Source of the DNA: Thermaerobacter marianensis
Lineage (GTDB): Bacteria; Bacillota; Sulfobacillia; DVGY01
Length of the DNA: 64,000 bases
Assembly: GCA_020724425.1 (NCBI GenBank)
Contig: DYGY01000001.1
Location: 19,080-83,079, forward strand
Reading direction: 5' to 3'
Shown: one piece after another, positions 1 to 64,000 of the stretch
Numbering within the stretch: position 1 is the stretch's first letter
Layout: each line of letters begins with the position of its first letter
Translations under genes and position numbers: made by a program
The notes under the pieces: generated by a model
What the model was told of the DNA's origin: nothing
Seen by the model: only the letters and a program-made list of their open reading frames with translations
Databases searched by the model: none

Positions 1-537
1 GATGTAGTTTAGGTACATCTCAAGGATCTGGTCTTTGCTGTAGGTTCTTTCTAGCTGTATTGCATATAGAGCTTCCTTGATTTTTCTATCCATGGTCTGA
101 TCTAGAGTCAGAAAAGCATTTCTGGCCAGCTGTTGAGTAATTGTACTGGCACCTTGAATCGGTTTTCCCTGGAAGTTGTTATACATAGCTCCAGCTATTC
201 TGTAAAGATCTAGTCCCTTATGGCTATAGAAGCGATTATCTTCTATGGCTATAAAGGCGTTTAAGACATGGTCTGGGACATCATGAATATCGACCGGTTG
301 TCTGTTTTCCGGCCCGTGAAGTTTCATGATTTCATCTCCATTGATATCATACAGGGTCGAGGAAACCATAGGGTTAACCTCAAGGGCATCAGGTGAGGGC
401 ATATTCTTTACCGCTCCTGCCAGAAAACCCATAGCTACTCCTGTACCAATAATGAAGAAGAATAGGGTTACAAAGATAAATAGACGCAACCAGTTAAGTT
501 TTTTTCGCGTCTTCTTCTTTTCAGTTTTCTTAGTCAT
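1..537 (-). CDS. Class A penicillin-binding protein (PBP1A family); only the N-terminal transglycosylase part lies in the window
   Basis: Manual minus-strand translation from ATG at 537: basic N-terminus, TM helix, EDNRF, QGASTITQQLARN, RKIKE, KDQILEMYLNYI; GGAGG RBS upstream; not in the ORF track. Confidence 0.92.
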   Translation of the reverse strand, partial: MTKKTEKKKTRKKLNWLRLFIFVTLFFFIIGTGVAMGFLAGAVKNMPSPDALEVNPMVSSTLYDINGDEIMKLHGPENRQPVDIHDVPDHVLNAFIAIEDNRFYSHKGLDLYRIAGAMYNNFQGKPIQGASTITQQLARNAFLTLDQTMDRKIKEALYAIQLERTYSKDQILEMYLNYI

Positions 538-698
538 AATTTTGAAACCTCCATCTACAAAGAGGACTCTCTGCTAACCTAGATAATTATATCATCTAGA
601 GTAAAAAAGAAAAGTGACGATACCGTTACAATTGGTTCCACATTGGCAGGCACATTCCTTTAGAAAAATGTTGTCTAAACATGAAAAGTTAAGGTAGT

Positions 699-727
699 TT
701 GCTACAGAATTTACATCGTGCTATAAT
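699..727 (+). promoter_or_regulatory. SigA-type promoter for tyrS
   Basis: TTGCTA-17 nt-TATAAT with extended -10 TG. Confidence 0.65.
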
Positions 728-766
728 TCTGGAAAACGTACATAATCGGTTTTTGTGGGAGGGTAC

Positions 767-1969
767 ATGGTGAGTATAGCAGAACACATGGCAGTATTAA
801 AGCGGGGAGTTGTCCAAATTATCTCTGAAGAGGAATTGGAAAAGAAGTTACTTAAGGCACAAAAAGAAAGAAGACCATTGAAGGTTAAACTGGGTGCTGA
901 TCCTTCAGCACCGGATATTCATCTAGGACATACTGTTGTTTTGCGTAAGTTAAAGCAGTTTCAGGATTTGGGTCATGAGGTTATCTTCATAATTGGTGAT
1001 TTCACTGGTCAGATTGGAGATCCTTCAGGTAAGAGTGAGACTAGAAAGCAGTTAACTAAAGAAGAGGTAGCGGCTAATGCCGAAACTTATGCAAAACAGG
1101 TCTTTAAGATTCTTGATCCGGAAAAAACTGAGATTCGTTTTAACAGTGAATGGTTATCTCCTTTAAATTTTAGTGAGGTTGTTGAGTTAGCAGCTAAAGT
1201 TACTGTGGCTAGGATGCTAGAGAGAGATGATTTCTCTAAACGTTTTAGTGAAGAGCGAGCTATTAGTATTCATGAATTCTTCTATCCTTTAATGCAAGGT
1301 TATGATTCTGTCGCTTTAGACATAGATGTAGAATTAGGAGGAACTGATCAGACATTCAACTTGGTGACTGCTAGAGATATTCAGAGACAGTATGGTCAGG
1401 AACCAGAAGTTGCAGTAATTATGCCTATTCTTGAAGGTCTTGATGGTCATCAGAAGATGAGCAAGAGTTTAAATAATTATGTTGGGGTTAATGATGAACC
1501 AAAAATGATGTTTGGAAAACTGATGAGTATTCCTGATAACCTTATCGCTAAGTATTTCCGACTCCTTACCGATGTAGCTGAAATTGAGCTAGATAATATG
1601 GAAGCTAAGATGAATACTGGAGAGTTAAATCCTAGGGATGCCAAGATGAATTTGGCTAAAGAGATAATCTCCATGTATCATGATGCAGATGCTGCTTTAG
1701 CTGCAGAGAAGGAATTCATTCAAGTATTTAGCCAGGGCGGAATTCCTGAAGATATACCTATCTTTACTGTGAGCAAAGAGGAGATGACTGTCATTGAGCT
1801 TCTGAGTCTCTGTCAGCTAGTGGAGAGCAATAGTGAAGGGAAAAGGAGTATTAAGCAGGGAGCAGTGAGGATTGATGGTGAAAAGATATCTGATATCTAC
1901 GCTACTGTTATTCCTGCTACAGATATGATTGTTCAGGTAGGAAAGAGGAAGTTTGCAAAGATAGGTTAA
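767..1969 (+). CDS. tyrS: Tyrosine--tRNA ligase
   Basis: [13 protein letters not shown] (HIGH motif), KMSKS, C-terminal S4 domain; start at ATG 767 after GGGAGG. Confidence 0.97.
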
Positions 1970-1985
1970 CTGAGGAGGGACTGTG

Positions 1986-2648
1986 ATGGGTTCTAGAGCA
2001 CGATTAGGTGTTAGAAGGCGAATCCAGATCACTCCTTTATTATGGGTATTTCTTATCATTATCTTCTTGGTTTCTAGTTTTTTTGTGGTTGATAGGACTT
2101 TAAGTCCAACCTTAAGGGTTATTGCAACCAAGCAGACCTCAGCATATACTTTAGAGGTTCTAGAACGGAGTATTCAGCAAGAGATTGTGAACAAAGTGGA
2201 TTATAGTGACTTGATTATTTATTCTCTTGATAGTGATGGTAGGGTAGCTTTCATGCAGGCTAATACCATAGAGATTACTCGTTTATCAACCCAGACAGCT
2301 ATCGTTATTCTAGAGGACTTGAGGAAGCTAGAAGGTAGGAGTTTCACTATTCCTACAGGGCAACTATTAGGTAGTGATCTTTTAGCTAGTTATGGACCAG
2401 ATATTAAGGTGACAATGATTCCTACCGGTACTGTGGATGTACGGGTAGGGGAGAGCTTTACTGAAGCAGGTATCAATCAAACGCGGCATATGCTTTATTT
2501 AGACATTAAGGCAGAGGTTAGAGTGGTTGTACCTTTGTTTAAAGAGGATACTGTTGTGGAAACTAGGGTACCATTAACTGATTTTGTAATTGTCGGGCCT
2601 GTACCATCAATGTATGTTAAGATTGGTGATCTATCATTGGGTAGATGA
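1986..2648 (+). CDS. yunB: Sporulation protein YunB
   Basis: N-terminal TM, IPTGQLLG..GP.I.V, F..AGINQTRH, ETRVP...VIVG.VP YunB-like motifs. Confidence 0.85.
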   Translation: MGSRARLGVRRRIQITPLLWVFLIIIFLVSSFFVVDRTLSPTLRVIATKQTSAYTLEVLERSIQQEIVNKVDYSDLIIYSLDSDGRVAFMQANTIEITRLSTQTAIVILEDLRKLEGRSFTIPTGQLLGSDLLASYGPDIKVTMIPTGTVDVRVGESFTEAGINQTRHMLYLDIKAEVRVVVPLFKEDTVVETRVPLTDFVIVGPVPSMYVKIGDLSLGR

Positions 2649-2673
2649 AATATTACGAATGTAGAAATAGTTC

Positions 2674-2703
2674 TTGACGTTGGTCTTACCCGGAGAGTAT
2701 ACT
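2674..2703 (+). promoter_or_regulatory. SigA-type promoter for the leader-peptide/ABC operon
   Basis: TTGACG-18 nt-TATACT. Confidence 0.6.
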
Positions 2704-2747
2704 GAATAAAGGTTAGAAAATATTTCTTAGTTAAAGGAGGTCGTGAA

Positions 2748-2846
2748 ATGATTCGTTTACTGAATGCAGTTGTGCGTACAAGGGATATTTGTGTCCTTTT
2801 TGCAGGCAATCTAGCTATTTCGCGACCTATGGTTTTGCGTGTCTAA
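2748..2846 (+). CDS. Putative 32-aa leader peptide (MIRLLNAVVRTRDICVLFAGNLAISRPMVLRV)
   Basis: Near-perfect RBS AAAGGAGGT 6 nt before ATG; lies between the promoter and the attenuator hairpins; below the ORF-track length cutoff. Confidence 0.7.
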   Translation: MIRLLNAVVRTRDICVLFAGNLAISRPMVLRV

Positions 2847-2858
2847 CTAGAACGTAAT

Positions 2859-2959
2859 GGCCATGGGTTTTGGAAAAAACCTGTGGCCTTTTTATTTGTC
2901 TAGAACATGGAGATTCTATGTTTTTAGTCATAGGCCACAGGTCTATGACTATTTTTTTT
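2859..2959 (+). promoter_or_regulatory. Transcription attenuator (anti-antiterminator / antiterminator / intrinsic terminator)
   Basis: 13-bp hairpin 2859-2888; ACCTGTGGCCT (2879-2889) is the exact reverse complement of AGGCCACAGGT (2932-2942); 12-bp terminator stem 2925-2951 followed by T8. Confidence 0.8.
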
Positions 2960-2973
2960 GGGAGGTTAAGGAA

Positions 2974-3792
2974 ATGTGGGCTTTGGAATGTAATAATGCA
3001 GTCAAGAGTTTCTATGAAGCAGAAAACAATGGTAAACACAGTTTGTTTTCCAGGCCTAAGAAGAAGGAGATATTTGCGGTTAACCGGGTCAGTTTTCAGG
3101 TTGATAAGGGTGAGACTTTCGGAATTCTTGGTCAGAATGGCTCTGGTAAATCAACCTTGATTCGTTTAATCTCTACCCTTTTGTTGGCTGATGAGGGAGA
3201 GATTAAGGTCTTTGGTCATAATGTTCTAGATGAAAGACTTGAGGTTAGAAGGCTTATTAACAGGGTTTCTGTTGATGCAGCATTTTTCAAGAAGTTATCA
3301 GCCTGGGAGAATCTTTTGTATGCAGCAAGGTTATATGGTCTGAATGTTGAGGAGGCTAAGCAACGTAGTCTTGAGATTCTTGAACGTCTTGGTTTAGGTG
3401 CTGAGAAGTTTAACAGCCCTTTAGAGAATCTTTCAAGGGGACAACAGCAAAAGGTAGCTGTTGCTAGGGCACTTCTAACCTCACCGGTATTGCTCTTGCT
3501 GGATGAACCAACTACAGGCTTAGATCCCCGTTCCAAAAGGGATGTACAGGACTTCATTGTTGAAGTGCAAAGGGAACATGACGCGACGATACTGCTAACA
3601 AGTCATGACATGTATGAGGTAGAAAAGCTTTGTAATAGGGTAGCAATTTTGCATGAGGGCAGATTGGTTGCCATGGATACACCGGAAAACCTTAAGAGCA
3701 AATATGGAGAGACAGAGGACTCTTCTTTAGAGGATGTTTTCTTTACTCTAACTGGGATGGATTGGAAGGAGGTACTAGAGGATGTGGAGTAG
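2974..3792 (+). CDS. ABC exporter ATP-binding protein (ABC-2 / DrrA-like)
   Basis: Walker A GQNGSGKS, LSRGQ signature, LLLLDEPT, H-loop; start moved to ATG 2974 after GGGAGG. Confidence 0.93.
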   Translation: MWALECNNAVKSFYEAENNGKHSLFSRPKKKEIFAVNRVSFQVDKGETFGILGQNGSGKSTLIRLISTLLLADEGEIKVFGHNVLDERLEVRRLINRVSVDAAFFKKLSAWENLLYAARLYGLNVEEAKQRSLEILERLGLGAEKFNSPLENLSRGQQQKVAVARALLTSPVLLLLDEPTTGLDPRSKRDVQDFIVEVQREHDATILLTSHDMYEVEKLCNRVAILHEGRLVAMDTPENLKSKYGETEDSSLEDVFFTLTGMDWKEVLEDVE

Positions 3793-4591
3793 TTTGGCTT
3801 CGTTATGGCATGATACAAAAGCTAGTCTGGCTTTTGTGGAAAGGAATTTTAATCTAGTCAAGCGTTATTTTGCCTGGGAAGTGGTTTTTCTTTTCTATGC
3901 TATTGTAAATACATTGACTATTGGTCTGATTGGTGTGCGTTTGGGTCCTGAAGAGGTTCTCTATTTGGTTGTTGGGGCTCTTCTTTGGGGGTTCTTATCG
4001 GTTCTCTTTAATGAGGTAAGTCAGTCTGTTTCCTGGGAGCGCTGGGAGGGTACCATAGAGTATACCTTTATGGCTCCGGTCAGACGTATGTCCTATCTGT
4101 TAGGTGTCAGTTTTTTTGCAGTGCTTTATGGGGTCATAAAGACATCAATTCTCTTGCTTGCGGTTGCTTTCTTTTTTGAGATAGATCTATCAGGGGCTAA
4201 TTTGTGGGCTGCTCTTGTTATCCTGGTGATTTCGAGTTTTTCCTTGATTGGATTGGGATTGATTGCTGCTGTGTTGCCTTTGATGTCCCCGGAAAGAGGC
4301 CCTCAAGCTACTCATATCATTCAGGGTTTTATCCTTTTGATATCGGGTATATACTATGAGGTAACTGTGTTGCCTAGTTGGTTACAGGTGTTCTCAGCCT
4401 TTTCTCCGGCAACCTATACTCTTAGGGCTGCTAGGCAGGCTATATTAGAGGGTGCTTCTGTATGGCAACTGATGGGTGATATCCAGATTCTAATTCTCTT
4501 TGGCATTATCCTTATTCCTCTAGGCTATTGGATTTTTACTCAAGGTGAGAAGTATGCCATGAGGACAGGAAAATTAAAGAGGAATGGCTAG
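3782..4591 (+). CDS. ABC-2 type exporter permease
   Basis: About six hydrophobic segments, WERWEGTIEYTFMAP loop, overlaps the ATPase stop. Confidence 0.9.
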   Translation: MWSSLASLWHDTKASLAFVERNFNLVKRYFAWEVVFLFYAIVNTLTIGLIGVRLGPEEVLYLVVGALLWGFLSVLFNEVSQSVSWERWEGTIEYTFMAPVRRMSYLLGVSFFAVLYGVIKTSILLLAVAFFFEIDLSGANLWAALVILVISSFSLIGLGLIAAVLPLMSPERGPQATHIIQGFILLISGIYYEVTVLPSWLQVFSAFSPATYTLRAARQAILEGASVWQLMGDIQILILFGIILIPLGYWIFTQGEKYAMRTGKLKRNG

Positions 4592-4601
4592 GAGAATCCG
4601 T

Positions 4602-4991
4602 ATGACTATTCCAAAAGTGTTTTTGGATATTCTTATAGAGTATGCTAAGGATAGCAGGGAAGTCTGTGGTTTTCTTTCTGGAAAAAATGACAGAGTATTT
4701 AGTCTGTTTGTGATAACTAATATGGCAAAGAGCAGAGACCGTTTCAGGATGGCTGAAGAGGAGGTGGTCTCTGCTCTTCACTTGATGGAATCTGAAGGAG
4801 AGGATTTGTTAGCTATCTGGCATTCTCATCCGGGCGGGAGGGCAGAGCCCTCTTTAGTCGATATTAGGGAACATAGTTTTCCTGAGGCTATAGCGATTAT
4901 AGTTTCTGGTTCATCCATAGCAGGTTTTTCCTTAAAAAATGAGAAAATATTAGAAATTGACCTTGACTGGGGAGGGATTGATTGTGAGTAG
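4602..4991 (+). CDS. JAB/MPN+ (Mov34) domain metalloprotease
   Basis: E(REVCG)...WHSHP...S..D JAMM motif intact; alternative start at 4584. Confidence 0.85.
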   Translation: MTIPKVFLDILIEYAKDSREVCGFLSGKNDRVFSLFVITNMAKSRDRFRMAEEEVVSALHLMESEGEDLLAIWHSHPGGRAEPSLVDIREHSFPEAIAIIVSGSSIAGFSLKNEKILEIDLDWGGIDCE

Positions 4992-5724
4992 TGAGCAGCT
5001 TGCTCAAGCTTTAGTAGATTGGATTAAGGAAAAGAGTGCTGGTGCAAAGGGATTGGTTGTTGGATTAAGTGGGGGAGTTGATTCTGCTGTTGTAGCAGGG
5101 TTAATTAAGAGAGTAAATCCGGAGAGTTCTCTAGGGGTGATTATGCCCTGTTATTCAAACCCTCTAGATGAGGAACATGCACGTCTGGTGGCTGCAGCCT
5201 TTGATTTGGAGGTAAAGAAAGTAGATTTGGGACCAACGTTTGATCTGCTTTTAAATACAATTGATTCAGGTTTAGAAGTTTCTAAAGGGGATTTGGCTAC
5301 AGCTAATGTTAAGTCGCGTTTGCGTATGGTTACTCTGTATTTCTATGCAAACAGGTTGAACTATATGGTTGTGGGCACAGGTAACAAAAGTGAGCTAGTT
5401 GCCGGCTATTTTACTAAGTATGGGGATAGTGGTGTAGATATTTTACCTCTGGCAGATTTAGTTAAGGATGAGGTTCGGGAGCTTGCTAGATACCTAGGTG
5501 TGCCTGATGTTGTCATTGATAAGGCTCCTTCTGGGGGATTATGGCTTGGTCAGACTGATGAGGAAGAGTTAGGGGTAACTTATGCACACCTTGATGAATA
5601 TATACTCACAGGTATGACTGATTTAGAGGCTATGAATAGAATTCAGATTCTAGAGAAAAATAGTGAACATAAGCGGAGAATGCCAGCTATAGCTTATAAA
5701 AATGAGGTATATAAAAATTATTAA
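4984..5724 (+). CDS. nadE: NH3-dependent NAD+ synthetase
   Basis: GLSGGVDS, N.KSRLRM, GTGNKSE, GYFTKYGD; no glutaminase domain. Confidence 0.95.
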   Translation: MSSEQLAQALVDWIKEKSAGAKGLVVGLSGGVDSAVVAGLIKRVNPESSLGVIMPCYSNPLDEEHARLVAAAFDLEVKKVDLGPTFDLLLNTIDSGLEVSKGDLATANVKSRLRMVTLYFYANRLNYMVVGTGNKSELVAGYFTKYGDSGVDILPLADLVKDEVRELARYLGVPDVVIDKAPSGGLWLGQTDEEELGVTYAHLDEYILTGMTDLEAMNRIQILEKNSEHKRRMPAIAYKNEVYKNY

Positions 5725-5734
5725 AAATTAAGGA

Positions 5735-5772
5735 ATTTCGTAATTATGCAATATGATGTATAAATATTCAAG
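5735..5772 (+). promoter_or_regulatory. Tandem ArgR/AhrC-like ARG boxes
   Basis: ATTTCGTAATTATGCAAT and GATGTATAAATATTCAAG, 2 nt apart, resemble TGMAT-wwww-ATKCA. Confidence 0.5.
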
Positions 5773-5822
5773 CGATGGTTTAGAATATGCTTACGAAAAA
5801 TCAATATTTAGCAGAGATTTTA

Positions 5823-5854
5823 GTCCGGTTTTCATCGATTACCGGGCTTTTTTC
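5823..5854 (+). terminator. Intrinsic terminator
   Basis: GTCCGGT/ACCGGGC stem followed by a T-run. Confidence 0.6.
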
Positions 5855-5866
5855 TTCTTGAATACT

Positions 5867-5895
5867 GCAGGAAAACGTGGTAGAGTAACGAATAT
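5867..5895 (+). promoter_or_regulatory. SigH-type promoter
   Basis: GCAGGAAAA-11 nt-AACGAATAT matches RNAGGAWWW-11/12-RNNGAAT. Confidence 0.65.
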
Positions 5896-5929
5896 CACTT
5901 TTAACGATTGATTTTGAGGGGGCATAAGG

Positions 5930-6703
5930 ATGCAAAGAAAATTGCGTGTTTTGGCAGTGTTGATGGTTATTGTCATTATGGCTGTATCATTGGCTGGTTG
6001 TGGTAGCACGAAAACTGAGGGTAAGTTGGTAGTTGGTACAGAAGCCTCTTACGCACCGTTTGAGTATGTTGATGACAAGACTGGCGAGATTGTGGGTTTT
6101 GATATTGAGTTGATTAAGGCGATTGGTGAAGCGATTAACTATGAAGTCGAGATAAGGAATATCGCTTGGGATGCTCTTCCTTCAGCGTTACTTTCTAAGC
6201 AGGTTGATGTGGTTATCTCAGCGATGACTATTACTGATGAAAGAGCAAAGACTGTTTTCTTCTCTGACCCTTATATGAATGCTGGTCAGATAGTGGCGGT
6301 AAAGCAGGGATCTGATATTAAGAGTCATGAAGATTTATCAGGAAAAATTGTAGGTGTTCAGGCAAATACGACAGGGCATTATGCAATGGAGGATATGGTA
6401 GCTGAAGGTAAGTTACAGAACGTTACCATTAGACCTTATGAAACAACTCCTGATGCTTTTAATTCTTTGAGAACTGGTGTGGTTGATGCTGTTGTTGCTG
6501 ATGACCCAGTAGTCAAGGAGTATATTAAGAGCAACCCGGAAGCAAAATTGACCACTGCCGGTAGTGTCTTTACAGTTGAGTATTATGGTATGGCTATGAG
6601 GCCTGATGATTTTGAGTTGCATAAGAAGATTAATCAGGGTTTAGCTAAGGTAAAAGCTGATGGAACTTATGACAAGATATATAACAAGTATTTTGGTGAG
6701 TAA
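5930..6703 (+). CDS. Polar amino-acid ABC transporter substrate-binding lipoprotein (Arg/Gln family)
   Basis: Lipobox LAGC, GTEASYAPFE, GFDIEL, ISAMTITDER. Confidence 0.93.
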   Translation: MQRKLRVLAVLMVIVIMAVSLAGCGSTKTEGKLVVGTEASYAPFEYVDDKTGEIVGFDIELIKAIGEAINYEVEIRNIAWDALPSALLSKQVDVVISAMTITDERAKTVFFSDPYMNAGQIVAVKQGSDIKSHEDLSGKIVGVQANTTGHYAMEDMVAEGKLQNVTIRPYETTPDAFNSLRTGVVDAVVADDPVVKEYIKSNPEAKLTTAGSVFTVEYYGMAMRPDDFELHKKINQGLAKVKADGTYDKIYNKYFGE

Positions 6704-6794
6704 TTAGATACGGATTAGTGCTTACAGGTTGGGATGTAATGCGTAGTATTTTAATACTGCGCATTACTCCTCTTTGGGGAAGGAGTTGCCGGGT

Positions 6795-7466
6795 GTGTAT
6801 GATTGGCAGTGGGAGTTAATTGTTCGTTGGCTTCCGATTTTGTTTGAGGGTATGCTGAAGACCCTTGAATTAACGGTTGTATCTATTTTTCTTGGTAGTA
6901 TTATTGCTTTGTTTTTAGCTTTGGCAAGGATTTCTAAGGTGAAGATTTTCAACACTTTGGCTATCGCATATATTGAGTTTTTCAGGGGTACACCTCTTTT
7001 GGTGCAAATTCTTTTGCTTGCTTATGCTTTGCCGATGTTTTTTGACTATACCCCAAATCTATATATTGCCGGGGTTGCTGCTTTAAGTTTGAATGCTGCA
7101 GCGTATATTGCAGAAATTTTTCGGGGTGGAATTCAATCTATTGATCGCGGACAAATGGAAGCTTCTAGGTCTTTGGGTATGACCTATCGGCAGTCTATGC
7201 GATTTATTATCTGGCCCCAGGCTTTTAGAAGAATTATTCCGCCTTTAGGTAATCAGTTTGTGGCGATGCTTAAGGATTCGTCTCTTGTTTTTGCTATTGG
7301 GATTGAGGAATTGATGACTAAAGGTAGGTTGTTACAGGGTAGTACCTATAGATCTCCTGAGGTCTGGTTTACTGTGGCTTTGATATATCTGGTTTTAACA
7401 CTGACCTTCTCATATCTGGTTAATCGTTTGGAGAGGAGGTTGAGTATCAGTGATTCACGTTCGTAA
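6795..7466 (+). CDS. Polar amino-acid ABC transporter permease
   Basis: [28 protein letters not shown] (EAA loop), LKDSSL. Confidence 0.93.
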
Positions 7467-8175
7467 TTTGCATAAGTATTTTGGGAGTTTACATGTACTA
7501 AAGGGTATTGATGTTGATATTAAACCACAGGAAGTGGTTGTTGTTATTGGTCCTAGTGGTTCAGGGAAGAGTACTTTTTTACGTTGCCTTAATCTTTTGG
7601 AAGAACCCTCTGATGGCACTATTAGGATTAATGATAAGGAGATTACTAGCAACAAGATAAATATTGATAGGGTGAGAACTGAGATTGGTATGGTTTTTCA
7701 GATGTTTAATCTATTTCCTCACCTGAATGTTATGCAGAACATTACTCTAGCTCCAAAACAAGTGAAGGGTATGAAGGATAGTGAGGCAGAGTATCTAGCT
7801 TATTCGCTTTTGAATAAGGTGGGGTTGTCTGATAAGGCAATGGCATATCCGTCTCAGTTATCAGGAGGACAGCAACAGCGGGTGGCTATTGCTAGAGCGT
7901 TAGCTATGCAGCCTAAGATTATGCTTTTTGATGAACCCACTTCTGCTTTGGATCCAGAGATGATTAAAGAGGTTCTTGATGTTATGAAGGATCTTGCTTT
8001 AGAAGGTATGACTATGGTTGTAGTTACTCATGAGATGGGTTTTGCCAAGAGTGTGGCTGATCGGGTACTCTTCATGGATGAGGGGTTAATTGTGGAGGAA
8101 GCAACTCCTGATCAGTTCTTTAGTAGTCCGAGGGAAGAGAGAGCCAAGGAGTTTCTAAGCAGAATTCTTGTTTAG
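7450..8175 (+). CDS. Polar amino-acid ABC transporter ATPase (GlnQ-like)
   Basis: [38 protein letters not shown]. Confidence 0.95.
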
Positions 8176-8178
8176 ATT

Positions 8179-8216
8179 AAAGCGGTCAGAATTCTTCAAT
8201 GGAGATGGCCGCTTTT
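8179..8216. terminator. Bidirectional terminator between convergent genes
   Basis: AAAGCGGTCA...TGGCCGCTTTT inverted repeat. Confidence 0.6.
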
Positions 8217-8241
8217 CTGTTGCATTATATGAAGATGTAGT

Positions 8242-8979
8242 CTAAGAATACAGGCTTAAGATAAAGGCTGTAAAGAAACCTACTGCGGTTCCTAGACCCA
8301 CAATATTACCACCTTCTTCAAAGGCTTCAGGGAGCATGGTGTCAGCTACCATGGTTAGTATTGCTCCAGCTGCAAAGGAGAGAATTATGGCGGTTGTGTT
8401 GCCAGAAGCAGAAGCTAGCAAGAGATAGCCGCCTAAGGCACTAAGAGCTGATAGCATAATTATGATTAGATTGAGGACTGAGATGTACAGGGGAGAAAAT
8501 CCCTGTCGTTTCAGTCCTATTGTTGCTGAAAGGCCTTCGGGAAAATTGCTAAGAAAGATAGCTGCTAGGAGCAAGATGCTAACACCTTCTCCCACTGCAA
8601 GGCTACCACCAATAGCGGCTGATTCTGGTAGGGTATCTAGTGTTGAACCGATCATGATGGCTGTACCGGTGTTACCGGGGTTTTTTTGTTCCTCACGCCA
8701 GGAACGTTTTCTATGTCTACCACCTCTTTTGTCAATGAGGTAGTCGGCTAAACTAAAAACCATGGCACCGCTAAAAAAGCCTAGGATTGTGTTATCTATT
8801 CCCCCAGCATGGTAGGCTCGTGGCAGTAGGTCAAAGGATACGGCTCCAAGCAGAATACCTGTACCAAAGGCCATGATTGTAGCGGTAGTTTTCCTCTTTA
8901 TCGGGAGTGAAAGAGCAAGCAAGGTGCCCAATACCATTCCCAATGCCACAAGTATTCCCCACAGGGTTGCCAGAAACAC
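8242..8979 (-). CDS. ZIP family (ZupT-like) metal transporter
   Basis: MAFGTG.LL, LD.LPES..IG, AIFLSNFPEG, FAAGAIL.M.AD.M.PEAF. Confidence 0.9.
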   Translation of the reverse strand: MFLATLWGILVALGMVLGTLLALSLPIKRKTTATIMAFGTGILLGAVSFDLLPRAYHAGGIDNTILGFFSGAMVFSLADYLIDKRGGRHRKRSWREEQKNPGNTGTAIMIGSTLDTLPESAAIGGSLAVGEGVSILLLAAIFLSNFPEGLSATIGLKRQGFSPLYISVLNLIIIMLSALSALGGYLLLASASGNTTAIILSFAAGAILTMVADTMLPEAFEEGGNIVGLGTAVGFFTAFILSLYS

Positions 8980-9063
8980 TTTGTATTACCACCTTTTCTC
9001 TAACAGGGTTTTTGTAAGCTTTGTTGAATTAAGAATTTTTGTAACTACAGATGGTGGAGGATA

Positions 9064-10260
9064 TTGATGACAAAAAATGCTTTAATCTCAATTATTATTG
9101 CCTTAATGATTTTTTCAATTCCCGGGGATGCTAGTGCAATGTCGGGATATTCGGCTAAGGCAGGTCTGGTTCTTGATCCTGTTAGTGGTCTGGTTTTGGT
9201 TGATATAAATGGTTATGAGGAGTTGGCAATGGCTAGTACAACAAAGGTTATGACAGCTATTCTGGCCATTGAGTTAGGTAACCTTGATGATGAGGTTACT
9301 GTATCTAGTTATGCTGCGAGCACTACTGGGTCTAGTATGGCTTTAAGCACAGGGCAGAAACTAACTCTAAATGATCTTTTGTATGGTCTTATGCTTCGTA
9401 GTGGTAATGATGCTGCTGTAGCTATTGCTGAACATATTGGTGGCAGTGAAGCAGAGTTTGTATATTTGATGAACAAAAAAGCAAAAGAGCTTGGTTTAGA
9501 GCAGACTCAGTATCTAGATCCCCATGGTTTGGGTGGTCTAGGGCACTATACGACAGCCTATGATTTAGCTCTTTTGACGGCCTATGCAATGGAGATTTCT
9601 TTGTTTCGTGAAGTGGTAGAGGCTAGGGAATATACATATATGGTAAATGGTGAGGAAGTCACTTTGTATAATATTAATCGTTTTCTTAGCAGTTATGAGG
9701 GAGCTACAGGGGTAAAGACAGGCTATACTTCGGCTGCTGGTCAGTGCATTACAGCTTCAGCTAAGAGGGATGGCTGGGAGTTAATTGGGGTTGTTTTAGG
9801 TTCTGCTTATGGAGAGCTTGTTAAGGATGCAACCTTGCTATTGGATTATGCTTATGCTTCCTATGATTTGGTAAGGGTGGTTAGAAAAGAGAGCTGGCAG
9901 GATACTTTGGTTATCTTGGATGGAGAAGAAGATTCGGTTATGGTGGGGTTATGGGAAGATGTCTGGTTACCTGTATCTACAGGGGATAACTCTCAAAAGT
10001 ACCATCAAGAGATTATCTGGTATTATGAGGATGAGATTTCTGCTCCTGTTCCTGCGGGGCTGGTTGTTGGCCAGCTGGTTGTATATAATGAAGATGGTCA
10101 AAAGGTTGGCAGTACCTTTATCTATGTTATGGATACAGTATTAGAGAAACCTAAGATTGAGATTCCCTGGTGGTGGGTGCTTTTAGGAGTGTATGCTCCC
10201 TGGAGAATCTATGTACAGGTACAGAGGAGAAAGGAACATAACTTTTCAATTAAATGGTGA
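9064..10260 (+). CDS. D-alanyl-D-alanine carboxypeptidase (peptidase S11, DacB/DacF-like)
   Basis: ASTTK (SxxK), SGN, KTG motifs, signal peptide, hydrophobic C-terminus. Confidence 0.93.
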   Translation: MMTKNALISIIIALMIFSIPGDASAMSGYSAKAGLVLDPVSGLVLVDINGYEELAMASTTKVMTAILAIELGNLDDEVTVSSYAASTTGSSMALSTGQKLTLNDLLYGLMLRSGNDAAVAIAEHIGGSEAEFVYLMNKKAKELGLEQTQYLDPHGLGGLGHYTTAYDLALLTAYAMEISLFREVVEAREYTYMVNGEEVTLYNINRFLSSYEGATGVKTGYTSAAGQCITASAKRDGWELIGVVLGSAYGELVKDATLLLDYAYASYDLVRVVRKESWQDTLVILDGEEDSVMVGLWEDVWLPVSTGDNSQKYHQEIIWYYEDEISAPVPAGLVVGQLVVYNEDGQKVGSTFIYVMDTVLEKPKIEIPWWWVLLGVYAPWRIYVQVQRRKEHNFSIKW

Positions 10261-10304
10261 TGTGTTAGAATATTGCCGGATTCAACGAGGAGAGGAAGAT
10301 AGTT

Positions 10305-11051
10305 ATGGCGGGTCATTCTAAATGGGCTAATCGCAAACACAGGAAAGAAAGACAGGATGCCAAGAAGGGTAAGGTTTTTTCAAAGATGGCAAGGGAGATT
10401 ACTCTTGCTGCTAGGCAGGGTGGCGATTTAGATACTAACAACAGGTTGAGGCTTGCTGTTGAGAAGGCTAAAGAGCTAGGTGTACCTAATGAGAACATAG
10501 ACAGAGCGATTAAGAGAGGTACTGGAGAACTTGGTGGTGCAGATTATGAAGAGTTGATGTATGAAGGCTACGGCCCTGGTGGAGTTGCGTTGCTTTTAGA
10601 TATAGCTACTGATAATCGTAACCGGACTGCAGGAGATGTCCGCTTCATCTTTTCAAAATATGGTGGCAATATGGCTGAATCTGGGGCTGTAGCTTGGATG
10701 TTTGAACGTAAAGGCACCATCACTATTGATAAGTCTGAAGCGCTAGATGCTGATGAATTAATGCTTAATGCTTTAGAGGCAGGTGCAGAAGATATTAAAG
10801 AGGATGAAGAGAATTTTACGGTGATTGCTTCTCCTCAGGATATTGCTGGGGTTGCTGAAGGGTTAGCTGCGATGGGTATAGATGTATCCACCACCGATAT
10901 TACTATGCTACCAACTAATGAAGTAACTGTGGGTGGGAAGGATGCTGAAAAACTAATGGTTCTTCTGGATGCTTTGGAGGATCATGATGATGTACAGGAT
11001 ATCTATGGTAACTTTGTTTTTGATGAAGAAACTTTAGCTTCCATGGAATAG
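10305..11051 (+). CDS. yebC: YebC/PmpR family protein
   Basis: MAGHSKWAN, YEGYGPGGVA, DNRNRT, DDVQ. Confidence 0.96.
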   Translation: MAGHSKWANRKHRKERQDAKKGKVFSKMAREITLAARQGGDLDTNNRLRLAVEKAKELGVPNENIDRAIKRGTGELGGADYEELMYEGYGPGGVALLLDIATDNRNRTAGDVRFIFSKYGGNMAESGAVAWMFERKGTITIDKSEALDADELMLNALEAGAEDIKEDEENFTVIASPQDIAGVAEGLAAMGIDVSTTDITMLPTNEVTVGGKDAEKLMVLLDALEDHDDVQDIYGNFVFDEETLASME

Positions 11052-11081
11052 GAATATACCCTCCCGTTTTGATTAATACTA
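11052..11081 (+). promoter_or_regulatory. SigG/SigF-type forespore promoter for the bofC-like gene
   Basis: GAATA-18 nt-AATACTA; bofC is under forespore sigma control in B. subtilis. Confidence 0.45.
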
Positions 11082-11118
11082 AGGGTGCAACCCGAAAGTA
11101 TAGTCGGGAGGGATTTGT

Positions 11119-11736
11119 TTGTATAAGAAGCTTTTCTTTGATAACTGGAAGACTGCTTTAACTTCAGTTGTAGTCATTATTCTTGGTTTGGTAACAGGCT
11201 TTTATATGTCTCTTAATGTGCAGGAGGTTCCGGATCCTCATGTTGAACTGCCTAAAGAACAGTTTGGTGAAGCAAGATCTCTTTCCTGGCCTGGATTAGG
11301 AAAAGATGATGGCAGACAAAGACTGGTGGCTTCGGCAGGACCTGTGGTTCAACCTGGGACAAGTCTCTTTAGAACTGTTCTCTATCGAGATTGTGGTTTG
11401 GTAGAGAGTACTGTGGAGGGAGTACCTGAAGAATGGATTGGTCTTTCTTCGGTAATGTTAAACCAGGTACTAGATGACTGGCATGTGGTTAGTCTTGATG
11501 CTTCCACGTTGCATATTCTGAATCGTAGTAGAGATGATTGCCCTAAAGGTCAGGGAGTTACTTTAGGAAGCAGAGATGGAAAGTTAGTTGTCTATCAAGG
11601 TAATGGTTTGCTTTTAAGGGAGACAGAGTTCTCTTTGGATCGTCTGTTGCCTAGTGAAAGGGAAGTGTTGCTGGAAGGTATCTTTTTTGAAACTGAAGAG
11701 GAAGCTCTAAAATATCTGGAGGGACTCGGAGAGTAG
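11119..11736 (+). CDS. bofC: BofC C-terminal domain-containing protein
   Basis: N-terminal TM; C-terminal G..DG.L.VY.G...ET......L...E...L..GI......EA...LE.L pattern; synteny upstream of ruv. Confidence 0.65.
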   Translation: MYKKLFFDNWKTALTSVVVIILGLVTGFYMSLNVQEVPDPHVELPKEQFGEARSLSWPGLGKDDGRQRLVASAGPVVQPGTSLFRTVLYRDCGLVESTVEGVPEEWIGLSSVMLNQVLDDWHVVSLDASTLHILNRSRDDCPKGQGVTLGSRDGKLVVYQGNGLLLRETEFSLDRLLPSEREVLLEGIFFETEEEALKYLEGLGE

Positions 11737-11835
11737 CGTGTGGCTACTCTCTTTTTAGAAGGATAGAGGGAAATAGTGTAGAACTCTCTTAAGAACAAGG
11801 GAGGTGAAACCTGGTTTTTTAGACCAGGTTATGTT

Positions 11836-12333
11836 ATGCGTATTTTAGGTATTGACCCGGGTACGGCAATAACCGGATATGGTTTGATAGAGAGCAAAGG
11901 GTATGACTTAAATCCTGTTGCTTATGGCATTCTTGATACTCAAGCAGGATTGCCTAGCTCGGAAAGACTTAAGCAACTATATGAACAGATGGCACAGTTA
12001 TTAGAAGAGGCTCAGGCTGATCTGGTGGCAGTAGAGCAACTATTCTTCAACAAGAATGTTAGGACAGCTCTAAGTGTTGGTGAGGCAAGAGGAGTAATTC
12101 TTTTGGCTATAGCTGATAAGGGGATCCCTGTAGTGGAGTATACGCCACCACAGGTTAAAATGGCAGTTACAGGGTATGGTAAAGCTGATAAAAGGCAGGT
12201 TCAGCTTATGGTTAGATCAATTCTAGGGCTTAATAAGATTCCTAGCCCGGATGATGCGGCAGATGCTTTAGCTGTGGCTGTATGTGCAGCACATAGCTAT
12301 TCTCTAGAGCAGAGACTCTCAAAGGAAAAGTAG
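11836..12333 (+). CDS. ruvC: Holliday junction resolvase RuvC
   Basis: ILGIDPG, VAVEQLFF, PDDAADALAVA. Confidence 0.96.
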   Translation: MRILGIDPGTAITGYGLIESKGYDLNPVAYGILDTQAGLPSSERLKQLYEQMAQLLEEAQADLVAVEQLFFNKNVRTALSVGEARGVILLAIADKGIPVVEYTPPQVKMAVTGYGKADKRQVQLMVRSILGLNKIPSPDDAADALAVAVCAAHSYSLEQRLSKEK

Positions 12334-12341
12334 GGGGAAAG

Positions 12342-12920
12342 ATGATAGGATATTTAAGGGGACAAGTCCTTGGTTATGGTAGTGATTTTGTGTTGCTTCA
12401 AGTTGGGGGAATAGGTTTTAAGGTTTTTGTACCAGCTAATTTAAGAGGTATGGATAAAGGTGAGCTAGAGGTATATACCCATCTACATATTCGGGAGGAT
12501 GATTTTTCTCTTTATGGTTTTGCTAGCAAAGAGGAATTAGAGGTTTTTGAGCTTTTGTTAGGTGTTTCTGGGGTTGGTCCAAGATTGGCTTTAGGGATTG
12601 TTTCTTTTAGAAAAACAGATGAGCTCTTAAGAGATATAAGTCAGGAAGATGTGGTTAGATTATCGGAGTTACCTGGGATTGGCAAAAAGACAGCTCAAAA
12701 AATGATCCTTGAGTTAAAGGACAAGATTGGTGATATTGAAACTGAACCTGTGGTTGTTTCAACCTCTGTTGTGGAGGATGCGATTTTGGCTTTAATGGGT
12801 CTTGGGTATTCCAGAAATGAGGCTTCAGGAGCAGTTGATGGATTGGGGAAGGAGTTTCTGGCAACTTCTGAGGATGTGCTAACTATTGTGCAAAGAGCCC
12901 TCCAGAAACTTGATAAATAG
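12342..12920 (+). CDS. ruvA: Holliday junction branch migration protein RuvA
   Basis: YTHLHIRED..LYGF, VSGVGPRLAL, LPGIGKKTA. Confidence 0.96.
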   Translation: MIGYLRGQVLGYGSDFVLLQVGGIGFKVFVPANLRGMDKGELEVYTHLHIREDDFSLYGFASKEELEVFELLLGVSGVGPRLALGIVSFRKTDELLRDISQEDVVRLSELPGIGKKTAQKMILELKDKIGDIETEPVVVSTSVVEDAILALMGLGYSRNEASGAVDGLGKEFLATSEDVLTIVQRALQKLDK

Positions 12921-12935
12921 ACGGAGGTTTTTGTT

Positions 12936-13952
12936 GTGAAAGAGAGAATAATATCGGGAAATGTCAGAGATGAAGAACTGGTTATGGAACAGTCCTTAAG
13001 ACCGGAATATTTAGGAGAGTTTATTGGTCAGGCTAAGGTAAAAGAGAGGCTTGATATTTATATTTCGGCTGCTAAAGAGAGGGAAGAGGCTTTAGATCAT
13101 GTGCTTCTTTATGGGCCTCCCGGACTTGGCAAAACTACTTTAGCCAACATTATTGCTAGGGAGTTGGGGGTGGGGATTAGAATGACTTCTGGTCCCGCTA
13201 TTGAACGCCCTGGAGATCTGGCAGCCATATTAAGTAATTTGCAGTATGGTGATGTTCTCTTTATTGATGAAATTCACAGGTTGAATAAGGTGGTTGAAGA
13301 GGTACTGTATCCCGCTATGGAGGATTTTGCTTTAGATATTATTTTAGGTAAAGGACCTGGAGCTAGATCTGTCAGGTTGGATTTACCCAAGTTTACCCTT
13401 ATTGGCGCTACTACCAGAGCTGGTCGTCTAACTTCACCGTTAAGGGATAGATTCGGCGTTATTACAAGGTTAGAATACTATAAAGAAGAAGACCTTATGG
13501 AGATAGTCATTAGGGCGGCAAAGATTCTTTCATTGGAGATAGAAACAGATGCTGCTAGAGAGGTGGCTAGAAGGTCTAGAGGTACACCAAGAGTGGCTAA
13601 CAGGCTATTAAAAAGATTAAGGGATTATGCTCAGGTAAGAGCTGATGGCAGATTGACTCTTAAGGTAGCGGAAGAGGGTCTGAGAATGCTTGAAATTGAT
13701 GAGTTAGGTCTTGATAAGAGTGATCAAAGACTACTAAAGGTAATTATTGAGCACTATGGTGGAGGACCTGTAGGTGTTCAGAATCTAGCGGCTGCTATCA
13801 GTGAAGAAGTGGAGACAATTGAGGATGTCTATGAGCCATACTTAATGCAAATGGGACTTCTAAAGCGTACTCCTAGAGGCAGGATGGCAACTGAACAGAC
13901 ATATACTCACTTAGGCCTTAAGGTTCCTGATAGACAGGAGCGGTTTTGGTAA
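12936..13952 (+). CDS. ruvB: Holliday junction helicase RuvB
   Basis: [32 protein letters not shown]. Confidence 0.97.
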
Positions 13953-13954
13953 GG

Positions 13955-14145
13955 ATGGAGTCTTTAGCAAAGATTTTAATTATGATGGGAGTGGTCCTCA
14001 TTGCTTGGGGCTGCTCTTTTTAGTATTTGGAAAGATCTCTCTGCCTGGAAACTTTGTCTCTTGTTGGGGGTTCAACCACTATCTATTTCCCTTTCGGAAC
14101 AGCTATTCTAATTAGCGTTATTTTAACAATTTCCTAAGGAGATAG
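13955..14145 (+). pseudogene. DUF2905 (YrzS-like) pseudogene with about three frameshifts
   Basis: Successive frames give MESLAKILIMMGVVLIA / GLLFLVFGKISLPGNFV / STTIYFPFGTAILISVILTI / FLRR*, matching the DUF2905 pattern at its usual post-ruvB position. Confidence 0.7.
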
Positions 14146-14152
14146 CTACGGA

Positions 14153-14176
14153 CAGAAAATAGCTGGATTAAGCGAA
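14153..14176 (+). promoter_or_regulatory. Candidate SigI-dependent autoregulatory promoter
   Basis: CAGAAA-14 nt-CGAA fits the clostridial SigI consensus CNNAAA-N13/14-CGWA. Confidence 0.5.
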
Positions 14177-14201
14177 GGTTATGGTAGGATGAGGTGTAAA
14201 G

Positions 14202-14867
14202 TTGATGCCATGGAAGAACAATGATCCCGAAGTAAGGCTTGAGAAGATATATAACGGGGATCAACAGGCAAGAGAAGAACTAATCAAAGATTATACCCCT
14301 TTTATCCTGTCAGTGGCTTCAAAGCTAAGTGGAAGGTTTATTAGGCTTGAAGATGAAGAAGCAAGTATAGCTATGATTGCTTTTAATGAAGCTATTGATG
14401 GTTACAGGAAAGAAAGAGGTGGCTTTATTGCCTTTGCTGAAATAGTTATCAAGAGAAGGTTAATCGATTACTACCGCAGGGAAAAGAAGTATAGAAGTCA
14501 GGTACCTTTGGCGGAAGAGCTTTTGGTTGCAAACAGTGAAGAGAGTCTTTATACAAGGATAGAGGTTGAAGAGTATAAAATCAGGTTACAGGAGTTTAAT
14601 CTGACCTTTGCTGAGCTTGTTAGCCAGAGTCCAAAACATGTTGATAGTAGAAGGCAGGCCTGTCAGATTGGTCATACCATTGCCATTACTGCTGAATATC
14701 GGGAATATTTGTTAGAAAAAAAGAGTTTGCCTTTAAAAAGTCTAGAGAGTGATCAGAGAATTACTGTTTCTAGAAAGACTCTAGAGAGACAGCGTAAATA
14801 CATTATCGCTGTTGCTTTGATATATATTTACGATTTAGAGACTTTAGAAGAGTATGTCAATTTTTAA
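14202..14867 (+). CDS. sigI: RNA polymerase sigma-I factor
   Basis: REELIKDY.PFI, DEE.SIAMIAFNEAID, FAE.VIKRRLIDY, PKH.D.R, RKTLERQRKYII. Confidence 0.92.
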   Translation: MMPWKNNDPEVRLEKIYNGDQQAREELIKDYTPFILSVASKLSGRFIRLEDEEASIAMIAFNEAIDGYRKERGGFIAFAEIVIKRRLIDYYRREKKYRSQVPLAEELLVANSEESLYTRIEVEEYKIRLQEFNLTFAELVSQSPKHVDSRRQACQIGHTIAITAEYREYLLEKKSLPLKSLESDQRITVSRKTLERQRKYIIAVALIYIYDLETLEEYVNF

Positions 14868-14870
14868 GGA

Positions 14871-15876
14871 GTGCACAAGGTGAAAAAAGGTATCTTGTTA
14901 GAAAAGCATAAGAGATACTGGTTAGTTCTCACCAGTCAGGGAGAGTTTAAGAAGATCTCTCCTAAAAGGAGTGGAGAAATAGGGGGAGAGGTGTCTCTAG
15001 GGTATTCCTTTAGCAGGATGGTTTTGCAGGCTGCAGCTCTTCTTTTAGTATTCTTTTTGTCTGCTTCTTTCTTTGTTTCCTATACAACTGTTGCTGCTTA
15101 TGTAACTGTTGATATTAATCCTAGTGTGGAGTTAGGGTTAAACCGCTATGGCTTAGTAATAGATATGAAGGCTTTGAATGAAGAAGGTCAGGTAGTCTTA
15201 CCGGAGAAGAAGTTTTTTAGGAATCTAGATGATACAGTGCAGGAGATTGTTGATTCAGCTATTTCAAATGGGTATTTAGCTCTTGATAAAGAGGAGGAAA
15301 ACGTAATACTATTAGGGTTAAGTGCAAGTGACAATCTGGATCGATGGACTAAAGAACTAGATGAGGTTGTCAAGCATACCTCTAGTTCTATAGGATCTGG
15401 GGTAGAGGTTAAAGTTATTAATGCGGGAGTAGATTCTGAGATTCGGGTTCGTGCTAGTGAGCTGGATATGTCTTTAGGTAAGTATCTTCTTTATGAGAAA
15501 GTGGAGTCTTTTGTAGTTGATCTTGATGAAGATGTCTTAAAAGAGAGTCTTGGTAAGGGTGGTATAGCGGGTTTTGCCAAGGAACTCGGAGTTAGTCCTT
15601 CAGAACTTGTAAGGAATGCTGATGATAAGGAGAAACTTAAAGAGGTATTTAGACCTGGTATGCCAGAGGATATTAAAGACGATAGAGGAGTTAATCAACC
15701 TGAAGATGCTCCGCAAGGCCAAGTAGAACAATCTCCCGGAGATAGTCAGGAGAAACAAGGTATGCCCAAGGACATTCCCAGAGGTAGAGAGTTTGATGGG
15801 GATGATAAGCCTCAGGGGCAGAATGAGGTTCCTATTAAAGGTGGACCTAAAAGGAATATAGAGGGTGAAGAGATTA

Positions 15877-15887
<11 letters not shown>
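14871..15887 (+). CDS. rsgI: Anti-sigma-I factor RsgI
   Basis: RsgI_N (G.LLE....LVLT..GEF.KI), TM, YVTVDINPS.EL (Asn-Pro autocleavage motif), low-complexity P/Q/G/D tail. Confidence 0.88.
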
Positions 15888-18032
<2,145 letters not shown>

Positions 18033-18050
18033 GAAATAGTTGAGAAATCA

Positions 18051-18079
18051 AAAGGATTTTGCAACCTATCGTCGAAGAA
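18051..18079 (+). promoter_or_regulatory. SigH-type promoter for yajC
   Basis: AAAGGATTT-11 nt-GTCGAAGAA. Confidence 0.55.
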
Positions 18080-18111
18080 CAATGGGGTGTAATGAGAAGG
18101 GAGTGTGAAAT

Positions 18112-18375
18112 GTGGAATTATTTCAACTACTGTTACCTTTTATTGTTTTGTTTGGTTTGATGTATCTAATGATTATCAGGCCTCAGCAGAAGCAGCAAAA
18201 GGAACGTAATGCTATGCTCAATGCTCTTGAAGTGGGGGATAAGGTTATCACTATAGGGGGTATTGTCGGTACAATTACCCGGATTAAGGATGATATTGTA
18301 TTTCTAAGGATTGCTCCACAGGTAGAGATTGAGTTAAAGAGATCTGGTGTTTCTGGTATTGAAAAAGCAGAGTAG
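18112..18375 (+). CDS. yajC: Preprotein translocase subunit YajC
   Basis: IRPQQKQQK, GDKVITIGGI.G; follows tgt. Confidence 0.95.
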   Translation: MELFQLLLPFIVLFGLMYLMIIRPQQKQQKERNAMLNALEVGDKVITIGGIVGTITRIKDDIVFLRIAPQVEIELKRSGVSGIEKAE

Positions 18376-18442
18376 CTAGTGAGGCCAAGTGTTTCTATGG
18401 CGGAGATGCTTGGTCTTCCTGAATTTTAGGGGAGGGAAAAGC

Positions 18443-18676
18443 GTGGGGGCTGCCAAGAAAGGTAAGGGAATCCCGATCATAGAGGTTAATGCTGAGTGGT
18501 GCAAAAGATGTGGTATCTGTATTGATTTTTGTCCAACCGATGTTTATGACAGAGCTGAAGATGGTCTCCCATTGGTGGCTAGGGGCGATGATTGTATCTG
18601 GTGTGATTTATGTGAGTTACGTTGCCCTGATTTTGCTATCAATTTGAAGCCAAAGGAAGGTGAGGCTGTTTCATGA
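18443..18676 (+). CDS. korD: 2-oxoacid:ferredoxin oxidoreductase delta subunit (2x[4Fe-4S])
   Basis: CKRCGICIDFCP and CIWCDLCELRCP. Confidence 0.88.
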   Translation: MGAAKKGKGIPIIEVNAEWCKRCGICIDFCPTDVYDRAEDGLPLVARGDDCIWCDLCELRCPDFAINLKPKEGEAVS

Positions 18677-19809
18677 AAGAACCAGTTGTTAAGTTAATGC
18701 AGGGTAATGAGGCTTGTACAGAAGCAGCCCTAGCGGCAGGATGTAGTTTTTATGCAGGTTATCCTATTACACCGTCAACTGAGATTGCTGAGTTAATGGC
18801 TGAAAGGCTGCCGATTTATGGTGGTCGTTTTATTCAGATGGAAGATGAGATTGCCAGTATGGCAGCAGTTATCGGTGCTTCATTAACTGGAGCTAAGTCA
18901 TTAACTGCTACCAGTGGTCCTGGTTTTTCTTTGAAACAAGAGAATATTGGTTATGCTTCTTTAACTGAGGTACCTGTGGTTGTTGTCAATGTGCAGAGGG
19001 TTGGTCCGAGTACTGGTATGGCCACATCTCCGGCTCAAGGTGATGTCATGCAGGCTCGCTGGGGTACCCATGGTGATCATCCAATTGTTGTTTTGGCACC
19101 TAGTTCAGTACAGGAGACTTATGAGATCACCATAGAGGCCTTTAATATCGCTGAAGAACTAAGGGTTCCTGTAATTCTTCTCCTTGATGAAGTCATTGGT
19201 CATATGAGAGAGAAGATAGTCATTCCAGATAAGGACTCTTTAAAGATTACTAATCGGAAGAAGACTGATGCTAGACCTGAGGATTTCTTGCCTTACAAGG
19301 CTGATGAAGACGGTGTTCCCCCGATGGCTGATTTTGGTACCGGGTATCGTACTCATGTTACCGGTCTTTTCCATGATGAGACTGGGTTCCCCACAGGTGA
19401 TCCTAAGAAAGCTGATGCTTTGTTAAGAAGATTGCATGAGAAATTGGATAAAGCAAAGGATAGAATTACTTTAGTTGAAGAAATAGAGACTGAAGATGCT
19501 GATATTGTGCTTTTCGCTTATGGCTCTTCGGCAAGACCTGCCTTAAGTGCCTTAAGGCAGGCAAGGGAACTGGGTATTAAGGTTGGCCTTATTAAGCCAA
19601 TCACTATCTGGCCTTTCCCTGAGGAAGTTGTTGATAGGGTGGCAAAAAAGGCTAAGACTATCATTGTTCCGGAGATGAATCTTGGGCAGCTCATTAGGGA
19701 AGTTGAGAGAGCTTCTAGGGGTCAGGCTGATGTTATCGGTCTTAATCGGGTAGATGGTGAGCTCTTTAAGCCAGAAGAGATTTTAGAGAAGATCAAGGAG
19801 GTGCGCTAA
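18673..19809 (+). CDS. korA: 2-oxoacid (likely 2-oxoglutarate):ferredoxin oxidoreductase alpha subunit
   Basis: QGNEA, AGYPITPSTE, QMEDE, TATSGPG.SL, QARWG.HGD. Confidence 0.9.
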   Translation: MKEPVVKLMQGNEACTEAALAAGCSFYAGYPITPSTEIAELMAERLPIYGGRFIQMEDEIASMAAVIGASLTGAKSLTATSGPGFSLKQENIGYASLTEVPVVVVNVQRVGPSTGMATSPAQGDVMQARWGTHGDHPIVVLAPSSVQETYEITIEAFNIAEELRVPVILLLDEVIGHMREKIVIPDKDSLKITNRKKTDARPEDFLPYKADEDGVPPMADFGTGYRTHVTGLFHDETGFPTGDPKKADALLRRLHEKLDKAKDRITLVEEIETEDADIVLFAYGSSARPALSALRQARELGIKVGLIKPITIWPFPEEVVDRVAKKAKTIIVPEMNLGQLIREVERASRGQADVIGLNRVDGELFKPEEILEKIKEVR

Positions 19810-20636
19810 TGGCCACAGAAGAACTGTTAGATGAACATTTTCGGGTAGAGACGATGCCTCATATTTGGTGTCCGGGTTGTGGTCACGGCATTGTCCTTGG
19901 TGCTTTGATGAGAGCTCTGGAAAAGAGTGGTTTTGAGAGAGATAAAACAGTTATTGTTTCTGGTATCGGATGTTCTTCAAGGGCTACAGGTTATCTAGAT
20001 TATGATACTTTACACACTACTCATGGTAGGGCATTGGCTTTTGCTACCGGTGTAAAGCTTGCTAATCCAGAGCTAAATGTGGTAGTTATCACTGGTGATG
20101 GTGATGCTTCCGCTATTGGTGGAAATCATTTTATCCATGCCGCTAGAAGGAACATCGATATAACTACGATTATCTTTAACAACAGTATTTATGGTATGAC
20201 TGGTGGGCAGTATTCTCCTGAGACTCCTGAGGCTAGTTGGGCAACAACCTCTCCTTATGGTCATATTGAGAGAACCTTTGACTTAGCTGAGTTAGCTAAG
20301 GCTGCTGGAGCTTCTTATGTAGCAAGAGGTACAACCTATCATGTTAATCCTTTAAGCAATTACATGTTAAAGGCATTGAAGAAGAAGGGTTTTTCTGTTG
20401 TTGAGGCCATTAGTGGTTGTCCTACCTATTTTGGTCGTAAGAATAAGATGCCTACAGGTACACTAATGCTACAATGGCAAAAAGATAGTGCAGTACCCAG
20501 AACAAAGGCAGATAAGCTGTCTGCTGAAGAAATGAAGGGCAAATTCGTTATTGGGGAACTGCAGGATATTGATCTACCAGAATATACAGAGGAATATGGC
20601 AAGGTTATTAAGAAGGCTCAGGAGAGGAGGCGGTAG
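19809..20636 (+). CDS. korB: 2-oxoacid:ferredoxin oxidoreductase beta subunit
   Basis: WCPGCG, SGIGCS, HTTHGRA, GDGD TPP motif, YGMTGGQ. Confidence 0.92.
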   Translation: MATEELLDEHFRVETMPHIWCPGCGHGIVLGALMRALEKSGFERDKTVIVSGIGCSSRATGYLDYDTLHTTHGRALAFATGVKLANPELNVVVITGDGDASAIGGNHFIHAARRNIDITTIIFNNSIYGMTGGQYSPETPEASWATTSPYGHIERTFDLAELAKAAGASYVARGTTYHVNPLSNYMLKALKKKGFSVVEAISGCPTYFGRKNKMPTGTLMLQWQKDSAVPRTKADKLSAEEMKGKFVIGELQDIDLPEYTEEYGKVIKKAQERRR

Positions 20637-20637
20637 T

Positions 20638-21198
20638 ATGCAGCGTTATGAGATTCGTCTAGCAGGTACAGGTGGTCAGGGTCAGATACTTGCCGGTATT
20701 ATCCTTGCTGAAGCTGCCGCTATCTATGAGGGACTTAATGCTGTACAGAGTCAAAGCTATGGTCCTGAATCCCGTGGTGGTGCTAGCAAAGCTGAAGTTG
20801 TTATTAGTGATGGTGAGATTGATTATCCTAAAGTAACGGTCCCTGACTTTTTGCTGGTAATGAGCAAGGATGCCTGGGGAAAGTATGGGCAGGGTATTGG
20901 TTCGAAGACCAAGATTTTGATTGACAGTACTCTAGTCAGTATTGAACAGGATAGTGTACCTGAGGGAACTAGGCTATATAAGTTACCTATTACTGGTATG
21001 GCTAAGGATTTGGGTAAAGAGATTGTGGCTAATATTGTTGCTTTAGGAGCTATAACTGCCATATCAGGTGTGGTAAGCAGGGATGCGGTGGAAAAGGCTG
21101 TTTTAAGCCGGGTGCCAAAGGGAACAGAGGAATTAAACAAAAAGGCATTGTCAGCAGGATATGATGCTGCCATGAGTCTTGTCGCGGTAGAAGAGTAG
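20638..21198 (+). CDS. korC: 2-oxoacid:ferredoxin oxidoreductase gamma subunit
   Basis: AGTGGQGQILAG, SYGPESRGG.S. Confidence 0.9.
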   Translation: MQRYEIRLAGTGGQGQILAGIILAEAAAIYEGLNAVQSQSYGPESRGGASKAEVVISDGEIDYPKVTVPDFLLVMSKDAWGKYGQGIGSKTKILIDSTLVSIEQDSVPEGTRLYKLPITGMAKDLGKEIVANIVALGAITAISGVVSRDAVEKAVLSRVPKGTEELNKKALSAGYDAAMSLVAVEE

Positions 21199-21243
21199 TT
21201 TATAAATTTAAAGGTCTTTCAATAACTTGGAGGAGGGTCACCT

Positions 21244-22527
21244 GTGGCTGCGACGGAAGTATTGGATCCTTATGAGATAGCGAAAGGTTTGGTTAAAGAT
21301 GCTGTGGAGAATCTGGGTTTAGATGATTCAGTATATGAACTGTTGAAGAATCCCCAGAAGTTTGTTGAGGTATCTATCCCTGTGGAGATGGATGATGGTA
21401 GTGTTCAAAGTTTTATCGGTTATCGTTCATTTCATAATAATGCTCTAGGTCCAACAAAGGGTGGAATTCGTTTTCATCCTGATGTAACACCAGAAGAGGT
21501 TAAAGCTTTATCTGTCTGGATGACAATTAAGTCTTCCTTGTTAGGTCTACCCTATGGTGGTGGTAAGGGTGGTGTGCTGTGTAATCCAGCAGACTTATCA
21601 CCAAGAGAGTTAGAGGCTTTGAGCAGGGGATATATTAGAGCAATGGCTCCACACATGGGTCCATACAAAGATGTACCTGCACCTGATGTTAATACAAATC
21701 CTCAAGTGATGGCTTGGATGTTCGATGAATACAGCAGTATTGTCGGTGAAAATACCTTTGGTCTTTTAACTGGTAAGCCTCTAATTCTTGGTGGTTCTAA
21801 GGGACGAGTAGAGGCTACTGGTAGAGGTACTGTAGTTACAATTAAGCAGGCTGCCAATCATCTAGATATGAATCTTGCGGAAACAACTACTGTTGTTCAG
21901 GGTTTTGGTAATGTGGGTTCAGTTGCTGCTAGATTGATGCATGATGCTGGTTCTAAGGTTATCGCTGTCATGGAAGTTGATGGTGGTGTCTATAACCCTG
22001 AGGGTCTTGATATCCCCAAGATGTTAGAATATAAGGTTGAGCATGGTTCAGTGGCTGGCTATCCTGATGGTGAGCCAATTAGCAATGATGAGCTTTTGAC
22101 TCTAGAATGCGATATTCTGATTCCTGCTGCTTTAGAGAATCAGATCACTTCTCGTAATGCTCATGATATTAAGGCTAAGATTGTGGCTGAGGCTGCTAAT
22201 GGACCAACGACTCCTGAGGCTGATAGAATAATGACTGAAAGGGGTATTCTTGTTATCCCGGATATTCTGGCTAATGCCGGTGGAGTAACTGTTTCATATT
22301 TTGAATGGGTACAGAATCTCTATGGCTACTACTGGACTGAAGAGGAAGTTAATAGTAAGCTTGAACAGATGATGCGTCAGGCTTTTGATTGGGTCTATAA
22401 TATGCATACAGAACGTGGCATGAAGATGCGTGATGTGGCATATATGGTTGCTATCAGTAGGTTGGCCGAGGCCATGAAGGTGCGTGGTTGGTTACCCGCA
22501 CAACGTAGCACTTACAGGCGTTCATAA
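21244..22527 (+). CDS. gdh: Glutamate dehydrogenase (Glu/Leu/Phe/Val family)
   Basis: GP.KGGIRFHP, MT.K, GGGKGG, QGFGNVG, ANAGGV.VSYFEWVQN (Glu-type Ser). Confidence 0.93.
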   Translation: MAATEVLDPYEIAKGLVKDAVENLGLDDSVYELLKNPQKFVEVSIPVEMDDGSVQSFIGYRSFHNNALGPTKGGIRFHPDVTPEEVKALSVWMTIKSSLLGLPYGGGKGGVLCNPADLSPRELEALSRGYIRAMAPHMGPYKDVPAPDVNTNPQVMAWMFDEYSSIVGENTFGLLTGKPLILGGSKGRVEATGRGTVVTIKQAANHLDMNLAETTTVVQGFGNVGSVAARLMHDAGSKVIAVMEVDGGVYNPEGLDIPKMLEYKVEHGSVAGYPDGEPISNDELLTLECDILIPAALENQITSRNAHDIKAKIVAEAANGPTTPEADRIMTERGILVIPDILANAGGVTVSYFEWVQNLYGYYWTEEEVNSKLEQMMRQAFDWVYNMHTERGMKMRDVAYMVAISRLAEAMKVRGWLPAQRSTYRRS

Positions 22528-22594
22528 GGGAGTGTAAGTCTTTGGGGTGGGCTATATTCAGCTCGCCCTTTTTTCATATGAGAGGAGGAAAGAA

Positions 22595-24211
22595 ATGGAC
22601 AAGAAGGTTTGGCTGCAAAATATTGCTTCACTACCAGAGAGGAAGAAGGAGTTTAAGACTCTTTCCGGTTTATCGGTAGATGCTGTGTATACTAAAGAGG
22701 ATATCCAAGGGGATTTGGGAATGCCAGGGGATTACCCCTATACCAGAGGGGTATATCCCACCATGTACCGGGGTAGATTGTGGACTATGCGTCAGTATGC
22801 TGGTTTTGGTAGTGCAAAGGAGTCTAATAAGAGGTATAAGTATCTTTTGGAGAAAGGTCAGACAGGTTTAAGTGTAGCTTTTGATCTCCCTACCCAGATT
22901 GGTTATGATTCTGATCACTATTTAGCTAAGGGGGAGGTGGGGAGAGTAGGGGTAGCTATTGACTCTTTGCAGGATATGGAGGTGCTTTTTGCTGATATAC
23001 CTTTAGATAAGGTCAGTACCTCGATGACCATTAATGCTACAGCTCCTGTGCTCTTAGCAATGTATCTGGCTTTAGCAGAAAAGAGAGGTATTCCTTTTGC
23101 TAAGCTAAGTGGGACAATCCAGAATGATATTTTGAAGGAATATGTGGCCAGAGGCACATACATTTTTCCTCCTCAGGAATCGATGAGACTTATTACTGAT
23201 GTTTTTGCATACTGTCATGAACATGTACCCAATTGGAACACCATCAGTATTAGTGGTTATCATATTCGTGAAGCCGGTTCTTCGGCTGTTCAGGAGTTGG
23301 CCTTTACAATTGCTAATGGGATTGCCTATGTGGAGGCGGCCATTGAGGCAGGAATGAAGGTTGATGATTTTGCACCAAGACTCTCCTTTTTCTTTAATAG
23401 CCAGATGGATTTTCTTGAGGAGATAGCCAAGTTTAGGGCTGCTAGAAGAATTTGGGCTGAGATTATGAAGGAACGCTTTGGTGCTAAAGATCCTAAGTCA
23501 ATGATGTTAAGGTTCCATACTCAGACTGCTGGTTCTGCTTTGAGTGCTCAGCAGCCTGAGAACAATGTGGTGAGAGTTACTTTGCAGGCTTTAGCAGCTG
23601 TATTAGGAGGCACTCAGTCTTTGCATACCAATGCTTTGGATGAGGCTTTAGGACTACCTACTGAACGTACCGCAGAAATAGCATTAAGAACCCAGCAGAT
23701 TATTGCTTATGAGAGTGGTGTTGTTGATACGGTTGATCCTTTAGCAGGTTCATACTATCTAGAATCCCTTACAGATCAAGTTGAGACAGAAGTTAAGAGA
23801 TATTTGGATAGAATTGAGGTTATGGGTGGTGCTGTTAAAGCCATTGAAACTGGCTATATGCAAAAGGAGATTCAGAATAGTGCCTACCGCTATCAGGTTG
23901 AAGTTGAGAATAAGGAGAGATTGGTTGTTGGTATAAATGCCTTTGCTGATCAAAGAGAAGAAGATATAGAGATTCTAAGGCTAGATCCTCTGGTTGAAAG
24001 GCTGCAGGAGAAGTGTTTAAGGGAATTAAAGGAGTCTAGGGATACGGTTCTTGTAGAGAAAACTCTAAAGGAGTTAAAAGAGAAGGCTAGGAGTACAGAG
24101 AATCTCATGCCATATATTCTTGAGGCTGTTAAGGCTTATGCTACCTTGGGTGAGATTAGTGATGTTTTACGGAATGTCTTTGGGGAATATGCAGCAAAGG
24201 AGCTGATATGA
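22595..24211 (+). CDS. Methylmalonyl-CoA mutase, substrate-binding subunit
   Basis: [21 protein letters not shown] (Tyr, MCM type), [18 protein letters not shown]. Confidence 0.94.
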
Positions 24212-24606
24212 TGAAACCAATCAAGGTATTGATAGCTAAGACTGGTCTTGATGGTCATGATAGGGGCGCAAAGGTTGTGGCTAGAGCTTTAAGTGAGGCT
24301 GGAATGGAAGTTATATATACCGGATTGCGTCAGACTCCGGAAAAGATTGTTCAGGCTGCTTTAGAAGAGGATGTGGATGTTATTGGTTTAAGCAGTCTTT
24401 CTGGAGCCCATGAATATTTCTTTTCTGAGGTAGCAAGACTTCTTAAAGAGAAGGAATTGGAGCATATCCTTTTGCTTGGTGGGGGTATTATCCCTAAAGA
24501 AGATATTCTCTCTCTTAAAGCAGAGGGGGTTGATGAGATTTTCACCTCTGGAACACCAACTGGTGAGATAATTAGCTACATTAAAGAAAATGTAGCAGGA
24601 GATTAG
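24208..24606 (+). CDS. Methylmalonyl-CoA mutase cobalamin-binding subunit
   Basis: [13 protein letters not shown] (DxHxxG), GLSSLSGAH. Confidence 0.94.
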
Positions 24607-24667
24607 GATTTTAGGCAGAATATATTAGAAGCAGGTACTAATACCTGGCATAAGGTTGGTGATTAAT

Positions 24668-25063
24668 GTGAAGATTGATCACATTGGTATTGCTGTTAAG
24701 AGCTTAGAGGAAGCTAAAGGTCTGTATACTAGGGTTTTAGGTTTGGAATGGGAACAAGATGAAGAGGTACATACTGAGGCTGTCAGGGTATCTTTTTTTA
24801 AGACCGGGGAGAGTCATATTGAGCTCTTGGAGGCTCTAAGTGATGATTCTGCCATAGCCAGGTTTATTGACAAAAAGGGTGAGGGCATTCATCATCTGGC
24901 TTTTGCCGTAGATGATATTGGGGCTGCTCTGGAGAAAGCGAGAGTGGAGGGATATCAGCTAATTGATGAGAGCCCAAGAAGAGGTGCTGGTGGAAAGCTT
25001 GTAGCGTTTCTTCACCCTAAAAGTACTAATGGTGTATTAATCGAACTCTGTCAGAAGGGGTGA
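24668..25063 (+). CDS. mce: Methylmalonyl-CoA epimerase
   Basis: IDHIGIAV, IELLE, GEGIHHLAF.V, F.HPKSTNGVLIEL. Confidence 0.94.
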   Translation: MKIDHIGIAVKSLEEAKGLYTRVLGLEWEQDEEVHTEAVRVSFFKTGESHIELLEALSDDSAIARFIDKKGEGIHHLAFAVDDIGAALEKARVEGYQLIDESPRRGAGGKLVAFLHPKSTNGVLIELCQKG

Positions 25064-25074
25064 AGGAAAGCCCG

Positions 25075-26625
25075 ATGGATGAAAAGGTACAGGAAAAAAT
25101 TAAGGAATTAGAGCAACGTAAAGAACATATTCAAGCTGGTGGAGGGCCTGATAGAATTGCAGCCCAGCATGAGAAAGGTAAACTAACTGCCAGAGAGAGG
25201 TTAGAGAGTCTTTTTGATTCTGGAACCTTTCAGGAGATTGATGCCTTTATAGAACATAGGGGAACTATGTTTGGCATGGCTGATAAGGATGTACCAGCCG
25301 ATGCCGTTATTACCGGTTATGGTCAGATTGATGGTCGAACTGTCTATGTGTTCTCTCAAGATTTCACTGTTCTTGGAGGAACCTTAGGGGAGATGCATGC
25401 AGCTAAGATTACCAAGGTGATGGATCTTGCCTTAAAGACAGGTTCACCCTTTATCGGTATCAATGATTCAGGTGGAGCAAGAATTCAGGAAGGTATTGAT
25501 GCCTTAAATGGTTTTGCTGAGATTTTTAAGCGTAATACCTTGGCCTCTGGAGTAATTCCTCAGATATCTGTGATTATGGGGCCCTGTGCAGGTGGAGCTG
25601 TATATTCTCCTGCTTTAACTGATTTTGTCTTTATGGTTGATAGGACTTCGCAGATGTTTATTACCGGTCCAGAAGTGATTAGGTCTGTTACCGGGGAACA
25701 GGTAACTTTTGAGGAGTTAGGTGGGGGTAAGACGCATAATGAAAAGAGTGGTGTAGCTCATTTTTTAGCTGTTGATGAGGAAGATGCTTTTGAGCAGATA
25801 AGGAAGCTTTTAAGCTATTTGCCTTCCAATAATATTGAGGATGCTCCTGTAGGTGAAAGGGTTTCTCTAGAGGTTAAGGAAGAATTGAGGGATATTGTAC
25901 CGGGTGAACCTAATAAGCCGTATGATGTCCGTGATGTGATAAATAATCTTGTGGATGTGGGTAGTTTCTTTGAGGTTCAGGAAAGGTTTGCCTTAAATGC
26001 TGTTGTGGGGTTTGGTAGGTTGGAGGGTAGATCTGTTGGTATCATTGCCAATCAACCAAAGATTCTTGCAGGTACTCTTGATATTGACGCTTCTGATAAG
26101 ATAGCCCGGTTTGTACGTTTCTGTGATGCATTTAACATCCCCCTTATTACTCTGGTAGATACACCGGGATATCTACCGGGGAAGAACCAGGAGTATGGTG
26201 GCATCATTCGTCATGGTGCCAAGGTGCTTTATGCATATTCTGAAGCCACAGTACCAAAGATATCACTAATTTTACGAAAGGCATATGGTGGAGCATATAT
26301 TGCCATGTGTTGTAGGGGTCTAGGCTGTGATATGGCTTTTGCTTGGCCAACTGCCGAGATTGCTGTTATGGGACCTGAAGGGGCCTGTAATATTGTGTTC
26401 CGTAAAGAGATAGCAAATGCTGAAGATTCCGCTTTGGTGAGACAACAAAAGGTACAGGAATATAGGGATAGGTTTGCTAGCCCCTATGTGGCAGCACAGA
26501 GGGGTTATGTGGATGATGTTTTAGATCCTGCCATGACAAGGGTAGTTCTTGGTAGGGCTCTTGCCAGTCTAGCAAGCAAGAGAGAAGATCGTCCTGCTAA
26601 GAAACATGGTAACATTCCGCTTTAG
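25075..26625 (+). CDS. mmdA: Acyl-CoA carboxyltransferase (methylmalonyl-CoA decarboxylase alpha / PCC beta)
   Basis: GKLTARER, DSGGARIQEG, GPCAGGAVY, RKAYGGAY, KKHGNIPL. Confidence 0.92.
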   Translation: MDEKVQEKIKELEQRKEHIQAGGGPDRIAAQHEKGKLTARERLESLFDSGTFQEIDAFIEHRGTMFGMADKDVPADAVITGYGQIDGRTVYVFSQDFTVLGGTLGEMHAAKITKVMDLALKTGSPFIGINDSGGARIQEGIDALNGFAEIFKRNTLASGVIPQISVIMGPCAGGAVYSPALTDFVFMVDRTSQMFITGPEVIRSVTGEQVTFEELGGGKTHNEKSGVAHFLAVDEEDAFEQIRKLLSYLPSNNIEDAPVGERVSLEVKEELRDIVPGEPNKPYDVRDVINNLVDVGSFFEVQERFALNAVVGFGRLEGRSVGIIANQPKILAGTLDIDASDKIARFVRFCDAFNIPLITLVDTPGYLPGKNQEYGGIIRHGAKVLYAYSEATVPKISLILRKAYGGAYIAMCCRGLGCDMAFAWPTAEIAVMGPEGACNIVFRKEIANAEDSALVRQQKVQEYRDRFASPYVAAQRGYVDDVLDPAMTRVVLGRALASLASKREDRPAKKHGNIPL

Positions 26626-26637
26626 GGGGCAAGGACT

Positions 26638-26823
26638 ATGGATGCTAAGATTGTAGCTGCCATTACAGCTGCCCTAGCTGCTTATGGGGATAATGGCCTT
26701 GCTATAAAGAGTATAAAGCCTGTTAAAGAACAGGAGTTTAAGGTTTGGACTATGGCAGGTAGGCAGTGGCAGGCAGAGGGTTTTCGTACCGTGTCGTTGA
26801 GAAGGGAGACGTGGCGTAAGTGA
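26638..26823 (+). CDS. Small carboxylase accessory subunit (MmdD/OadG C-terminal-like, no TM segment)
   Basis: [12 protein letters not shown]...W..AGR motif; lies between the carboxyltransferase and the biotin carrier. Confidence 0.65.
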
Positions 26824-27182
26824 AAAAGTATCGTGTTACAGTAGAGGGAAAGACATATGAGGTAGAGGTAGAAGAAATAGGGGTGGAAACAAGGTCTGTG
26901 GAAACACCAAAACCTGTAGAGGCCGCTCCAGTGAAGGAAGAGAAGAAACCAGCGGTCAGTCTGGCTAGTGATGACTCAGTTACAGCGCCTCTACCAGGTA
27001 CAGTTATTGATGTCCGGGTGGCTATTAATCAAGCAGTTGAGGTTGGCGATGTGCTTTTAATTCTTGAGGCCATGAAAATGGAGAATGAGATTGCTTCTAC
27101 CCGCGCTGGGGTAGTTTCTGAAATCAGGGTTGAAAAGGGTCAGACTGTAGATCTAGGGCAAACTCTGCTGGTTATTAAGTAG
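26820..27182 (+). CDS. mmdC: Biotin carboxyl carrier protein
   Basis: [29 protein letters not shown] biotinylation motif. Confidence 0.92.
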
Positions 27183-27186
27183 TCTT

Positions 27187-27215
27187 GCAGGAATCTCATG
27201 GTTTATGTGGAAACA
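27187..27215 (+). promoter_or_regulatory. SigH-type promoter
   Basis: GCAGGAATC-11 nt-GTGGAAACA. Confidence 0.5.
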
Positions 27216-27304
27216 CTCTCTTTATGAGCCAAATGAGTGTCCTGAAGAGGAGAGGTTCTTGAGCTAAGCGGAGCTAGAGCCAAAGGCAAGGAGGGTTTTG
27301 GCAC

Positions 27305-27463
27305 TTGTTTAAAAAGATTTGTCCACATTGCCACCAGGACTCTTATTCATCTGCAGAGTATTCGCAGTGGGTCTGCCCATATTGTGGCAAAGATATCACT
27401 GATGTTGCTGCACTCCCCCCAAATTCACCAGGTAAGAGTGAGGAAAAAGGGGATAATGAATAA
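27305..27463 (+). CDS. 52-aa Zn-ribbon microprotein (MFKKICPHCHQDSYSSAEYSQWVCPYCGKDITDVAALPPNSPGKSEEKGDNE)
   Basis: TTG start 9 nt after AAGGAGGG; CPxC...W.CPxCG; below the ORF-track cutoff. Confidence 0.75.
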   Translation: MFKKICPHCHQDSYSSAEYSQWVCPYCGKDITDVAALPPNSPGKSEEKGDNE

Positions 27464-27487
27464 GGTTTGATCTCTTAAAAGGCTCGA

Positions 27488-27517
27488 AGGCCCTGCGGAT
27501 GTAGGGCTTTCTCTTTT
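27488..27517 (+). terminator. Intrinsic terminator
   Basis: AAGGCCCTGC-GGAT-GTAGGGCTTT followed by CTCTTTT. Confidence 0.55.
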
Positions 27518-27531
27518 GTGGAGGGTTAACT

Positions 27532-28101
27532 ATGAAAGAACAGTTGCGAAAAGAGTTTTTGGAAAAACGGAACAGACTAGATTATTCCCTGTGGGAATCT
27601 CTTAGTATTAAGATCCAGGAGATTTTTTTAGGTAGTCATCTCTATCTAGAAAGCAACAATATAATGCTCTACAGTGCTTTTCGTAATGAGGTGGCTACAG
27701 GAGTTATTTTAAAGAAGGCTTTGGCTGATGGAAAAGTGGTACTGTTTCCTAGGGTTGAGGATAGGGAAGAAATGACCGCTAGAAGAGTATCAAGTCCAAA
27801 AGACCTAGTTGTTGGTAGTTATGGGATTTTGGAGCCTTCTTTGGATTGTGAGATCTCTACTGATGTTGATTTGCTCTTAGTACCTGGGGTAGCTTTTGAT
27901 AGATTAGGTTATCGTCTAGGGTATGGTGTTGGCTATTATGATAGATTCCTTAAAAAGAGTATTGTGAAATATAGGGTTGGTCTTGCTTTTGAGTTTCAGG
28001 TGATTGCTAGACTGCCAAGGGATAATTATGATGAAAGACTTGATTATCTAATTACTGAAAAAGGTATTCTTGACGTTTTTGAGCATCCTTTGGTAGAATG
28101 A
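27532..28101 (+). CDS. 5-formyltetrahydrofolate cyclo-ligase
   Basis: LLLVPGVAFD..GYRLGYG.GYYDRFL, D..LDYLITE. Confidence 0.95.
   Translation: MKEQLRKEFLEKRNRLDYSLWESLSIKIQEIFLGSHLYLESNNIMLYSAFRNEVATGVILKKALADGKVVLFPRVEDREEMTARRVSSPKDLVVGSYGILEPSLDCEISTDVDLLLVPGVAFDRLGYRLGYGVGYYDRFLKKSIVKYRVGLAFEFQVIARLPRDNYDERLDYLITEKGILDVFEHPLVE
28070..28099 (+). promoter_or_regulatory. SigA promoter for the tRNA, embedded in the upstream CDS
   Basis: TTGACG-18 nt-TAGAAT with extended -10 TG, 11 nt before the tRNA. Confidence 0.6.
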
Positions 28102-28110
28102 ATTGGGATT

Positions 28111-28183
28111 GGGCGGTTAGCTCAGTTGGGAGAGTGCCTGGATCGCACCCAGGAGGTCGGGAGTTCAAGTCTCCTACCGTCCA
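28111..28183 (+). tRNA. tRNA-Ala (anticodon CGC); CCA not encoded
   Basis: Full cloverleaf; acceptor stem GGGCGGT/ACCGTCC with G3:U70 and A73 (Ala identity); anticodon loop ATCGCAC; TTCAAGT T-loop; followed by CAA. Confidence 0.93.
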
Positions 28184-28184
28184 C

Positions 28185-28212
28185 AAGAGAGAGATTTGCT
28201 CTCTCTTTTTTT
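28185..28212 (+). terminator. Intrinsic terminator after the tRNA
   Basis: AGAGAGAG/CTCTCTCT stem followed by a T-run. Confidence 0.75.
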
Positions 28213-28235
28213 ATTTTAAATTTTTTGCTTACATA

Positions 28236-28264
28236 GAAGGAGTTTTTTGAAATAAGAAGAAATT
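28236..28264 (+). promoter_or_regulatory. SigH-type promoter for mraZ/dcw
   Basis: GAAGGAGTT-11 nt-GAAGAAATT. Confidence 0.45.
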
Positions 28265-28276
28265 ATAGGGCACAAG

Positions 28277-28303
28277 GTGGGTAGAAGTGGGGAAAAGTGG
28301 GGA
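28277..28303 (+). promoter_or_regulatory. MraZ-binding repeats
   Basis: GTGGG at 28277, 28287 and 28297 (10-nt period) directly upstream of mraZ. Confidence 0.8.
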
Positions 28304-28321
28304 GACGGAGTTGATAAGACC

Positions 28322-28753
28322 ATGTTTATGGGGGAATATCAACATACAGTAGATGGCAAGGGGCGGGTAGCTGTTCCTGCTAGGTTTCGTGAGCAATTAG
28401 GGGAGACCTTCATTGCTACTCGGGGCTTGGATCACTGTATCTTTGTCTATCCACAGAGTGAATGGGAAAGTCTTGAGAAGAAATTAAAGTCTTTATCTTT
28501 TACCCAGGCTAATGCTAGAGCCTTTGTAAGGTTGTTGTTTTCTGGAGCTACTGAATGCAGTCTAGATAAACAGGGAAGAATTCTGTTACCAGCAAATCTT
28601 AGGGATTATGCTGGGTTGGATAAGGATGCCATCATTATTGGTGTTTCTAATAGAGTGGAAATCTGGGCTGCAGAGAAATGGGATAGTTATGCCAAAGAGG
28701 CTAATCTTTCCTATGAAGAGATAGCAGAGACTCTTGTTGATCTTGATTTGTAA
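28322..28753 (+). CDS. mraZ: Transcriptional regulator MraZ
   Basis: MFMGEY.H.VD.KGR, DKQGRI..P. Confidence 0.96.
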
Positions 28754-28766
28754 GGGGGAGACACAA

Positions 28767-29702
28767 CTGGGAGATATCCAGTTTGAACATAAATCAGTGT
28801 TGTTAAGAGAAACTGTGGAGCTATTAGATCCACAGCCTGGGGACGTATTTGTTGACTGTACTCTCGGGGGTGCAGGACACTCTATAGCTATTGGAAGGCT
28901 TCTTGGTAAGGATGGTTTATTGATTGGCTTAGATCATGATCCTATAGCTCTACAGGCAGCAGGGGTAAGGCTTAGTGATTTGGATGTACGGGTGGAGCTT
29001 GTTAAGAGCAACTTCCGTTATCTTAAAAAGGCTTTAGGTGATCTAGGTATTGATAAGGTTGATGGTATTTTGATGGACTTGGGTGTTTCTTCACCACAGC
29101 TTGATGAAATGGATAGGGGTTTTTCATATAACTATGATGCTCCTTTAGATATGCGGATGGACCCGGAAGGAACATATACTGCTAAGGATTTGGTTAATAG
29201 TCTTTCGGAAAAAGAGTTAACAGAGATTATTAATGAGTATGGTGAGGAACGCTGGGCAAGCAGGATTGCACAGTTCATTGTGAGGGAAAGAAACAGCAAA
29301 GAGATAGTTACTACCGGTGAGTTAGTTGAAATCATTAAAGCAGCTATCCCAGCAGGGGCAAGGAGAAAGGGACCTCATCCTGCTAAAAGGACTTTTCAGG
29401 CTTTAAGGATTGCTGTAAATGAGGAACTTAAGGTTCTTGAAGAGGGATTAGTACAGGCAGTTGATGTCTTAAGGCCTGGTGGTCGGCTAGCGGTAATAAC
29501 TTTTCATTCACTAGAAGATAGAATTGTTAAGCATTTCTTTAAGGAGCAAGCTGGGAAGAGTACTCGTTGGGGTGAGGTCTTGGAGGATAAAGAGAAACGG
29601 CTGGAGATATTGACAAAGAAGCCGATTGCACCTAAGACTGAAGAGTTAGCTGAGAATCCACGCGCGAGAAGTGCCAAGTTAAGGGGAGCTAGGCGCCTGT
29701 AG
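28767..29702 (+). CDS. rsmH: 16S rRNA m4C1402 methyltransferase RsmH
   Basis: H.SVLL, DCTLGGAGH, DLGVSSPQLD, RTFQALRIAVN, FHSLEDR; start uncertain (CTG proposed). Confidence 0.95.
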   Translation: MGDIQFEHKSVLLRETVELLDPQPGDVFVDCTLGGAGHSIAIGRLLGKDGLLIGLDHDPIALQAAGVRLSDLDVRVELVKSNFRYLKKALGDLGIDKVDGILMDLGVSSPQLDEMDRGFSYNYDAPLDMRMDPEGTYTAKDLVNSLSEKELTEIINEYGEERWASRIAQFIVRERNSKEIVTTGELVEIIKAAIPAGARRKGPHPAKRTFQALRIAVNEELKVLEEGLVQAVDVLRPGGRLAVITFHSLEDRIVKHFFKEQAGKSTRWGEVLEDKEKRLEILTKKPIAPKTEELAENPRARSAKLRGARRL

Positions 29703-29730
29703 GTTCTAAGAGAGAAGGGGGCGAATACAA

Positions 29731-30243
29731 ATGGCAGTAGCGGCAAGGAAAAGAGAGTACGCCCTAGTAGAAGAGAGAGCTATAGAGACCAAGCAGAAAC
29801 CACGGCAACGGTCCAGGTCTAAGTTTTCAACAGGAAAGTTCTTGACTGGTCTGGCGATTGTCTTTGTTATGTGTGTGGTTCTTGTTAGCAGAAATTCTAT
29901 AATTCAGCAAACAGCATATGATATCAACAGAATGAATAGAGAGATAAATGAGCTTAGAGTTGTAGTTGGTGATCTGGAATGGCGGGCATTAGCTTTAGAG
30001 GATCTCACTAGGGTAGAGATTGCTGCTAAAGAAAGTCTGGGGATGATTCCTGGAGAAAATTATCGTGTTGCCGTGGTTCCTGAGATATCCATGCCAGAAT
30101 CTAGTCAATATTCGACGGTTATTGAGTTGGGAGAAAAGAGTTCTGCTGGTGAAAGAACCATGATTGCTAGTGTGAATACCTGGCTATTTAACTGGCTAAC
30201 CGGTGGTAAGCAGGTAGAGGCCGGTGCTAGGAATCCCCGGTAG
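29731..30243 (+). CDS. ftsL: Cell division protein FtsL-like
   Basis: Basic N-terminus, single TM, coiled coil, RVE.AAKE.LGM; lies between rsmH and the PBP. Confidence 0.7.
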   Translation: MAVAARKREYALVEERAIETKQKPRQRSRSKFSTGKFLTGLAIVFVMCVVLVSRNSIIQQTAYDINRMNREINELRVVVGDLEWRALALEDLTRVEIAAKESLGMIPGENYRVAVVPEISMPESSQYSTVIELGEKSSAGERTMIASVNTWLFNWLTGGKQVEAGARNPR

Positions 30244-30267
30244 GAAGATAAAAAGGGGGTAATGTAA

Positions 30268-32364
30268 TTGCAGATTCCCGGTATTGGTTTAAGAAAAAGG
30301 ATTTTTCTCCTTTTTCTTTTTACTTTTGTTGCAACAGTTGTACTGATTGGACGTTTGGCATATATCCAGCTAGTACGGGGTGAGGAGTACAGGCAGGGTG
30401 CTTTGGATGTCAGGGTGCGGGAGATAACGGTTGAAGCAAAAAGGGGAAATATTCTTGATCGTGAGGGCAGGGAGTTAGCTATTAGTGTTAATGCTGATTC
30501 TGTTTTTGCAATACCAGCACAAATAGAAAATCCTGAAGAGACAGCTAGGATAGTTTCAGATATTCTGGAGTTGTCTTATGATTATGTATATGACCGGATA
30601 ACCAAGAATCTTAGCTTTTCCTGGATCCAAAGGAAAGGTGATCAGGCTAAGACCAGTCAGCTACGGGAAGCTAATCTTCCAGGTATATATTTTACCCAAG
30701 AAAGTAGGAGGGTCTATCCGAAGAATGAACTGGCAAGCCATGTTTTAGGTTTTGCTGGGATTGATTCTCAAGGACTTGAAGGTATTGAAGTTGTTTATGA
30801 TGAGCAGTTAAAGGGTGAACCAGGTAGGATTGTTATTGAGTTTGATGCTTATGGTAGAGAGATTCCTCAGGCCTTGCAGTATTATGTCCCACCTACAGAT
30901 GGTCTTACACTTGTCTTAACTATTGATGAAGTTATTCAGTATGTTGTGGAACGGGAATTGGATAGAATCATGGTGGAACATCAGGCCAAGAGTGCTATGG
31001 GTATTGTTATGGATCCAAAAACAGGAGAGATTCTGGCAATGGCAAATCGTCCTGCTTTTGATCCTAATAAGCCGTTGGAGTATGGTCCTGAGACCTGGCG
31101 TAACCCTATTGTTTCTAACAGTTATGCACCCGGGTCGATCTTTAAGCCAATAACTACTGCTGCTGCTTTTGAAGAAGGTGTTGTTAATGCCAATACCCAT
31201 TTCTGGGATCCCGGTAATGTTACGGTTCTAGGTCATACCATAAGGAACTGGAATGGGAGAGGACTTGGTGATACCACCTTTACTGAAGCTTTTCAACAGT
31301 CAGCTAATGTGGTTTTTGTAAAGACTGGTTTAGCACTAGGAATAGATCGTTTTTATGAGTACCTTGAGAAGTTTGGGTTTATGGAGAAGACAGGTATTGA
31401 TCTACCCGGTGAGGGGAGAGCTATTTATCCTGCTCAAGATAGAGCTACTGATCTGGATTTGGCTGTTATGTCTTTTGGTCAAACCTTAGCTGTTACACCT
31501 TTACAGATGATTACCGCTATTGCTGCCATAGCCAATGATGGCTATTTAATGCAACCCTATATTGCTAAGGAATTTAGAGATGCAGATGGGCAGGTTGTTG
31601 AATCTTTTGAACCTACGGTGAAAAGGCAGGTTGTTTCAGAGGAGACTGCTAGAGAGGTTCTGCATCTGATGCAGTTAACTGTTGATGAGGGTACTGGTGC
31701 AAGAGCTCAGATTGAGGGATATAATGTGGGAGGTAAGACAGGTACCGCAGAAAAGGTTGAGAATGGTAGGTTAGTAGAAGGGAGATACATGTCAGCATTT
31801 ATGGGTGTTGTCCCTATTGAAGACCCGCAGCTTGTAGTGTATATTCTGGTTGATGAACCAGAGGGTATCTATTATGGTAGCTGGGTTGCTGCTCCTGCAG
31901 CAGGTAATATTATGAGGGACTCTTTAAGATATCTAGGAATCCCCCCAAGTTATGATCCCAATGAAAAAGAGGTTATAAAGGATAGGGAGGTACCTAGTAT
32001 AATTAACCTAACAGTTTCTGAAGCTGATAGGGTACTGAGAAATAATGGTCTAAGAATGACTGTAATTGGTGATGGTGAAAGAATTGTTAGACAGGTTCCG
32101 GCCGCGGGGGCTAGTGTAGCTAGTTATACAGAGGTGTTGGTTTATACAGAAACAGAGGAGACTTTGAGTACTGATAGGCTAACTGTGCCTGATCTGAGTG
32201 GTAAGAGTATCAGGGAGGTAGCAAATATTCTAGGTTCTATGGGCTTAAGTCTTGAACCAACTGGTAGTGGAGTAGCAGCTGAACAGGAACCTAAAGCTGG
32301 TCAGAAGATATCTACTGGTGGAACTGTAAGGGTTAAGTTTGAAACGCCAGAAACTGGTCGTTAA
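30268..32364 (+). CDS. spoVD: Class B PBP, stage V sporulation protein D / FtsI family, with PASTA domains
   Basis: RG.I.DR, PGSIFK (SxxK), SAN, GKTGT, two C-terminal PASTA repeats. Confidence 0.88.
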   Translation: MQIPGIGLRKRIFLLFLFTFVATVVLIGRLAYIQLVRGEEYRQGALDVRVREITVEAKRGNILDREGRELAISVNADSVFAIPAQIENPEETARIVSDILELSYDYVYDRITKNLSFSWIQRKGDQAKTSQLREANLPGIYFTQESRRVYPKNELASHVLGFAGIDSQGLEGIEVVYDEQLKGEPGRIVIEFDAYGREIPQALQYYVPPTDGLTLVLTIDEVIQYVVERELDRIMVEHQAKSAMGIVMDPKTGEILAMANRPAFDPNKPLEYGPETWRNPIVSNSYAPGSIFKPITTAAAFEEGVVNANTHFWDPGNVTVLGHTIRNWNGRGLGDTTFTEAFQQSANVVFVKTGLALGIDRFYEYLEKFGFMEKTGIDLPGEGRAIYPAQDRATDLDLAVMSFGQTLAVTPLQMITAIAAIANDGYLMQPYIAKEFRDADGQVVESFEPTVKRQVVSEETAREVLHLMQLTVDEGTGARAQIEGYNVGGKTGTAEKVENGRLVEGRYMSAFMGVVPIEDPQLVVYILVDEPEGIYYGSWVAAPAAGNIMRDSLRYLGIPPSYDPNEKEVIKDREVPSIINLTVSEADRVLRNNGLRMTVIGDGERIVRQVPAAGASVASYTEVLVYTETEETLSTDRLTVPDLSGKSIREVANILGSMGLSLEPTGSGVAAEQEPKAGQKISTGGTVRVKFETPETGR

Positions 32365-32413
32365 GGTATGAGTTGCTAAGAAAAAGGGATACTAGAAGGC
32401 AGGGGGGATACCG

Positions 32414-33877
32414 ATGTATTTACAGGAATTGCTCAGGGGAATTAAATACAGAGGTGTAAAGGGATCTCTTGATGTTGATGTTTTGGGGATTACCTATGAC
32501 TCAAAAAAAGTACAGGAAGGGTTTATCTTTGTTGCCATTAGTGGTTATAAGGTGGATGGGCATGACTTTATTCCTGAGGCGATAAATAGGGGAGCTAGGG
32601 TAGTTGTAGCTGAAAAAGAGGTATCTGTAGATGGAACTTTGGTTTTGGTTGATGACTCAAGGAAGATGCTCTCCATTTTGGCGGGAATGTTCTATAATGA
32701 GCCGACTAGGGACTTGGAGTTAGTAGGGGTTACTGGGACTAATGGTAAGACAACTACTGCTTTTCTGACAAGAAGAATTTTATTAGAAAAACATAAAGGT
32801 GTTGGCCTTATCGGTACAGTTGAAAACATAGTGGGTGGAGAACATCTAGGGGTGGAAAGGACAACCCCGGAGGGTTCAGATTTGCAGGCTCTTTTTGCTA
32901 GGATGTGGGACATGGGAGATACGGCTGCTGTAATGGAGGTTTCAAGTCATGCTTTAGCTCTTGGTAGGGTAGCGGGTTGTAGTTTTGATGTGGCTGTCTT
33001 TACCAACCTTACTCAGGATCACTTGGATTTCCATGGGGATATGGAACAGTATTTCTTGAGCAAGGCCATGCTATTTACCTCTTTAGATGGTTGTGCTGTG
33101 ATTAATACTGATGATAGTTATGGGCAGAGACTTGTGGGTATGACAGATGCTAAGGTATTGACTTATGGATTAAGTGATAAGGCTGATTTATCTGCTAAGG
33201 ATTTAAGGGTTACAGCAGAGGGTACCAGCTTTATTCTTCGATATAGGGATGAGGAGTATCCTGTTAAGCTACCTTTAATCGGGAGATTTAATGTCTATAA
33301 TTCTCTGGCTGCTATAGGTGTAGGGTTACATTATGGATTAAGTATTGAAGGTATGGTTAAAGCAATTGATGATGTGGTTGTGCCCGGGAGGTATGAGCCA
33401 ATCAGGGTTGGGAAGGAACAGGACTTTGCTGTTGTTGTGGATTATGCTCATACACCTGATGGATTAGAGAATATTTTGCAGGCTACTAAGGACTTTGTTA
33501 AAGGAAGAGTCATCACCGTCTTTGGTGCTGGAGGAGACAGGGATAGGACCAAAAGACCGATTATGGGTCGGATTGCTGCTGAGTATAGTGACATGGTCAT
33601 AATTACCTCTGATAATCCACGGACTGAGGAACCTGAAAAGATTCTTCTAGATATTAAAGAGGGTGTTAGGGATGTTGAGTATAGCATGGTTGTGGATAGA
33701 CGTGAGGCTATTAACTTGGCTATAGGTATGGCTAAATCTGGAGATGTCATTCTAATTGCTGGTAAGGGTCATGAAGATTATCAGATTTTTAAGGATGGTA
33801 CAGTCCACTTTGATGATAGGGAAGAGGCTACATTGGCGCTAAGAAGACGGTTCTTTGGTGGTGAAGAACATGTTTAG
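32414..33877 (+). CDS. murE: UDP-MurNAc-dipeptide--diaminopimelate ligase
   Basis: GVTGTNGKTT, TNLTQDHLD, DYAHTPD, DNPR (DAP type), GKGHE. Confidence 0.96.
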   Translation: MYLQELLRGIKYRGVKGSLDVDVLGITYDSKKVQEGFIFVAISGYKVDGHDFIPEAINRGARVVVAEKEVSVDGTLVLVDDSRKMLSILAGMFYNEPTRDLELVGVTGTNGKTTTAFLTRRILLEKHKGVGLIGTVENIVGGEHLGVERTTPEGSDLQALFARMWDMGDTAAVMEVSSHALALGRVAGCSFDVAVFTNLTQDHLDFHGDMEQYFLSKAMLFTSLDGCAVINTDDSYGQRLVGMTDAKVLTYGLSDKADLSAKDLRVTAEGTSFILRYRDEEYPVKLPLIGRFNVYNSLAAIGVGLHYGLSIEGMVKAIDDVVVPGRYEPIRVGKEQDFAVVVDYAHTPDGLENILQATKDFVKGRVITVFGAGGDRDRTKRPIMGRIAAEYSDMVIITSDNPRTEEPEKILLDIKEGVRDVEYSMVVDRREAINLAIGMAKSGDVILIAGKGHEDYQIFKDGTVHFDDREEATLALRRRFFGGEEHV

Positions 33878-35210
33878 TGTTGAAAATATTGTTCAGGCAA
33901 CTAGAGGTCAGTTATTGCAGGGGAATGATGTAGAGATTACCGGTATAGCTATTGACAGCAGGGCTGTCAAGCGGGGAGATCTTTTTGTTGCTATTACAGG
34001 TGAAAAGACTGATGGACATCTTTATATACAAAAGGCTGTAGATAAGGGTGCTAGAGCTGTATTGGTGGAAAAGCCTGTTTCTACTGATGTACCTGTTATC
34101 CTTACAACTAGTACCGTATATGCTTTAGGAAGACTGGCGCAATGGTATCGGAATCAGTTTAATATTCCTGTAGTTGGGATAACGGGAAGTGTGGGTAAGA
34201 CCACTACTAAAGAGATGATGGCTAGTGTTTTGGCTTCAAGATTTTCTGTGTTAAAGAGTCAGGGAAATCTTAATACAGAGATTGGTTTGCCACTAACTCT
34301 GTTTGGCCTGAAAAAACATCATGAGGTAGTTGTGGTAGAGATGGGGATGAGAGGATTAGGTCAGATAAGGGAGTTGGCAAAGATGGCTAGACCAAATGTT
34401 GGTGTAATTACTAACATTGGTGAAAACCATCTTGAATTGTTAGGTTCAAAGGAGAATATTCTGAAAGCAAAGTGGGAGTTAGCTGAAGCTTTACCACCTG
34501 AAGGCACATTGATTCTTAATCGAGATGATGATCTACTTTTGGCTAAGGGCTCAAGAATGCAATCTGAGGTTCTCTGGTATGGCACTGATAGATCAGCTAT
34601 GGTTAGAGCTGAAAATATTTCTGTGCAGGGAGAAGGCTTGAGTTTTAATCTTTGCTGGTTAGATGAAAAGAGGATAAGGGTTGAGCTACCTGTACCGGGA
34701 AGACATAATGTGAGTAACGCTTTGGCAGCAGCTGCTGTTGGTCTGGCTTTTGGTCTTACTTTAGAGGAAATAGCTAAGGGTTTAAGTTTGTTTACCAATG
34801 CAACCATGCGGCTTGATATTCAGAGATATAAGGGCATAACAGTGATTAATGATGCCTATAATGCAAGTCCTGTTTCGATGATGGCAGCTTTAGAGGTGTT
34901 AGCTGATCTAGCTAAGGGTAGAAAGATAGCTGTCTTATCTGATATGCTAGAACTTGGTGATTGGAGCATGGAGGGTCATAAACAGGTGGGAAGAGCGTGT
35001 AAAGTTGATATTCTTTATACCTATGGTGAAATGGCTAAGGATATCAATGGGGCAGCTCCAGAAATAGAGAAGGAACACTTTAGTTCTAGAGAGGCTTTGG
35101 CTGATAAGCTAATTGAGATTCTTAAGCCAGGTGATACTGTTTTAGTTAAAGGTTCAAGAGGGATGAAAATGGAAGACATCGTAAAAAGGTTGGTAGATAA
35201 CTATGCATAA
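33870..35210 (+). CDS. murF: UDP-MurNAc-tripeptide--D-Ala-D-Ala ligase
   Basis: GITGSVGKTTTKE, GNLNTEIG.P, DAYNASP.SM, MLELG, KGSRGM. Confidence 0.96.
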   Translation: MFSVENIVQATRGQLLQGNDVEITGIAIDSRAVKRGDLFVAITGEKTDGHLYIQKAVDKGARAVLVEKPVSTDVPVILTTSTVYALGRLAQWYRNQFNIPVVGITGSVGKTTTKEMMASVLASRFSVLKSQGNLNTEIGLPLTLFGLKKHHEVVVVEMGMRGLGQIRELAKMARPNVGVITNIGENHLELLGSKENILKAKWELAEALPPEGTLILNRDDDLLLAKGSRMQSEVLWYGTDRSAMVRAENISVQGEGLSFNLCWLDEKRIRVELPVPGRHNVSNALAAAAVGLAFGLTLEEIAKGLSLFTNATMRLDIQRYKGITVINDAYNASPVSMMAALEVLADLAKGRKIAVLSDMLELGDWSMEGHKQVGRACKVDILYTYGEMAKDINGAAPEIEKEHFSSREALADKLIEILKPGDTVLVKGSRGMKMEDIVKRLVDNYA

Positions 35211-36186
35211 TTTGTTAATTGTACCACTATTGAGTTTTGGTTTAGCAGTTATCTTAGCTCAGATAATGATTCCCTATTTCCGGAGATTGAAGATAGGGCA
35301 GTCAATCAGAGATGATGGACCGGCTAGGCATTTGCAAAAGGCAGGTACCCCTACCATGGGTGGTCTGTTGTTTATTACTTCTGTTGTAATTAGTTTGATT
35401 GTCCTCCAGTTAACCGGTATGGGGGGTCTAGATTTCTGGTCTATTCTTGCTTTTTTGCTGCTATTTGTGGGTTATGGTCTGTTAGGTTTTGTTGATGATT
35501 ACATTAAAGTGGTTAAAAAGAGACCGTTAGGTTTAAAAGCTAGAGAAAAACTCATAATTCAATTCTTGTTGAGTCTAGTTGTCATATATATTTCTGTAGA
35601 GGTACTTAAGTTAGGGACTTATACCAGTATTCCTTTTACCAGTACAGGTATTGAGTGGGGCTTGTTTTATCCTCTGTTTGCTTTAGTTGTCATTATTGGT
35701 ACTGCCAATGCGGTTAATCTGACCGATGGTCTTGATGGGTTAGCTGGGGGTATTAGTGTTTCGGTCTATGTTTTCTATATCTTTTTGGCAGTTACCTTAG
35801 GAGAGCTGGGTCTTGCTTTAGCAGCAGCAGCTGTGGTTGGTGGAGTTTTAGCTTTTCTCATTTACAATATGTATCCAGCAAGGATTATTATGGGCGATAC
35901 TGGCTCGATGGCTTTAGGGGGAGGCATTGCTGCCCTAGCAATTTTGACCAAGACGGAGTTATTCTTACCTATTATCGGTGGTGTCTTTGTTATTGAAACC
36001 CTTTCAGTTATTATTCAGGTTGTATCGTTTCGTTTAACCGGGAAGAGGGTTTTTAGGATGAGTCCTTTGCATCATCATTTTGAGTTGAATGGTTTAAGAG
36101 AGACTCAGGTTGTCCAGAGGTTTTGGTTGGCTAGTGGTTTTTTTGTTGTTTTAGGTTTCTTAGCCCTTTTCTATACAGGGAGGTAA
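35203..36186 (+). CDS. mraY: Phospho-N-acetylmuramoyl-pentapeptide transferase
   Basis: K.GTPTMGG, G..DD, NAVNLTDGLDGL, MGDTGS, PLHHHFEL. Confidence 0.97.
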   Translation: MHNLLIVPLLSFGLAVILAQIMIPYFRRLKIGQSIRDDGPARHLQKAGTPTMGGLLFITSVVISLIVLQLTGMGGLDFWSILAFLLLFVGYGLLGFVDDYIKVVKKRPLGLKAREKLIIQFLLSLVVIYISVEVLKLGTYTSIPFTSTGIEWGLFYPLFALVVIIGTANAVNLTDGLDGLAGGISVSVYVFYIFLAVTLGELGLALAAAAVVGGVLAFLIYNMYPARIIMGDTGSMALGGGIAALAILTKTELFLPIIGGVFVIETLSVIIQVVSFRLTGKRVFRMSPLHHHFELNGLRETQVVQRFWLASGFFVVLGFLALFYTGR

Positions 36187-36192
36187 AGATAG

Positions 36193-37305
36193 GTGCGCAG
36201 GCGTCCTGAAGGTGTGGGCAAAAGGGGTCAGGCTGATATTACGCTGTTTATAGTTACGGTGGTGCTGGTTTCTTTTGGCATATTAATGGTATATAGTGCT
36301 AGCTCTGTTAAGGCTGCTGTACAGATGGGCGATAGCTTCTACTATCTGAAGAGGCAGTTGACCTGGGCTGTTCTTGGTTTTGCCAGTATGCTTTTTGTAA
36401 TGCAGGTAGATTACTGGCACTGGCGTAAACTTGCCAAGCCCTTGTTGATTGCGACAATGGTTTCTTTGGTGCTTGTTCTTCTTTTGGCTGATCCTGTCAG
36501 TGGGTCTAGACGTTGGCTGGGGGTAGGGGCTTTGAGTTTTCAACCTTCAGAGGCTATTAAGCTGGCTATGGTTTTATATTTGGCTCACTATCTAGCAAGC
36601 AAGCGTCACAGGATTCATGATTTTAAGGAAGGCATGCTACCCATTGTTGTGCTTTTGGGTGCTGTGTTTGGTTTGATTATGTTACAGCCTGATTTGGGTA
36701 CGGCAGTTGCTTTAGCCGGTACCAGTGTGGTTCTTTTGTTTGTTGCCGGAGCAAAGAAGAGGCACTTGGCTGCATTAGGTGCTGTTGGTACTCCTCTTTT
36801 GGCATATCTGATTATGGCTGAGGAATATCGCAGGAGAAGATTCTTTGCTTTTATCTGGCCAGAAGAGGATCCTTTAGGGGCAGGGTATCAGATTATCCAG
36901 TCTCTTTATGCTTTGGGTTCAGGTCAGATTTTTGGTCTTGGTTTGGGAGAGAGCAGGCAGAAGCTTTTTTATCTACCTGAACAACATACAGACTTTATTT
37001 TTGCTGTTATTGGTGAGGAGTTTGGTTTTATTGGCACCCTTACTGTGGTGCTTTTATATGCAATTTTTGCTTGGAGAGGTTATCGTATAGCTATTACTGC
37101 TCCTGATCTTTATAGTAGTTTGCTGGCTACTGGTGTAACTACCATGATTGTTTTACAGGCCTTTGTAAATATGGGGGTAGTTACTTCCCTATTACCGATT
37201 ACAGGTATTCCGCTACCATTTATCTCTTATGGGGGTAATGCTTTGTTGTTTAGCTTAACTGGAGTGGGGATTCTCTTGAATATATCACGATTTAGTACCG
37301 GGTAG
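36193..37305 (+). CDS. spoVE: SEDS protein SpoVE/FtsW
   Basis: RRW..G..SFQPSE, QPDLGT, GYQ..QSL, LPEQHTDFIF, LPFISYGG. Confidence 0.9.
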   Translation: MRRRPEGVGKRGQADITLFIVTVVLVSFGILMVYSASSVKAAVQMGDSFYYLKRQLTWAVLGFASMLFVMQVDYWHWRKLAKPLLIATMVSLVLVLLLADPVSGSRRWLGVGALSFQPSEAIKLAMVLYLAHYLASKRHRIHDFKEGMLPIVVLLGAVFGLIMLQPDLGTAVALAGTSVVLLFVAGAKKRHLAALGAVGTPLLAYLIMAEEYRRRRFFAFIWPEEDPLGAGYQIIQSLYALGSGQIFGLGLGESRQKLFYLPEQHTDFIFAVIGEEFGFIGTLTVVLLYAIFAWRGYRIAITAPDLYSSLLATGVTTMIVLQAFVNMGVVTSLLPITGIPLPFISYGGNALLFSLTGVGILLNISRFSTG

Positions 37306-37318
37306 GGAGGGGTTTTCT

Positions 37319-38419
37319 TTGCGGGTCATCTTTACCGGAGGTGGAACAGGGGGACATATCTACCCTGCTATTAGTATTGCTAGAGGATTAAAAGAAAAGG
37401 ATCCTGATATAAAGATTTGGTATGTGGGTACTAGAGATGGACTCGAGGCTGACATTGTGCCCAAAGAGGGTATACCAATGCATTATGTTTGTGGTGCAGG
37501 TGTTTTAGGTAAGTCCTGGTTTGATAGTTTTAAGGGACTTTTTCTTGCTGGTATTGGCTTTATCCAGTCCCTATTGTTAATATCAAAACTCAAACCTGAT
37601 GTGGTGGTGGGTACAGGGGGATATGTCAGTGGTCCGGTAATGGCTGCTGCCATCTTGCTTAGAAAACCTACTTTAATTCAGGAACAAAATGCTTATCCTG
37701 GGGTAACTAACAGGATGTTATCCAAATGGACCCATGTTACTGCTCTACCCTTTGAGGAAGCAAAAAAGTATTTACCGGAGAAGGCCAACTGTATTGTAAC
37801 AGGAAATCCGGTCAGGATATCAGTTTTGCAGGCAGAGAGGGTTAGTTCTAGACAGGAACTAGATATACCTCTAGATGCTAGAGTAGTTTATGTTTTTGGA
37901 GGTAGCAGAGGAGCAGAGAGGCTTAATCAAGCTATTGTTGAAGCCATACCAGAGTTATTAAGTATTGAGGATCTTTATTTGATCTTTGTAACAGGTCAAT
38001 CATATTTTGAGAGTATTAAAAAGGATTTAGCTCCTCATACCGGGACTCATCTAAGAATTTTTCCTTATCTCCATAATGCCGAGAAGGCTCTTGCCAGTGC
38101 TGATCTTGTTGTTGCTAGAGCTGGTGCCATGACTCTTGCTGAGATAACTGCTAGAGGTCTACCTAGCATCCTTATTCCTTCACCTAATGTGACTCATAAT
38201 CATCAAGAGGTAAATGCCGGTGTTTTAGCGAGAACAGGTGCAGCAGTGATGATTAAAGATAGGGATCTTGATGGTGAGTTACTAGCAAAGAATGTCAGAG
38301 ATATTCTCATTGATAAATCTAAATTAAAAGCTATGGCTTTTAAGTCAAAGGAGCTCTCTAATGTGGAGGCTCTGGATACCCTGATTGGCTTGATAGAAGA
38401 ACTGGCTGAACGCCAGTAG
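37319..38419 (+). CDS. murG: Undecaprenyldiphospho-muramoylpentapeptide beta-N-acetylglucosaminyltransferase
   Basis: GGGTGGHIYPA, GTGGYVS, EQN..PG, GNPVR, GGS.GA. Confidence 0.97.
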   Translation: MRVIFTGGGTGGHIYPAISIARGLKEKDPDIKIWYVGTRDGLEADIVPKEGIPMHYVCGAGVLGKSWFDSFKGLFLAGIGFIQSLLLISKLKPDVVVGTGGYVSGPVMAAAILLRKPTLIQEQNAYPGVTNRMLSKWTHVTALPFEEAKKYLPEKANCIVTGNPVRISVLQAERVSSRQELDIPLDARVVYVFGGSRGAERLNQAIVEAIPELLSIEDLYLIFVTGQSYFESIKKDLAPHTGTHLRIFPYLHNAEKALASADLVVARAGAMTLAEITARGLPSILIPSPNVTHNHQEVNAGVLARTGAAVMIKDRDLDGELLAKNVRDILIDKSKLKAMAFKSKELSNVEALDTLIGLIEELAERQ

Positions 38420-38472
38420 TGGTATTCTCATAACATAAAGTCGGAGGTATTTACGGGCAAGGGGGCTAAGAG

Positions 38473-39846
38473 ATGCCGCACTATCATTTTGTTGGCATTG
38501 GTGGGTGGGGTATGAGTGCTGTAGCCAGAGTACTTCTGGCTAAGGGGTATCTTGTGAGTGGTTCTGACCTTAAGTGGAATGAGACACTAGATCGCTTAGT
38601 AGAGGCCGGTGCTGTTGTCTATTTAGGTCATAATGCTAGTAATGTTGGTAGACCAGATTATCTAGTTCTTTCCACAGCTATTCCTGAGGATAACCCGGAA
38701 GTTATCGTAGCGAGGAAAAGGAATATTCCGCTATTGCATCGTTCAGAGGTATTGGCCATGCTGTTAGAAGGCAAAAGGGGTATTGCCATATCTGGTTCTC
38801 ATGGGAAGACAACCACTACTTCGATGATTGCTTCAGTTTTAGAGAAGGCAAATTTGAGACCGACTGTTTTAATTGGTGGGGAAGCTAGTGATTTTGGAGC
38901 TAATGCCAAGGTAGATACAGGTGATTATGTGGTGGTTGAAGCCGATGAAAGTGATGGCTCATTTGTGCGTTTGCGACCAGAGATTGCTGTTGTAACTAAT
39001 ATTGAGGATGATCATTTAGACTATTATGGCAGTTTTGAGCAGATGCAGAATGCTTTTGCTCTTTTTATGGAGAATGTGGGGCAGGAAGGAATTGTTGTTG
39101 CCTGTCTGGATGATCCGGCTATTCAAGAGATACTTGCAAATATAGATGTCCCTGTAACAACCTTTTCTTTAGAAGAAAAAGAGGGAGATTACAGGGCAGT
39201 TGATATTAGAAGAAATATTTCTGGTATTAATTTTACTGTACTAATGAGGGATGGTAGAAGGTATCCGGTTAATTTAAGAGTTAAGGGCAAGCATAATGTT
39301 CTTAATGCTTTGGCAGCTATAGCTGTTGGTGAGCTATTGGGAGTGTCATTAGAAACTATAGTCACTGCTCTAGGTAGTTTTGCGGGGGTAAAGAGAAGGG
39401 GGCAGGTGCTAGGGTATCTTGATGGTATAAAAGTTATTGATGATTATGCTCATCATCCTACGGAGATAAAAGCTACCTTGCGAAGTCTAGAGGGAGAAGG
39501 CAGGTTGGTTGTAGTTTTTCAACCACATAGATATACAAGAACAGAGTTGCTATTTAAAGAGTTTGGGAAGAGTTTTGAAGTAGCTGATGTGATTATAGTG
39601 ACTGAGATCTATGGAGCTGGTGAAAAACCAATTTTAGGGGTATCCGGTAAGTTAATTGTTGCTGCTATCAAGGAATGTTTTCCAAATAAGGAGATACATT
39701 TTGCTACTTCTCTTGATAGTGCTTTAGATAGGGTTAATTCTCTTATACAACAGGGAGATATTCTAGTCACCATGGGTGCTGGTGATATATATTTATTGGG
39801 TCAGAGGTTTCTGACCGTGAAAGCTTCGCAGACAGGAGGGAAATAG
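38473..39846 (+). CDS. murC: UDP-N-acetylmuramate--L-alanine ligase
   Basis: HFVGIGG.GMS, GSHGKTTTT, EADESD, DDYAHHPTE, FQPHRYTRT. Confidence 0.97.
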   Translation: MPHYHFVGIGGWGMSAVARVLLAKGYLVSGSDLKWNETLDRLVEAGAVVYLGHNASNVGRPDYLVLSTAIPEDNPEVIVARKRNIPLLHRSEVLAMLLEGKRGIAISGSHGKTTTTSMIASVLEKANLRPTVLIGGEASDFGANAKVDTGDYVVVEADESDGSFVRLRPEIAVVTNIEDDHLDYYGSFEQMQNAFALFMENVGQEGIVVACLDDPAIQEILANIDVPVTTFSLEEKEGDYRAVDIRRNISGINFTVLMRDGRRYPVNLRVKGKHNVLNALAAIAVGELLGVSLETIVTALGSFAGVKRRGQVLGYLDGIKVIDDYAHHPTEIKATLRSLEGEGRLVVVFQPHRYTRTELLFKEFGKSFEVADVIIVTEIYGAGEKPILGVSGKLIVAAIKECFPNKEIHFATSLDSALDRVNSLIQQGDILVTMGAGDIYLLGQRFLTVKASQTGGK

Positions 39847-40776
39847 ATGGAATCACCATTTGCTAAGCAATTACGTAGCATAATACGCGGAGAGCTGCTT
39901 ATGGAAGAAGACTTGAGCAGATACTGTACACTGCGCCTTGGTGGTCCTGCGGAGTTTCTTGTCCTGCCTGAAGATGAAAGAGATCTTCTAGAACTTGTAA
40001 GTTTTTTAAAGGAGCAGGGCACTAATCATATTTTTCTTGGAGCAGGAAGCAATGTTTTAATTCCTGATAAGGGTATTAGAGGTGTGGTTATAAGGTTAAC
40101 CTCTCTGGCCAATATTGAATGGAATGATAATAGGGTAACTGTGTCTGCGGGATATCCCTTGCCAAAGCTTGTTAATAAATCTATAGACCGAGGGTTGAAG
40201 GGACTTGAATTTCTAGCAGGTATTCCTGGTACTGTTGGCGGAGCGTTAGTGATGAATGCGGGGGTTCCTGAAGGTAGTATCGGTAGTGTGGTTGTTTCTG
40301 CAACTGTACTTGATAGTGAGGGGAATCTAAGGGAATTAGAACAAGCAGAGCTTAATTTCAGTTACAGAAACAGTCTTCTTAAAGACCAGGGTCTGCTAGT
40401 TATTAAGACAGTTCTGGAATTAGAAGTGGGAGACAGAGATGAGCTACGGCAATTGGTTAGTGAAAGAGCTAGGGTAAGAAGAGAGAAGCAACCTTTGAGT
40501 AAACCCAATGCGGGAAGTGTTTTTAAGAACCCTGAGGGCAGGTTTGCCGGGCAGTTGCTAGATAGTGTTGGGGTAAAGGGGTTAAGGATAGGGGATGCTC
40601 AGGTAGCCCCAGAACATGCTAATTTCATTGTTAACTTAGGGCAGGCCACTGCAAAAGATGTGGTAGCTGTGATGAAAGAGATGCGAGAACGTGTTAGGAA
40701 AGAGTTTGGTATTGTTCTTGAACCAGAAATAATTAGTCTAGGAGATTCTTGGGAGAGTCTCTTAGGGTCAGGATAG
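39847..40776 (+). CDS. murB: UDP-N-acetylenolpyruvoylglucosamine reductase
   Basis: GAGSNVL, GIPGTVGGA..MNAG, YR.S, QP...PNAGSVFKNP, HANF. Confidence 0.96.
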   Translation: MESPFAKQLRSIIRGELLMEEDLSRYCTLRLGGPAEFLVLPEDERDLLELVSFLKEQGTNHIFLGAGSNVLIPDKGIRGVVIRLTSLANIEWNDNRVTVSAGYPLPKLVNKSIDRGLKGLEFLAGIPGTVGGALVMNAGVPEGSIGSVVVSATVLDSEGNLRELEQAELNFSYRNSLLKDQGLLVIKTVLELEVGDRDELRQLVSERARVRREKQPLSKPNAGSVFKNPEGRFAGQLLDSVGVKGLRIGDAQVAPEHANFIVNLGQATAKDVVAVMKEMRERVRKEFGIVLEPEIISLGDSWESLLGSG

Positions 40777-40825
40777 CCAGGAGGGGTACCTCTGGGCCTG
40801 ACTTATTCCGGAGGTGCTAACCCTA

Positions 40826-42100
40826 GTGGAAAAGCTTGTGATTCGTGGAGGTAATCCGATACAGGGAACCATTCGAGTCAGTGGAGCCAAGAACGCTATT
40901 TTACCACTATTAGCAGCAACTATTCTGACTGAAGAGGAATCTATTCTTTATGATGTACCTAACTTAAGAGATGTCAGGGTAATGAAGGAGATTCTAGAGG
41001 ATCTAGGCATAGTTGTGAGGGAACAAAGAGATCATCAGGGTAAACTCATTTTTAGAGTGAACCCTAAAAATATTACAACCACAGCAGTTAATCCTAATCT
41101 AACTGAAAAGATGCGTTCATCTATTTTCTTAATGGGAGCACTCTTAGGCAGGTTTAAGGAAGCTACAATAACTTATCCAGGGGGTTGCTTAATTGGTCCT
41201 AGACCTATTAATCTTCATATTAGCAGTCTAGAGCAACTTGGTGCTATCTTAACAGAAGAAGCCGGCTTTATTTATGCTAGAACTGATCAGCTTAAGGGTA
41301 CTGAGATTCATCTTGATATGCCTAGTGTTGGTGCTACAGAGAATATAATGATGGCAGCAGTGCTTGCTAAAGGAAGAACAGTTGTTCATAATGCGGCTAA
41401 GGAACCTGAGATTGTTGATTTACAGTCTTTTTTAAACAAGATGGGAGCAAGAGTTGAGGGAGCAGGTACTGATACTCTTAGAATTCAGGGAGTTTCAAAG
41501 CTTTATGGAGCAGAGCATAGGGTTATGCCTGATAGGATTGAAGCGGGAACCTTTATGGTTGCTGTAACTATGACAGGTGGTAAGTTATCTCTAGAAAATA
41601 TCTGTTCCTACCATATGGAAGCTATTATTGCCAAGTTGCGTAAGGCAGGAGCAAAGATCCAGCGTCAGGGAGATCTTTTGACAGTGGAAATGAATGAAAG
41701 ACCCAAAGCTATAGATGTAAAGACCATGCCCTATCCCGGGTTCCCAACTGATATGCAAAATCAGATGATGGCTCTTGCCTGTGTTGCTGAAGGCACTAGC
41801 GTAATTACCGAAAATGTTTTTGATAATCGGTTTAAGGTTGCTGATGAGTTTAGAAGGATGGGTGCTCAGATCCAGACAGATGGTCGTATAGCTATAATCA
41901 GAGGAGCAAAGAGATTATCGGGCGCTACTGTCAGGGCTAGTGATGATCTCAGAGGTGGAGCTGCTCTGGTTTTGGCAGGGCTTGTAGCGGAAGGGGTTAC
42001 ATCTGTTCTTGGTGTTGAGCATATTGATAGAGGGTATGAGCGTTTAGAAGAGAAATTAAGAGTTCTGGGGGTAGAGATTGAGCGACTTAGTTGGGACTGA
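40826..42100 (+). CDS. murA: UDP-N-acetylglucosamine 1-carboxyvinyltransferase
   Basis: GAKNA.LP, PGGCLIG.RP (active-site Cys), SVGATEN, PDRIEAGT, PYPGFPTD. Confidence 0.96.
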   Translation: MEKLVIRGGNPIQGTIRVSGAKNAILPLLAATILTEEESILYDVPNLRDVRVMKEILEDLGIVVREQRDHQGKLIFRVNPKNITTTAVNPNLTEKMRSSIFLMGALLGRFKEATITYPGGCLIGPRPINLHISSLEQLGAILTEEAGFIYARTDQLKGTEIHLDMPSVGATENIMMAAVLAKGRTVVHNAAKEPEIVDLQSFLNKMGARVEGAGTDTLRIQGVSKLYGAEHRVMPDRIEAGTFMVAVTMTGGKLSLENICSYHMEAIIAKLRKAGAKIQRQGDLLTVEMNERPKAIDVKTMPYPGFPTDMQNQMMALACVAEGTSVITENVFDNRFKVADEFRRMGAQIQTDGRIAIIRGAKRLSGATVRASDDLRGGAALVLAGLVAEGVTSVLGVEHIDRGYERLEEKLRVLGVEIERLSWD

Positions 42101-42113
42101 TGGTGGTGATTCA

Positions 42114-42863
42114 ATGAATGAAGACAGAGAACAGATGCGCCAGAGGAAGCGACAGATGAAGAAACAGAGGCTGTTGCGCAACCTCATGCTAGTATTTGTT
42201 GTGCTAGTAGCTTTTTATGTTTTTCTTAACTCGGAATACTTTATGATTAATGAAGTCAAAGTTGATGGCTTGGTTTATATTGAACCAGAGGAAATACGGC
42301 AATATGCTGCTGTAAGTGCTGGCACCAAGCTATGGGAGGTCAATGAGAGGGAGTTAGCTGATAGACTGAAAAGACATCCCCGGGTTAAGGATGTGGAGAT
42401 TGTCAGAGATTTGCCTTCAGGGTTAACCATTAAGATTGAAGAGAGAATCCCTGTGGGTCTTGTACCTTATCATGGAAACTATCTAGAGGTGGATAGGGAA
42501 GGTAGAGTCTTAGCTCTAAGGCAGGGTACCAAGGTCGATCTTCCGGTAATTACCGGTATTGAATTGGAAAGACAGCTCGTCGGTGATATAATTACTGTGG
42601 CAGGTTTTCAGAATGCTACGTTTTGTGCAACTTCACTAGGAGATTTACAGGTAAAGATCTCTGAGATTAATCTTAGAGATGATGGGACTATTGTCATGTA
42701 TACTAATGACGGAATTCCTATTTACTTTGGACAAGCTTCAGAGCAAACTGAAAGGAAGCTGAAGGATTTAGCGGCAATTTTGATTGATATCTGGTCTAAT
42801 GATTTAGATGTCATAGAAGTTGATGTTTCTGTTCCCGGTCGGCCTGTAATTAAACCAAAATAG
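42114..42863 (+). CDS. divIB: Cell division protein DivIB/FtsQ
   Basis: Basic N-terminus, TM, POTRA domain (P.VK..V..LP..L.I.IEER). Confidence 0.9.
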   Translation: MNEDREQMRQRKRQMKKQRLLRNLMLVFVVLVAFYVFLNSEYFMINEVKVDGLVYIEPEEIRQYAAVSAGTKLWEVNERELADRLKRHPRVKDVEIVRDLPSGLTIKIEERIPVGLVPYHGNYLEVDREGRVLALRQGTKVDLPVITGIELERQLVGDIITVAGFQNATFCATSLGDLQVKISEINLRDDGTIVMYTNDGIPIYFGQASEQTERKLKDLAAILIDIWSNDLDVIEVDVSVPGRPVIKPK

Positions 42864-42876
42864 ATTGTTAAAGGCA

Positions 42877-42905
42877 AAAGGGGAACAGGCAGTAATGTTG
42901 AACAT
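42877..42905 (+). promoter_or_regulatory. SigH-type promoter for ftsZ
   Basis: AAAGGGGAA-11 nt-GTTGAACAT. Confidence 0.45.
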
Positions 42906-42960
42906 AATAGAGGTAGCTTAATTGTTGTTATGACGGGGACGGAAAGGGAGGGCAGACACT

Positions 42961-44028
42961 TTGCTAGAATTTGAGGTAAATTCGGAACAGTTTGCATTGA
43001 TAAAGGTGATTGGTGTCGGTGGCGGTGGTAACAACGCTGTTAACCGAATGATAGCTGCGGGTGTACGTGGTGTTGAGTTTATAACAGTGAATACTGATGC
43101 TCAGGCTTTGACTGCATCTAAAGCTCAGGAGAAGATACATATAGGGACCCAGCTTACTAAAGGTTTGGGAGCAGGGGCTAATCCTGAGATTGGTTTTAAG
43201 GCAGCAGAGGAAAGTCGTGAGCAGATTAAAGAGCGGCTTAAAGGTGCTGATATGGTCTTTATAACGGCCGGTATGGGTGGTGGTACCGGTACAGGAGCCT
43301 CACCGGTTATTGCTGAGGTAGCTAAGGAACTAGGTGCCTTGACAGTAGGGGTAGTGACTAAACCCTTTTCTTTTGAGGGTAGAAGACGCATGTCACAAGC
43401 TGAAATTGGTCTAGAAGAGCTCCGGGAAAAGGTTGATACCCTTATTACCATCCCCAATGATAGACTTCTGCAGGTAGTAGATAAAAAGACATCTATAATG
43501 GAAGCCTTCCGTATCGCTGATGATGTTCTCCGTCAAGGTGTTCAGGGTATATCTGATCTCATAGCTGTGCCCGGTTTAATCAACCTTGATTTTGCTGATG
43601 TAAAGACGATTATGCAGGAGACAGGTTCAGCCTTGATGGGGATTGGTGTGGCTAAGGGTGACAATAGAGCGGTTGAGGCTGCCCGTCAGGCTATTTCGAG
43701 CCCATTACTTGAGACATCTATTGAAGGTGCCAAAGGTGTTCTTTTAAGTATTACCGGTGATGCCGATCTTGGATTGTTTGAGGTTAACGAAGCTGCTGAA
43801 ATCATTACTCAAGCAGCCGATCCTGATGCTAATATCATCTTTGGTGCAGTAATTGATGAGGGTCTTACAGATGAAATCAGAGTTACTGTAATCGCCACTG
43901 GGTTTCATGGTGACAGTAATCAGAGGAAATATAAGACAGAATCAGGGGAGATGGAGATTAAGTCATTTGCAAATGATGAGTTAGAGATACCCACATTTCT
44001 TCGAAAAAGATCTGGAGAAAGGAAATAG
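42961..44028 (+). CDS. ftsZ: Cell division protein FtsZ
   Basis: [16 protein letters not shown] tubulin signature, NLDFAD, IPTFLR C-terminal peptide. Confidence 0.98.
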
Positions 44029-44053
44029 GGCCCGGTAAAGGGCCTTTTTTTTT
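44027..44053 (+). terminator. Intrinsic terminator after ftsZ
   Basis: GGGCCC/GGGCCT stem followed by a long T-run. Confidence 0.7.
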
Positions 44054-44084
44054 GACAAATTTCTCTTAATCTTGTTGATATAAT
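44052..44084 (+). promoter_or_regulatory. spoIIG-type SigA promoter with over-long spacer (Spo0A-dependent type)
   Basis: TTGACA-21 nt-TATAAT; TGACAAA resembles a 0A box overlapping the -35. Confidence 0.6.
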
Positions 44085-44158
44085 TTAGGTATATGCTAGC
44101 TAGCTAACACATATACTCAAGTACCTGGGTTATAGGTCCGGGCAGGGGGATATAACCA

Positions 44159-45007
44159 TTGACTGTTTATGTGGATGTTGTTTTTTTGATGAATCTTCTG
44201 GCTGATGGAGCCATCCTTGTTGTTGTTGGCTTTTGGAACCAACAGAAAACTCCCTCCTGGCGTATAGCTCTAGCTGCTATATTAGGGGCTTTTTATGGGA
44301 CAGGAGCTTTCTACCTCGTTGAATCCTATCTATATAGTACTCTCAGTATACTCTTCTTGCCGTTTTTTCTGGTTCTTGTTGCTTTTGGGAAGAGGCAGAT
44401 GTTCAGAAATGTCTTTGTTTTCTATCTTTCAGCTATCATTCTTGCAGGAAGTATTCTTGCTTTAAGTGGTTTTGGTATGCAGGGAAGGTTCTCGTTATGG
44501 AGGTTTTCTTCCTCTGGTTGGTTAGCTGGTGTGGTTTTGCTCTTTGGTATTGGTTATTTGATTTGGCGTTATGTTGAACAGAGGTTTCTTAGAACAGGTG
44601 GGCTATATTCTTTAAGCATAGAGCTATTAGGGCAAAGGATGTCTTTAAGAGCGATGTTAGATACGGGAAATAGTCTTAAGGATCCTTTAAGCAATAGGCC
44701 GGTTATTCTTTTAGAGTTGGCAGCCATTAAGCATATGCTGCCGGATGAGTTGGTAAGGATTCTAAAGACACCTCCCCATTTGAGTAAAGAGATAGGAGAC
44801 TTCTGGGTTGAGTATCTGCGTATCATTCCTTTTAGGGCTCTAGGGGTTGATTCTGGTCTTATCTGGGGTGTGATTCCTGATATGGTGGTGATAGAAGGAG
44901 AGAAAATCTCTAACGTAGTTATTGGTTTTATGAATGGTAGTCTTAATGGAAATGAGTATCAGGCCTTGCTTCCAAAAGGCTTGCAGGAAAATATCAGGGG
45001 GGAGTGA
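44159..45007 (+). CDS. spoIIGA: Pro-sigmaE processing aspartic protease SpoIIGA
   Basis: VYVDVVFL.N, multiple TM segments, LDTGNSL.DP, IPFR.LG. Confidence 0.93.
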
Positions 45008-45011
45008 TAGG

Positions 45012-45734
45012 GTGAAATACTGGCATTTGCGAATGAGGATATTAGTTATCAGGTTTCTACAGCTTCTTGGGCTTTATCGCTATCCGGTATTTTATGTTGG
45101 CAGTACTCAAACCTTGCCGCCACCACTAGAGACCAGTGAAGAGGAATTCTTGCTTGACCGTTTGGGACATGGTGATGATACTGTTAAACCTGTACTGATT
45201 GAACGTAATCTCAGGCTGGTGGTATATATTGCTAGGAAGTTTGATAATACAGGGATAGGGATTGAGGATTTGGTCTCTATTGGCAGTATTGGTTTGATTA
45301 AGGCGGTAAATACCTTTGACCCCGAAAAGAAAATTAAGCTTGCTACGTATGCTTCAAAATGTATTGAAAACGAGATCTTAATGTACTTAAGGAGAAATAG
45401 TAGGGCTAAGTTGGAAGTATCTTTAGATGAACCCTTGAATGTTGACTGGGATGGTAATGAGCTCTTGCTTTCTGATGTTCTTCCTGGAGCAGATAGTGAG
45501 AGTATCTATCGTAATCTGGAGGAACAGGTTGATAGAACTCTTCTTTATAGGGCTATGCAGAAACTCTCATCACGGGAACAGAGGATTGTCAGGCTACGTT
45601 TTGGTCTTGATGATGGTGTAGAAAGAACACAGAAACAAGTGGCTGATGCTTTAGGTATCTCTCAGTCATATATTTCACGGTTGGAGAAGAGAATAATTAA
45701 GAGACTTAGTAGAGAGATGCGTAAAATGGAATGA
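45012..45734 (+). CDS. sigE: Pro-sigmaE
   Basis: Pro-peptide, YVGS...[37 protein letters not shown]. Confidence 0.96.
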
Positions 45735-45758
45735 TTGGTAAGTTTTGGCGAAGTTGAT

Positions 45759-45787
45759 GTATAAGTGCCCTTCCTTTGGGACATACT
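45759..45787 (+). promoter_or_regulatory. SigF/SigG-type promoter for sigG
   Basis: GTATA-15 nt-GGACATACT. Confidence 0.6.
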
Positions 45788-45821
45788 GATTGATGAAAAA
45801 TCAGCCCAGAGGGAGGGTTTC

Positions 45822-46595
45822 TTGTTGGCACATAAGGTTGAAATAAGTGGGGTTAATACCGCAGAGTTACCTGTTTTGAATAATGTGGAGATGCGGAAGC
45901 TCTTTAGAGCCATGCATGCTGGAGATGAAACTGCTAGACAGACCTTAATTCAGGGTAATTTGAGGCTGGTCTTAAGTGTCATTCAACGTTTTAACAACAG
46001 GGGAGAACCGGCTAATGATCTATTCCAGGTTGGTTGTATTGGCCTAATGAAGGCCATCGATAATTTTGATTTAGGTCAAAATGTACGTTTCTCAACCTAT
46101 GCTGTTCCTATGATTATCGGTGAGATTCGTCGGTACCTTAGGGATAATAATCCTATTAGAGTGAGCAGGTCATTAAGAGATATAGCCTATAAGGCTTTGC
46201 AGGCTAGAGATGCTTTAACGACTCGCTTAAGCAGGGAACCAACCATTTCAGAGATCTCTAAGGAGCTTGATATTCCAAGAGAAGAGGTCATCTATGCTTT
46301 AGATGCTATTCAGGAACCGGTATCTTTGTTTGAACCAATTTATGAAGATGGTGGTGATCCAATCTTTATAATGGATCAAATTAAGGATGAAAAGAATGAG
46401 GATGAGCAATGGTTAGAAGGTATAGCTTTAAGAGAAGCAGTGCATCGTTTGGATGAACGTGAACAGTTAATTCTTGATCTGCGTTTCTATCAGGGTAAGA
46501 CTCAGATGGAGGTAGCTGAAGAGATTGGGATTTCTCAAGCACAGGTTTCCCGATTGGAAAAAGCAGCTATCATGCGGATTAGGAAGCATATGTGA
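45822..46595 (+). CDS. sigG: RNA polymerase sigma-G factor
   Basis: KVEISGVNTA.LPVL, GNLRLVLSVIQRF, RRYLRDNNPIRVSRS. Confidence 0.97.
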   Translation: MLAHKVEISGVNTAELPVLNNVEMRKLFRAMHAGDETARQTLIQGNLRLVLSVIQRFNNRGEPANDLFQVGCIGLMKAIDNFDLGQNVRFSTYAVPMIIGEIRRYLRDNNPIRVSRSLRDIAYKALQARDALTTRLSREPTISEISKELDIPREEVIYALDAIQEPVSLFEPIYEDGGDPIFIMDQIKDEKNEDEQWLEGIALREAVHRLDEREQLILDLRFYQGKTQMEVAEEIGISQAQVSRLEKAAIMRIRKHM

Positions 46596-46607
46596 GGAGG
46601 AAAGCAG

Positions 46608-47162
46608 ATGAAGCGAATACTCCTTAGTGGTGTAATTATTCTTGTTACCAGTCTAGCATTAGTTGCTCTAGGTCCCTACAGCACAGCTGGTGAGGTATTT
46701 AGGTTACATGTGGTTGCCAACAGTGATGAAGATATGGATCAGGCTACAAAGATTCTTGTTAGAAATAAAGTGTTTCTGTTGATGAATGAAATAAATATTG
46801 AAGATATGGATGAACATATTCCTTGGTTACAACATGAAGTGGATGAGTATTTGAAGGAATTGAATCAGGACTATATGAGTGACTGGCAACTGGGTTATCA
46901 GTATTTCCCTAAGACTGAATATGGTGGGACTAGCTATCCTGAAGGAGAGTATTATGCCCTTAAGGTTGTTCTTGGTGAGGGAAGAGGCCAGAACTGGTGG
47001 TGTGTTCTGTTTCCTAACCTCTGTCTCATAGAGGGTATTACTGAAGAGGAGGAACCAGCAGAGATACTGTTGTTTCTGGAAGAAGATATAAAGATCTCTT
47101 GGCGTTTACAGGATCTTTGGTCTGATCTTAGAAAATCACGTTTCTGGGCTATGCTTCAATAG
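46608..47162 (+). CDS. spoIIR: Stage II sporulation protein R
   Basis: RLHVVANSD..DQ..K..VR, YP.GEY.AL...LGEG.GQNWWCVLFP.LC. Confidence 0.92.
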   Translation: MKRILLSGVIILVTSLALVALGPYSTAGEVFRLHVVANSDEDMDQATKILVRNKVFLLMNEINIEDMDEHIPWLQHEVDEYLKELNQDYMSDWQLGYQYFPKTEYGGTSYPEGEYYALKVVLGEGRGQNWWCVLFPNLCLIEGITEEEEPAEILLFLEEDIKISWRLQDLWSDLRKSRFWAMLQ

Positions 47163-47166
47163 GGGT

Positions 47167-47440
47167 GTGAACCTCCCATAAGGACATGTTGGGGGCTTCC
47201 GGCTAACCAAAACGTATGGTTCATTGGAATGTAGTATACAGCACTACAGGCTAGGTCCTCGCTTTAGGCGATTTCTAGATACTTCAATAGAAGGGATGTC
47301 TCTGAACTGACCATATTTATGATGGCTTAAGATGTTTTTAACTCACAAACATAATTTTTGGAGGAGATTTTCTCGCTTACAAACAGGACATGTTTGGTGA
47401 TAGCGATTCATCTTGCCAAAACCTGAATAAACTAAGCAGA
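47167..47440 (-). mobile_element. Decayed IS200/IS605- or IS607-type tnpB 3' remnant with omegaRNA-like right end
   Basis: Broken frames give KMNRYHQTCPVC..., NYVCE and VKNIL (TnpB Zn-ribbon/NAAxNI-like); ends GGAAGCCCCC...TGGGAGGTTCAC; left boundary uncertain. Confidence 0.5.
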
Positions 47441-47490
47441 GGAGCTATATCATATAGTGTTAAGCAATATATCTCTAGGAGGTCTTCCTG

Positions 47491-47751
47491 ATGTTAAAGA
47501 CCTCGGATATGCGAATCAGAGACGTTATCAATATCAAGGATGGTCGCCGCTTGGGGGTTATGGCTGATATTGAGGTTGATCTGGATACGGGACGAGTTAC
47601 AGCCATTATTGTACCAGGTGCATTAAAGATGATGGGTGTCCTAGGTAGGGAACAGGATTATGTCATACCCTGGGAAAGAATAGTTAAGATTGGGGTGGAT
47701 GTTATCTTAGTTGATATACCGATAGAAGGTCCCTCAGAGCTGCGACGTTAA
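47491..47751 (+). CDS. ylmC: YlmC/YmxH family PRC-barrel sporulation protein
   Basis: DVINI.DG.RLG...D.E.D..TG, IPWE.IVKIG.DVILV. Confidence 0.92.
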   Translation: MLKTSDMRIRDVINIKDGRRLGVMADIEVDLDTGRVTAIIVPGALKMMGVLGREQDYVIPWERIVKIGVDVILVDIPIEGPSELRR

Positions 47752-47781
47752 TACCCTGTCGAATGGGCAGGGTATTTGTCT
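47749..47781 (+). terminator. Intrinsic terminator after ylmC
   Basis: AATACCCTGTC/GGGCAGGGTATT stem followed by TTGTCTT. Confidence 0.6.
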
Positions 47782-47785
47782 TGGA

Positions 47786-47815
47786 GCAGGAAATGGGAAT
47801 ATGGATAGAGAAACC
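47786..47815 (+). promoter_or_regulatory. SigH-type promoter for the pgeF-ylm operon
   Basis: GCAGGAAAT-12 nt-AGAGAAACC. Confidence 0.45.
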
Positions 47816-47838
47816 GGGAAGACAGGGAGGCAGGGTTC

Positions 47839-48636
47839 ATGATCTATAGGAAAATAACTAGGGGTAGTTTGGAGCTCTTTGAGTTCCCGGTGGTTGAAAG
47901 AGGTATTGCTAAAGCCGGCTTTACTACAAGAATCGGTGGTGTGAGTACAGGAGAATGGTCTAGTTTGAATCTTGGATTATCAACAGGGGATCTTCCTGAG
48001 AGCGTTTTAGAAAACAGGAGGCTTTTCTTTGAGGCCCTTAGTGTTAGTGGCAAGAGTGTCAGGGTTGAGCAGGTTCATGGAGATAGAATTATCAGGGTTA
48101 GTATTGAGCAGGGGAGTCCAGGTTTTGCTGATAAGCCTTTAACACAGGCGGATGCTCTAATTACTGATGAATCTAATTTGGTCCTTATAACCCTTCATGC
48201 TGATTGTACCCCTGTATATATTCTAGATCCAGTGAAAAGAGCTATTGGACTTGCTCATGCTGGCTGGAGAGGTACAGTACAAAAGATTGGTTCAAAGACA
48301 TTAAAGAGAATGGAACTGGAGTTTGGTTCAAGACCAGAGGATTGCTATGCCCTTATTGGCCCTGCTATTGATTTTCATAACTATGTAATAGATGAAGTTG
48401 TGGCACAGCCTGTAAGGGAGACATTCCTAGATGGGGAGAGATATCTGACAAAGATAGGAGAAGGACAGTATCTCTTTGATCTTCAGGGATTAAATGTTTA
48501 TGATCTTGTTTCTGCAGGTATACCTTTACAACAAGTTTTTAACAGTCAGTTATCTACATATCAAAAGGAGTTCTATTCACACCGTCGTGATGGGGGAAAG
48601 ACGGGTCGTTTAGCTGCATGGTTCTTTCTAGAATAG
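47839..48636 (+). CDS. pgeF: Peptidoglycan editing factor / purine nucleoside phosphorylase PgeF (YlmD)
   Basis: FTTR.GG.S, QVHG, ADC.P, HAGWRGT, FYSHRR. Confidence 0.93.
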   Translation: MIYRKITRGSLELFEFPVVERGIAKAGFTTRIGGVSTGEWSSLNLGLSTGDLPESVLENRRLFFEALSVSGKSVRVEQVHGDRIIRVSIEQGSPGFADKPLTQADALITDESNLVLITLHADCTPVYILDPVKRAIGLAHAGWRGTVQKIGSKTLKRMELEFGSRPEDCYALIGPAIDFHNYVIDEVVAQPVRETFLDGERYLTKIGEGQYLFDLQGLNVYDLVSAGIPLQQVFNSQLSTYQKEFYSHRRDGGKTGRLAAWFFLE

Positions 48637-48647
48637 GAGGGTAATAC

Positions 48648-49841
48648 ATGCGGAGAGTCCGTTTTTCTCCCTTTAGGTTTATTCGCTGGTTACTAATTAT
48701 GCTTCTTATCTGGACAAGTATTGCCTATGTACGTAGCAATATTCTGCCTCAGTTTTTGCTTTATGAACAGGTACGGTTTGAAAGGGTAGAGGTAACCGTG
48801 GCTGTAAAACCCATTGTTCTTCAGGAAGAAAATATTCTGGTGGCACCCATAAAGGGGACAATGACTCCCTTAGCTGAAGAGGGTAAAGTAGATCGTAGTA
48901 TTGGTATCTTTGAAGTCAAGAATGAGGACTCCATGGAGAAGATAACTCAGGATTTAAAAGAGGTAGATAGACTAATAGCCAATTTTGAACAGGAAAGCTC
49001 CCGCTTATTAAAGGTTAAAGAGAGCAGGTTACTAGCTCTTGAGAGAGAATACTCAGAGAGTGTTATGATAGCTAAGGAGTCTGCTCTTTTATATGGTCTT
49101 GATAGTAGAGAATACAAGGAGACCTTTAAGGATATGCAATATCTTGAGTCTGAATGGCTGGGTCTAGATGCAGAGGTGGTAGGACTTAGAAAAGAAAGAG
49201 ATACACTATTAGAACGAAGAGAGTATTTGCGAAAACTGACTCTAGAGAGCAATGTGGTAGTTAAGAGCAGGGATGATGGCTATTTATCCTATCAGCTTGA
49301 TGGTTTGGAGACTAAACTTAGTCCAGCCCGTTTTGATACGCTTTCTTTGGATATCTTTGAGGCACTTAATGGGGTCTCTACCTATCAGGTTCAGGGTGAG
49401 GTAGAGGCGGGTGAACCGGTAGCCAAAATAGTTCGAGACGACTCACAACTGCTGGCGATGCTAGTTGCTGAGAATCTTTTTAATATAGGTCAATCGGTTA
49501 CCATGTATCATCAGGGTATTACCCATAAACTAAATGTTATTGGTCAAAAAGAGATTCAGGGAGATTATCTTCTTTTGCTTAAACCAGTCGAGCCCTGGGT
49601 AGAGCCCGGGGTACGCTTCTTTTCAGCTGAACTGGTTGTTGAATCCAGACAGGGCTTACTTGTTCCCCAAAAAGCAATATTTGAAAAAGAGGGAATTACC
49701 GGGGTCTATGTCAAAGAAGATATAGTTGAGTGGCGACCGATAGAGGTTTTGGTGGCAACCAGTGCCGGTGTAATGGTGCATGGGGTGACCCAGGGAGAAT
49801 GGGTTGTAAGCAATCCTAGATTGCTTAGGTATCTGCAATAG
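48648..49841 (+). CDS. HlyD-like membrane-fusion/adaptor protein
   Basis: N-terminal TM, split biotinyl-lipoyl halves around a coiled coil, C-terminal G..VP..AI...G..GVY. Confidence 0.65.
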   Translation: MRRVRFSPFRFIRWLLIMLLIWTSIAYVRSNILPQFLLYEQVRFERVEVTVAVKPIVLQEENILVAPIKGTMTPLAEEGKVDRSIGIFEVKNEDSMEKITQDLKEVDRLIANFEQESSRLLKVKESRLLALEREYSESVMIAKESALLYGLDSREYKETFKDMQYLESEWLGLDAEVVGLRKERDTLLERREYLRKLTLESNVVVKSRDDGYLSYQLDGLETKLSPARFDTLSLDIFEALNGVSTYQVQGEVEAGEPVAKIVRDDSQLLAMLVAENLFNIGQSVTMYHQGITHKLNVIGQKEIQGDYLLLLKPVEPWVEPGVRFFSAELVVESRQGLLVPQKAIFEKEGITGVYVKEDIVEWRPIEVLVATSAGVMVHGVTQGEWVVSNPRLLRYLQ

Positions 49842-49850
49842 GGGGGCACT

Positions 49851-50555
49851 ATGTTGGAATTAGCAGACAATCTAAAGAAGATTCAGCAGACGATTAGTCA
49901 GAGTGCACTTAAGGTTGGTAGAGACCCCAAAGAGGTTACTCTTATCGGGGTTAGCAAAAAGTTTCCTGTAGAGGTGATTGAATCAGCATATGGATTAGGG
50001 TTAAGGGATTTTGGGGAAAACCGAGCTCAGGAATACAGGGACAAGATGAGAAGGCTTAGTCCAGAGCTTTTAAGGGGTACCCGCTGGCATTTTGTTGGAC
50101 AACTACAGAGCAATAAGGTAAAATATCTCTTAAATCACTGTTATCTCATCCATTCTCTAGATCGCTGGTCTGTGGTGGAAGAAATGGTGAGCTTAGCAGG
50201 TAAAGAGGGTATTAACTGGTCAGCTTTAGTTCAGGTTAATGTCTCTGGTGAGAAGAGTAAAGGTGGGCTATCACCTCAGGAATTACCTGATTTTCTAAGG
50301 GATGTTTCTCAGTATCCGGCAATTAGGGTGGAAGGTCTGATGACTATGGCTCCTTTAGTTGATGATCCTGAGGAAGCTCGTCCATATTTTCGCAATTTGG
50401 CTACTTTAGCCAAGGAAATGCAAGTATTGATGCCGAATTTAAGCCTTAGGCATTTATCTATGGGGATGTCAGATGACTTCTCCATAGCTATTGAAGAGGG
50501 AGCTACTCTGATACGTGTAGGGGAAGCCCTATTTGGCAGAAGACCAGTGAGGTGA
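49851..50555 (+). CDS. yggS: PLP homeostasis protein YggS/YlmE
   Basis: VSKK, FGENRAQE, WHFVGQLQSNK, QVN.SGE.SK.G, LSMGMS.D. Confidence 0.96.
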   Translation: MLELADNLKKIQQTISQSALKVGRDPKEVTLIGVSKKFPVEVIESAYGLGLRDFGENRAQEYRDKMRRLSPELLRGTRWHFVGQLQSNKVKYLLNHCYLIHSLDRWSVVEEMVSLAGKEGINWSALVQVNVSGEKSKGGLSPQELPDFLRDVSQYPAIRVEGLMTMAPLVDDPEEARPYFRNLATLAKEMQVLMPNLSLRHLSMGMSDDFSIAIEEGATLIRVGEALFGRRPVR

Positions 50556-51007
50556 TAGGTGTGGGATGGGTAGATAAGGTACTATACTGGGTTGGCTTAG
50601 ATGTTGGGGAAGAAAACATCAAGACTGATCCGGAAGAACAACCCGTAAAGAAGGAAAAAAAGAGAGAACGAGTAGAGAAGAGTGTTCAGAGTACGGGGAC
50701 ACTAGTTAGTCTGCCAGGGAGAGGGCAGTGGCAGGTAGTAGCTATAGCACCGGAATCCTTTGATGATGTGCAGATGATTGCTGATCATCTAAAAGAGAGA
50801 AGACCGGTTATTCTGAATCTCCAGCTGGTAGATAAGGATGTTGCCCAAAAGATTTTGAATTTTTTGAGTGGTACAGTATACGCATTAGATGGAAATATGC
50901 ATAGAATTGGTACAGGAGTCCTGTTTTTTTCGCCAAACAATGTGGAGCTTCAGGAGTTTGGGGATCTAGCTTATGCTTTAGAGCAGGATGAGAACCTGTT
51001 TAAGTGA
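50552..51007 (+). CDS. sepF: Cell division protein SepF
   Basis: P.SFDDV..IAD.LK, NFLSG.VYALDG. Confidence 0.95.
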   Translation: MIGVGWVDKVLYWVGLDVGEENIKTDPEEQPVKKEKKRERVEKSVQSTGTLVSLPGRGQWQVVAIAPESFDDVQMIADHLKERRPVILNLQLVDKDVAQKILNFLSGTVYALDGNMHRIGTGVLFFSPNNVELQEFGDLAYALEQDENLFK

Positions 51008-51014
51008 GGTGTAG

Positions 51015-51299
51015 ATGTTGGAATATTTTCTGATTCAAACCATTAGAACTCTGTTTAATATAATGTTTTGGCTGATTTTAGCTAGGGTACTTATGTCTTG
51101 GTTAAGACCAAGTAGCTATAACCGGTTGTACTGGGATGTTCACAATGTCATTGAGCAATTAACAGAACCTATTCTAGGTCCCATAAGAAGCAAGCTACCA
51201 ACCGGTGGTATGGGTCTTGATCTTTCACCCATCATCGCCATCTTCTTAATGAGACTCTTAGAAGGTTTGCTAGTCACTCTAATTGTTCAGATATTTTAA
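51015..51299 (+). CDS. ylmG: YggT/YlmG family membrane protein
   Basis: ARVLMSW, TEPIL.PIR, G.DLSPIIA. Confidence 0.93.
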   Translation: MLEYFLIQTIRTLFNIMFWLILARVLMSWLRPSSYNRLYWDVHNVIEQLTEPILGPIRSKLPTGGMGLDLSPIIAIFLMRLLEGLLVTLIVQIF

Positions 51300-51305
51300 A
51301 GACAG

Positions 51306-51335
51306 CAAGGAATACTTGACTTAATTGTCGAACAC
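51306..51335 (+). promoter_or_regulatory. SigH-type promoter for divIVA; the -10 overlaps a TGTCGAA 0A-box match
   Basis: CAAGGAATA-12 nt-GTCGAACAC. Confidence 0.5.
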
Positions 51336-51370
51336 ACAGTTGTTGTAAAGAATTTGGGGGTGACTCAAGA

Positions 51371-51823
51371 ATGGCCTTAACACCACTTGACATTCATAAC
51401 AAAGAGTTTAGCAAGGGATTTCGGGGATATAGTGATGTGGAGGTTGATGAGTTTTTAGATGAAGTGGTTCGAGAGTTTGAGCTGCTTCTGAAAGAGAATT
51501 CAGCCTTAAGAGAAGAATTGGATGCTTTAAATAGCCGGGTAGAACAGTATCGTCAACTAGAGGATACCCTTCATAATACTTTGGTTGTTGCCCAGCAGAC
51601 AGCTGAAGAAGTAAAAGAGAATGCTCGCAAAGAAGCAGAGATGATTCTCAGTGATGCCAAAACTAAAGCAGATAATATGCTTAGGGAAAAGGAAGCAGAA
51701 TTAAAAGAAGTTAATAGCCAGTTGGAGATTCTCAGGAAAGAGACTAAGGCTTTTAAGGCCAAAGTAAAGAGTCAATTGATGATGCAGATAGAGCTTTTAG
51801 GTGAAAAAACCGAGGAAGATTAG
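51371..51823 (+). CDS. divIVA: DivIVA
   Basis: LTPLDIHNKEF.KGFRGY...EVDEFLD, coiled coil. Confidence 0.96.
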   Translation: MALTPLDIHNKEFSKGFRGYSDVEVDEFLDEVVREFELLLKENSALREELDALNSRVEQYRQLEDTLHNTLVVAQQTAEEVKENARKEAEMILSDAKTKADNMLREKEAELKEVNSQLEILRKETKAFKAKVKSQLMMQIELLGEKTEED

Positions 51824-51852
51824 TTGACAGGTTAATTTCTGGGAACTATAAT
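51824..51852 (+). promoter_or_regulatory. SigA promoter for the ileS leader
   Basis: TTGACA-17 nt-TATAAT. Confidence 0.85.
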
Positions 51853-51863
51853 ACAAGGAAATG

Positions 51864-52106
51864 CAAGGACAGGGAGAGTAGTTGGTGATATTTCTGCAAA
51901 GCGAGTCAGGGTCTGGTGTAAGCCTGATCAGGAAACATCAATGAAAATCACCCTAGAGCTGTGAGTCGAAGATTTAGTAGGCTCACCGGTTAATCCCCGT
52001 TATCATGGATTAGCTAATGAGTGGATGGATTTGTTAATCCATCTATTAGGGTGGTACCACGGGAATAATCCCTCTCGTCCCTTGTGATGAGAGGGATTAA
52101 TTTTTG
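51864..52106 (+). promoter_or_regulatory. Ile T-box riboswitch
   Basis: Stem I with AG-rich loop and GGTG..; specifier GAAA-ATC (Ile) at 51947-51949; T-box TAGGGTGGTACCACG; terminator hairpin followed by a T-run. Confidence 0.92.
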
Positions 52107-52126
52107 TATATGAGGAAGGGATCACA

Positions 52127-54889
52127 GTGGATTATAGTAAGACACTAAATCTGCCTAAAACAGACTTTCCCATGCGGGCTAATCTACCTGCGAGGGAACC
52201 AGAGATGCAGAAACAATGGGAAGAAAAGGATATCTATGGTGAGCTTCGTAAGCAGAGAAAAGGTAAAGAGAAGTTCATCCTTCATGATGGACCACCCTTT
52301 GCTAATGGTAATATTCATCTTGGGACCACATTGAACAAGATTCTCAAGGATATTGTTGTGCGTTTTGCTTCGATGAAAGGCTATGATGCTCCCTATGTCC
52401 CTGGCTGGGATACTCATGGTCTTCCTATCGAGGTCAAGGCTATTAGTGAACTAGGCCTAAACAGGAAAGAAGTTGGCCCGATTGAGCTTCGTAACAAATG
52501 TAAAGAGTTTGCTCTCCACTATAAGGATGTACAGAAAGAAGAATTCAAACGTCTAGGTGTTATGGGTGACTGGGAGAACCCATATTTAACCTTGAATCCT
52601 GAGTATGAAGCTATACAGATAAAGGTCTTTGGTGATATGGCTAAGAAGGGCTATATATACAAGAGTCTCTACCCAGTATACTGGTGTCCAACCTGTGAGA
52701 CTGCTCTAGCAGAAGCAGAGATTGAGTTTAAGGAAAAGACCTCAGATAGTGTTTATGTACGCTTTGAGATAAAGGATGGTTTAGGTAAATTACCATTGGA
52801 TTCAGCTATTGTCATCTGGACTACAACTCCCTGGACCCTACCTGCCAATATGGGGATTAGTATTCATCCTGAGTATGACTATGTTCTTTTAGATACAGAC
52901 AAGGGCAAGTTGCTTTTGGCAGAGGGCTTGGAAGAAAAGGCTTTAGCTGCCATGGGAGTGAGAAAGAACAATACCCTGGCGAAGTTTAAGGGTATTGATT
53001 TGGAGGGAGTAGTGTGTCAGCATCCCTTCTTTGAGAGAGATTCTCTGGTTATGGTTGGTGACCATGTTACTTTGGAAGAAGGTACTGGTTGTGTCCATAC
53101 TGCACCCGCTCATGGTCAGGAAGACTTTGATATTTCAAAGAAGTATGGTCTTTCCATAATTACTCCTTTAGATTATAAAGGACACTTTACTGGAGAAGCT
53201 GAGTTCCTTGAAGGTATATATTATCAGAAAGCTAATAGGGTATTGATTGATAGAATGTCTGAGAGTGGCCATCTTCTGCAGCATAGCACTATTAAGCATC
53301 AGTATGCTCACTGTTGGAGATGTCAAAGCCCAATTGTCTGGAGAGCTACCGAACAGTGGTTTGCTAGTATTGATGGTTTTAGAAAAGAAGCTTTAGAGGG
53401 TATTGAAAAAGTTCGCTTTATCCCTGAATGGGGTAAAGAAAGGATTCATAATATGGTTGCTGACCGTTCTGATTGGTGTATTTCTAGACAGAGGGTCTGG
53501 GGTGTACCTATTCCCATCTTCTATTGTACTTCCTGTAACGAACACATAATTAATGATGAAACCATTAATGCTGTAAGTGATCTTTTTGCTAAAGAGGGCT
53601 CTAATGCTTGGTTTACTCATGAAGCAGAAGAGATTCTGCCTGAAGGATTTATTTGTCCTCACTGTGGTCATGATCATTTCCGTAAGGAAACAGACATCAT
53701 GGATGTCTGGTTTGATTCTGGTTCAAGTCATGCTGCTGTATTAAGACAGAGAGAAGAGCTTGCCTATCCGGCAGATATGTATCTAGAGGGTAGTGATCAG
53801 CATCGTGGTTGGTTTAACTCTTCTCTATCTACTTCTGTAGCTACTGAGGGTGTGCCACCATATAAGTCAGTATTGACCCATGGTTTTGTTGTTGATGGTG
53901 ATGGCCGTAAGATGTCAAAATCTTTAGGCAATGTAATCTATCCTCAAGAAATTATTGATAAGTATGGTGCGGATGTTCTTCGTCTCTGGGTTACCTCTGC
54001 TGACTATCGGGGTGATATCAGGGTCTCGATGGATATTCTGCAGCAGATGGCTGAGGTCTATCGTAAGATTAGAAATACTTTCCGTTTCATGTTGGGGAAT
54101 CTTGATAACTTTGACCCGGATACCCATATGGTGGCAGTTGAGGAACTAACTGATCTTGATCGCTGGGCTTTAGAAAAAACCAATCAGCTGGTGAAAAAGG
54201 TTAAGAGTTCTTATGAGGACTATGCCTATCATCAGATCTATCATGCAGTTCATAATTTCTGTGTTTTAGATATGAGTAACTTCTATTTTGAGATAATTAA
54301 GGATCGCATGTATACAGAAGCAGAGACTAGTAAGCTAAGGAGAGGTACTCAGACTGTTCTTTATCAGATAGCTCTTGATTTGGTTAAGTTGGTAGCACCA
54401 ATAATTCCACATACAGCTGATGAAGTCTGGCAGTATCTGCCTAAAGCAACTGATATGGCAGAGAGTGTCCATCTAACGGTAATGCCTGGAGATAAAGACC
54501 CGGTAATGAATACTGAAGAGATAGAGAACTGGCAGCAGTTACGTAAGATTAGGTTTGATGTGGCTAAAGCATTGGAAGAAGCAAGAACCCAAAAGATGAT
54601 TGGCAAGAGCTTAGAAGCTTCTTTAGAGCTATATGTCACAGAAGATCAAAGCAAGTTGTTAGAGGGTTTTGCTACACCGTTAGCTGATCTCTTCCTAGTT
54701 TCCAAGATAAATGTTATTGAAGGTAGTGTACCGGATATGGCTTTTCAGGGTGAAGTAGCAGGATTAGGAGTTCTTGTAAAGAAAGCAGAGGGAGAGAAGT
54801 GTGCTCGCTGCTGGCACTATGATGAGACTGTTGGTGAAAATCAAGAAGAACCTGAATTATGTGATCGTTGTTATAGTATTGTTAAGTAG
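52127..54889 (+). CDS. ileS: Isoleucine--tRNA ligase (type 1)
   Basis: LHDGPP.ANG.IHLG, GWDTHGLP, DWCISRQR, KMSKS, C-terminal CARCW..CDRC Zn finger. Confidence 0.97.
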   Translation: MDYSKTLNLPKTDFPMRANLPAREPEMQKQWEEKDIYGELRKQRKGKEKFILHDGPPFANGNIHLGTTLNKILKDIVVRFASMKGYDAPYVPGWDTHGLPIEVKAISELGLNRKEVGPIELRNKCKEFALHYKDVQKEEFKRLGVMGDWENPYLTLNPEYEAIQIKVFGDMAKKGYIYKSLYPVYWCPTCETALAEAEIEFKEKTSDSVYVRFEIKDGLGKLPLDSAIVIWTTTPWTLPANMGISIHPEYDYVLLDTDKGKLLLAEGLEEKALAAMGVRKNNTLAKFKGIDLEGVVCQHPFFERDSLVMVGDHVTLEEGTGCVHTAPAHGQEDFDISKKYGLSIITPLDYKGHFTGEAEFLEGIYYQKANRVLIDRMSESGHLLQHSTIKHQYAHCWRCQSPIVWRATEQWFASIDGFRKEALEGIEKVRFIPEWGKERIHNMVADRSDWCISRQRVWGVPIPIFYCTSCNEHIINDETINAVSDLFAKEGSNAWFTHEAEEILPEGFICPHCGHDHFRKETDIMDVWFDSGSSHAAVLRQREELAYPADMYLEGSDQHRGWFNSSLSTSVATEGVPPYKSVLTHGFVVDGDGRKMSKSLGNVIYPQEIIDKYGADVLRLWVTSADYRGDIRVSMDILQQMAEVYRKIRNTFRFMLGNLDNFDPDTHMVAVEELTDLDRWALEKTNQLVKKVKSSYEDYAYHQIYHAVHNFCVLDMSNFYFEIIKDRMYTEAETSKLRRGTQTVLYQIALDLVKLVAPIIPHTADEVWQYLPKATDMAESVHLTVMPGDKDPVMNTEEIENWQQLRKIRFDVAKALEEARTQKMIGKSLEASLELYVTEDQSKLLEGFATPLADLFLVSKINVIEGSVPDMAFQGEVAGLGVLVKKAEGEKCARCWHYDETVGENQEEPELCDRCYSIVK

Positions 54890-54910
54890 GCACCCATGCG
54901 GGTGCCTTAC
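54888..54910 (+). terminator. Hairpin after ileS
   Basis: AGGCACCC/GGGTGCCT stem with a weak U-tract. Confidence 0.45.
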
Positions 54911-54934
54911 TCCGGTGGGAAGGGAATGATCTAG

Positions 54935-55660
54935 GTGAGACAAAAAACTATTGGTATTATTGGAGGCATGGGTCCTGCAGCTACTGTTGATCTGTTTCAG
55001 AAGATCATCACCCTCACTCCGGCTAGAAGTGATCAAGACCATCTTCATATCCTGATTGATAATAATACAGGTATCCCTGATCGGGCTGCCTATCTAAGAG
55101 GAGAGGGTCCATCTCCAGTTCCTAGTATGCAGGAGACGGCTAGAAGATTAGAAAGAATGGGTGCTGATTTTCTGGTGATGCCTTGCAATACTGCCCATGT
55201 CTATCTTGATGAGATCCAAAGAGCTGTCTGGATTCCCATTCTTAACATGATGGAAGAGACTACTCAAGAGATAATAAGGAGATATCCAGATATGAAGACT
55301 ATTGGTCTTCTCGCTACTGAGACAACAGTTAACAATAGGTTGTATCATGAGCAGATGGAAGAACGAGGGTTAGAGTTGATTGTTCCTGACAAAGAACATC
55401 AGCAATTGGTGACTAGAGCAATTTATGAACCAGAGGGTATAAAAGCAGGATATTATGAGAAACCAAAGAAGTGGCTAACTCAAGCTGCTAACCATCTGGT
55501 TTCTCAGGGTGCTGAAGGCATAATCTTAGGTTGTACAGAGATTCCTCTGGTAATTAGTGAAAGTGATTGTGAGGTTCCTATCTTTGATGCTACAGCATTG
55601 TTAGCTAAAAGAGCCATCCGTTTTGCTCTAGTTGAGGAGGATAGGCAGAGTGAAGGCTGA
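54935..55660 (+). CDS. Aspartate/amino-acid racemase (Asp/Glu/hydantoin racemase family)
   Basis: GIIGGMGP.AT, MPCNTAH and LGCTEIP (two catalytic Cys). Confidence 0.9.
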   Translation: MRQKTIGIIGGMGPAATVDLFQKIITLTPARSDQDHLHILIDNNTGIPDRAAYLRGEGPSPVPSMQETARRLERMGADFLVMPCNTAHVYLDEIQRAVWIPILNMMEETTQEIIRRYPDMKTIGLLATETTVNNRLYHEQMEERGLELIVPDKEHQQLVTRAIYEPEGIKAGYYEKPKKWLTQAANHLVSQGAEGIILGCTEIPLVISESDCEVPIFDATALLAKRAIRFALVEEDRQSEG

Positions 55661-57242
55661 TTTCTTGTTAAAGGCTAGAAAAGTCTTTGATGGTGATAAT
55701 TTTGCTGGTGATACCCTAGCTGTTAAAGATGGCAGGGTACTTGCTGTTGGTAACTTTAATGACCTTAAAGAGATTAAAGCAGATGATTCTTATGAGGTTC
55801 CTGAGGGAATAGTTATTCCCGGTCTTATTGATGGTCATGCTCATCTGCTGCCCTATGGTATGTTTTTAAGAGAAGTGGATATCTCTAAAGCTAAAAGCAT
55901 TAAAGAATTGCAAATTATCTTAAAGGAAGCCCATGAGAAGCTAAGGGGTAATGAATGGCTGGTTACTAGTTCTCTATCAGAGGATAGATTGATAGAGGAG
56001 CGTCTGCCAACCCGTTATGAGATAGATGAAGCAGTACCTGATAGGCCTGTTTTTCTAAGAAGAGTCTGTTTGCATGCTGGTCTTGCTAATTCAAAGGCTT
56101 TAGAGTTAGCAGGTATTGCTAAGGATACTAAAGCTCCTCTAGGAGGAGAGATTGTCAAGGATGCTCAGGGTATTCCCACCGGTCTTCTTCTTGAGGAGGC
56201 CATGAATCTTGTTAAAGATGTTATGCCTTCCTTAAGTCTAGAAACAAAGAAAGAGGCCCTAAAGCTTGCTTTCTTTGAAGCACTAAGGAGGGGGATTACC
56301 TCTGTGCGTTCCCATGATATTGCTAAGAAGGGTGACTTTAGGCAGTATCAGGATATAGTGAGGGAAATCCAGGAAGAACTTCCTCTAAGAATTAGTGCTG
56401 ATTTTTCCTATGCTGCTTTAGCAGATCTTGATGACTATTCCTTTGGTGCTGGTGATGAATACTTTTCCTTAGGAGCCCTTAAGGTGTTTGTTGATGGCTC
56501 TTTAGGTGCAGGAACGGCCTGGTTAAAAGAGCCCTATGTTGATAGAGAGGGTAGGGGTATCCCCATTTATACTAGAGAAGAGCTTAAGAGAATACTAAAA
56601 GAGGGTTTGGGTAAAGGATTCCAACTGGCTATCCATGTTATTGGGGATCAGGCTTTAGCTGAAACCATCGGGGTTCTACAAGAATTGGAATTGAAGAATC
56701 TAAGACATAGACTTATTCATCTGCAGGTATTAGGTACAGAGTATCTGCCAATTATGAAGGAACTTGGATTAATAGCTGAGATTCAGCCAAAGTTTGTTAC
56801 CTCTGACCAGGTTTTTGCCAAAGAGAGATTGGGGAAGGAACGGGCTAGATACTCTTATGCCTGGAAGACTATTATGGCTTCAGGAGTTGGTTGTTCTGGT
56901 GGTTCTGATGCTCCAGTAGAACATATCAATCCTTTCTGGGGGATCTATGGAGCTGTAACTAGGAGACAGTTGGCTTGGACTGGAGAGGAATTAAGTCAGG
57001 AACCCTGGCACCCAGAGGAGCTCTTAACTGTAAAAGAAGCAGTATGGTTGTATACTAAAGGTGCTGCCTATGCTGAGTTCTCTGAAGAGGAAAAAGGAGA
57101 ACTAAAACCAGGATATTTTGCTGATTTTGCTATATTAGATAAAGATATTTTTGCTATTAGTCCAGACCTTATTAAAGATACAGAGGTTTTAGCTACCAGT
57201 GTTGGTGGCAGGCTCTTCTGGTGGGAAGGGAGAAGCTCATGA
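55650..57242 (+). CDS. Amidohydrolase 3 (YtcJ-like)
   Basis: PGLID.HAH, H.G.ANS.AL, K.F.DGSLG, IH.IGD, GSDAP, G.LKPGY.ADF. Confidence 0.9.
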   Translation: MKADFLLKARKVFDGDNFAGDTLAVKDGRVLAVGNFNDLKEIKADDSYEVPEGIVIPGLIDGHAHLLPYGMFLREVDISKAKSIKELQIILKEAHEKLRGNEWLVTSSLSEDRLIEERLPTRYEIDEAVPDRPVFLRRVCLHAGLANSKALELAGIAKDTKAPLGGEIVKDAQGIPTGLLLEEAMNLVKDVMPSLSLETKKEALKLAFFEALRRGITSVRSHDIAKKGDFRQYQDIVREIQEELPLRISADFSYAALADLDDYSFGAGDEYFSLGALKVFVDGSLGAGTAWLKEPYVDREGRGIPIYTREELKRILKEGLGKGFQLAIHVIGDQALAETIGVLQELELKNLRHRLIHLQVLGTEYLPIMKELGLIAEIQPKFVTSDQVFAKERLGKERARYSYAWKTIMASGVGCSGGSDAPVEHINPFWGIYGAVTRRQLAWTGEELSQEPWHPEELLTVKEAVWLYTKGAAYAEFSEEEKGELKPGYFADFAILDKDIFAISPDLIKDTEVLATSVGGRLFWWEGRSS

Positions 57243-58294
57243 AATTTACTCAAGTGACATTAGATCAAAAGGAACGTTTCAGTCAGTTCCTGCAGCAGTC
57301 TCCTTATGGCCATTTTCTGCAAACATGGGAATGGGGTGAGGTAAAGGCTAAGACAGGTTGGGAACCTTTAAGATACATGGTTGAAGAAGAGGGTAGGATT
57401 CTTTGTGCAGTCTCCCTATTAAAAAGAAAACTACCACTAGTTAACGGTTATATTCTCTATGCACCAAGAGGGCCGGTATTTGACTTAAAGGATGAAAAAC
57501 TCTTAGATTTCTTCTTGAGGGAAGTAAAGAGGGTGGCTAAGAAAGAAAAGGCCATCTTTCTTAAGATAGATCCGGCAATAGAGGATCAGGACTGTGGCAG
57601 AATTCTCAGGAATAAAGGTTTTCTTAATGCGGAGAGAGGCAAAAACTTTGAAGGTATTCAACCAAGGTTTGTTATGCGTCTGCCTTTAGAGGCCACTCTA
57701 GAAGAGATTTTAGCAGGTTTTCATCATAAGACCAGATACAATATCAGGATAGCGGAAAGAAAAGGTGTAGAGATTAGGATAGCTGAAAGCAAAGAGGAAT
57801 TAAAAGACTGGTATGAGGTTCTTTTGGAGACTGCCGAGCGAGACAACTTCCTTGTTCGTAGTTCTAAATATTTTGAAGAGATCTGGGATCAGATGAAGGA
57901 ACCTGGATTGACTAGGCTATTTCTAGCGTATTATGAAGGTGAGATGATAGCTGGAACTCTAGCTTTTCTTCACGGGGATACTGCTTGGTATCTCTATGGT
58001 GCTTCTTCTAACCGGCATAGACAGGTAATGCCTAACTATCTCTTGCAGTGGGAGATGATTAAATGGGCTAAAGAGGAAGGCTGTACTCTTTATGATTTCC
58101 GAGGTGTCTCTGGAGATATGGACCCGAGTAATCCTCTCTATGGTCTCTATCGCTTCAAGAAGGGTTTTAATCCGGAGTTAGTAGAGTTTATTGGTGAGTA
58201 TGATTTGGCTTTCAGTCCTCTGCTGTATCATCTGTATAACTATGCTGAACCAAGATACAGATACTATCGTGGGAAACTGTTGAACAGGGGTTAA
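57239..58294 (+). CDS. FemABX/FemX-family tRNA-dependent lipid II aminoacyltransferase
   Basis: HFLQ..EW..VK, YAPRGPV, KTRYNIR.A.RKGV, YLYGAS, YDFRG, GLYRFK.GF. Confidence 0.9.
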   Translation: MKFTQVTLDQKERFSQFLQQSPYGHFLQTWEWGEVKAKTGWEPLRYMVEEEGRILCAVSLLKRKLPLVNGYILYAPRGPVFDLKDEKLLDFFLREVKRVAKKEKAIFLKIDPAIEDQDCGRILRNKGFLNAERGKNFEGIQPRFVMRLPLEATLEEILAGFHHKTRYNIRIAERKGVEIRIAESKEELKDWYEVLLETAERDNFLVRSSKYFEEIWDQMKEPGLTRLFLAYYEGEMIAGTLAFLHGDTAWYLYGASSNRHRQVMPNYLLQWEMIKWAKEEGCTLYDFRGVSGDMDPSNPLYGLYRFKKGFNPELVEFIGEYDLAFSPLLYHLYNYAEPRYRYYRGKLLNRG

Positions 58295-58336
58295 TACCAA
58301 GCTTCTCCGGGTAGAATAACCGGGGGAGGTTGGATT

Positions 58337-58645
58337 ATGCAGGAACATAAGGATACGGCAACGCAAAAGAGACTCTTGCGAAAGCTAGATGATTTGGCCA
58401 TCAAAATGGAACAGATGAAGCTTGCGGAATACCTAGAGCTCTTTAGCAATCCCCGCAGGCTTTTCTTCATGAATCTGATGGCAGGATTAGCTAGAGGCTT
58501 GGGTATCGCCATCGGTTTCACTATTCTTGGTGCTCTTGTTATCTATATGCTCCAGCAAAGCTTTGTGCGTAACCTCCCGGTTATTGGCGACTTTATCGCA
58601 GAAATCGTCAGAATAGTCCAGATTCAACTGGAAATGAAACCTTAG
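58337..58645 (+). CDS. DUF5665 domain protein
   Basis: ME...LAEY.EL...P.RL...N..AG.ARG.G...G pattern. Confidence 0.75.
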   Translation: MQEHKDTATQKRLLRKLDDLAIKMEQMKLAEYLELFSNPRRLFFMNLMAGLARGLGIAIGFTILGALVIYMLQQSFVRNLPVIGDFIAEIVRIVQIQLEMKP

Positions 58646-58658
58646 GAGGTGCAGAGTT

Positions 58659-59276
58659 TTGCAGGAAATTGACGGGAAATATATAAAACAGTTAGAACAG
58701 GAATTAGAGGAAGTCCAAAGGGATCTACAAAGCTCTCAGGAGAATCTTAAAGACTCTATTGGTGAGCTTTCATTGTATGACAATCACCCGGCTGATGTTG
58801 GTACAGAGACCTTTGAAAAGAGCAAGGATCTGGCTCTAAGAGATCAGTTAAGAAGAAGGTATGATGACATTAAGGGTGCCATAGATCGAATTCGCAGAGG
58901 TAGCTATGGTATCTGTCTTTCTTGTGGACGCCCCATTGATCCTGATAGGCTTGCTGCCATACCTGAAGCTAGCCTCTGTATTAGTTGTCAGGAAAGAACA
59001 GAGTTAGCAGGGAAAAGAGATACCTTTGATAGACCGATAGAAGAAAGGGTGCTCCAGGTACCTTTTGCTAGAACCTTCCTTGATGGCAAAGATCAGACAG
59101 GCTATGATGGGGAAGATGCTTGGCAGGATGTGGCCAAGTATGGTACATCTGAGACTCAATCTGATCTTAGTGAAGCCCATCTGCCCCATTCCTATGAAAA
59201 CATGTTTGATGGGGCCTATGAGGAGGAAGGTATAGTTGAGGGTGTGGATAGATTAATTGATGATGATGAGCATTAG
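58659..59276 (+). CDS. TraR/DksA C4-type zinc finger sporulation protein (YteA/YlyA family)
   Basis: GELS.YDNHPAD.G.E.FE, YG.C..CG..I...RL.A.P.A.LC..CQ. Confidence 0.9.
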   Translation: MQEIDGKYIKQLEQELEEVQRDLQSSQENLKDSIGELSLYDNHPADVGTETFEKSKDLALRDQLRRRYDDIKGAIDRIRRGSYGICLSCGRPIDPDRLAAIPEASLCISCQERTELAGKRDTFDRPIEERVLQVPFARTFLDGKDQTGYDGEDAWQDVAKYGTSETQSDLSEAHLPHSYENMFDGAYEEEGIVEGVDRLIDDDEH

Positions 59277-59339
59277 AAGCAAGGTTGCTCCAAAGGCTAG
59301 TTTTTGGTAAGCTGAGCGAGAGAGGTTTTAGAGGAGGGA

Positions 59340-59801
59340 GTGGCAGGCTTGCTAGGTATATTTATTGTAGCAATTGTAGTAATTATTCTAGATCAAATCG
59401 TTAAGTATATGGTAAAAACAAGTATGGCACTGCAACAGAGCATACCTGTTATCGAAGATGTTTTTCATATCACCTATATTCATAACCAGGGAGCAGCTTT
59501 TGGAATGTTAAGTGACAAGACTAGTCTCTTAGCATTGATGACCTTGATAGTTGTGGGTGTTCTAATCTGGTATGCAATGAGAATGAAAAGTACCTCTAAG
59601 GTTTTAAGGCTTTCCTTGGCTTTGATTCTTGGAGGTTCGGTAGGGAATTTAATTGATAGGGTTCGTTTTGGCTATGTGGTTGATTATCTTGATTTTAGGG
59701 TCTGGCCTGTTTTTAATCTGGCTGACTCGGCTTTGGTTGTTGGCGCCTTTATTCTAGGTTATCTGGTCTTAACCGATGAGACCATTTTTTCAGTAAGGTG
59801 A
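59340..59801 (+). CDS. lspA: Lipoprotein signal peptidase
   Basis: LDQ.VK, N.GAAFG, GNLIDR, VVDY, VFNLAD. Confidence 0.97.
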   Translation: MAGLLGIFIVAIVVIILDQIVKYMVKTSMALQQSIPVIEDVFHITYIHNQGAAFGMLSDKTSLLALMTLIVVGVLIWYAMRMKSTSKVLRLSLALILGGSVGNLIDRVRFGYVVDYLDFRVWPVFNLADSALVVGAFILGYLVLTDETIFSVR

Positions 59802-60706
59802 TGGGTATGGAGAGATTAGAATTTACAAGCACTCAAGAGATGAGACTAGATATCTTCTTGACTGAAACTACCGGGAAAGATTTTTCCCGGTCTTTTTGGC
59901 AGAAGCTAATTAAAGATGGGCATGTACAGGTAAATGGCAAAATAGTATCTAAGGTAGGGTATAAGCTTAGTTTTGCTGATCTGGTTTCTGTAGAGTATAA
60001 GGAACCTGCCAAACCTACGGTTAAGGCAGAAGAGATTCCCCTTGATATCCTCTATGAGGATGATGATATTCTGGTAATCAATAAGTCAAGGGGTATGGTG
60101 GTGCATCCTGCTCCAGGAAACTATTCGGGTACCCTAGTTAATGCATTGCTAGCCTATCTACCTGACTGGCAGGGAATTAAGGGGACCCAGAGACCGGGAA
60201 TAGTTCACAGACTTGATAAAGATACAACAGGACTTTTGGTTGTAGCTAAAAATGATCAGTCTCTTTTTAATCTGGCAAGACAAATAAAGGATAGAGAGGT
60301 AACTAGGGAGTATCTGGCTCTGGTTAGAGGTGTTCCTCCGGTAGAAAAGGGACTTATTGATGCTCCGATTGGCAGACATCCTGTTGATAGAAAAAAGATG
60401 GCTGTTATCCCCGGTAAAGGTAGACCAGCAAGAACTCATTTCACTCTAGAGGAGTCTTTTGGTGATAGGGCATTATTAAGGCTTAAGCTTGATACAGGGA
60501 GAACCCATCAGATCCGTGTTCATCTAGCCTATATCGGTTATCCGGTTCTTGGTGATGAAACCTATGGAAAAAAGGAAGACTACACTGGTCAGTTGCTACA
60601 TGCAAGAAGACTGGCATTTAAGCATCCACAGACCAATGAAGAACTAGAATTCACTGTTGAGCTTCCAAAAGACTTTCAAGAGGTATTAAGGGGCCTTAGA
60701 AAATGA
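59798..60706 (+). CDS. rluD: RluA/RluD family 23S rRNA pseudouridine synthase
   Basis: S4 domain, GIVHRLDKDTTG, GRTHQIRVH. Confidence 0.93.
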   Translation: MMGMERLEFTSTQEMRLDIFLTETTGKDFSRSFWQKLIKDGHVQVNGKIVSKVGYKLSFADLVSVEYKEPAKPTVKAEEIPLDILYEDDDILVINKSRGMVVHPAPGNYSGTLVNALLAYLPDWQGIKGTQRPGIVHRLDKDTTGLLVVAKNDQSLFNLARQIKDREVTREYLALVRGVPPVEKGLIDAPIGRHPVDRKKMAVIPGKGRPARTHFTLEESFGDRALLRLKLDTGRTHQIRVHLAYIGYPVLGDETYGKKEDYTGQLLHARRLAFKHPQTNEELEFTVELPKDFQEVLRGLRK

Positions 60707-61131
60707 GACTCTGGTCTATCCATCCCTGTTATCTAGATAGGCAGGGACTTCTAGCTGTCTGGAGAGAGGCTCTTCTAGCTCAACAGGTGCTCCTAGGAGC
60801 TACCAAGGGATATGGGAAACATCCTCAGCTGGACAGGTTCAAAAAGCAAAAGGAACCTCTAAGGGCTATTGCAGCCTATCTAACAGGTATCCATCAGGAG
60901 GCAGAAGCTAGAGGTTATGCTTTTGACAAAGAGAAAATTCTAACTCTGCCTCAGACAGAGAAGATATTGGTAACAGAAGGGCAGCTTTATTATGAGTGGG
61001 AACACTTCTTAAGCAAACTGCGATTACGTGATGAAAAGCGATACCAAGAACTCAAAGACCTTAAGAGGATAAAACCTCATTGTCTTTTTAGTATGGTTCA
61101 AGGGAACATAGAGAGCTTTGAAAGGAGATAA
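60703..61131 (+). CDS. Pyrimidine-dimer DNA glycosylase / T4 endonuclease V family protein
   Basis: MRLWS.HP.YLD..GL.A.WRE.LLA, GY..HPQL.RF, EA..RGY.FD. Confidence 0.88.
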   Translation: MRLWSIHPCYLDRQGLLAVWREALLAQQVLLGATKGYGKHPQLDRFKKQKEPLRAIAAYLTGIHQEAEARGYAFDKEKILTLPQTEKILVTEGQLYYEWEHFLSKLRLRDEKRYQELKDLKRIKPHCLFSMVQGNIESFERR

Positions 61132-61133
61132 CC

Positions 61134-61610
61134 ATGGAGACAGTTACAGTGATGATAGAGATACCAAAGGGAAGTAGAAACAAGTATGAGTATGACAAGG
61201 AAAAGGGTATGCTTAGGTTTGATCGGATGCTTTTTTCTGCTATTCACTATCCTAGTGACTATGGCTTCATTCTTGATACCCTAGCCTTGGATGGAGATGC
61301 TTTAGATGCATTGGTTCTTGTTTGGGAACCTACCTTCCCAGGTTGTATCATTGAAGCTAAACCTGTTGGCCTATTCAAGATGTGGGATGAAAAAGGACCT
61401 GATGAGAAGATTCTTTGTGTACCGGTTAATGATCCTCTCTGGAACCATATTGATAGACTAGAAGGAGTTCCACCTCATCTTCTAAAAGAGATTGAACATT
61501 TCTTTTCGGTATATAAGGATCTTGAAAAGAAGAAGGTAGGGGTGGAAGGCTGGGAAGACAAGGAAGCAGCTATCAAGGTAATTATAGAGGCTCAGGCCAG
61601 ATATGAATAG
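61134..61610 (+). CDS. ppa: Family I soluble inorganic pyrophosphatase
   Basis: EIPKGS.NKYE, DR.L, YP.DYGF, DGDALD, D.KILCVP, HFF..YK.LE. Confidence 0.93.
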   Translation: METVTVMIEIPKGSRNKYEYDKEKGMLRFDRMLFSAIHYPSDYGFILDTLALDGDALDALVLVWEPTFPGCIIEAKPVGLFKMWDEKGPDEKILCVPVNDPLWNHIDRLEGVPPHLLKEIEHFFSVYKDLEKKKVGVEGWEDKEAAIKVIIEAQARYE

Positions 61611-61631
61611 GGTGGTACATTACCACCCTAT
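61609..61631. terminator. Hairpin between convergent ppa and ATP-grasp genes
   Basis: TAGGGTGGTA-CAT-TACCACCCTA perfect inverted repeat. Confidence 0.65.
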
Positions 61632-62434
61632 GATGCTCTTTTATCTGGCATAAGGGGTTGTGGAGGTTCAGGCTCATCAACCCTGTTGATATATTCATGA
61701 ATAGTATTTGGTATATCAATACCCGCTAAATTAAGAGCCTGATTACCAAACATGATGTTAAACTCAAAGAAATATAAGTGGTTATTGTGGATTGCCACAT
61801 CAAACCCAGCATGGTTAATACCAAGAGTTTCTGCTAGTTTTTCTACAAGGTCAATGGCTTCTCTAGGTATGGGGCTATAGTCTATTCTACCACCTTGGGC
61901 TACATTGTTCTTAAATGATCCCTCATTTATCCGCCAGTATCCTGCTATGGCGCCAGAACCCACATAAACTATTCTCATATCCCTATCTATTTCTAGATAT
62001 TCTTGGATGTAGAGTATGTCATTGCTTTTTAGGTATTGTTCTAGTTCATTCTGATTAGTGATGAGGTAAACTCCTTTGCCCATGGAGTTCCGTATCTCTT
62101 TAGCTACAAAGGGATAGGAGAATTCCTCAAGGATTATATTCTTAGCCAGTTCGTTGTTTGGTAGAATTCTTGTATAGGGTAAATGTTCTGGCAATACTCC
62201 CTTGATAGCTCTTGTCATCTCTACCTTGTTATGGCCTAGATGATAGGAGTTTATGGAGGGAAAAATCTTCTTTTTCCAAGCATAGTGCAAAAGGTTGACC
62301 TGCCAGTATTCTGGGAAGAGAATCCAGTTGGCGTTCAAGATGATCTCCCTTTCTTTGAAAATTAGCTCAGGTTTAACATATGAGGTATTGGGTATACCAA
62401 GAGTCCTAAAGGGATCAAAGGAAATGTTTTTCAA
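61628..62434 (-). CDS. RimK-like ATP-grasp protein
   Basis: NKVEMTRA, YPFVAK...SMG.GV.L, QEYL..DRD.R, N.AQGG, GFD, E.N..FG. Confidence 0.85.
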   Translation of the reverse strand: MKNISFDPFRTLGIPNTSYVKPELIFKEREIILNANWILFPEYWQVNLLHYAWKKKIFPSINSYHLGHNKVEMTRAIKGVLPEHLPYTRILPNNELAKNIILEEFSYPFVAKEIRNSMGKGVYLITNQNELEQYLKSNDILYIQEYLEIDRDMRIVYVGSGAIAGYWRINEGSFKNNVAQGGRIDYSPIPREAIDLVEKLAETLGINHAGFDVAIHNNHLYFFEFNIMFGNQALNLAGIDIPNTIHEYINRVDEPEPPQPLMPDKRAS

Positions 62435-62589
62435 CCTCGCACTCTCCAGTCTGATTAGTGTCTAATAAATATTAAAATATCTTTGTATTTTTTGTCAATT
62501 AAAATTGTTGGTAAAGGATTTTGGTCATAGTCATATAAATAGGCTCTTGACAGACATCTTGGCCATGTGGTAGTTTCTAACTAGTATAA

Positions 62590-63237
<648 letters not shown>

Positions 63238-63245
63238 GTTGTAGG

Positions 63246-63336
63246 TCCTTTAAAGACGGTCCCGTGAGGCCGGCAAGGGCGCTCAGCGTAAGCGATCGTT
63301 CTAGCCCCTTATGGGAAACCGTAGGGGGCTTTTTAT
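63246..63336 (+). promoter_or_regulatory. Second PyrR-binding attenuator upstream of uraA
   Basis: CCTTTAAA.ACGGTCCCGTGAGGCCGGCAAGG; terminator AGCCCCTT...GGGGGCT followed by TTTT. Confidence 0.85.
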
Positions 63337-63358
63337 ATTATCCTAGGAGGGGAAGATT

Positions 63359-64000
63359 ATGGAGGGGTTAAGCAGGGGTAAGGTAGCAATCTTGGGTATG
63401 CAGCATGTTTTGGCTATGTTTGGGGCAACTATTCTGGTACCAATGTTAACAGGTCTTGATATTTCTGTAGCACTCTTTACTTCAGCAGTTGGGACACTCT
63501 TGTTCCAGCTGATTACTAAAGGAGAGGTACCTGCTTATTTGGGTTCATCCTTTGCTTTTATTGGCCCAATTATTGCGGCTAAGGAAGGTTATGGTGTTTC
63601 TGCAGCTTTAGGTGGCATTATCGTGGCTGGTCTTGTTTATCTTTTGGCTTCAGCAGTGATAAGGCATTTGGGTGTTGATGTGGTGAGAAGATATTTACCA
63701 CCTGTTGTTGTTGGTCCTGTAATCATCAGTATTGGTCTTAGTCTGGCCCCTGTTGCTAAAGATATGGCTGAGAGCAATCTTTGGTTAGCATTCTTTACTC
63801 TAGCTGTGACGATTGTGGTAAGTACGTTTGCTAAAGGTTTCTTTAGGGTCTTACCGATTCTTATCGGTGTTTCTGCTGGATATGTTCTGGCAATCATTCT
63901 AGGGTTAGTTGATTTTTCTGGTTGGTATGAGGCTGCTTGGCTTGGGGTACCTGCTTTTGTTAGACCTAGTTTTAGTCTGCCAGCGATAACAATCATTGCT
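63359..64000 (+). CDS. uraA: Uracil permease (NCS2 family), truncated by the window end
   Basis: Manual translation MEGLSRGKVAILGMQHVLAMFGATILVP...PAYLGSSFAFI...PPVVVGPVI..IG; not in the ORF track. Confidence 0.92.
   Translation, partial: MEGLSRGKVAILGMQHVLAMFGATILVPMLTGLDISVALFTSAVGTLLFQLITKGEVPAYLGSSFAFIGPIIAAKEGYGVSAALGGIIVAGLVYLLASAVIRHLGVDVVRRYLPPVVVGPVIISIGLSLAPVAKDMAESNLWLAFFTLAVTIVVSTFAKGFFRVLPILIGVSAGYVLAIILGLVDFSGWYEAAWLGVPAFVRPSFSLPAITIIA

Follow-up and report, generated by a model that had tools for sequence, protein, structure and literature searches.

The leader of an ABC-2 exporter operon in the 64,000-nt stretch analysed here (the window) is probably, as judged from modelled RNA folds, a transcription attenuator that senses the position of ribosomes on a 32-codon upstream open reading frame (uORF). 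It appears to be a leader-peptide attenuator of the bmrB/vmlR kind and a member of an apparently undescribed family that crosses phyla; no published description of this leader was found in the literature searched. In model Bacillota, attenuators that sense ribosomes are well documented, though only for a handful of resistance genes. Their principle appears to be applied here to an ABC-2 exporter whose ATPase is 52-66% identical across distant phyla, with the leader and a five-residue motif kept or spread over Bacillota, Symbiobacteriaceae and three classes of Chloroflexota. With their dozens of natural variants, the homologous leaders offer comparative material for working out how a five-helix relay with tandem terminators operates, and the encoded motif is a candidate new ribosome-interacting peptide motif. 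The leader also provides a handle on the purpose of the exporter, since the pump probably expels, or defends the cell against, whatever induces the leader.

Locus organization and transcription

The promoter, the uORF and the exporter genes are arranged as follows (all on the forward strand):

2674-2703 (+), SigA-type promoter: TTGACG at 2674-2679, an 18-nt spacer and TATACT at 2698-2703
2733-2741 (+), Shine-Dalgarno (SD) sequence of the uORF, read off the sequence as AAAGGAGGU and also given as AAAGGAGGT
2748-2846 (+), leader-peptide uORF of 32 codons, MIRLLNAVVRTRDICVLFAGNLAISRPMVLRV, with ATG at 2748 and stop codon TAA at 2844-2846
2960-3792 (+), gene for a DrrA-like ABC ATPase of 272 aa, with SD GGGAGG at 2960-2965 and ATG at 2974
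3782-4591 (+), gene for an ABC-2 permease of 269 aa, directly after the ATPase gene

The promoter matches 10 of 12 consensus positions and is the sole promoter-like site in 2300-3300, placing the transcription start site (TSS) probably near 2710. Promoters occur at the equivalent place in the homologous loci L003, L004, L008 and L009. The start codon of the ATPase gene had been given as 2975; its correct position is 2974. A PDB search with the permease returned no match.

Within the first 12 kb, RNA contigs from two metatranscriptome runs fall almost only on 2732-4630. They start at 2732, with none on tyrS and none over yunB (2000-2670). Contigs extend from 2732-2946 onward into the operon, so a leader ORF with its own SD and start codon is co-transcribed with the exporter genes; in run X13 they lie on the permease gene. 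Leader and operon contigs have similar depth, with no sign of in situ termination at ~2955, and transcript ends are unreadable because the RNA data are assembled contigs. Run X9, which carries an RNA label, was dropped as evidence in view of its even, DNA-like coverage of the whole 12 kb.

An entry identical to the 32-aa uORF product is present in a public protein collection (NCBI, IMG and other sources, 5 contigs), and the uORF is called as a gene in 96%-identical relatives. The peptide that the initial annotation took to be unannotated was thus already catalogued; its proper annotation is leader peptide. An in-frame ATG at 2857 extends the ATPase to 311 aa through both hairpins described below and is used by one public gene call (P0005). 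This long call, which runs across both terminators, is an artefact.

Hairpins and alternative pairings

The leader RNA contains the following predicted elements:

2737-2750 (+), 5' arm of P1, which spans the 3' end of the SD, the spacer and the AUG and pairs with 2816-2828 (duplex -19.6 kcal/mol)
2816-2834 (+), switch segment (the box), which serves P1 as its 3' arm (2816-2828) and AT1 as its 5' arm (2818-2834)
2835-2857 (+), small hairpin whose loop contains the stop codon of the uORF and which makes up the apical part of AT1
2859-2898 (+), first terminator (T1): hairpin 1 at 2859-2888, then the U tract UUUUUAUUUG
2818-2834 with 2859-2875 (+), antiterminator AT1: the box paired with the T1 5' arm (-18.0 kcal/mol; z = -3.6 in a duplex test against shuffles)
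2902-2924 (+), middle (nested) hairpin, weak, 10 bp, -7.5 kcal/mol, enclosed by AT2
2879-2942 (+), second antiterminator (AT2): the T1 3' arm (2879-2889) paired with the T2 core (2932-2942) through 11 Watson-Crick pairs (-22.2 kcal/mol)
2925-2959 (+), second terminator (T2): a 12-bp stem at 2925-2951 and U8 at 2952-2959

The helices P1, AT1, T1, AT2 and T2 form a relay in which adjacent helices are mutually exclusive, with predicted energies of -32.7 (P1 domain), -25.0 (AT1), -19.4 (T1), -29.7 (AT2 domain) and -16.0 kcal/mol (T2). The uORF is thus overlapped by predicted anti-antiterminator, antiterminator and terminator structures that cannot coexist, and two intrinsic terminators stand between it and the regulated gene. 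Hairpin 1 has 13 bp (including 2 G-U pairs) and a GGAA loop, begins 12 nt past the uORF stop, and is itself terminator-like; UUUUUAUUU comes next. The sequence ACCUGUGGCCU (2879-2889) is exactly complementary to AGGCCACAGGU (2932-2942). An exact inverted repeat of at least 11 nt arose in 2 of 300 dinucleotide shuffles (chance p ~0.007), and two terminator-like sites were found versus 0.5 expected. The fold of 2705-2975 has z = -5.98, and none of 200 shuffles was equally stable.

The initial annotation had already placed the promoter, the SD and 32-codon uORF, hairpin 1, the 11-nt complement and the terminator with its 12-bp stem and U8 at these same positions, and had noted the nested hairpin. 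Its general picture stands: the ABC exporter is preceded by a leader that has its own promoter, a uORF that looks translated and hairpins that exclude one another. The P1 and AT1 helices had gone unnoticed.

Known RNA classes did not account for the leader. Rfam 15 gave no match with E < 2 in 2000-3600 and no gathering-score match in nine homologous loci. Tandem hairpins of the guanidine-II type were rejected, as the loops here are GGAA and ACA, not ACGR, and a T-box was also considered and rejected.

Homologous leaders and RNA conservation

A uORF with the conserved motif, followed by terminator hairpins, occurs at ~40 of 86 loci encoding homologues of the DrrAB-like ABC-2 ATPase (52-66% amino acid identity outside the window's own species). 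These leaders have one or two terminators and precede the ATPase gene in members of Bacillota, Symbiobacteriaceae and three classes of Chloroflexota. Thermoactinomyces sp. and Staphylospora marina (L176-L178) are carriers available in culture. The window shares the family's features: a uORF of ~20-35 codons, [G/S]-R-[S/P]-[A/V/M/I] encoded 3-10 codons before the stop, a motif segment complementary to the 5' arm of the first terminator, and an ABC-2 ATPase and permease directly downstream. The exporter is also present in Anoxybacter fermentans (L175), with no recognisable leader of this type. Conservation in relatives had been named beforehand as a test of the attenuator, and the uORF, motif and hairpins do prove to be conserved across phyla.

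The family is recognised by architecture alone, not by BLAST: BLASTN and TBLASTN with the leader and peptide against 80 ATPase loci gave no match. Also negative were Pfam-A and NCBIfam, with no significant match for the window peptide or nine homologues, and phmmer, in which the peptide matched only itself among 1.8 billion representatives. A metagenome scan with AAGGAGGYC-N5-8-ATG-N55-82-TTTCGCGRCC gave 89 matches that look like chance, none with a matching uORF or downstream ATPase.

The complementarity of the box to the T1 5' arm (AT1) has z < 0 in 36 of 37 instances, and in about half only 0-5 of 200 shuffles are as good. AT2, the pairing of the T1 3' arm with the T2 core that the initial annotation had proposed as an antiterminator, is real and recurs in homologues with tandem terminators (z = -2.3 to -6.3 versus shuffles). 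For P1, z is -2 to -5.5 in most Bacillota-type leaders, which also keep the AAGGAGG SD. P1 covaries in L003, L009, L012, L084 and L026; its arms are GGUCGUGAAAU/AUUUCGCGACC in the window, GGCCGUGA/UCACGGCC in L009, UCUGCGAAA/UUUCGCAG in L012 and an unrelated 15-bp pair in L084. An equivalent of P1 was not detectable in the Limnocylindria loci. At the position of the middle hairpin, a different, GC-rich hairpin is found in L003, L009, L012, L015 and L057.

No ATPase relatives at 66-90% identity were found, and thus close-range covariation rests on one 96% relative. In that relative, which belongs to the same species, the G2745-C2821 pair of P1 is replaced by A-U (G2745A and C2821U), so that the pair is kept though Ser25 becomes Leu. 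The sole difference in T1 is A2874G, in the loop. Over 2847-2960 there is 1 difference in 114 nt (0.9%), versus 3-5.5% in yunB, the ATPase and permease genes, JAB and nadE, a low divergence that probably reflects purifying selection on the hairpins.

Peptide motif and codon use

The sole conserved part of the peptide is [G/S]-R-[S/P]-[A/V/M/I]-[P/x], with the form S-R-P-M-V in the window. It is encoded by 2820-2834 of the box as S25-R26-P27-M28-V29. The initial annotation had singled out an R-T-R motif; what is conserved is instead ...[I/F]-S-R-P... (S25-V29), whose coding segment has the SD region and the T1 5' arm as alternative pairing partners. In 32 of 37 instances, the conserved Arg falls at codon 21-26. 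The final Pro of the motif is missing from the window peptide and from several other Bacillota members. Peptides of the family are 19-34 aa long, with N-terminal halves that are variable and, in many members, polar; given this length and a motif at about residue 21-26, the chain would still be within the exit tunnel.

In Anaerolineae, G-R-S-[A/V]-P is written GGG CGU AGU GCG CCU, and in Limnocylindria GGG AGA UCU GUG CCC; the R codon of Bacillota-type members is CGA or CGG. Because R and S are written with different codon families in different classes, the comparison points to selection on the peptide. An earlier remark on Arg codons is borne out: four of the five in the uORF are CGN, a class that accounts for 28% of Arg codons in 35 long window ORFs (binomial p = 0.024). 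The rarest Arg codon here, CGA (3.5%), encodes R26. Classical amino-acid attenuation of the trpL type was rejected, since the 37 peptides contain no run of regulatory codons and share no enriched residue.

Ribosome position and the proposed mechanism

Every ribosome position was folded with a crude mask of -12/+15 nt, and all states described here are thermodynamic predictions. In constrained folds, P1, T1 and T2 form when the ribosome is absent, and T1 and T2 remain intact with P-site codons 4-32. From about codon 19, the ribosome occupies the box, which is then unable to pair. AT1 and AT2 appear only with P-site codons 1-3, or with queues of two ribosomes (lead at codon 11 and trailing at 1, or lead at 14 and trailing at 4).

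We propose that transcription from the leader's own promoter (TSS near 2710) would yield a leader of ~250 nt, with the choice between a stop at T1/T2 and read-through set by the place of the first ribosome or ribosomes on the uORF while RNA polymerase transcribes T1. The operon would be OFF both with no ribosome (P1, T1 and T2 formed) and with a ribosome anywhere from codon 4 through the stop (T1 and T2 formed). A ribosome on the SD and start (P-site codons 1-3), or a trailing one held up there when the lead ribosome stalls near codons 11-14, would leave the box naked. The naked box would pair with the T1 5' arm, and the freed T1 3' arm would capture the T2 core, turning the operon ON. The exporter would be induced when ribosomes are slowed or halted early in the uORF, for instance by compounds that target them, much as with bmrB-bmrCD and vmlR. 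The conserved motif, with R26 encoded by CGA, may slow or park the ribosome on the box and so provide a tight OFF state.

With the start region masked and the transcript extended to 2890-2898, the T1 decision point, the minimum free energy (MFE) structure is T1, not AT1, and read-through would thus need kinetic trapping of an earlier-formed AT1. In a transcript ending at 2875, AT1 beats P1 even without a ribosome, so the arm of the model in which no ribosome means OFF is uncertain. When the start is masked, the whole-leader MFE flips in the window, L009 and L176 and partly in L057 and L084, and stays unflipped in L085, L012, L015 and L179. Because it flips cleanly in only about half of the homologues, we relied on arm-by-arm duplex tests.

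The proposed mechanism gives the motif a mere supporting role, a weak account of so conserved a feature, and the N-terminal part of the peptide, site of the proposed inducing stall, is not conserved. Tentatively, and with more doubt than belief, we suggest that [G/S]-R-[S/P]-[A/V/M]-[P] could be a new class of module that pauses or arrests the ribosome through the nascent peptide, encoded by the same RNA that acts as the switch segment and conserved from Chloroflexota to Bacillota. On the ribosome it would sense a specific small molecule, either the substrate of this highly conserved exporter or a natural product of wide occurrence that targets the ribosome, and peptide and RNA would together make up one sensor.

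A related explanation, which we consider unlikely, is that of a ligand-sensing arrest peptide: the motif would stall the ribosome only when a small molecule (exporter substrate, antibiotic or metabolite) is in the tunnel or peptidyl transferase center. The stall would be the regulatory signal, either inducing by a route outside simple refolding or repressing via T1 and T2. Conservation at the peptide level across phyla in differing codon families would fit, as would the location of the motif 3-10 codons from the C-terminus, like the critical residues of TnaC, SpeFL and SecM/RAPP peptides. The Arg followed three residues on by Pro resembles RAGP/RAPP (PMC12992588, PMC10951233), and a ligand would be the natural modulator for chains of a length that does not allow force-release. 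However, a ribosome on the motif masks the 5' arm of the antiterminator, and T1 and T2 form at every P-site codon from 19 to 32. Judged by RNA refolding alone, arrest on the motif would thus be predicted to favour termination over read-through, and a ligand-induced stall would turn the exporter OFF, an odd logic. The lack of the final Pro in S-R-P-M-V and in several Bacillota members also counts against an arrest peptide.

The initial annotation had instead put the trigger at the stop codon: a ribosome paused at or near the uORF stop would melt hairpin 1 and free its 3' arm, and the antiterminator would form. The complementarity of that arm to the T2 core is real and significant, the stop is just 12 nt ahead of hairpin 1 in the window, and blocking the bottom 2-3 pairs beside the U tract could weaken the terminator. 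Yet when the stop codon occupies the A site (P-site codon 32), the ribosome covers the RNA only to ~2856; all 13 pairs of hairpin 1 stay intact and T1, T2 and P1 are fully formed. The spacer between stop and T1 varies from 6 to ~42 nt in homologues, so the geometry at the stop codon is not conserved, and the conserved pairings of the box with the SD and with the T1 5' arm are ignored. We therefore find a trigger at the stop codon quite improbable.

It is more doubtful still that the leader is a structured non-coding RNA (a riboswitch or protein-binding RNA), with the P1-closed three-way fold at 2737-2828 as the sensor and the ORF incidental. The uORF region does form a closed multi-branch domain (-32.7 kcal/mol), and all three uORF differences from the 96% relative are non-synonymous, with one pair compensatory in the RNA. 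Against this, the interior of the domain is unconserved in sequence and length, whereas a strong SD, start codon, open frame and in-frame motif are kept in ~37 instances, with R and S in differing codon families, and the window and nine homologous loci lack an Rfam match.

Hardly tenable is an independent small-protein gene with its own promoter and T1 as terminator, whose peptide would act in trans, for instance as a substrate or accessory subunit of the pump, and whose control would be separate from that of the exporter. In its favour, the motif is conserved and occurs with this exporter in every case, T1 resembles a complete terminator and public sets call the ORF as a gene, but there is no evident promoter between T1 and the ATPase start, from which T2 is separated by only 22 nt, the AT1 and AT2 relay complementarities would be left purposeless, and just ~5 residues are conserved in a peptide that is otherwise variable and not membrane-like.

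Comparison with known systems

In Bacillus subtilis, ribosomes on the bmrB-bmrCD leader mediate transcription attenuation of the genes for a multidrug ABC transporter (PMC4191407; PMC13689557). The two leaders have in common an ORF, translated there and presumably here, on the same transcript as an ABC exporter, stem-loops that serve as alternative anti-antiterminator, antiterminator and terminator, and a logic in which slowed translation leads to read-through; in both, rare codons may set ribosome timing. Unlike BmrCD, which is a type-I heterodimeric exporter, the transporter here is an ABC-2 system, and the peptides show no detected relationship (compared without alignment). Further differences are the two tandem terminators with a second antiterminator, the sequestration of the uORF's own SD and AUG by the anti-antiterminator, and a switch segment that encodes a peptide motif conserved across phyla.

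In the leaders of B. subtilis vmlR and related ABC-F resistance genes, induction comes from ribosome stalling on or close to the start of a short uORF (PMC9226507; PMC13689557). This resembles the predicted ON state, in which a ribosome on the RBS, start or early codons would block the upstream helix and allow the antiterminator to form; both systems are found in Bacillota and use intrinsic terminators. The genes regulated by vmlR-type leaders, however, encode ABC-F ribosome-protection factors rather than membrane exporters, and their uORFs are shorter, without a C-terminal motif conserved across phyla.

Small upstream-encoded peptides with a conserved Arg, then small residues and Pro near the C-terminus are also known in SecM, ApdA, ApdP and ApcA (PMC10951233, PMC10951299, PMC12992588). 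In the Chloroflexota form, R-S-A/V-P, the spacing of Arg to Pro is the same as in R-A-G-P; RSAP and RSVP are absent from the motifs studied in PMC12992588. The window peptide has S-R-P-M-V, not RAPP, RGPP or RAGP, and a C-terminal R-A/G-P-P or R-A-G-P core is lacking from both this peptide and the family consensus, as is an N-terminal signal or transmembrane segment. In contrast to SecM and the RAPP-type peptides, the chain is too short for force release and the downstream gene does not encode a Sec or YidC component.

TnaC and SpeFL are leader peptides of 24-34 aa that, like those of this family, are short, have conserved residues near the C-terminus and control downstream transcription. They do so by blocking Rho loading at the stalled ribosome, whereas the leader here has intrinsic terminators, whose formation is predicted to be favoured when a ribosome sits at the motif or stop. 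With the trp-type attenuators (trpL, hisL, pheL) the leader shares overlapping, exclusive hairpins and an order of states in which no ribosome means OFF, an early stall ON and arrival at the downstream segment OFF. It differs from them in its lack of a regulatory-codon run, in the exporter rather than biosynthetic operon downstream, and in having five helices rather than three.

Leader anatomy and gene context

The leader is preceded by tyrS and yunB, a sporulation gene, and followed by genes for an ABC ATPase of the DrrA type, an ABC-2 permease and a JAB-domain protein, and by nadE. The presence of yunB indicates that the host is a spore-forming member of the Bacillota. This organism is known only from subsurface, sludge and bioreactor metagenomes. 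A promoter, a Shine-Dalgarno (SD) sequence with a small upstream open reading frame (uORF), a first hairpin, a weak hairpin, a terminator and an exact complement to its core were all found in the sequence, as the initial annotation had described.

Features of the leader (window coordinates)
2674-2703: promoter, TTGACG-18-TATACT, the sole promoter-like site within 2300-3300
2748-2846: uORF of 32 codons (SD AAAGGAGGU, ATG 2748, TAA 2844-2846)
2859-2888: hairpin 1, 13 bp, beginning 12 nt past the uORF stop
2902-2924: weak middle hairpin
2925-2951: stem of the second terminator, 12 bp, then U8, then the SD and ATG (2974) of the ABC ATPase
2879-2889: ACCUGUGGCCU, an exact complement of 2932-2942

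Hairpin 1 is itself terminator-like and is followed directly by UUUUUAUUU; we refer to it with its U tract (2859-2898) as T1, and to the second stem with U8 (2925-2959) as T2. When the leader was dinucleotide-shuffled 300 times, an exact inverted repeat as long as the complementary arms arose twice. The fold of 2705-2975 has a z-score of -5.98. The suspected bias in arginine codons is real: four of the five in the uORF are CGN, compared with 28% in the window's 35 long ORFs (p = 0.024), and R26 uses CGA, the least used Arg codon of those ORFs. The peptide was thought to be unannotated, but the 32-aa ORF already exists as a gene call in public collections. The ATPase start codon is at 2974, which corrects the initial annotation. 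One public gene call (P0005) adopts instead an ATG at 2857, in phase across both terminator hairpins into the ATPase (2857-3792; 311 aa versus 272). This is almost certainly a mis-called start.

RNA evidence consists of assembled contigs, from which presence can be read but transcript ends cannot. In two metatranscriptome runs, contigs in the first 12 kb cover 2732-2946, 2951/2977-3191, 3298-3493, 3705-4024 and 4416-4630, and a single further contig is at 11149; tyrS and yunB have none. This layout fits a transcript that runs from the predicted promoter into the exporter genes. A further run labeled 'METAGENOMIC RNA-Seq' (X9) was rejected as expression evidence, as its even cover of genes and spacers across 1-12000 is DNA-like. 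The JAB/MPN-domain gene and nadE follow the permease in overlapping or abutting frames (4584-5724), and the permease/JAB junction is bridged by RNA contig 4416-4630. The best NCBIfam match of the JAB/MPN-domain protein is 'desampylase', under that model's cut-off. In other lineages the JAB protein and nadE are without linkage to the exporter.

A leader family across phyla

The decisive result, a comparative one, comes from the regions upstream of distant ATPase homologues (52-66% aa-identical) in other orders and phyla. Many of these loci have one or two terminator hairpins, with CCAUGGG, CCACAGG or CCGUGGG as common stem words. Short ORFs with an SD and start codon occur just 5' of the hairpins in about 40 of 86 loci, and 37 of these uORFs were located and aligned. 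One peptide motif is common to them, 3-10 codons ahead of the stop: [I/F]-S-R-P-[V/M/I/A] in Bacillota and Symbiobacteriaceae, and G-R-S-[A/V/M]-P in Chloroflexota. The motif Arg falls at codon 21-26 in 32 of the 37.

C-termini of leader peptides
Bacillota and Symbiobacteriaceae: window AISRPMVLRV*; L003 YISRPVPVLFTL*; L015 VISRPVPSRVR*; L057 GISRPAADSLR*; L085 LFSRSVLGIEP*
Chloroflexota: DGRSVPWSR*, GRSAPISS*, PGRTAPVCC*, HSRSAPVHRQG*

The motif is written as GGG CGU AGU GCG CCU in Anaerolineae and GGG AGA UCU GUG CCC in Limnocylindria, and its Arg codon is CGA or CGG in the Bacillota type. These differing codon families point to selection on both the peptide and the RNA.

Several loci have additional features. 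In the Thermoactinomyces and Staphylospora loci the tandem terminators are separated from the ATPase start by a second small ORF of 37-52 aa (L176/L177 2311-2424, L178 2220-2378), with common stretches ...RESIINDKIRGF... and ...RDSVIGDDIGHG...; after the permease come genes for a HisKA_3 kinase and a LuxR-type response regulator. Three Bipolaricaulota loci (L013, L014, L036) encode the same exporter with a different conserved leader ~330 nt upstream of the ATPase, made up of a promoter (TTGACA...TATACT), a hairpin (GGUCCCUAAGGACC) and an ORF of six codons (AUG AGG AGU AAC GCG CUC UAA). The L015 contig is titled 'MAG: Mycobacterium leprae', but its leader and exporter are Symbiobacteriaceae-like, nearest L057, and it looks like a mis-binned or mislabeled metagenome contig.

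Alternative RNA helices

In the window, the segment encoding the peptide motif (2816-2834, hereafter the box) has two alternative pairings, P1 and AT1.

Predicted helices
P1: box with the SD/AUG region 2737-2750; 13 bp; -19.6 kcal/mol
AT1: box with the T1 5' arm 2859-2875; hairpin -25.0 kcal/mol
T1: T1 3' arm with T1 5' arm; -19.4 kcal/mol
AT2: T1 3' arm with the T2 core; 11 Watson-Crick pairs; domain including the middle hairpin -29.7 kcal/mol
T2: -16.0 kcal/mol

These pairings resolve into two self-consistent folds, P1+T1+T2 and AT1+AT2. The terminator stems are alike across phyla because they are complementary, and then again complementary, to the motif codons (CCU-RUG giving CAYAGG).

Arm pairing was evaluated in the 37 uORF instances with 200 shuffles each. 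Complementarity of the box to the T1 5' arm gave z < 0 in 36 of 37, with 0-5 of 200 shuffles equally good in about half. AT2 scores ranged from -2.3 to -6.3 in instances with two terminators, and P1 scores from -2 to -5.5 in most Bacillota-type instances and some Anaerolineae. Covariation in P1 is strong: its arms are GGUCGUGAAAU/AUUUCGCGACC in the window, GGCCGUGA/UCACGGCC in L009 and UCUGCGAAA/UUUCGCAG in L012, where Arg is replaced by Gln, and L084 has an unrelated pair of 15 bp. No P1 equivalent was found in the Limnocylindria loci.

Among 5.8 billion proteins there were no ATPase relatives at 66%-90% identity; a strain ~96% DNA-identical to the window was recovered. The T1-to-T2 region (2847-2960) has a single difference in 114 nt, in the T1 loop; yunB and the ATPase, permease, JAB and nadE genes differ by 3-5.5%. 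All three uORF differences change amino acids (V8A, C15S, S25L). C2821U in the uORF is paired with G2745A in the SD-AUG spacer, converting a predicted G-C pair to A-U. This compensatory change argues for pairing of the SD/AUG region with the 3' part of the uORF, a helix overlooked in the initial annotation. In the same strain the spacer from the ATPase SD to the ATG is 1 nt longer, owing to an insertion (window 2971). A 1-nt deletion directly past the -10 box (window 2705) occurs in four runs, otherwise identical strains among them.

Ribosome position and proposed mechanism

The full leader was folded with a ribosome mask (-12/+15 nt) at every uORF codon.

Constrained folds by P-site codon
No ribosome: P1, T1 and T2 complete
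1-3: AT1 and AT2 complete, P1 lost
4-18: P1, T1 and T2 form
19-31 (ribosome on the box): T1 and T2 complete, P1 and AT1 both absent
32 (stop in the A site): P1, T1 and T2 complete
Lead ribosome at 11 (R-T-R) or 14, second queued on the start: AT1+AT2

The best-supported reading of these modeled folds is a trp/bmrB-type attenuator with three outcomes. Termination would result if a ribosome arrives on the box in time or if none is present; a ribosome that has loaded but stays close to the start, or ribosomes queued behind an early stall, would allow read-through of both terminators. We infer that the exporter is induced when translation slows early, as with bmrCD and vmlR (PMC4191407, PMC13689557). 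The conserved motif and rare CGA codon may slow the ribosome on the box, giving a tight basal state.

Folding during transcription qualifies this scheme. With the start masked, the minimum free energy (MFE) fold of a transcript reaching 2890-2898 is T1 rather than AT1, so AT1 must act as a kinetic trap that is already in place when the T1 3' arm emerges. In a transcript reaching 2875, AT1 outdoes P1 even without a ribosome, which makes the no-ribosome outcome less secure than the thermodynamic end state implies. Only about half of the homologues show a flip of the whole-leader MFE.

The initial interpretation is partly right: the element is a leader-peptide attenuator, but its trigger and its conserved motif are not those first suggested. 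The suggested trigger, melting of hairpin 1 by a ribosome at the stop codon, is not supported, as the mask of such a ribosome ends at 2856 and the hairpin begins at 2859; in homologues the spacer varies from 6 to ~42 nt. R-T-R, the motif noted initially, is not conserved among the 37 aligned uORFs, although many have an early R-x-R or RR. In the modeled folds, the R-T-R of the window could act as an early stall site via ribosome queueing.

Comparison with known systems

It is possible that the leader peptide is an arrest-peptide sensor; by the RNA logic, a stall on the conserved motif would favor termination. Like the RAGP/RAPP arrest cores, the motif places Arg three residues ahead of Pro (PMC12992588, PMC10951233). 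Membership was rejected, as the motif is not one of those cores and the peptides are without an N-terminal targeting segment. An amino-acid attenuator of the trp type was ruled out by the lack of codon runs, and a known riboswitch by the lack of Rfam matches to the window leader and nine homologous loci. The peptides of the window and of nine homologues likewise have no match in Pfam or NCBIfam, and full-text literature searches found no published description of the leader family.

The mechanism is of a known kind. The family, which combines a co-encoded peptide motif with a relay of five helices, appears not to have been described. Nearest in working principle is bmrB-bmrCD, in which a leader peptide and three alternative stem-loops mediate induction by translation inhibitors (PMC4191407); vmlR-type leaders are nearest for the role of the start region. 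Unlike in those systems, the regulated genes here encode an ABC-2 exporter, tandem terminators and a second antiterminator are present, the SD and AUG of the uORF itself are sequestered by the anti-antiterminator, a peptide motif is encoded within the switch segment, and conservation crosses phyla.

Follow-up and report, generated by a model that had tools for sequence, protein, structure and literature searches.

Does the racemase-amidohydrolase-femX cluster downstream of ileS in Thermaerobacter marianensis encode one cell-wall pathway, or do its three genes answer to different tasks? The initial annotation of this window (the whole 64,000-nucleotide stretch of DNA analysed here) had proposed a candidate module for tailoring cell-wall peptides, inserted after ileS. 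The reading we prefer, and would back at about even chances, is that the trio consists of two separable modules, a FemX branching module and a racemase-amidohydrolase couple, and not of one obligatory three-enzyme pathway.

The three co-directional frames overlap as originally described (Table 1), the racemase and amidohydrolase genes by 11 nt (55650/55660) and the amidohydrolase gene and femX through an ATGA (57239/57242). Family matches also bear out the flanks first assigned, ileS on the 5' side and DUF5665-yteA-lspA on the 3' side, followed by rluD, the latter corridor being syntenic in relatives of the same class. The hairpin behind ileS lacks a U-tract and is not among the terminator-like sites, so it provides no clear terminator; a terminator scan together with reading of the sequence found no terminator-like site between ileS and DUF5665, and hence none inside the trio, which is probably transcribed by read-through from the ileS promoter under T-box control. 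Since the G+C of the trio is the same as that of its flanks, nothing suggests recent import. An insertion or island of recent date is ruled out by this flat composition and by the class-wide synteny of the slot, and the genes cannot be called inserted after ileS, since the pair of racemase and amidohydrolase genes resides there throughout the class, for instance as ileS-racemase-amidohydrolase-DUF5665-yteA-lspA-rluD in G014.

Table 1. Features of the locus, in window coordinates.
Feature	Coordinates	Strand	Basis
Sigma-70-type promoter of ileS unit, TTGACA-17-TATAAT	51824..51852	+	12/12 consensus match; predicted, consensus only
T-box leader	51857..52099	+	Rfam RF00230, 141.7 bits (gathering score 93)
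Terminator hairpin of T-box leader	52066-52099	+	Listed as terminator-like site
ileS, isoleucyl-tRNA synthetase	52127..54889	+	PF00133, 495 bits; anticodon-binding and zinc-finger domains
GC-rich hairpin immediately 3' of ileS stop	54890..54907	+	Read from sequence
Racemase, aspartate-racemase type, PLP-independent, two-cysteine	54935..55660	+	PF01177, TIGR00035, NF052483
YtcJ-like (Amidohydro_3) metal-dependent amidohydrolase	55650..57242	+	PF07969
FemX-type aminoacyl-tRNA-dependent peptidoglycan branch transferase	57239..58294	+	PF02388
DUF5665 gene	58337-58645	+	Pfam/NCBIfam match
yteA	58659-59276	+	Pfam/NCBIfam match
lspA	59340-59801	+	Pfam/NCBIfam match
rluD	59798-60706	+	Pfam/NCBIfam match

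Judged by its sequence, the first enzyme is a member of the aspartate-racemase branch of the Asp/Glu racemase superfamily. Its 241 residues, read from a GTG start, score 163 bits in profile searches against PF01177 (cut-off 31) and 237 bits against TIGR00035 (asp_race, cut-off 93), and stay below the cut-off of the MurI equivalog TIGR00067 (51.7 bits, cut-off 146.65). The aspartate racemase of P. horikoshii (PhAspR, 1JFL/2DX7) is matched over its whole length at about 50% identity (E 2e-61 with 1JFL). Both catalytic cysteines noted at the outset are in place, C84 in MPCNTAH and C200 in GCTE, two motifs common to both enzymes, and align with Cys82 and Cys194 of PhAspR. Across 120 homologues there is no variation at R50, C84, K170, C200, T201 and E202; by alignment R50 and K170 are the kept equivalents of Arg48 and Lys164 of PhAspR, whose roles we presume from the PhAspR literature. 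Unlike PhAspR, the present enzyme is bacterial, is encoded next to a YtcJ amidohydrolase within a corridor of cell-division genes and carries a G130T change, a threonine unique to it at a position where 103 of the 120 homologues have glycine.

The amidohydrolase frame opens at 55632, with a likely GTG start at 55650 behind GAGGAGGA that gives 530 residues. It scores 340 bits against PF07969, above the cut-off and covering profile positions 8-469 of 472, and its metal ligands are intact, as first read: H63/H65, K278, H329, H357 and D420 (numbered from 55650) align with the motifs of 3IGH. This structure and 3ICJ, both uncharacterised Pyrococcus hydrolases, are the nearest solved ones (E 1e-42), and identity to the nearest relatives is 36-42%. 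By eye there is no signal peptide, which predicts a cytoplasmic enzyme. The characterised YtcJ-like enzymes are amide hydrolases, namely the epsilon-lysine acylases of Streptomyces (PMC10699109) and the Amidohydro_3 metallo-bile-salt hydrolase of Bilophila, which its authors align with YtcJ/COG1574 (bioRxiv 10.64898/2026.04.05.716592). These and the two Pyrococcus proteins have in common with the present amidohydrolase the PF07969 architecture and the HxH, K, H, H, D ligands; the characterised members all cleave N-acyl-amine amide bonds, although none is close to it. In the amidohydrolase tree the slot copies cluster by family, which fits vertical descent, with the copy of the present genome on a long, unplaced branch showing composition bias.

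The femX frame opens at 57221 and likely starts at ATG 57239, behind GGGAAGGGAG, giving 351 residues that score 235 bits against PF02388, over the cut-off. It is a single-copy gene and the only FemAB gene of the genome. The protein is complete, in agreement with the initial annotation: its alignment with Weissella viridescens FemX (4II9/1NE9; E 1.8e-38 with 4II9) runs from one end to the other. It shares with that enzyme and with S. aureus FemX (6SNR, E 1.5e-57) the fold family, a full-length match and the catalytic and substrate-binding residues. Numbered from ATG 57239, K38 (or K36), D111, R207, Y211, F306 and K307 align with K36, D108, R211, Y215, F304 and K305 of the Weissella enzyme (FemX_Wv), whose roles we take to be those given in the FemX_Wv literature. 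Like FemX_Wv, it lacks the insert of about 55 residues found in staphylococcal Fem proteins. The two would differ in acceptor, which here is presumably diaminopimelate (DAP) and not lysine; against the Weissella equivalog NF047883 (UDP-MurNAc-pentapeptide-lysine N6-alanyltransferase) the score is 170.7 bits, below the cut-off of 500. MurE of this window (32414-33877) does have the DAP-type DNPR motif attributed to it, at residue 400, and beside it FemX can credibly be assigned peptidoglycan branching. Mechanistically, FemX would transfer an L-aminoacyl (or glycyl) residue from aminoacyl-tRNA to the free amino group of DAP in the peptidoglycan precursor, producing a branched or bridged DAP-type wall, a step that we infer from family membership and the conserved catalytic residues.

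To place the trio in its class we use counts over 161 genomes, which are not independent samples and include many incomplete MAGs. The racemase is present in 56 of them, and in 38 of these 56 it is directly followed by the amidohydrolase gene, in the same strand and order and often with 4-nt overlaps; at the loci inspected the pair lies in the corridor from divIVA/ileS to yteA-lspA-rluD-pyr. The amidohydrolase gene is adjacent to a downstream femX in 10 of the 44 femX-bearing genomes, from five families. Recurrence of the whole trio, on which the initial proposal depended, is observed: it is contiguous, with identical flanks, in G106, G052 and G098 of another family, and thus in four genomes and two families in total, while G079 has all three genes in the slot in dispersed form. 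No Asp-type racemase gene turned up in the vicinity of femX at any of the 80 best FemX loci drawn from all species genomes, so the block is confined to this class; of these loci only L025 and L038 share the slot. In the FemX tree the copies of the class all fall in the same half, together with Armatimonadota; the tree is without resolution on the monophyly of the slot copies. Taken globally, the trio is an old, vertically inherited block of this Bacillota class, in the order dcw-sepF-yggT-divIVA-(ileS)-[racemase-amidohydrolase-femX]-(DUF5665)-yteA-lspA-rluD-pyr. The literature searched held no account of a cluster of racemase, amidohydrolase and Fem genes, in line with its first description as an unfamiliar system.

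Coupling of the first two enzymes is shown by their conserved adjacency and by fusions. In the natural fusion P0272 an AspR-type racemase, 50% identical to the present one, is joined to an amidohydrolase domain; it is known from one metagenomic contig, 3.9 kb long, and the hydrolase it carries is of another subfamily. AspR-type racemases are also fused with Peptidase_S58/DmpA domains (P0277, P0278, P0284 and P0285), and one such fusion adjoins genes for a YtcJ-like amidohydrolase, a beta-lactamase-family protein, an M29 peptidase, a GDH and an MFS transporter. Beyond this pair, hydrolase and racemase are also associated in G036, which has an Alr-type racemase gene flanked by two YtcJ paralogues and next to a Liv-type ABC importer. 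Because racemases occur fused to amidohydrolase and DmpA-type peptidase domains, we read the pair as a hydrolase working with a racemase. The amidohydrolase would hydrolyse an N-acyl or peptide amide, possibly in wall-peptide fragments or in racemised or iso-aspartyl peptides, and thereby release an acidic amino acid, D-aspartate being the likeliest; the racemase would then interconvert the D and L forms of this amino acid for reuse. Which amino acid is involved, be it Asp, Glu or cysteate, and in which direction flux would run are both inferred. Salvage of D-amino acids by a hydrolase and a racemase or epimerase has precedents in murein-peptide recycling by YkfA-D of Bacillus subtilis and in the N-succinyl-amino-acid racemase pathway of Geobacillus, where an amide or peptide hydrolase is likewise paired with an enzyme that inverts the alpha carbon, letting D-residues be reused. 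In those routes the inverting enzymes are epimerases of the enolase superfamily whose substrates are N-acyl compounds or dipeptides, and the hydrolases are of the M20 or NlpC/P60 type, whereas in the present pair the racemase is of the two-cysteine kind, for free amino acids, and the hydrolase is a metal amidohydrolase with a TIM barrel. No pairing of a YtcJ-like amidohydrolase with a racemase was found in the literature searched, and there is no racemase neighbour beside the Bacillaceae YtcJ or beside one archaeal homologue.

A function outside the wall, whether of the racemase as cysteate racemase (CuyB) or of the pair as a hydantoinase-type catabolic module, seems to us very unlikely. The hydantoinase version draws on G036, whose YtcJ paralogues are accompanied by hydantoin-racemase-like genes, DUF917 and an ABC importer; the slot studied here contains no transporter. 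As for CuyB, the racemase exceeds the equivalog cut-off of NF052483 (261 bits, cut-off 190), but the generic asp_race model scores nearly as well and the protein is closest to PhAspR. The genome does have one DcyD/CuyA-family gene (C5:7195-8187), but on another contig, among unrelated genes and with neither an SDF transporter, RidA nor the racemase adjacent, whereas published cuy loci are defined by the CuyA-CuyB neighbourhood (PMC11193023).

The distribution of femX bears on whether all three enzymes form a single wall tailoring or editing pathway. In such a pathway FemX would add a side-chain residue, the amidohydrolase would trim or remove it as an epsilon-acyl-diamino-acid deacylase, for editing or recycling, and the racemase would supply or dispose of the D-amino acid of the bridge. 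The overlapping frames with no internal terminator-like site, the contiguity in two families and the fixed amidohydrolase-femX order in ten genomes all speak for this, as does the ability of YtcJ-like epsilon-lysine acylases to cut exactly the FemX type of bond (PMC10699109); femX moreover overlaps an atypical Alr-type racemase gene in G024/L025, so that FemX meets racemases of two folds. However, femX and the racemase occur together in 16 genomes against 15.3 expected, that is, they are distributed independently. The pair is found without femX in 24 genomes, the amidohydrolase-femX unit without a slot-type racemase match in six (G025, G029, G051, G066, G089 and G121; G029 has only a distant homologue, at 29% identity, elsewhere in the genome), and the femX genomes G002, G003 and G019 lack the slot amidohydrolase, G003 showing ileS-femX with neither partner. 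Fem transferases, in addition, use L-aminoacyl-tRNA, and an ATP-grasp D-Asp ligase was not found. We therefore consider one integrated pathway unlikely: the trio, its co-orientation, its recurrence and a credible branching role for FemX stand from the original proposal, while a dedicated cross-bridge pathway does not.

The D-Asp bridge in particular is not upheld. In this genome PF13535 and PF02655, to which we assume, with some uncertainty, that Asl-type ligases belong, returned only CarB-, AccC- and Pur-sized matches. Nearby, the sole ATP-grasp gene is a RimK-like one (61628-62434, minus strand, opposite to the trio). It is nearly unique to this genome, as 39 of 40 relatives lack it and the remaining one gives a weak match, and was rejected as the D-Asp ligase of a conserved system. 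Known D-Asp cross-bridge systems, RacD-AslA of Lactococcus lactis and Racfm-Aslfm of Enterococcus faecium (PMC4155827), resemble the present locus in placing an Asp-type racemase gene beside one for a peptidoglycan side-chain enzyme, but in those systems the racemase is paired with an ATP-grasp D-Asp ligase whose substrates are L-Lys precursors; at the present locus the partner genes encode an amidohydrolase and a tRNA-dependent FemX, and the DAP-type DNPR motif of MurE does not agree with the L-Lys or L-Orn of such systems at position 3 of the stem peptide.

Two separable modules thus remain our preferred reading. FemX products may also be substrates of the amidohydrolase, though nothing requires this. 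The corridor keeps functionally unrelated genes (ileS, lspA, rluD) in order, which makes adjacency there weaker evidence than elsewhere, and joint function accounts for the overlapping frames and for retention of the trio in a second family equally well as synteny does.

A different role for the racemase is suggested by the D-glutamate supply of this genome. Neither MurI (TIGR00067 profile and tblastn with MurI of relatives) nor a D-amino-acid transaminase (PF01063 or Dat-like) was found in it, leaving the racemase, its only PF01177 gene, as the only recognisable D-Glu candidate, and a typical MurD (400 bits) implies that D-Glu is needed. It is nevertheless doubtful that the enzyme is a housekeeping D-glutamate (and/or D-aspartate) supplier replacing MurI, with its corridor place reflecting this duty and the amidohydrolase as an accessory. 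The unique G130T change would suit such a role, and relatives without MurI and without the racemase all have a Dat-like gene, except G035; but the genome is 92% complete, every residue shared with the Asp-specific PhAspR is kept, and the racemase is restricted to about a third of the class genomes. Complementarity between the racemase and MurI was sought across 41 genomes and no such pattern emerged, 8 having both and about 10 neither. A combined version, in which this class-specific, ancient trio would build and edit a D-amino-acid-related side branch on DAP-type peptidoglycan without an ATP-grasp ligase and the racemase would also be the only D-Glu source here, strikes us as quite improbable; if true, it would mean that an essential wall component is made by a new route that does not involve MurI. 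The apparent absence of MurI and Dat is in itself a separate and checkable puzzle on the origin of D-glutamate.

The genome paper of T. marianensis states that no peptidoglycan chemistry is available for the species, and the literature searched yielded none for the class. The recurring FemX beside the pair probably marks lineages with a branched DAP-type wall. Within the very large YtcJ family the few characterised members are distant from the present amidohydrolase, so that a racemase-YtcJ pair fixed in 38 genomes of a deep Bacillota class offers a concrete test case for YtcJ function, and equally for the role of aspartate racemases outside the D-Asp-bridged lactic acid bacteria.

A survey of 40 class genomes showed the racemase and amidohydrolase of the trio side by side, in conserved order and at one position (after divIVA/ileS, before DUF5665-yteA-lspA-rluD). 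The initial annotation had seen the racemase-amidohydrolase-femX trio as inserted after ileS, which is not borne out, the first two genes being resident in the same slot in class relatives, and trio and flanks having the same G+C. The order in G014 (ileS-race-amid-DUF5665-yteA-lspA-rluD) is that of the window without femX, the same pair is found in G037, G011, G028, G038, G032, G031, G004 and G023, and an NCBI MAG (GCA_054641535.1) reads yggS-sepF-yggT-divIVA-DUF167-ileS-race-amid. A JGI contig presents ileS-race-lspA-rluD-pyr. FemX occupies the slot in G025 and G029 (amid-femX), G003 (ileS-femX) and G024 (locus L025). In G003 (L017:6879-10902) an 11-nt overlap joins the end of ileS to the start of femX, and the pair is replaced by genes for an amino-acid permease, an M20 peptidase and an MFS transporter. 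The slot of family f6 also carries a Lit (lipoprotein intramolecular transacylase) gene adjoining the amidohydrolase, near lspA.

Cross-referencing the coordinates of femX, racemase and close amidohydrolase homologues over 161 class genomes, femX was found in 44 and the racemase in 56, with the latter directly followed by the amidohydrolase in 38 of 56. The amidohydrolase adjoins femX in 10 of the 44 femX-bearing genomes, across five families. The trio is contiguous in the window's genome (G000; 2.08 Mb, 92% complete, sole representative of its family) and in G106, G052 and G098, whose fetched loci confirmed the order sepF-yggT-divIVA-race-amid-femX-yteA-lspA-rluD-pyrR, so that a lack of co-occurrence elsewhere, named initially as evidence against the proposal, was not found. 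In G079, ileS-race, amidohydrolase and femX are scattered within 15 kb of this slot. Apparently the trio was present in the ancestor of at least part of the class, and has since decayed through loss; slot amidohydrolases group by taxonomic family in the tree, as vertical descent predicts, and the FemX tree is compatible with single or multiple origin of the slot copies. FemX and racemase occur together in 16 of the 161 genomes versus 15.3 expected under independence, a descriptive count only, as the genomes share ancestry and many of them are incomplete. FemX is absent altogether from 24 of the 38 genomes with the race-amid pair, in six genomes amid-femX stands without a racemase of the slot type, and G002, G003 and G019 have femX without a slot amidohydrolase. 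Each pair therefore functions without the third gene, and the three enzymes do not form an obligate system.

The trio itself is as first described, three ORFs with family matches (see table). Translation most plausibly starts at GTG 54935 for the racemase, GTG 55650 for the amidohydrolase (preceded by GAGGAGGA) and ATG 57239 for femX (preceded by GGGAAGGGAG), the last two giving the 11-nt and 4-nt overlaps originally reported. Since no terminator-like site was found between the trio genes or ahead of DUF5665, and the hairpin directly past the ileS stop has no U-tract, the trio would most simply be part of a long ileS-to-rluD transcription unit. Two PyrR sites (62590 and 63243) mark the start of the downstream pyr operon.

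Features of the trio, its surroundings and related loci
Feature	Position	Strand	Remarks
Sigma-70-type promoter	51824-51852		perfect match
T-box leader	51857-52085		Rfam 141.7 bits; 5' of ileS, 3' of promoter
Racemase ORF	54935-55660	+	PF01177 Asp/Glu racemase 163 bits; TIGR00035 237 bits
Amidohydrolase ORF	55632-57242	+	PF07969 Amidohydro_3 340 bits
femX ORF	57221-58294	+	PF02388 FemAB 235 bits
Pyrimidine-dimer DNA glycosylase gene	60703-61131		between rluD and PyrR-regulated pyr operon
Inorganic pyrophosphatase gene	61134-61610		likewise wedged there
RimK-family ATP-grasp gene, orphan, divergent	61628-62434	-	268 aa; TIGR00768 78 bits vs cut-off 143; convergent with ppa, between rluD and pyrR
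Lit gene	L133:6257-6967		G032
Lit gene	L147:6559-7308		G005
murD	G000:C6:70803-72119; L171:6789-8135		another contig, outside dcw cluster
Aspartate-aminotransferase-like gene	L171:5560-6780		murD starts 9 nt past it

The catalytic features initially noted were all recovered. The racemase shares ~50% identity with the aspartate racemase structure of Pyrococcus horikoshii (PhAspR) and keeps both catalytic cysteines in that alignment, along with all residues invariant among 120 homologues, including the equivalents of PhAspR Arg48 and Lys164; its G130T change is unique among them. The amidohydrolase has the intact metal-ligand set (HxH, Lys, His, His, Asp) seen in 3IGH and 3ICJ, the closest relatives with solved structures. 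FemX is complete, aligning end to end with Weissella and S. aureus FemX, with equivalents of K36, D108, R211, Y215, F304 and K305 conserved. MurE carries the DAP-type DNPR motif at residue 400.

A D-Asp bridge is unlikely, MurE being DAP-type and no ATP-grasp D-Asp ligase candidate having been found. A RacD-AslA type system requires such a ligase and a Lys-type stem (PMC4155827), in contrast to the DAP-type MurE here, and a search with PF13535 and PF02655 matched only CarB-, AccC- and Pur-sized proteins. The RimK-like gene on the opposite strand, 3.3 kb downstream of the trio, was rejected as part of a conserved system, since 39 of 40 relatives lack a counterpart.

G000 has a single PF01177 gene, the racemase. 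Neither MurI (TIGR00067 profile, and tblastn with relatives' MurI) nor a PF01063 or Dat-like gene was found in this 92% complete genome, which leaves the racemase as the sole recognisable candidate for D-glutamate supply, provisionally so with 8% of the genome unassembled. Class genomes without MurI and without the racemase carry a Dat-like gene, with one exception. MurD (adjoined by spore photoproduct lyase) and MurT/GatD are present.

Three independent observations link such racemases to amide or peptide hydrolases: a locus in G036, fusions, and the cluster of an S58 fusion. In G036 an Alr-type racemase is flanked by two YtcJ paralogues, beside a Liv-type ABC importer, DUF917 (S-Me-THD-like) and two more PF01177 genes; the cluster (L148, G036:C29:250-11802) resembles a locus for taking up and degrading an amino-acid amide or hydantoin. 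That Alr subtype (L148:8397-9557) recurs in the window's genome (C26:13419-14714), adjoining GH3 and AsnB-like genes, and at L025:9905-12879 (also G024:C185), where femX shares a 4-nt overlap with an atypical 593-aa alanine-racemase-like gene whose C-terminal domain is truncated, with ~210 unassigned residues instead. Racemase homologue P0272 is fused to an amidohydrolase domain (racemase part 50% identical), four clusters of longer homologues are Peptidase_S58/DmpA-racemase fusions, and further partners are a YheCD-type ATP-grasp and a GNAT domain, although some fusions may instead reflect run-on gene calls on short contigs. Fusion proteins of AspR-type racemases comprise P0272, P0277, P0278, P0284, P0285, P0283, P0282 and P0028, with LspA among the partners. 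One S58-racemase fusion clusters with a YtcJ-like amidohydrolase, a beta-lactamase-family protein, an M29 aminopeptidase, glutamate dehydrogenase and an MFS transporter.

That the racemase is instead a cysteate racemase (CuyB), a reading weighed jointly with a hydantoinase-type catabolic module, seems very improbable: it scores over the cut-off of the NCBIfam cysteate-racemase model, but the CuyA neighbourhood that defines CuyB (PMC11193023) is absent, the sole DcyD/CuyA-family gene lying alone on another contig.

Our best reading is a predicted two-step couple of amidohydrolase and racemase. Mechanistically, the amidohydrolase would act on an amide or peptide to release an acidic D-amino acid, D-Asp being the likeliest, which the racemase would then equilibrate with the L-form. 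Characterised YtcJ-like epsilon-lysine acylases cut N-acyl-amine amides (PMC10699109), as does an Amidohydro_3 metallo-bile-salt hydrolase aligned with YtcJ by its authors (bioRxiv 10.64898/2026.04.05.716592). Substrates could derive from wall fragments or from racemised or iso-aspartyl peptides. The latter are expected to be frequent in thermophiles, which the class appears to include.

Of the tailoring module first suggested, the recurring cluster beside cell-wall genes stands, while the block is inherited and modular, not an inserted dedicated cross-bridge pathway. We found no description of the trio cluster in the literature searched. The enzyme families themselves are already known; what is new is the conserved pairing of an AspR-type racemase with a YtcJ-type amidohydrolase and the frequent company of FemX.
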